Assembly (NCBI GenBank): GCA_046595695.1
Contig: JBKJOI010000221.1
Coordinates: 1 to 20,654, forward strand
Source: Haliangiales bacterium
GTDB taxonomy: Bacteria > Myxococcota_A > Polyangia > Haliangiales > SHYZ01
Length of the DNA: 20,654 nt
Reading direction: 5' to 3'
The position numbers and the translations under genes were made by a program. Each line of letters opens with the position of its first letter. Position 1 is the first letter of the stretch. Below the pieces are notes generated by a model. It ran no database searches and was not told the DNA's origin. It saw nothing but the letters and a program-made list of their open reading frames with translations. Of the stretch, positions 1 to 20,654 are shown piece after piece.

Positions 1-115
1 CCCCACGAGGGTCGACGACGTGTGAATCGACGACGTCCAATGCTCGAGCCCGTCTTCTTGCCGACGAAGTCGACGTGCCAGAAGCAACCCGGCGATCAAG
101 CTCCGCGCGCGATGA

Positions 116-787
116 CCTTTCGACGGCTACCTGCACCTGGCGCCCGAGGCCGAGATCGCCGCGTTCGTCGCGGCGGCGCACGCGCCTCCGACGATCAGCC
201 CGCACTACCAGCCCGGCGAGGTCGACGCCTTCGTGGACAAGATCATCGCGTTCACTCTGGAGCACGACATGGACGGCATCGACGTGGACGTCGAGGCGCC
301 GAACCGGATGGGGCCGGCCTACGACACGTTCATCGCGAAGCTCGAGGCCAAGGCCAATCCGCTCGGGCTCCCGGTCACCGCGGCGGTCGCGCCCTGGGTG
401 CAGTCGGGCATGTCCGATGAGACGCTGCGCTCCTTCGACTTCATCACGGTGATGTCGTACGACAACGCCGGGACCTGGACCGGCGCGGGTGAGCACAAGA
501 TCGTGCTCGGCGTGCCCTTCTACGGCTACTGCTGGGGCAACTGCGGCGGCGGCCAGAGCAGCTTGTACATCCTCTACAAGGACCTCCTGGCCCGCTTCCC
601 CGAGGCCTGGAACACCGACTGGATCGACGTGGGCGGCGCGAAGTACTCCTACAACGGCGTCGCCACGATGCAGGCGAAGACCGAGCTCGCCGCGCAGTAC
701 GGCGGCATCATGATCTGGGAGCTCGGCGGCGACGTCGACACCGGCAACGTCCGTTCGTTGCTGGTGGCCATCCAGGACACGCTCTGA
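116..787 (+). CDS. Glycoside hydrolase family 18 (chitinase / Endo-H-like) domain protein, C-terminal ~2/3 of the barrel only. N-terminal part not found in any frame, so likely 5'-disrupted or a pseudogene.
   Basis: Frame-2 translation carries three GH18 signatures in the correct order: DMDGIDVDVE (DxxDxDxE catalytic motif), MSYD, and GGIMIWELGGD. The track ORF 233..787 uses a GTG start. The same frame is open back to 116 but is closed by in-frame TGA at 113-115 and 23-25. None of the three upstream frames resembles the expected SxGGW/beta1-3 region. The stop TGA at 785-787 lies 12 nt from the convergent stop of the metzincin gene. Confidence 0.5.
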   Translation, partial: PFDGYLHLAPEAEIAAFVAAAHAPPTISPHYQPGEVDAFVDKIIAFTLEHDMDGIDVDVEAPNRMGPAYDTFIAKLEAKANPLGLPVTAAVAPWVQSGMSDETLRSFDFITVMSYDNAGTWTGAGEHKIVLGVPFYGYCWGNCGGGQSSLYILYKDLLARFPEAWNTDWIDVGGAKYSYNGVATMQAKTELAAQYGGIMIWELGGDVDTGNVRSLLVAIQDTL

Positions 788-799
788 GACGGCGCGGCG

Positions 800-2380
<1,581 letters not shown>

Positions 2381-2674
2381 GACCGCCCTCCTGTGCATTC
2401 GAGGGGCCATGCGGCAGACGACGCAATGACGTGGGGTTGCATGGCCCCAGCCTGGGGGAATTGTCTCCGGTTTCCGCAGAGTGAGAATCCGGCGCAGCGG
2501 TGCGCGGCCCCAGGGGCCTGACCCCAGTTCGCTTCGTGTGACATCGCCAGTCGCTTGCGTCGCATCGGCGACTGTTGCTAGGGTGCGCAAATTCTTGGTC
2601 CGGACCGTGGCGCGGGAGCGGGTGCTCCCGAGGTTGTCGTGTCAGGCGGTGGCCCATGCAGTGTCAGGTGACCC
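2381..2674. promoter_or_regulatory. Divergent intergenic/promoter region between the metzincin lipoprotein gene (-) and susC-like gene (+). Contains a direct repeat GTGTCAGG (2639-2646 and 2661-2668) and an inverted repeat CAGTCGC-N13-GCGACTG (~2545-2571).
   Basis: 294 bp non-coding with no protein-like ORF. Repeats read directly. No -35/-10 assignment is possible with confidence at this GC content. Confidence 0.35.
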
Positions 2675-5600
2675 ATGTGGAAGACGAGAATCTTTGCCGC
2701 ATTCTTGCTGGTAGCCCCGACGATGGTCGGGGTCGCCCGCGCCCAGCAACCCGCTCCCGTTCCGGAGCAGCCACCACCGACACGAATCGTCACGGGTCTG
2801 GTCGAGGACTCGAGTAGTCGCGCGCCCCTCGCGGGCGCCGTGATCAAGCTCAAGGGCACCACGATCGAGACGACCACCGACCAGGATGGGTTCTTCGTTC
2901 TGAGCGGTCTGCCCACGGGCGATCTGATCTTCGAGGTGGCCGCGGCGGATCATGACCCGACCGACGTCGTGATGGCCTTCGGCCACGGCTCGCTGCGCGT
3001 GGCGCTCGTCGCCACCGGCGGCGCGGTCGCGCCGCCCACCCCGTCGCCGCCGCCCGCCGCCGCCACGCGTCGCGTGTCGGGCATCGTCACCCAGAAGGGC
3101 AGTGGCGATCCGGTGATCGGCGCGATGGTGCAGGTCAAGGGCACCACGTTCGGCGCGCTGACCGAGGCCGATGGCACCTTCGTCATCGACGGGCTGCCGA
3201 TCGAGGACCTCGTGCTCGAGGTCAGCGAGGTCGAGCACGACACGCGCATCATCAAGGTCGGCGCGGCCCAGAACGAGGTCGACGTCGTCCTCTCCATGGT
3301 CGTCGGCGAGGTCATCGTCATCGAGCAGCGCGCCCCGCGCATCACCCGGCAGAACATCGCCAACGGCGCCTCGGTCGTGCGCGGCGACGAGCTGTCGCGC
3401 GTCTCCTCCGACACCGTCGACGACGCCATGCAGGGCAAGGTCGCCGGCGCCAACATCCAGGCCAACTCCGGCGCGCCCGGCGGCGGCGTGCAGGTGCGCC
3501 TGCGCGGCGTCTCGACCATCAACGGTCAGTCCTCGCCGCTCTACGTCGTCGACGGCGTGGTCATCAGCAACGTGGCCATCCCGTCCGGCATCTCGGCGGT
3601 CACCGGGTCCTCGGCCGGCTCGAACGCGTCGAGCACGCAGGACAATCAGGTCAACCGCATCGCCGATATCGACGTCAACGACATCGAGACCATCGAGATC
3701 CTGAAGGGCGCCTCGGCGGCTGCCCTCTACGGCTCGAAGGCCGCGAACGGCGTCGTCATCATCACGACCAAGCGCGGCCGCGGTAACAAGTTCCGCGCCA
3801 GCGTGACGCAGCGCTTCGGCTTCGCGCAGCGCTCGAACCGGCTCGGCGCGCGCAAGTTCAACACCGTCGACGAGGCGGTCGAGGCCTTCGGCCCGGGCGC
3901 CGCCGATCACTTCGTGCCCGGGCGCGTCTTCGACCACGAGGCGGAGCTGACCGGGGAGACGAACTTCGGCTCCGAGACGGCCGCGACCATCTCGGGCGGC
4001 GGGAACTCGTCCAACTACATTGCCTCGCTGCTCATCAAGGACGAGCCCGGGATCATCATCGGCACCGGCTACGAGAAGCAGTCGTTCCGGCTCGGCGTCG
4101 CGCGCGACTTCGGCAACCGCTTCAAGCTGACCCTGTCGGGCAACTTCATCCACGCCGACACGGCGCGTGGCATGACCAACAACGACAACGCCGGTGTCTC
4201 GCACTACATGGTCTTCCCGTTCACGCCCAGCTTCCTCGACCTGCGCCCCAACGCCGACGGCACCTACCCGTCGAATCCCTTCGTCGGCGCCGGCACCAAC
4301 CCGCTGCAGACCGTCGCGCTCATGAGCGACAGCGAGGAGGTCTGGCGCTTCCTCGGCTCCGCCGCCGGCAGCCTGCGCATCTTCACCAGCGAGAACCACG
4401 ACGTGAACCTGGTCTCGAACCTGGGCATCGACCGCTTCCAGCAGCACAACAGCCTGCTCTTCCCGCCCGAGCTCTTCTTCGAGCCGGCCGACGGGTTGCC
4501 CGGGACCTCGCTGTCCGCGAACGGCGACAGCTTGAACGTGAACGCCGGGACCAGCGTCTTCTACGCGTTCACGCCCACGTCCAAGAAGTGGCGCAGCGCC
4601 AGCGCCCTCGGCTTCCTGTACGAGTCGCGTGATCTCGACACCGTCTACGTGACCAGCCGCAGCCTGAACGCCGGGCAGTCGAACCTCGACGCCGGCAGCA
4701 ACATCGACGTCTCCCAGCTCCGCCAGCGCGTCCAGGATCGCGGCGCCTTCCTCCAGGAAGAGGTGCTGCTGCTCGACGAGAGCCTGTCGGTCCTCGTCGC
4801 CATCCTCGCCGAGCAGTCGAGCGTCAACGGCGATCCGTCGAAGCTCTACTTCTACCCGAAGGTCGCCTCCACCTACCGGATCCCGGGGCTCGAGGCGAAC
4901 TTCGACCTGCTGCGCGTGCGCTTCGCCTACGGCGAGGCGGGCAACCAGCCGCTCTACGGTCAGAAGTTCACCCCGCTCGTGGCCACCGACAACATCGAGG
5001 GCAACGCCGGCATCCGCAACGGCGGCGTCGCCGGCGATCCGAACATCGAGCCCGAGCGGCAGCGTGAGTTCGAGGCCGGCGTCGACGCCGTCGCCTGGGA
5101 GGGCCGCGTCGTCGTCGAGCTCACCGGCTACCAGCGCAACGTGACCAACCTGCTGCTGCAGCGGACCCTGGCGCCGTCGACCGGGTTCACGACCCAGTTC
5201 TTCAACGGTGGCGAGCTGCGCAACCGTGGCATCGAGCTCATGCTCCAGGTCGAGCCGGTCAAGACCAGCAACTTCCTGTGGACCTCGCGCGCGGTCTTCT
5301 CGCTGAACCGCAGCCGGATCGTCGATCTGCCCGTGCCCGCCTTCCTGACCGGCGGCTTCGGCACCGGCCTGGGCGCCTTCCGCATCGAGGAGGGCGCGTC
5401 GGCCACGCAGATCGTCGGTAACGACGGGCTCAAGGCCGACGGCACCTGCTGCGAGGTGCGCGTGGTCGGCGACACCGAGCCGACCTTCCGCGTCTCGTTC
5501 GTGAACAACTTCACCATCGGCGACTTCGGCGTGACGTCACTGTGGGACTGGCAGCAGGGCTCGGAGGTCATCAACCTCACGCGCTTCCTGTACGACCTCG

Positions 5601-5932
5601 GGCAGAACACCCCCGACTTCGCGACCGCGGGCGCGCAGCGCCTGATGGACCAGGAGACCTCCGCGGGCGTCTACGTCGAGGACGCGACCTTCTTCAAGCT
5701 CCGCGAGGTCTCGGTCTCCTACGCGCTCCCCGAGAGCTTCATCAGCGAGCTCGGCCCGCTGACCGGCGGCACCATCAGCCTGAGCGGCCGAAATCTACTG
5801 ACCATCAGCAACTACTCCGGGCTCGACCCCGAGGTCTCCAACTTCGGCAACCAGCCCATCGCGCGCAACATCGACGTGGCGCCCTATCCGCCCAGCCGGA
5901 GCTTCTGGCTCTCGCTGACGGCGGCCTTCTAG
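2675..5932 (+). CDS. SusC/RagA-family TonB-dependent outer-membrane transporter (TonB-linked outer membrane protein).
   Basis: 1085 aa. Signal peptide MWKTRIFAAFLLVAPTMVGVARA. Two tandem CarboxypepD_reg-like beta-sandwich modules (VTGLVEDSSSRAPLAGAVIKLKGTTIETTTDQDGFFVLSGLP and VSGIVTQKGSGDPVIGAMVQVKGTTFGALTEADGTFVIDGLP). A plug with SusC-type signature NIQANSGAPGGGVQVRLRGVSTINGQSSPLYVVDGV...DIETIEILKGASAAALYGSKAANGVVIITTKRG. A long barrel ending in the aromatic C-terminus ...LSLTAAF. The stop TAG at 5930-5932 overlaps the RBS of the next gene. Confidence 0.9.
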   Translation: MWKTRIFAAFLLVAPTMVGVARAQQPAPVPEQPPPTRIVTGLVEDSSSRAPLAGAVIKLKGTTIETTTDQDGFFVLSGLPTGDLIFEVAAADHDPTDVVMAFGHGSLRVALVATGGAVAPPTPSPPPAAATRRVSGIVTQKGSGDPVIGAMVQVKGTTFGALTEADGTFVIDGLPIEDLVLEVSEVEHDTRIIKVGAAQNEVDVVLSMVVGEVIVIEQRAPRITRQNIANGASVVRGDELSRVSSDTVDDAMQGKVAGANIQANSGAPGGGVQVRLRGVSTINGQSSPLYVVDGVVISNVAIPSGISAVTGSSAGSNASSTQDNQVNRIADIDVNDIETIEILKGASAAALYGSKAANGVVIITTKRGRGNKFRASVTQRFGFAQRSNRLGARKFNTVDEAVEAFGPGAADHFVPGRVFDHEAELTGETNFGSETAATISGGGNSSNYIASLLIKDEPGIIIGTGYEKQSFRLGVARDFGNRFKLTLSGNFIHADTARGMTNNDNAGVSHYMVFPFTPSFLDLRPNADGTYPSNPFVGAGTNPLQTVALMSDSEEVWRFLGSAAGSLRIFTSENHDVNLVSNLGIDRFQQHNSLLFPPELFFEPADGLPGTSLSANGDSLNVNAGTSVFYAFTPTSKKWRSASALGFLYESRDLDTVYVTSRSLNAGQSNLDAGSNIDVSQLRQRVQDRGAFLQEEVLLLDESLSVLVAILAEQSSVNGDPSKLYFYPKVASTYRIPGLEANFDLLRVRFAYGEAGNQPLYGQKFTPLVATDNIEGNAGIRNGGVAGDPNIEPERQREFEAGVDAVAWEGRVVVELTGYQRNVTNLLLQRTLAPSTGFTTQFFNGGELRNRGIELMLQVEPVKTSNFLWTSRAVFSLNRSRIVDLPVPAFLTGGFGTGLGAFRIEEGASATQIVGNDGLKADGTCCEVRVVGDTEPTFRVSFVNNFTIGDFGVTSLWDWQQGSEVINLTRFLYDLGQNTPDFATAGAQRLMDQETSAGVYVEDATFFKLREVSVSYALPESFISELGPLTGGTISLSGRNLLTISNYSGLDPEVSNFGNQPIARNIDVAPYPPSRSFWLSLTAAF

Positions 5933-5944
5933 GAGATGACGACC

Positions 5945-7279
5945 ATGATGAAGATCATGCTCAGGACCTTCGCGACGCTCGCGCTCGTGGCCTCGACCGC
6001 GGCCTGCGACCTCGACGTGCCGGATCTCAACAACCCTGGCCTCGACGACCTGTCGGAGAACCCGACCCGCTCGAAGGTGCTGGCGGCGGCCACCGGGCTG
6101 CTCATCGGCAACCGCATCGGCTACTCGGCGGCCAACGGCTACGTCTCGCACCTCGGTATCATCGGCCGCGAGTCGTACAACTTCGACGCGGCCGACCCGC
6201 GCTACATCACCGAGCTGCTCGCCTCCGCTCAGCTCGACCCGGGCAGTGGCGCCTTCGGCGGGAACTTCTGGAACGCGCCGTACGCCAACATCCGCAGCGG
6301 CCACACGCTGCTGCACGCGCTCGACGTGGTGCTCGGGATGACCGACGCCGAGAAGGAGGCCACGCGCGGGTTCGCCAAGACGATCCAGGCGCTCGACTTC
6401 CTGATCGTCCTCAACACCCGTGACGTGAACGGCGCTCCCATCGACGTCGATCGCCCGATCGAGGAGCTGGCGCCGATCGCCACCAAGGCCGAGGTGCAGG
6501 CGCACATCCTCCTCTTGCTCGACGAGGCCAAGGCTCACCTCGCGGCGGGCGGCGACGTCTTCCCCTTCAAGCTGTCGAGCGGGTTCGCCGGCTTCGACAC
6601 GCCGGCCACGTTCCTGAAGTTCAACCGCGCGATCAAGGCGCGGGTCGACATCTACGCCGGGAACTTCGACGCCGCTCTGGTCGATCTGACCGAGTCGTTC
6701 ATCTCCTCGGATCCGCTCGACCCCAAGCTGAACGTCGGCGTCTACTACTCCTACGGCACCGGCTCGGGCGACGTGCGCAACGGCCTCATCGATCCCAACC
6801 TCTTCGCGCACCCGTCGATCGTCACCGACGCGGATCTCAAGGTCAACGGCGACATCGACGATCGCGTCACCCGCAAGATCGTCACCGTCGAGTCGCGCAC
6901 CGTCCAGGGGCTGACCTCGGACAAGGGCTTCACGATGTACCAGGAGACCAGCGCGCCCACGCCGCTCATCCGCAACGAGGAGCTGATCCTGCTGCGCGCC
7001 GAGGCGAACATCGGGCTCGGCAACCTTGCCGTGGCGGCCGACGACATCAACTTCGTGCGCGTGAGCTCGGGCGGCCTCGCGCCGCGCCTCGACCTCGTCG
7101 CGGGCAACATCCTCGCGGAGCTGCTCAAGCAGAAGCGATACTCGCTCCTCTTCGAGGGCGGTCATCGCTGGATCGATCTACGGCGCTACGACCTGCTCGA
7201 CACCCTGCCGATCGACGTGGCGGGGCATGTCGTGCACCGGGCCTTCCCGCTGCCGATCTCCGAGACCGATCCCCGCTAA
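5945..7279 (+). CDS. SusD/RagB-family outer-membrane lipoprotein (nutrient-binding partner of SusC).
   Basis: Track ORF starts at 5936, but AGGAG sits at 5931-5935. ATG 5945 (MMKIMLRT..) therefore has the better 9-nt spacing. Lipoprotein signal MKIMLRTFATLALVASTAAC (lipobox TAAC). C-terminal SusD hallmarks: NEELILLRAEANIGLGN and KQKRYSLLFEGGHRWIDLRRYD (the RxxxxxEGxRWxDLxR motif). Coupled 3-13 nt downstream of susC-like. Confidence 0.85.
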   Translation: MMKIMLRTFATLALVASTAACDLDVPDLNNPGLDDLSENPTRSKVLAAATGLLIGNRIGYSAANGYVSHLGIIGRESYNFDAADPRYITELLASAQLDPGSGAFGGNFWNAPYANIRSGHTLLHALDVVLGMTDAEKEATRGFAKTIQALDFLIVLNTRDVNGAPIDVDRPIEELAPIATKAEVQAHILLLLDEAKAHLAAGGDVFPFKLSSGFAGFDTPATFLKFNRAIKARVDIYAGNFDAALVDLTESFISSDPLDPKLNVGVYYSYGTGSGDVRNGLIDPNLFAHPSIVTDADLKVNGDIDDRVTRKIVTVESRTVQGLTSDKGFTMYQETSAPTPLIRNEELILLRAEANIGLGNLAVAADDINFVRVSSGGLAPRLDLVAGNILAELLKQKRYSLLFEGGHRWIDLRRYDLLDTLPIDVAGHVVHRAFPLPISETDPR

Positions 7280-7297
7280 AGGCGGCGAAGCCGAAAC

Positions 7298-7367
7298 TCT
7301 CGCGACCGTCTACTGCCGGCCCGGCAGTGCCCCTCGCGACCGCCTACTGCCGGCCCCGCAGTACGCG
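7298..7367. repeat. Two tandem ~34-bp direct repeats (CTCGCGACCG[T/C]CTACTGCCGGCCC[G/C]GCAGT[G/A]C). Each contains an inverted repeat CTGCCGG-c-CCGGCAG.
   Basis: Read directly at 7300-7367, 20 nt after the susD-like stop (TAA 7277-7279). Could act as a GC-rich terminator pair or a protein-binding palindrome. No U-tract follows. Confidence 0.6.
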
Positions 7368-7658
7368 CCGGTTCCGTTCACCGAGCGCACTGCGTCGCGC
7401 CCCGCGCCACCGTCATGGTGCGTGCCCCATGCGGACCATCAGCCTCTGCCTCTGCTCCCCCGTACCCAAGCCAGGACCCGGGACGCGGCCCCGGAGCGCA
7501 TCGGAGGCACCACCCGCCCCGCCCCCTCAACAGCCAGCTGCAGGCGCGCAACGAAGCCAACCACCGGCGCTCAACCATGCGCCGACCGTCGCCAGAGCGC
7601 CGACCCGCTCCACGTCCCGCCAACGATCCGTCGGCGACCGCACGACCGGCCGGTCCGA

Positions 7659-7997
7659 CTAGCCCTCGAGCTTCTCGATGATGAGCTCGATGAACTCCTT
7701 CGAGCCGAGCTCGCGGTACGAGTGGCTCTCCTCGAACCACTGCACCACCACGTCTGCCTGACCTTCCTTCATCTTGCCCGGGACCGAGCCGCGGTTGCTG
7801 ATCTCGACCAGCCGGCCGATCACCGCATCCGAATTTGGATGGTCGGCGTAGCGCTTCCGCAGCCAGGTGAAGATCAGGTAGACGAGCGCGGGGTCCGCGT
7901 CATCGACCAGCGCGAACGAATCAGCGGCGCTCATGGTGCCCTCCTCGATGCCTTCGAGGATGCGGAGTGCGGCGCGCTGCTCTTGCTCTAGTGCCAT
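7659..7997 (-). CDS. Hypothetical small cytoplasmic protein (91-112 aa), no family recognised.
   Basis: Clean ORF with protein-like composition (MALEQEQRAALRILEGIEEGTMSAADSFALVDDADPALVYLIFTWLRKRYADHPNSDAVIGRLVEISNRGSVPGKMKEGQADVVVQWFEESHSYRELGSKEFIELIIEKLEG). The internal ATG at ~7934 (M22) is preceded by GAGGAGGG 5 nt upstream, so the true start may be 7934. Confidence 0.55.
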   Translation of the reverse strand: MALEQEQRAALRILEGIEEGTMSAADSFALVDDADPALVYLIFTWLRKRYADHPNSDAVIGRLVEISNRGSVPGKMKEGQADVVVQWFEESHSYRELGSKEFIELIIEKLEG

Positions 7998-8058
7998 GGG
8001 CGCAATCTAGCACTGACGCCGCCACGAACGGACAACTGCTCGGAGAATCAGCGACGAA

Positions 8059-8181
8059 TCATGTCCCCTGGCCGTGCTCCCAGAAGAACACCCCGTGGCC
8101 GGTGGGGTCCCTCACGATGAGCTCGGTCGTCCCGTAGAAGTGCGCGTGGGGGTAGGTCTCGAACGATGACCGGTGGAGCAC
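8059..8181 (-). pseudogene. C-terminal remnant (~38 codons) of a VOC/glyoxalase-bleomycin-resistance family gene.
   Basis: Minus-strand translation VLHRSSFETYPHAHFYGTTELIVRDPTGHGVFFWEHGQGT* ends in the typical VOC C-terminal beta-strand motif (..RDPdGhxxEf..E). Only 93 nt separate it from the stop of the upstream cytochrome gene, so the ~85 N-terminal residues of a VOC domain cannot be encoded. Confidence 0.35.
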
Positions 8182-8220
8182 GACGCTGGGGGGGAAGGCG
8201 AATCGAGGCGAGCGGAGAGA

Positions 8221-8259
8221 AGCATGCGGCGCGGCGGCAGCGCGAAGGCGGCCGCCGCG
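8221..8259 (-). terminator. Candidate GC-rich stem-loop terminator downstream of the di-heme cytochrome gene.
   Basis: Imperfect 13-bp inverted repeat GCGGCGCGGCGGC ... GCCGCCGCGCGGC (contains palindromes GGCGGCCGCC and CCGCGCGG). It begins ~15 nt past the stop (8274-8276) on the transcribed strand and is followed on that strand by AUGCUUCUCUCC (pyrimidine/U-enriched). Confidence 0.3.
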
Positions 8260-8273
8260 CGGCAGCGGCGCTG

Positions 8274-9971
8274 CTACAGGGTCTTCAGGTACTCGAGCAG
8301 GTCCTTCAGCTTGCCGGTCTCGTTCTTCCAGTCGACGTTGCCGTTGAACTGCGCCGAGTAGTGGCCGGTGTTCGAGCTGCCCGAGAGCCGGGTGTCGAAG
8401 ATCGCTGCGCTCGTGCCGGCGGCGCGATCCCACGTGAAGCCGACCTGCTTCTGATCGAAGGTCAGGTTGCCACGGTAGAACGTGACCGGGCGGATACCGG
8501 TGAGCAGCGCGTGCAGCGTCGGGACCGAGCCGTTGTGCAGGTAGGGCGCGCGCGCCCAGATGCCATCGAGCGGCACGGCGCCGTAGCCGTAGGTCGGGTT
8601 CACGATCTCCGAGTCGGGGAGCGGCAGGCCGTCGGCGCCGTTGCAGACGGTCGCATCGGGGCAGGTCAGGCGCAGCACCCTGGTGAGGGCGCCGATGGTG
8701 AAGGGCGTCCACAGGATGGCGCGGTTGGCATCGGTGCCGACGATCTCGGGCGCGAAGTGGTTGCTGTTGCCGGGCGCGTGGCACGAGGCGCAGTTGGCGT
8801 CGTAGAGCACCTTGCCGCGCGCGGCGGACTTGTTGTCGACGTCGAACGGGTAGGGCGTGGCGGGCAGGTTCGCCGTGAAGCGCGTGGTGCGCACCGCGTT
8901 GTCGAGGCTGACGGCGGCCGGGTTCTTGACCACGCCGAACTCGGCGGCGAGGTTACGGTGCAGCGGGCTGCCGATGCTGCCGTCCCACTGAGCGACCGGG
9001 CGATCGTTCTGGCGCCACACGCTCATGATGTCGATCTCGGCGGGCGCGGGGGGCAGGATGGCCGCCAGCTGCGCGGGCGTGAAGTTCGCGGGGTTCACGA
9101 TGATCGCGATGCCGGCGCCGATGGCGTCGAGGTAGCCGGGCTTGGGCGTCGACAGGCTGGGCGCGTTGGGCACGTTGTACGTGTACGCGCCGAGGGTGGC
9201 CGCGGTGCGCGCGGCGCCACCGTTCACGGCCGCCTTGAAGTTGCCCATCATCGTCTCGGCGACGCCAGGTGAGAGGAAGATGGCGCGTTCCATCTGCTCC
9301 TGGAAGGCCATCGTGGGATCATCGCCAAAGATGAAGTTCGCCGGCTTGGCCAGCAGGGCGGCGCGGAAGATGTCCGCGGTGTACTTCGGCGAGTTCACGG
9401 TGGCGAACACGGCGCCGCCGAACTGGCTGAAGGTGGTGTTCGGGCCACCGATGATCGGCAGCATGATGCCGCCCGGGCCGACGACGCGACCGCTGTGGCA
9501 GCCCGCGCAGGTCAGCTGCACGACCTGGACGTTGACCGGGCCCGCGGGCGTCTGGACCGCCGGCACCGAGCCGGTGAAGCCCACGCCGAGCGGCAGCACG
9601 CGGTTCGGCTCGAGGATGTCGCGCGACAGGCCGACCGGCGCGAAGTAGTCGGTGGGCGCGCCCCAGATCTCCGGCATGACCTCGGGGAACAGCCGGAACA
9701 TGACCATCGGGATGCCGGAGTTACCCAGCGCGCCGTTCTTGAAGGCCTTGAAGTCAGCCTCGTTCGCCTGGATGTAGTTGACCAGCGCCAGCGCGCGCCT
9801 GGCCCGTTCGGTGTTCCAGTCGGAGGTCGAGCTCGCGTTGGACTGGACCGTGCCCTCCTCCTCGGGCTCGTTGCCCACATCGCCGACGCCGCAGGCTGAC
9901 GTCCCGAGTGCGCAAGCCACGAGTACGCCGCGAAGAAGAGTTCCTAGTTCCAATCCGACATTTGCCTTCAT
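8274..9971 (-). CDS. Di-heme c-type cytochrome lipoprotein of the bacterial cytochrome-c-peroxidase/MauG/RoxA superfamily (565 aa). Larger than canonical CCP and possibly a RoxA-like oxygenase.
   Basis: Track ORF is 8274..10016. ATG at 9971 (MKANVGLELGTLLRGVLVAC..) is preceded by AAGGAG 7 nt upstream. Lipobox LVAC at Cys20. Two CxxCH haem motifs, CAGCH (aa 155-159) and CASCH (aa 394-398). C-terminal-domain APYLHNGSVPTL matches the conserved CCP/MauG PYFHDGS segment. The size and the CASCH position (~aa 394) recall rubber oxygenase RoxA (CSACH/CASCH), recalled from literature and not searched. Confidence 0.8.
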   Translation of the reverse strand: MKANVGLELGTLLRGVLVACALGTSACGVGDVGNEPEEEGTVQSNASSTSDWNTERARRALALVNYIQANEADFKAFKNGALGNSGIPMVMFRLFPEVMPEIWGAPTDYFAPVGLSRDILEPNRVLPLGVGFTGSVPAVQTPAGPVNVQVVQLTCAGCHSGRVVGPGGIMLPIIGGPNTTFSQFGGAVFATVNSPKYTADIFRAALLAKPANFIFGDDPTMAFQEQMERAIFLSPGVAETMMGNFKAAVNGGAARTAATLGAYTYNVPNAPSLSTPKPGYLDAIGAGIAIIVNPANFTPAQLAAILPPAPAEIDIMSVWRQNDRPVAQWDGSIGSPLHRNLAAEFGVVKNPAAVSLDNAVRTTRFTANLPATPYPFDVDNKSAARGKVLYDANCASCHAPGNSNHFAPEIVGTDANRAILWTPFTIGALTRVLRLTCPDATVCNGADGLPLPDSEIVNPTYGYGAVPLDGIWARAPYLHNGSVPTLHALLTGIRPVTFYRGNLTFDQKQVGFTWDRAAGTSAAIFDTRLSGSSNTGHYSAQFNGNVDWKNETGKLKDLLEYLKTL

Positions 9972-10019
9972 GTACGGCTCCTTACAGGGGGTAGTGCTTC
10001 TGCCCTGGAATTTCACCGT

Positions 10020-10240
10020 GCAGCTGGATGCAGACGATCGTCAATTTGTAAGCAATGTAAGCGAACTTGGCTTTCTAACTGTCAATGCTATGACATGGTA
10101 ACTGCTAGAGATTATGGCAGGGTGACAAGAATGCGTATTTCGACATACATTTAGAATTCGACATGGCCCCGTCGGCGCAAAGTAGGCGACTGGATGCAGC
10201 GCTCCTACTTTGCCGCAGGAAAGCTCATGTTTTCGCGTGG
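10020..10240. promoter_or_regulatory. Anomalously low-GC (~45%) upstream/promoter region of the di-heme cytochrome gene. Contains TTGACA-like hexamers on the minus strand and the short direct repeat TGTAAGC x2.
   Basis: Composition read directly (e.g. caatttgtaagcaatgtaagcgaacttggctttctaactgtcaatgctatgacatggtaactgctagagattatgg). Contrasts with ~70% GC elsewhere. Confidence 0.45.
10177..10213. promoter_or_regulatory. Perfect 10-bp inverted repeat GCAAAGTAGG-N17-CCTACTTTGC (candidate operator or RNA stem).
   Basis: Read directly at 10177-10186 and 10204-10213. ~210-240 bp upstream of the cytochrome start. Lies inside the Crp-like gene fragment. Confidence 0.5.
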
Positions 10241-10346
10241 AGGCTAGGTTCACCCAGCCGCGCCGCTCCCACGCCTTCAAGATCTTGCTGATGCTCTGCC
10301 GCGAGGTCGCCAGGAGGCGCGCCAGCTCGCCTTGCGAGAAGGCCAA
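10239..10346 (-). pseudogene. Remnant of a Crp/Fnr-family transcription factor: only the C-terminal helix-turn-helix (~35 codons) is retained.
   Basis: Minus-strand ORF 10041..10346 begins MAFSQGELARLLATSRQSISKILKAWERRGWVNL, a canonical Crp/Fnr HTH (..ELAxLLGxSRxxxSRxLKxLExxGxI..). It then runs into low-GC non-protein-like sequence. There is no room for the ~150-aa cNMP-binding domain upstream, since the next gene stops at 10395. Confidence 0.4.
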
Positions 10347-10394
10347 TCCGGGTGCCGACGGACCATCATCCGGAGTGCCGAGTAGATGACGCTG

Positions 10395-11009
10395 CTAGCC
10401 CGGCGCGCTCGCGGCCGGGATCTCTCGGGTCGCCAGCGTCGCCTCGACCATGCGCTCGAAGAACACCTCGAGCGTCTCCTGCACCGCCGGTGACTCGAGG
10501 ATCCCCAGCACGCGGGCGATCGCCTCGAAGGTGGCGAGCCCGCCGTCCTTGGGCTCGCGACGCAGCCGGTAGCGCGTCGGCGGCCCCGGCGGCAGGGTCA
10601 CGCGCTCGGCCTCCTCGAGGCCCGGGATCCGGCGCAGCGCCTTGCTGGCCTGCCGCCAGCTGCCGTCGGGCACGATGAGCGTGATGGGCCGGTCGTCCGC
10701 CTGCACGAGCGCCCGGCTGAGCGGCTGCGCGTCGTCCGCGGGGTAGAGCACGAGGATCCGGCGCGCGCGGGTGTGCAGGTCGCGCAGATCCACGGGCTGG
10801 TCGCGGTGGCCGTGCACGCGCAGCTCGCTGTTGCTGAGCGTGCGCAGCGCGAGCGGCCCGGTCGCGGTGGGCTTCGCGACCTCGCGGCGGTGCATGACCA
10901 GCACGATCCGCGTGGCCAGCGCCAGGCGCGGCGCGTCCGCGCAGATGCACCGGTCGAGGTGCATCCGGCAGTGCTCGCAGCGCACCGCGCGCTTGGATCG
11001 CGTTCCCAT
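10395..11009 (-). CDS. DTW-domain protein (TapT/YfiP-like tRNA-uridine aminocarboxypropyltransferase family).
   Basis: 204 aa. N-terminal Cys cluster CEHCRMHLDRCICA (CxxC..CxC), then the conserved VPDGSWRQA (DG[S/T]W variant of the DTW motif). Clean single long ORF. Overlapping track ORFs 10366..10950 and 10598..11125 are Arg-rich alternate frames. Confidence 0.8.
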   Translation of the reverse strand: MGTRSKRAVRCEHCRMHLDRCICADAPRLALATRIVLVMHRREVAKPTATGPLALRTLSNSELRVHGHRDQPVDLRDLHTRARRILVLYPADDAQPLSRALVQADDRPITLIVPDGSWRQASKALRRIPGLEEAERVTLPPGPPTRYRLRREPKDGGLATFEAIARVLGILESPAVQETLEVFFERMVEATLATREIPAASAPG

Positions 11010-11294
11010 GGGCTCAAGCCCTTAGCGCGGAGACCCGCGCCGCACAAGCGCGGACACGCGCGCGCGGAGCGCATCGAGGTGGACGGAATACTCGCTCGCC
11101 ACCGCACGCGTGGCATCGGGATCATGGGAATCGTCCCAGCTGCGGCTTGGCCGGGCCTCGCCGACCTGCAGCGATCTGCTGCAAAGTTGTGAAACCTCTC
11201 GTAGAGTCCCCTTCGCGTTCAAGGCCATCGAGAGCGGGCTTGTCGATCTCGCTGGAGTCTTGTCGAAACGCCGAATTGATGGAGGCGGAGAACG

Positions 11295-11879
11295 ATGATC
11301 CGACGATTGTTCATGTTGCTGAGCGCCGTGGTGAAGCGAGGACGGACGATCCAGGACATGGTCGCCAAGACGTGGCCCTGGATGAACGTGGTGCCCGGGT
11401 TCGCGACGGCGGCTGCTGGAGCGAACGTGCCTGACGTGGCGGAGCCGGAGCGGGTGCCGCGCCAGCCGGTCGCGCCGGCCGCGCCGGCCGTGGCGGCGGC
11501 GCCGGTCGCGCCGCTCCTCGCACCTGACGTGCCGGCCACGGCACCGGTCGCCGCGCCCGCGCCGCAGAGCGCGGCGGCACCGCCGGCGATGCCTCCGCTG
11601 GGGGCCAAGGCCGCCGTCGACGGCAGCGTGTGGCTCTCGCGCATCCTGTGGGCGCTCGAGTACTCGCGACGTCACGAGCTGGGGCCGCAGAGCGCCTCGG
11701 ACATCGCGCGCGTGCTCGTCAATGCGGGCCTGAACGTCCCGAGCACCAACGTGGCCCGCGCCTTCCGCGTCCGCAAGGAGCAGCAGGACGCGCCGGAGTA
11801 CTGGAGCGAGAGCGGCGAGCAGCGCTACGCGATCACCGACGCCGGCCGTACGGCGCTCGCCGAGCAGCTCGGCACCTAG
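11295..11879 (+). CDS. Hypothetical protein with a Pro/Ala-rich linker and a ~95-aa C-terminal globular domain of unknown function.
   Basis: ATG 11295 preceded by GGAGG 9 nt upstream. Translation MIRRLFMLLSAVVKRGRTIQDMVAKTWPWMNV... (PAAPAVAAAPVAPLLAPDVPATAPVAAPAP) ...WLSRILWALEYSRRHELGPQSASDIARVLVNAGLNVPSTNVARAFRVRKEQQ... The opposite-strand ORF 11022..12035 is Arg-rich junk. Confidence 0.6.
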   Translation: MIRRLFMLLSAVVKRGRTIQDMVAKTWPWMNVVPGFATAAAGANVPDVAEPERVPRQPVAPAAPAVAAAPVAPLLAPDVPATAPVAAPAPQSAAAPPAMPPLGAKAAVDGSVWLSRILWALEYSRRHELGPQSASDIARVLVNAGLNVPSTNVARAFRVRKEQQDAPEYWSESGEQRYAITDAGRTALAEQLGT

Positions 11880-11977
11880 ATCACCGATCTTGATCCTCGA
11901 GAGGTCATCGCGCGCGAAGCTTGATCGCCGGGTTGCTTCTAGTAACCGACCTCGCCGAGAACCCAAAGAAGGGGGAG

Positions 11978-11993
11978 GCGGCAGATCTGCCGC
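11978..11993. terminator. Perfect 16-bp palindrome GCGGCAGATCTGCCGC between convergent genes (candidate bidirectional terminator hairpin).
   Basis: Read directly. Lies ~100 nt after the stop of 11295..11879 (+) and ~75 nt after the stop of the minus-strand gene ending at 12070. As RNA it gives a 6-bp GC stem with a GAUC loop, with no U-run. Confidence 0.35.
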
Positions 11994-12069
11994 GCTCAGC
12001 GACCTAGCGGCGAGGCCGGAGCGATCGAGGATCACGAACCGGTGGTTTTAGATCCCGCCCCGGGCGACG

Positions 12070-12971
12070 TCAGAAGCAGAGGCGGCCGTAGAACTCGGGC
12101 CAGTCGCCGGTGACGTGGCAGGCGATGCTGCCGTCGGCGTAGACCGCGATCATGCGCACGCCCACGTCGCTCGCGAGCGCCGTGCAGCTGAAGTTGCCCG
12201 CGTCGGCGAGCGGCACGGCCGGCGAGCGCCACTCGTCGTCGCCGGTCGTCTGATCCAGGCGGACGAAATCGAGCGCGATTTCCCTCTGCACGGCAGCCCG
12301 GCGCAGCTGCACCTCGGTGTAGAGCGGCGCGCCCCGGGCGAAGCCGGTGAGCTGCAGCATGCTGGCCTCGCGCTCACACGTCCACGCCACGCCGTCGACG
12401 TGCTGCCCGGTCGTGCCGGTCAGCTCGGGCCGGCAGTAGCGTGCGCCGGCCACGCCGCCGACGTCGTAGGTCACGCACGCCGCCGCGTCGCGCCGGTCGG
12501 TGTCGAGGCTCAGCTCGTCCACGCCGGCGAGCGTGATCACGCCGGCCAGCCGCCCCGAGGTCGACCTCACCGTCGCCTCGAGGTCGAAGCGGCCGACACC
12601 GACGAGCGGGCGTCCACCGCCAGCCGCACGCGCTCGGCGCCGCCGATGGTGAGCCCATTGTGGATGGTCAGCCGACCGAGCAGACCCGGCGTGAAGCGCA
12701 GGACGCCGTCGATCGACAGCGGCGCCTCGGGGCGGTCGGCGTGCAGCTCGTCGAAGCGAAGCTCCTCGGGCCGGCCGGCGTCGACGGTGGCGCCGACGAG
12801 GGAGGTGCGCGGCGAGTTCTGCGCCGACAGTCGCCCCGACCAGCTCACGCCGGTGACCGCGCCCTGGCAACCTTGTACGCCAGCACAAGAATGGCTGACG
12901 AGATGACGAATGAGTGAGTTGCCATTCAGTGAATCGCCATTCACGGCGCAGAGCGTCATTATGAGCCGCAT
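12070..12971 (-). pseudogene. Frameshifted gene for a hypothetical (probably beta-rich) protein. The two protein-like halves lie in different frames and switch near 12,590-12,620.
   Basis: Track ORF 12567..13526(-) is protein-like only from M186 (coordinate ~12971) onward (MRLIMTLCAVNG...SIDGVLRFTPGLLGRLTIHNGLTIGGAERVRLAVDA). Track ORF 12070..12996(-) is Arg-junk until ~12615 and then protein-like to its stop (GRFDLEATVRSTSGRLAGVITLAGVDELS...VRMIAVYADGSIACHVTGDWPEFYGRLCF). The good segments abut with a -1 phase change, consistent with a 1-nt deletion. A CCC run is nearby. Confidence 0.4.
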
Positions 12972-13052
12972 TTTGGAGGCATCCTGTCCTTGCCACGACA
13001 GAGGTCGGCGCATAGCATCACGTCGATTGTTTCGTCCGATGGAGGCTTGAGC

Positions 13053-13310
13053 ATGGGAATCCAGATCACGACGGTCGAAGTCTTCGAGCTCGCGATGGTC
13101 CTGCCCGCTGCCGAGCGCGCGCAGCTCGCGACGCAGCTGCTGCTCAGCCTCGAGGATGTGCCCGGCAGCGAGCGCAGCTCGGCCGAGCAGATCGTCGAGC
13201 GCTTCAAGGCGCTCGACGAGCGCTTCGCGGTGGCGGTCGCGCACGAGCTCGAGCGGCGGCATCAGGGCGACGACGAGGACGAGCCCATCGGCTCCGCCCG
13301 TCTGGCCTGA
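13053..13310 (+). CDS. Small acidic helical protein resembling the 'putative addiction module component' family (TIGR02574-like antitoxin). Assignment from motif recall only.
   Basis: 85 aa from ATG ~13053 (track ORF 12990..13310 starts at an upstream TTG). MGIQITTVEVFELAMVLPAAERAQLATQLLLSLEDVPGSE..ELERRHQGDDEDEP matches the LpxxeRaeLaxxLlxSLd pattern of that family. Stop TGA at 13308-13310. Confidence 0.45.
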   Translation: MGIQITTVEVFELAMVLPAAERAQLATQLLLSLEDVPGSERSSAEQIVERFKALDERFAVAVAHELERRHQGDDEDEPIGSARLA

Positions 13311-13439
13311 TTCAATCAGCTCCGTGGCGCGAATCCTCCGGCGCTGAATCCGCGCCGGTTCCTGCGAGGAGAATATAGGGTCGGCCTGCGCGACTTCGCC
13401 GCCAACGGCTTCTCCGCGGCCAGCTACACCGATGCGTGG

Positions 13440-13913
13440 GTGAAGCTCAAGATCGGGCCGCTGCCGTTCGCCTTCCCCAACAGCTCGTCGCGCAAGGCGG
13501 CCGTGCCGCTCCACGACCTGCACCACGTCGCGACCGGCTACCGCACCACCTGGACCGGCGAGGGCGAGATCGGCGCCTGGGAGGTCGGCGCGGGCTGCGG
13601 CCGCTACTGGGCGGCGTGGTACCTCGACCTGACCGCGTTCGGCCTCGGCATGTGGATCTCGCCGCGCAGGATGTTCCGCGCGTTCGTGCGCGGCCGACGA
13701 TCGCGGAGCCTGTACGACCGCGCCATGGGCGAGGATCTGCTCGCGCTCCGCGTCGGCGAGCTGCGCGAGCGCCTGCCCGACGCCGACGCCGACGCGCGCC
13801 CGGCCAGCTTCGCAGAGACCGCCGCGTTCGTGGCGTGGGTCGGCGCCATGTTCGTCGACTCGGCGACGATGCTGGCGCCGCTGGCGCTGATCGGGTGGTG
13901 GATCTGGGCGTAG
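13440..13913 (+). CDS. Coq4-family-like protein (HDxxH-X11-E zinc-motif domain), apparently lacking the N-terminal third of the domain.
   Basis: Track ORF (GTG start). ..AAVPLHDLHHVATGYRTTWTGEGEIGAWEV.. aligns with the COQ4 signature HDxLHxLxGxxTxxxGEIxVKWFE. The in-frame region just upstream (13311-13439: ..PRRFLRGEYRVGLRDF..) aligns with the COQ4 segment PEGSLGREYLRFL. It is closed by the TGA of the preceding ORF, which is in the same frame. Confidence 0.5.
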   Translation: MKLKIGPLPFAFPNSSSRKAAVPLHDLHHVATGYRTTWTGEGEIGAWEVGAGCGRYWAAWYLDLTAFGLGMWISPRRMFRAFVRGRRSRSLYDRAMGEDLLALRVGELRERLPDADADARPASFAETAAFVAWVGAMFVDSATMLAPLALIGWWIWA

Positions 13914-13951
13914 GCGCGCGTGGCACGCGACATGCGGCGAGGGCCGATGTC

Positions 13952-13975
13952 GGATTTGGATTTGGATTTGGATTT
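13952..13975. repeat. Hexanucleotide microsatellite (GGATTT)4.
   Basis: Read directly (cggatttggatttggatttggatttggag) in the 80-nt gap between convergent stops (13913 + / 13993 -). Preceded by the short inverted repeat CGCGTG-g-CACGCG. Confidence 0.8.
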
Positions 13976-13992
13976 GGAGCGGGAGCGTGGGG

Positions 13993-15900
13993 CTACTTCT
14001 GCGGGAGCGCGGGCAGGCCGGCGAGCATCATGGCCTTCCCGTCGGGCGCGCCGGCCAGGAGACGGGCCATGAGCACCTCGGCGAGGCCGCTACCGGCCGC
14101 ACCGCCCAGGCCTCCTCCGCCCGTGGTGACCGCGATGTCGGGCACGAGCTTCACGTGGTGCTCGGCGAGCGTGACCGCGAGCTGGATGGCGGTGTACGCG
14201 CCCTCACCCAGCGCCGTGACACCGTCGCGGTAGGCCTGCGCCTTGGCGGCGCCGATCTCGCGCGCGGCGTGCGCATCGGCATCGGCGTGCAGTCGCGTCG
14301 AGTCCGAGTCGGCCTGCGCGCGCACCCGCGTCGCGGCCGCCTCGGCGTCGGCACGCAGGCGCAGCGCGCTCGCCTCGCCCTTGGCGGCCTCGGCCACCGA
14401 CATCGCGGTGCGCTCGGTGATGCGCACCTGCTGCTCGGAGCGCACAACCTCGGCCTGCATGTTGGCGATCGCGGTCTCACGCTCGAGGTCCTGGCGCTTG
14501 GTCTGCGCCTCGCGCTGCGCCTCGAAGGTGCGGCGCATCTCGTCGGCGATCTTGCGGTCGGTCTGCGTCTTCATGAGCTCCGCCGGCGGCACGATGTCGC
14601 CGATGAGCGTGTCGATGCACTCGACGTCGTACGCCTCCACCGCGCCGCGGATGTTCTGGAACGCCTGCGACTGGCGCTCGCTGCGCGCCGACAGGAACTC
14701 GAGCACGCTCACCTCCTGGGCCGAGTTGCGGAAGTAGTTGGCCACGGTCGGCTGCAGCACGTGGTCGACCAGGTTCTGCATGGAGCCCACGCGCGAGATC
14801 ACGCGCGGCGCGTTCTTCATGCCGATGTGGATGATCTGCGACACATCGAGCGAGAACGCGAAGCCGTCCTTCGAGCGCACCGTGATGGGCGACAGGCGCT
14901 GGTCGTACTGGTGCGCCTCGGTGCGCGTCGCCCAGTTCAGCACGATGTTGGTCGTGGGCACGAGCTCCACCTTCATGACGCGCGTGTTGATCGGGTGCTT
15001 GCCGGGCAGGAGCGGCTCGACCCACACGCCCTTGTGGCCGCGCGCCACCAGGTCGCCGTGGGTGAAGTCGTCGCCCGACAGGTCGGCGTGCTCACGGCCG
15101 ACGTAGCTCACCACCACGCCCACGTAGCCGATGGGGATCTCGGTCATCGGGATCAGCTCCAGGTTCACGAACCACGGGTTCAGGTTCCACGAGCCGGCGA
15201 GCAGGACCTCCTCTTGCAGACCACGCCGGCCGCCCGCGTCGACGAAGCGCTGGCCGCTCTGGAAGCCGTCGTGGCCGGCGATCATCGGGCCGGCCAGGTC
15301 ACCGATCGCGATGGGCGTGCCGTCGAGGGCGGTCACGATGCCGAGCTTGTCGGTCGGCACGTAGCGGACCGCCAGATCGGCCTCGCTGAGGCCCATCTCG
15401 GTGAGGCCGAGCTCCGACGCGCCGCGCGCGGTCACCACGCGGAACACGGCCGGGTTGATCCGGTACGAGCCCGCGCGCAGGTAGCCCAGCTGCCGGCCAC
15501 GCTCACCGCCGTTGCGCAGGAACGCGTCGGCGTCCTGGAAGTGGTCGCAGACCACCTCGTGCGCGAGGATGCGCTCGGTCGGGATGGCGACGCCGTCCGC
15601 GGCGACGACCAGCGCGATCTCGCCGGGCGGCACGATCACGAGCGCCACGCGCTCGACGCGGTACTGCCAGCGCCAGTAGCCGAAGTGCCAGCCGGGCGGC
15701 AGGAGCCGCGCCTGGAAGCCGGCCTCGCCGTCGATCGCGATCAGCCGACCGGGCGGCAGATCGCGCCCGAACAGCTTGATCACCAGCCCCGATTGGTTCT
15801 CGGCGATGACGTTGGTGCCGAGCCACATGAGGGCGCCCACGACGGCCAGCGCGCCCAGGACGCTGCTGACGAGAAGATGCGAATGAACCCAGTCGAGCAT
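13993..15900 (-). CDS. Flotillin-like SPFH/band-7 family membrane protein (YqiK/FloT-like).
   Basis: Track ORF 13993..15969. ATG 15900 (MLDWVHSHLLVSSVLGALAVVGALMWLG, an N-terminal TM helix) has AAGGAGG 9 nt upstream. Long SPFH-like body, then a flotillin-type Ala/Glu/Arg-rich coiled coil (RKIADEMRRTFEAQREAQTKRQDLERETAIANMQAEVVRSEQQV...). The opposite-strand ORF 13987..15918 is Arg/Gly-rich junk. Confidence 0.8.
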   Translation of the reverse strand: MLDWVHSHLLVSSVLGALAVVGALMWLGTNVIAENQSGLVIKLFGRDLPPGRLIAIDGEAGFQARLLPPGWHFGYWRWQYRVERVALVIVPPGEIALVVAADGVAIPTERILAHEVVCDHFQDADAFLRNGGERGRQLGYLRAGSYRINPAVFRVVTARGASELGLTEMGLSEADLAVRYVPTDKLGIVTALDGTPIAIGDLAGPMIAGHDGFQSGQRFVDAGGRRGLQEEVLLAGSWNLNPWFVNLELIPMTEIPIGYVGVVVSYVGREHADLSGDDFTHGDLVARGHKGVWVEPLLPGKHPINTRVMKVELVPTTNIVLNWATRTEAHQYDQRLSPITVRSKDGFAFSLDVSQIIHIGMKNAPRVISRVGSMQNLVDHVLQPTVANYFRNSAQEVSVLEFLSARSERQSQAFQNIRGAVEAYDVECIDTLIGDIVPPAELMKTQTDRKIADEMRRTFEAQREAQTKRQDLERETAIANMQAEVVRSEQQVRITERTAMSVAEAAKGEASALRLRADAEAAATRVRAQADSDSTRLHADADAHAAREIGAAKAQAYRDGVTALGEGAYTAIQLAVTLAEHHVKLVPDIAVTTGGGGLGGAAGSGLAEVLMARLLAGAPDGKAMMLAGLPALPQK

Positions 15901-15930
15901 TGGAAGATGCCTCCTTGAGCTCTGCCTTAG

Positions 15931-15946
15931 TGCACGAGATCGGCCA
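15931..15946 (-). promoter_or_regulatory. Candidate sigma-54 (-24/-12) promoter for the flotillin-like gene: TGGCcgatctcgTGCA (GG-N10-GC).
   Basis: Minus-strand sequence ccgcTGGCCGATCTCGTGCActaagg. The -24 TGGC and -12 TGCA have the correct GG-N10-GC spacing. The -12 element ends ~30 nt before ATG 15900, leaving a ~18-nt leader that contains the SD. The divergent neighbour is a sigma-54 activator. Upstream lies a CTGCA-N11-TGCAG inverted repeat (~15993-16013), a possible activator site. Confidence 0.4.
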
Positions 15947-16039
15947 GCGGCCGAAGTGCGCGAGAGCATTCACGAACCGGCAGCTCGCGCGGCTGCATAG
16001 TGGCGTATTGCAGTGCGGATTCGGTGTTAGGATACGTAT

Positions 16040-17512
<1,473 letters not shown>

Positions 17513-17539
17513 CGACGGCGCGAACGCCGCGCGAGCGAG

Positions 17540-17812
17540 CTAGTTTTCGGTGCGCAGGCCGAGGACCGAGACGGTCTGCGCCTGGGGATCGACCTTGTAG
17601 TCCATGCGGACGTTCTCGGCGACGTAGAAGCGCAGCGGATTGCCCATCTGCGGGGCTTCAGGGACCTTGGCGGCGGCGTCCGCGACGGTCTGCAGGCGTG
17701 CGCGCATCGCCACGCCGACGGAATCTCGGCACTTGTCGAGGCGCTCCTCGAGCTCGGTGGGGATGTGGATGGTGAATTCGCTCGAGGCGACGGCGGGTGC
17801 TTTGCGAACCAT
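17540..17812 (-). CDS. Small ribbon-helix-helix (CopG/Arc-like) domain protein, possibly an orphan antitoxin-type DNA-binding protein.
   Basis: 90 aa. MVRKAPAVASSEFTIHIPTELEERLDKCRDSVGVAMRARL fits the RHH beta-strand plus two-helix pattern (xFTIxIPxELxExLDxxA). GGAG 6 nt upstream of ATG 17812. The C-terminal YKVDPQAQTVSVLGLR weakly resembles a RelE/ParE C-terminal strand. Confidence 0.45.
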   Translation of the reverse strand: MVRKAPAVASSEFTIHIPTELEERLDKCRDSVGVAMRARLQTVADAAAKVPEAPQMGNPLRFYVAENVRMDYKVDPQAQTVSVLGLRTEN

Positions 17813-17880
17813 CTAGACTCCAGTCGTTAGGGGGGAACTGCGGTGTATAGCCCGGCCGCGACCAGTAAGCACGGGCCAGT

Positions 17881-17894
17881 CGCAAGATCTTGCG
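17881..17894. repeat. Perfect 14-bp palindrome CGCAAGATCTTGCG (AGATCT-centred, like the palindrome at 11978).
   Basis: Read directly. Lies between the M23 peptidase stop (17921) and the RHH gene start (17812). Candidate terminator or binding site. Confidence 0.5.
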
Positions 17895-17920
17895 GTTTGG
17901 GGGCTATGGGCACCAGCTAG

Positions 17921-19036
17921 CTAGTCTCGGGGTGTGCGGAACTGGATCGCAGCGCGCCCGCTGGCCGCCAGGCGGGGCTCGATGGAGTCGACCGTGACGA
18001 GCTGCCAGCGGCGGAGGTAGGGCTCGGGGTCGACGAAGCGCTCGTGGCCACGTTGCCGTACCGACAGGCCGAAATGTAGGTGGGGCCCGGAGTGGCGCAC
18101 CCCGGTTCGCCCCAGCCGACCGATCTGCTGGCCGCCGCGCACGGTGGCGCCGGGCACGAGGTCGGCGGCGACGCTGTCGAGGTGGATGTAGCGCGAGCGC
18201 ACGGTGGCCTCGCGGTGGGAGAGGACCACGAAGATTCCCGAGATCGGGTCGGCGTCGGGGTTGCGCTGGATCCTGTCGACGACTCCATCGAAGACGGCGA
18301 ACACCGGCTCGCCCAGCGTGGCGCCGATGTCGACGCCGCAGTGGCCGAGCTCGCACTCCTGCGGGCGCGGCTGCGGCCGTCTGGCGCCGAAGCGCCGGCA
18401 CGCGTAGCCCGGCAGGGCGCGCTCGGGGCCGGCCAGCGGGTGGAACCAGACCGCGACCACCGGCGGCGGAGCGGGCGGGGCCTCGAAGCTCGCGGGCAGG
18501 GGCCCCGGCGGCCCGCGCGGCGCGAGCGTCCCCGGCGCGAGCTCGGGGGGCGGATCGAAGCTCTCCAGGTACAGCGCCGCGAAGCCCACGCACGCGCGCA
18601 GCTTGCGCGCCACGGCGCCGTTCCGCTCGCCGACGAACCAGTCGCCGTGGCGGCGCAGCGAGCGGCCGACGTCGTCGGCGAAGCCGAGGACGAGCGCGCA
18701 CACGATGGCGAGGTTGCCCAGCGCCAGGAACAGGCCGGGGCTCGGCGGCGCGCCCTTGCGGCCGCGTTCGCGCAGGAACGCGGCGGCTCGCCAGCGCGTC
18801 AGCAGCGGCAGGCCGATGCAGACCGCCGCAGCGACGAGGACTCGTCCAGACTCCCGCTCGATCGTTCCCGCGGTGAGCGCGGTGACGACGACGAACGCGG
18901 CGGCGAGTGGTAGCCCCATGACGAGCGCTCGCAGGACGAGTACGAAGGTCACGAGCCAGCCCAGCATGGCAGGTGCAAACGCGCTTCTATTGGTTTCGGC
19001 CTTTGCGACACTCTCGCCGGCCGGGAGCTGCGCCAT
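17921..19036 (-). CDS. Membrane-anchored M23 (LytM-type) peptidoglycan endopeptidase family protein.
   Basis: N-terminal hydrophobic helices (MLGWLVTFVLVLRALVMGLPLAAAFVVVTAL.., LFLALGNLAIVCALVLGF). C-terminal M23 motifs HCGVDIG (HxxxD), ..YIHLDSV.., GPHLHFGL (HxH). The start could instead be ATG 18967. No strong SD for either. Confidence 0.75.
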   Translation of the reverse strand: MAQLPAGESVAKAETNRSAFAPAMLGWLVTFVLVLRALVMGLPLAAAFVVVTALTAGTIERESGRVLVAAAVCIGLPLLTRWRAAAFLRERGRKGAPPSPGLFLALGNLAIVCALVLGFADDVGRSLRRHGDWFVGERNGAVARKLRACVGFAALYLESFDPPPELAPGTLAPRGPPGPLPASFEAPPAPPPVVAVWFHPLAGPERALPGYACRRFGARRPQPRPQECELGHCGVDIGATLGEPVFAVFDGVVDRIQRNPDADPISGIFVVLSHREATVRSRYIHLDSVAADLVPGATVRGGQQIGRLGRTGVRHSGPHLHFGLSVRQRGHERFVDPEPYLRRWQLVTVDSIEPRLAASGRAAIQFRTPRD

Positions 19037-19074
19037 CGCCGGCTACAACGGTCTGACCTCAGAATCCAGTCAGG

Positions 19075-19158
19075 TGCTCGATATTGCAGGGGTGTTCGAA
19101 TCGATAGCACTCGGGAGAATCGCGGCGTGCTCGATATCCCGCCCTGACCTGCTCGATA
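19075..19158. repeat. Three direct copies of GCTCGATA (19075-19082, 19129-19136, 19151-19158) in the leader/promoter region of the cold-shock gene.
   Basis: Read directly (gtGCTCGATAttgc / gtGCTCGATAtccc / ctGCTCGATAccct). Confidence 0.5.
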
Positions 19159-19228
19159 CCCTGCTAGTGTGCGCAAAGGTGGCGCGTTGCTACCGATACG
19201 TTCGCAGGTAAGGCAAGGGGAAATTCAG

Positions 19229-19423
19229 ATGAAAACGGGTACGGTCAAGTTCTTCAATGCGGCTAAGGGTTTTGGTTTCATCACTCCTGACGACGGTGGC
19301 AAGGACGTGTTCGTCCACGCCAACGACCTCGGCGGCGCGCTCATCAACGAGGGCTCCAAGGTCGAATTCGAAGTGGTCCAGGGCAAGAAGGGCCCGCAGG
19401 CCAGCAGCGTCAAGGTCGTCTAA
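19229..19423 (+). CDS. cspA: Cold-shock protein, CspA family (cold-shock DNA/RNA-binding domain).
   Basis: [36 protein letters not shown]..., RNP1/RNP2 motifs KGFGFI and VFVHA. 64 aa. ATG 19229 within track ORF 19169..19423. AAGGGG ~10 nt upstream. Confidence 0.9.
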
Positions 19424-19604
19424 GCAGCTTCGCGTCGACGCGCGATCGTAGAATCGCCAACGCGATCTGGCCTTCGCCAGCAAGTCGCCAGAATCATTCG
19501 CACCAGCGGACAGCACACCGTCAGGCCGAGTCTTCGGTCTGATCGGGAGGCTGGATCGCGTGTGCTCTCGGTTCGAAACCTCGCTTCACCCCACAATCGT
19601 GCCG

Positions 19605-19628
19605 AACGTGACAACGTGACAACGTGAC
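19605..19628. repeat. Perfect tandem octamer repeat (AACGTGAC)3 overlapping the putative GTG start of the downstream hydrolase gene.
   Basis: Read directly: gccgAACGTGACAACGTGACAACGTGACgaag. Confidence 0.8.
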
Positions 19629-20654
19629 GAAGAAGAGCGCGCGCAACCACGTCGACGATCTGCGCGGCGTGAGCCGCCTCGCCATCGAGGCGACCAGGAG
19701 CGTGACCGCCCTGGTCGAGGCGATGCACCGGACGATCGCGGGCGGCCCCGCCATCCTGGGCCGGCCGCTCGAGGGGCCGGCCCGCCTCGTCAGCGGGGTC
19801 GTCTACGGGAGCATCCGCGGCGTCACGCAGCTCGTCGGCGCCGGCATCGATGTCGCGCTCGCGCGCCTCGAGCCCCTGCTCACGCCGCTGCTCGGCGACA
19901 GCGCACCGGGGCCGGAGCGCGAGGCGATGGTCGCAGCGCTGAACGGGGTGCTCGGCGACTACCTGAGCGAGACCAAGAATCCGCTCGCGATCGAGATGCG
20001 TCTGCGCAGCAGCGGCCGTCCGCTGACGCTGGAGCGCGACTCGCTGCGCCAGGCGTTGCCCGAGGCCGGCGGCAAGCTGCTCGTGCTCGTCCACGGCTCG
20101 TGCTTGAACGATCAGCAGTGGCTCAGGAAGGCGCACGACCACGGCGCCGCGCTCGCTCGCGACTTCGGCTACACGCCGGTCTACCTCCACTACAACAGCG
20201 GCCTGCACATCTCGACGAACGGGCAGGCGTTCGCCGGGCTGCTCGAGCAGCTCGTGGCGGCCTGGCCGGCGCCCGTGGAGGAGCTCGCGATCGTGGCCCA
20301 CAGCATGGGCGGCCTGGTCTCGCGCAGCGCGTGCCACTTCGCCGAGACCGCCGGCCACGCGTGGCTGCGCCGGCTGAGCAAGCTCATCTGCCTGGGCTCG
20401 CCCCACCACGGCGCGCCGCTCGAGCGCGGCGGCAACTGGCTCGAGGTGCTGCTCGGCATCAGCCGGTACAGCGCGCCCTTCGCGCAGCTCGCCAAGCTGC
20501 GCAGCGCCGGCGTCACCGACATGCGCTTCGGCAACGTGCTCGACGCGCACTGGGACGGGCACGACCGCTTCTCGCGCCACGACGACCCGCGCGGCCAGCT
20601 GAGCCTTCCTGCCGGCGTGCAGTGCTACGCCATCGCGGCGACGCTCTCGCCCGG
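19624..20654 (+). CDS. Alpha/beta-hydrolase (PGAP1-like / lipase class 2-like serine esterase), 3'-partial, running off the window end.
   Basis: Not in the track because there is no stop before the window end. Manual translation from GTG ~19624: VTKKSARNHVDDLRG...KLLVLVHGSCLNDQQW...ELAIVAHSMGGLVSRSA (GxSxG nucleophile elbow, identical to the IVAHSMGG of lipase class 2)...ICLGSPHHGAP.. An in-frame TGA lies at ~19609. The start is uncertain (no SD). An internal ATG at ~19726 is an alternative. The antisense track ORF 19420..20580 is Arg-junk. Confidence 0.65.
   Translation, partial: MTKKSARNHVDDLRGVSRLAIEATRSVTALVEAMHRTIAGGPAILGRPLEGPARLVSGVVYGSIRGVTQLVGAGIDVALARLEPLLTPLLGDSAPGPEREAMVAALNGVLGDYLSETKNPLAIEMRLRSSGRPLTLERDSLRQALPEAGGKLLVLVHGSCLNDQQWLRKAHDHGAALARDFGYTPVYLHYNSGLHISTNGQAFAGLLEQLVAAWPAPVEELAIVAHSMGGLVSRSACHFAETAGHAWLRRLSKLICLGSPHHGAPLERGGNWLEVLLGISRYSAPFAQLAKLRSAGVTDMRFGNVLDAHWDGHDRFSRHDDPRGQLSLPAGVQCYAIAATLSP

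Follow-up and report, generated by a model that had tools for sequence, protein, structure and literature searches.

The window analysed here, a stretch of 20,654 nucleotides, carries a gene whose 565-aa product was delimited by exact computation of the coding sequence (8274-9971, minus strand). The gene and its flanking signals form a unit placed between the DTW tRNA-modification gene, which is intact, and a gene for a protein of 112 aa, and a truncated piece of another coding sequence abuts this unit on either side. From upstream to downstream, the features of the locus are:

10240..10345, minus strand: remnant of a Crp/Fnr-type regulator, HTH only, about 35 codons with both ends missing (codon periodicity, Pfam, PDB)
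9972..10213, minus strand: AT-rich 5' regulatory region with 48% GC, lower than anywhere else in the window (boxes common to orthologue loci)
10204..10213, plus strand: outer palindrome arm, an inverted extra copy of the distal box, seen in this window only
10177..10186, minus strand: distal box CCTACTTTG(C), position -215; also the arm of the 10-bp palindrome nearer to the gene (sequence)
10039..10061, minus strand: tandem boxes CTTACATTG-CTTACAAATTGACG, -90 to -68 (blastn to orthologue loci L089, E 4e-5, and L007, E 1.4e-4)
10015..10020, minus strand: conserved CACGGT, 18 nt past TTGACG (alignments)
9978..9983, minus strand: Shine-Dalgarno sequence AAGGAG, 6 nt ahead of the ATG (sequence)
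8274..9971, minus strand: coding sequence of a di-haem c-type cytochrome lipoprotein (CCP/MauG superfamily, RoxA-like branch)
9891..9971, minus strand: signal peptide and lipobox, last residue Cys27 (TSAC) (sequence)
9495..9509, minus strand: haem-1 motif C155-A-G-C158-H159, presumed catalytic haem (58 of 58 sequences; aligned to RoxA CSACH195)
8985..8987, minus strand: inter-haem Trp329 in QWDGS (invariant in the family; aligned to RoxA W302 in FWDGS)
8778..8792, minus strand: haem-2 motif C394-A-S-C397-H398 (sequence and 58-homologue alignment; CASCH also in RoxA and RoxB, PMC6311187)
8526..8546, minus strand: MauG motif P476-Y-L-H479-N-G-S (aligned to RoxA PYFH517NGS)
8361..8363, minus strand: His537 (SNTGH), putative sixth ligand of haem 2 (58 of 58 sequences; profile alignment to RoxA GNDNGGH641)
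8225..8264, minus strand: G+C-rich terminator-like hairpin, 10 nt past the stop, without a clean T run (inverted repeat I8)
8059..8181, minus strand: C-terminal coding remnant, forty codons and a stop (codon periodicity)

The protein belongs to a large, uncharacterised myxobacterial family of RoxA-like cytochrome lipoproteins with two haems, and looks like an ordinary member of it. Its homologues number more than 1,500, most of them full-length proteins of 550-570 aa, and an alignment of 58 clade members provided the conservation counts. The initial annotation had described a lipoprotein with two CxxCH motifs and a MauG segment, and all three are in place (CAGCH at 155, CASCH at 394, PYLHNGS at 476), with both CxxCH motifs kept in 57-58 of the 58 homologues. 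The protein has the signal peptide ending in a lipobox Cys that characterizes bacterial lipoproteins: a hydrophobic stretch precedes Cys27, and 52 of the 58 homologues in the alignment have Cys at the lipobox position, the most distant members having plain signal peptides with no lipobox Cys.

The protein contains a two-domain cytochrome-c-like core that resembles solved CCP and MauG structures and, in addition to this core, the two CxxCH motifs in one chain and the WDG Trp that mark the di-haem CCP/MauG superfamily. The AF2 model has a pLDDT of 88.9 (below 50 for residues 1-47). Foldseek matches the protein to RoxA (E 5e-9), which can be aligned to it across 374 residues, and the family profile is colinear with RoxA at CxxCH-1, W302, H312, H517, H641 and the C-terminal 'EYxKTL'; the residues matched to these are invariant or nearly so in the family. 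Placement in the RoxA/CCP superfamily, first proposed from the sequence, is thus supported by both the profile and the fold comparison. So is the view that this is a genuinely extended form instead of a CCP of ~330 aa with an unrelated extension, given the full-length homologues and the extent of the RoxA alignment, and the inter-haem Trp that had been suggested as a check is present and invariant (Trp329).

Pfam PF21419 (RoxA-like_Cyt-c) matches residues 462-493 with 58.2 bits (cut-off 26.7). The NCBIfam subfamily model NF040606 (CytoC_perox, 524 positions) scores 145.8 bits (E 2.5e-42), just short of its cut-off of 150, and therefore the clade lies at the edge of this model, which matches 58 of the 58 aligned members (best E 1.6e-52). 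The name of NF040606, 'di-heme-cytochrome C peroxidase', is an annotation label with no tested activity behind it. The NCBIfam rubber-oxygenase models all fall below their cut-offs (NF050033, 31.2 bits vs 1000; NF050034, 33.4 vs 900; NF051462, 47 vs 900).

These data bear on whether the protein could be a plain, if decorated, cytochrome c peroxidase that scavenges H2O2 in the periplasm. The name of the nearest NCBIfam model fits such an enzyme, as do the WDG Trp and the PYxHxGS segment, both common to CCPs. However, Pfam PF03150 (CCP_MauG) is absent among the Pfam matches of the protein at E up to 1, the ~200 residues beyond CCP size are conserved family-wide, and the sixth ligand of haem 2 predicted by alignment is His537, the counterpart of RoxA His641, and not the Met of the high-potential CCP haem. 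We therefore consider a decorated peroxidase unlikely.

The cytochrome gene looks like a self-contained promoter-gene-terminator unit of ~2 kb, to judge from its sequence. The unit would begin with a ~240-bp AT-rich 5' region, in which a box at -215 is followed by tandem boxes between -90 and -68, and continue with a strong ribosome-binding site, the coding sequence and the G+C-rich hairpin. The arms of inverted repeat I8 are 17 nt long and 88% complementary, with a loop of 6 nt, and a strong hairpin just past the stop is found in 8 of 8 orthologue loci examined, several of them with a T run. The neighbour genes, by comparison, differ across all eight distinct orthologue contexts recovered.

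Exact computation gives the 220 bp upstream of the coding sequence (9972-10191) a GC content of 48.2%, against a window mean of 69.5%, and the minimum over 200-bp windows of the whole 20.6 kb is 45%, at 9961-10160. The low-GC flanks of the initial annotation are therefore real upstream but not downstream, where the 92-bp spacer has 78% GC. Upstream conservation was assessed in six distinct orthologue loci. Sequence boxes are common to loci L001, L007, L008, L089 and L091; in the first four the upstream 200 bp have 47.5-51.5% GC and the boxes keep fixed positions although the neighbour genes differ. The tandem boxes occupy an identical position in the six loci, free of indels as far as CACGGT, and the distal box recurs at -212 in L001 and -208 in L008. 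The perfect 10-bp inverted repeat noted initially was located at 10177-10186 and 10204-10213, its arms 17 nt apart, and exact CYTACWTTG has 3 matches in the window, all inside 10053-10212. Because the same boxes stand at the same distances in orthologues with unrelated neighbours, the AT-rich stretch is, on sequence comparison, a family-conserved regulatory region and not the island scar for which its low GC had been taken. Neither a sigma-70 nor a sigma-54 promoter was recognisable in the conserved region. The boxes are probably the target of a regulator.

The same conservation could instead reflect mainly a structured 5' leader RNA, in which a UUUCC/Shine-Dalgarno hairpin would serve as a thermosensor or other translational switch in place of a protein-binding promoter. 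The pairing partner of the Shine-Dalgarno sequence (9978..9983) may be a TTCC at 10007-10010, upstream of it and conserved, a pairing to which the leader folds lend weak support. In five of six orthologue leaders, a U-rich/UUCC element and ACGGU can pair with the Shine-Dalgarno sequence and the CCGU that follows it, by minimum-energy fold or hand inspection (by hand inspection only for the window's own sequence), and this pairing encloses a variable inner hairpin, with a stem sequence that differs among orthologues. Yet the fold z-scores of the six leaders are weak and uneven (-3.6, -2.1, -1.2, -0.9, -0.65 and +0.45), the consensus structure reaches only -3.3 kcal/mol with 2 of 12 pairs covarying, no Rfam family is matched by the leader, and the tandem boxes, where conservation is highest, are situated further upstream than the putative hairpin. 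Taken together, a leader RNA as the main role of this sequence seems distinctly improbable, and we favor recognition of the boxes by a regulator.

Both flanking pieces are real remnants of truncated coding sequences, as first annotated. Their third codon positions are as G+C-rich (GC3 ~0.95) as 120-nt windows taken from the real genes of the window (mean GC3 0.948), with GC1/2/3 of 0.56/0.53/0.94 for 10239-10346 and 0.60/0.45/0.95 for 8062-8181, and coding periodicity has abrupt edges at ~8190 and ~10240. The assignment of the upstream piece to the Crp/Fnr HTH stands: Pfam HTH_Crp_2 matches it with 30.9 bits (cut-off 27), and its PDB matches with E < 1 are all Crp/Fnr-family proteins (Crp/GlxR), covering residues ~163-208 of ~225 (E 0.005). 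It has neither an N-terminal cNMP-binding (or equivalent) sensor domain nor a complete C-terminus. It is a fragment and not a gene, because its signature spans ~35 codons, DTW ends with its stop codon just 50 nt upstream of it and periodicity vanishes below 10240. The downstream piece had been called a VOC/glyoxalase remnant, an identity that found no support, within the low power of so short a query: there was no Pfam or NCBIfam match at E up to 1, no VOC protein among PDB matches at E up to 10, no match in 1.84 billion representative proteins, and a single match, spurious, in a tblastn search of plasmids. In the orthologue loci recovered, the cytochrome gene never has a Crp or VOC gene as its neighbour, and tblastn of both stumps against these loci gave no matches.

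As both flanking pieces are truncated, some rearrangement must have taken place at the locus, and since a stump of a former gene abuts the unit on each side, the locus was shaped by a local insertion or deletion event. The cytochrome unit is probably not a recent import from a donor of different composition. Its coding sequence has 68.4% GC and a GC3 of 0.935, and the GC3 of neighbouring genes ranges from 0.86 to 0.97. There is no tRNA in the window, no direct or inverted repeat flanking the unit beyond chance-level short matches, and no integrase, transposase or other mobility domain in the window ORFs scanned. The DTW gene is complete to its stop codon, as in its orthologues L093 and L095, and homology to the orthologues stops there.

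The initial annotation had gone further and proposed a horizontally acquired island that destroyed resident VOC and Crp genes, the palindrome and the Crp stump being vestiges of a regulator-operator pair. The rearrangement part of this proposal survives in the two remnants that directly abut the unit, and an island could also account for the window's lowest GC upstream of the gene, for a gene neighbourhood that is different in every relative, and for the two closest DTW orthologue contexts, in which no cytochrome gene stands beside DTW. Acquisition finds no support, given the host-like GC3 and the missing hallmarks of mobility (for integrase and transposase, in the ORFs scanned), and low GC is limited to a 5' region whose boxes recur in orthologues. 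The operator is not supported either: the inner palindrome arm is the conserved distal box, found at about -210 in L001 and L008 without a Crp neighbour, and the 10-N17-10 geometry is unlike Crp/Fnr sites. Moreover, a single insertion does not account for a Crp stump cut at both ends, and the VOC identity of 8059-8181 is unsupported. The island is accordingly hard to sustain.

About as doubtful is the idea that the stumps are hitch-hiking donor ends, a ~2.3-kb segment made up of the Crp piece, the cytochrome unit and the C-terminal stump having been carried here by illegitimate recombination, either between related myxobacterial genomes or inside one of them. This would fit two stumps that share the strand of the cytochrome gene and adjoin its unit directly, a Crp stump without either end, a DTW gene that is complete to the stop at which homology to its orthologues ends, and a GC3 consistent with a donor of similar composition. 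Against it, no donor-like locus is known, and the recovered orthologue loci yield neither a Crp or VOC neighbour nor a tblastn match to the stumps.

The explanation we favor, to which we assign a probability of about 55%, is that the locus encodes a lipid-anchored, RoxA-like, di-haem stand-alone enzyme in a self-contained unit of host-like composition, set between two gene stumps. The protein would be exported by Sec, anchored through a lipid at Cys27 and loaded with two c-type haems. It is an extended member of the bacterial di-haem peroxidase/MauG superfamily, on the RoxA-like branch. By homology, haem 1 (Cys155/Cys158/His159) would be the reactive haem, haem 2 (Cys394/Cys397/His398) would be bis-His with His537 as sixth ligand, and Trp329 would bridge the two. 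Such a protein would probably act as a stand-alone cell-envelope or surface enzyme, carrying out the O2- or peroxide-driven oxidation of a non-protein substrate, probably lipid-like or isoprenoid-like. Substrate and chemistry are pure inference for this clade, and our best guess is that a lipid-like molecule serves as substrate in an oxygenase or peroxygenase reaction. Hints of lipid oxygenation come from the spacings between the haem motifs and from the MauG-motif His to the distal His, which are like those of PA2077/PA2078, from a distant relative in Paracoccus yeei, where a RoxA-like gene stands in tandem with a catalase-family gene and an An_peroxidase gene, and from metagenome relatives with OYE, GMC and P450 neighbours. 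The relatives that provide these contexts are 25-38% identical, and the window's own clade has no conserved neighbours.

MauG, MbnH and BthA genes adjoin those of their partners, and an enzyme of that type, dedicated to the post-translational oxidation of a specific partner protein, is very improbable here, as the clade has no conserved neighbour in any distinct context recovered and the cytochrome gene has its own terminator-like hairpin.

A bolder reading, less likely than not, is that this myxobacterial clade (550-570 aa, lipid-anchored, the inter-haem Trp invariant and haem 2 predicted to be bis-His) would constitute a functionally new class of surface-tethered, RoxA/FadCcp-like oxygenases, directed at lipids, oxylipins or isoprenoids that come from prey or from the surroundings, with a regulator that reads the CYTACA boxes and a unit that relocates as a block together with scraps of former neighbours.

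Comparison with characterised di-haem enzymes sets the protein apart from the small members of the superfamily. Canonical CCPs, MauG, MbnH and BthA have ~320-420 aa, against 565 aa here, and haem 2, apparently His/His in our protein, is His/Met in CCP and His/Tyr in MauG and BthA. Additionally, there is no adjacent partner gene, unlike in MauG, MbnH and BthA.

RoxA of Steroidobacter cummioxidans 35Y (PDB 4b2n) provides counterparts of both CxxCH motifs and, through W302, H312, H517, H641 and 'EYxKTL', of the remaining core residues (PMC6311187), and the two proteins are alike in being extended, monomer-sized and di-haem, with a signal peptide for export. The similarity is nevertheless local (31 bits against 1000 for the NCBIfam RoxA model), with ~678 aa in RoxA vs 565 aa and haem motifs 199 vs 239 residues apart. 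Rubber oxygenases as a group have ~70-75 kDa and haem motifs ~199 residues apart (PMC4496055; PMC6311187), a size and spacing that our protein does not share. The equivalent of RoxA F317, which is essential and lies on the distal side of haem 1, is ambiguous, either Ala343 by profile or Phe345 two residues on, in an identical FGV tripeptide. RoxA is secreted whereas our protein is a predicted lipoprotein, and its locus has no roxB partner or rubber-degradation context, unlike that of RoxA. On the other hand, the Rox-type PY(F/L/M)HNGSVP motif is matched by PYLHNGSVP at 476, the invariant H398 and H537 align with the ligands of the bis-His second haem of RoxA (H394/H641), and the MauG motif of RoxB/LatA is the same PYLHNGSVP (PMC6311187). 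RoxB has Val at the inter-haem Trp position, invariably Trp here, and of the Rox models it is that of RoxC which matches best locally (47 bits, cut-off 900).

FadCcp comprises the Pseudomonas aeruginosa fatty-acid di-haem enzymes PA2077 (10S-dioxygenase) and PA2078 (7,10-diol synthase) (PMC4496055). These are encoded as an adjacent pair, unlike our gene, and, compared by published motif spacing alone, have ~100 additional residues separating haem 2 from the MauG motif (65-67 kDa). Their first haem motif is CAGCH, as in our protein, and PA2077 shares the inter-haem Trp (PMC4496055). The haem motifs are 235-245 residues apart in PA2077/PA2078 and 239 here (CAGCH155 to CASCH394), and the MauG-motif His is separated from the distal His by 58 residues in PA2077, 60 in PA2078 and 58 in the protein described here (PMC4496055, Table 1).

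The initial annotation of this gene is largely right: the cytochrome belongs to the RoxA/CCP superfamily, an assignment that we sharpen by identifying RoxA as its nearest solved structure, although it is not an orthologue of RoxA, RoxB or RoxC. Its conserved ATG at 9971 lies inside the minus-strand ORF 8274-10016 and is preceded by AAGGAG (9978-9983), and translation from this codon gives a 565-aa product with CAGCH at 155, CASCH at 394 and PYLHNGS at 476, which are the two CxxCH motifs and the PYxHxGS segment recognized earlier. The N-terminal signal peptide ends in TSAC27, and the structure model shows residues 1-47 as disordered. The aligned column is Cys in 52 of 58 homologues, the most distant family members of this 58-sequence alignment having plain signal peptides in place of the lipobox; therefore, the lipoprotein call is valid for the clade of the window protein. 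At the level of these motifs, signals for export and lipidation and two predicted haem-attachment sites are all present.

A search of 5.8 billion proteins, with 8,000 candidates scored, recovered at least 1,539 homologues. Since the 120 listed are mostly 550-570 aa long at 90-100% query coverage, the cytochrome is an extended di-haem protein, as had been proposed, and an ordinary 330-aa CCP carrying an unrelated extension is ruled out. The closest homologue among the matches listed (P0002, from NCBI) is 74% identical to the window protein, and the few named homologues among them come from Polyangiales, Polyangiaceae or Kofleriaceae MAGs. A scan of the genome collection yielded a single MAG, from Kofleriaceae and with two paralogues, plus one spurious match. 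The two paralogues of the Kofleriaceae MAG JBKJLC01 (loci L004 and L005) lie on different contigs and are 59-60% identical to the window protein. In Pfam, matches were confined to the short RoxA-like_Cyt-c domain (58 bits) and to generic models of cytochrome c, with no match to CCP_MauG. The NCBIfam models for RoxA, RoxB and RoxC gave 31-47 bits, local only, against cut-offs of 900-1000; the best NCBIfam model, NF040606 'di-heme-cytochrome C peroxidase', gave 145.8 bits against a cut-off of 150, and the cytochrome thus sits at the edge of a model whose name is an annotation without tested function. We conclude that this protein is truly related to the extended di-haem oxygenases.

The gene had been described as low-GC-flanked, and this holds for the upstream side. 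The 220 bp upstream (9972-10191) have 48.2% GC compared with 69.5% for the window, and no 200-bp stretch in the 20.6 kb is lower in GC than 9961-10160 (45%); the downstream spacer (8182-8273) has 78% GC, and the AT-rich flank is therefore on one side only. Four loci of relatives (L001, L007, L008 and L089) likewise have 47.5-51.5% GC in the 200 bp upstream of the orthologue, on contigs of 68-72%. In an alignment of the six closest loci, the following upstream features are in register, without indels over about 60 nt:

Window 10039-10061 (-90 to -68): tandem boxes CTTACATTG-CTTACAAATTGACG running into TTGACG, common to the six closest loci
18 nt beyond TTGACG: CACGGT, conserved in the six closest loci (CAGGGT in L091)
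Upstream region: TTTCC, present in most of the six closest loci
Upstream region: Shine-Dalgarno sequence, common to the six closest loci
Upstream region: GTTAGAAAGCC, in the window and L089 only, with a diverged form in L007

By blastn, the upstream core from the window was matched in L089 (E 4e-5) and L007 (E 1.4e-4). The box has a second, distal copy, at -215 in the window and at -212 and -208 in L001 and L008, respectively, against a background for the motif of 0.018 per 300 bp in the remaining 102 kb of those loci, and all three exact matches to CYTACWTTG in the 20.6-kb window fall within 10053-10212. The module is absent from the more distant orthologues L003 and L090; of the Kofleriaceae paralogues, L004 retains a degenerate tandem box and L005 lacks it. 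An nhmmer profile found no further copies of the box in about 0.8 Mb of orthologue and relative loci, and hence no evidence for a regulon. The most economical reading of these alignments is that the upstream stretch is a candidate promoter/operator region for a regulator, inherited with the gene.

The perfect 10-bp inverted repeat reported earlier is present (10177-10186 and 10204-10213, with 17 nt between the arms), and had been taken for a possible vestige of a regulator-operator pair involving the Crp remnant. Its inner arm is the distal box conserved in L001 and L008; therefore, the palindrome consists of the box plus an extra inverted copy 17 nt upstream. Crp/Fnr-type sites are 5-N4/6-5 palindromes, a geometry unlike that of this repeat, which is not such a site; the proposed vestige is not supported. 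A sigma-70 and terminator consensus scan gave nothing on the gene's strand, and no sigma-70 -10 or sigma-54 GG-N10-GC element could be assigned in the conserved region at sensible spacing; sigma-54 and ECF spacings, compared by eye with the aligned boxes, did not fit. Rfam had no match in the upstream region or the whole window. A hairpin in which the conserved UUUCC would sequester the Shine-Dalgarno sequence can be drawn in most orthologues, with support too weak to claim (folding z-scores of -3.6 to +0.45; covariation at 2 of 12 pairs).

Downstream, a strong G+C-rich hairpin lies just 3' of the stop codon in each orthologue locus examined, followed in several by a T run; in the window it has this form:

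8225-8264: inverted repeat forming the G+C-rich hairpin after the cytochrome stop

The neighbours of the cytochrome orthologues are different in all eight distinct contexts for which DNA was available (L001/L002, L003, L004, L007, L008, L089, L090 and L091/L092), with histidine kinases, an aminotransferase, an isochorismatase, a sigma-54 activator and DUF4215 proteins among them; the window's other genes lack counterparts in all eight. The layout suggests a monocistronic promoter-gene-terminator unit of about 2 kb.

This unit lies between two short pieces that had been called gene fragments. In 120-nt windows, the coding signature of the genome is a mean GC3 of 0.948 (5th percentile 0.85), with the other positions rarely above 0.83, and the GC values at codon positions 1/2/3 of the two pieces and of the adjoining DNA, which is without periodicity, are as follows:

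8062-8181, remnant labelled VOC/glyoxalase: 0.60/0.45/0.95
8182-8271, adjoining DNA: 0.83/0.77/0.77
10044-10238, adjoining DNA: 0.49/0.52/0.38
10239-10346, Crp-like remnant: 0.56/0.53/0.94

A sliding scan places the start of periodicity at about 8190 and its end at about 10240. Given this GC3 signature and these sharp edges, both pieces are real and fairly recent coding remnants, and codon-position GC can evidently confirm stumps too short for homology searches to reach. The Crp assignment is supported by a Pfam HTH_Crp_2 match above cut-off and by PDB matches at E below 1, which are exclusively to Crp/Fnr regulators and cover residues about 163-208 of about 225; missing from the piece are the sensor domain and roughly the final 17 residues. 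The VOC identity found no match in any search. We take the motif of the 8062-8181 piece (YGxxELxVRDPxG) to be reminiscent of VOC C-termini, yet Pfam, NCBIfam and PDB gave no match, phmmer gave none in 1.84 billion representatives, and a word-index search with both stumps concatenated gave no candidates; tblastn against plasmids gave a single match (E = 2) to an unannotated Sinorhizobium stretch that is not a VOC gene. Because a 40-residue query is low in power, the label is unproven rather than disproved. On the Crp side, the tRNA-modification gene DTW is intact, its homology to orthologues reaching about its stop codon. The 48 nt between that stop and the Crp remnant (10347-10394) share the reading frame of both and have GC periodicity in a different phase, in which the translation is faintly like the helix preceding the Crp HTH; they may belong to the remnant as an additional, frameshifted piece.

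The gene had been interpreted as a horizontally acquired island. Its GC is 68.4% and its GC3 0.935, within the 0.86-0.97 of neighbouring genes, and we found no tRNA in the window, no flanking repeats beyond short chance matches and no integrase or transposase in the window ORFs scanned. Therefore, the classical marks of an island are absent; the island reading, with horizontal acquisition, is not supported. A regulatory module conserved among orthologues accounts better for the low-GC stretch, and the locus illustrates that marked AT richness beside a gene in a high-GC genome can reflect such a module and not the scar of an island. For the 2-kb unit to be wedged between two gene stumps, an insertion or deletion must have occurred at least once, and the Crp piece, being truncated at both ends, implies more than one break. 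The stumps may be wrecks of resident genes, or they may be flanks carried in with the cytochrome unit; DTW orthologues are 79-85% identical, and their two closest readable contexts share nothing else with the window. In one relative (L095, 90-1782, and the 24-kb JGI contig of P0122), whose DTW gene is 79% identical, a 532-bp spacer and then a different di-haem lipoprotein of 779 aa (CBM_56 and PF06537 DHOR) come after DTW, a single observation of a different CCP-superfamily gene in the window's post-DTW slot.

Elsewhere, the window, whose contig is myxobacterium-like with about 70% GC, encodes at 2675-7279 (plus strand) a SusC-like TonB-dependent receptor (1085 aa; CarboxypepD_reg, Plug and barrel) and, directly after it, a SusD/RagB-like lipoprotein of 447 aa; such pairs are usually associated with Bacteroidota. 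The next stretch (7280-7658, about 380 bp) has 72-75% GC and is strongly skewed towards C over G (-0.23 to -0.27); it has the coding GC3 signature in no reading frame and includes a 34-bp unit repeated twice (7301-7367).

The AlphaFold2 model of the cytochrome (58 homologues; pLDDT 88.9, pTM 0.87) has a RoxA-like fold. A Foldseek search of PDB matched RoxA (4b2n) at E 5e-9, and no other structure reached E 0.001, with a clear drop to hydrazine synthase gamma (12.7), CCP (12.1), MauG (11.8), YhjA (11.7), MbnH (11.3) and BthA (10.1). Of the affinities first considered, that to RoxA is thus borne out, including a Trp counterpart between the haems (W329), and CCP, MauG, MbnH and BthA lie well below it. 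In the profile alignment, the family and RoxA correspond colinearly at four points:

CxxCH-1 (155-159): RoxA CSACH195
QWDGS...LH (W329, H338): RoxA FWDGS...VH (W302, H312)
PYLH479NGS: RoxA PYFH517NGS
SNTGH537: RoxA GNDNGGH641

At the C-terminus, LLEYLKTL is likewise aligned with LIEYIKTL of RoxA, and the RoxA-aligned residues are invariant or nearly so across the family. In RoxA, the O2-binding haem has H195 as its proximal ligand, H394 and H641 are ligands of the second haem, and W302 bridges both (PMC6311187; PMC4496055). By alignment, the cytochrome has counterparts of the RoxA haem ligands and of the bridging Trp. Haem 1 would be the reactive centre and haem 2 bis-His, in what is probably a stand-alone enzyme of the envelope or cell surface that uses O2 or peroxide on a substrate other than protein.

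We tentatively favour an oxygenase or peroxygenase acting on a lipid-like or isoprenoid-like substrate (probability about 0.4), the hints of a lipid coming only from distant relatives at 25-38% identity. A plain peroxidase we regard as improbable. A protein-modifying enzyme is the least credible of these, since the MauG, MbnH and BthA genes adjoin those of their protein partners and the lack of a conserved neighbour here argues against such a role.

Among the matches listed from a metagenome scan with the family alignment, only relatives at 25-38% identity appeared. Plasmid pTT13-1 of Paracoccus yeei (L097, NZ_CP024423.1, 5333-11249) encodes a 620-aa RoxA-like di-haem protein that shares 32% identity with the window protein and is annotated as hypothetical; arranged in tandem with it are a 313-aa catalase-family and a 548-aa An_peroxidase (animal-haem-peroxidase-family) protein, with a LuxR-type regulator divergent upstream. 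This looks like a gene set for oxylipin chemistry; a comparable gene pair in cyanobacteria makes and cleaves fatty-acid hydroperoxides. Neighbours of the metagenome relatives at L009-L088 include a di-haem paralogue of about 960 aa (at least 17 loci), a 305-aa lipoprotein that matches nothing in Pfam (at least 13), an OYE flavin oxidoreductase (at least 12), GMC oxidoreductases (at least 9 and at least 8) and a P450 (at least 5), and some members have a long N-terminal membrane extension (1137 aa in L072).

To our knowledge, characterisation of extended di-haem oxygenases is limited to RoxA, RoxB and the Pseudomonas oleate-diol synthases, enzymes of interest for rubber and lipid biotransformation, and we know of no studied member of the family described here, whose 1,500 or more members come mostly from soil myxobacteria. 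The family keeps counterparts of the compared catalytic-core residues in a shorter, lipid-anchored scaffold, and identifying its substrate would extend the chemistry known for this fold. The haem motifs of the cytochrome are 239 residues apart, compared with 245/235 in PA2077/PA2078 and 199 in RoxA, and 58 residues separate the MauG-motif His from the distal His, compared with 58/60 and about 124 (PMC4496055); in both spacings, the cytochrome fits the Pseudomonas fatty-acid enzymes PA2077/PA2078 and not RoxA.
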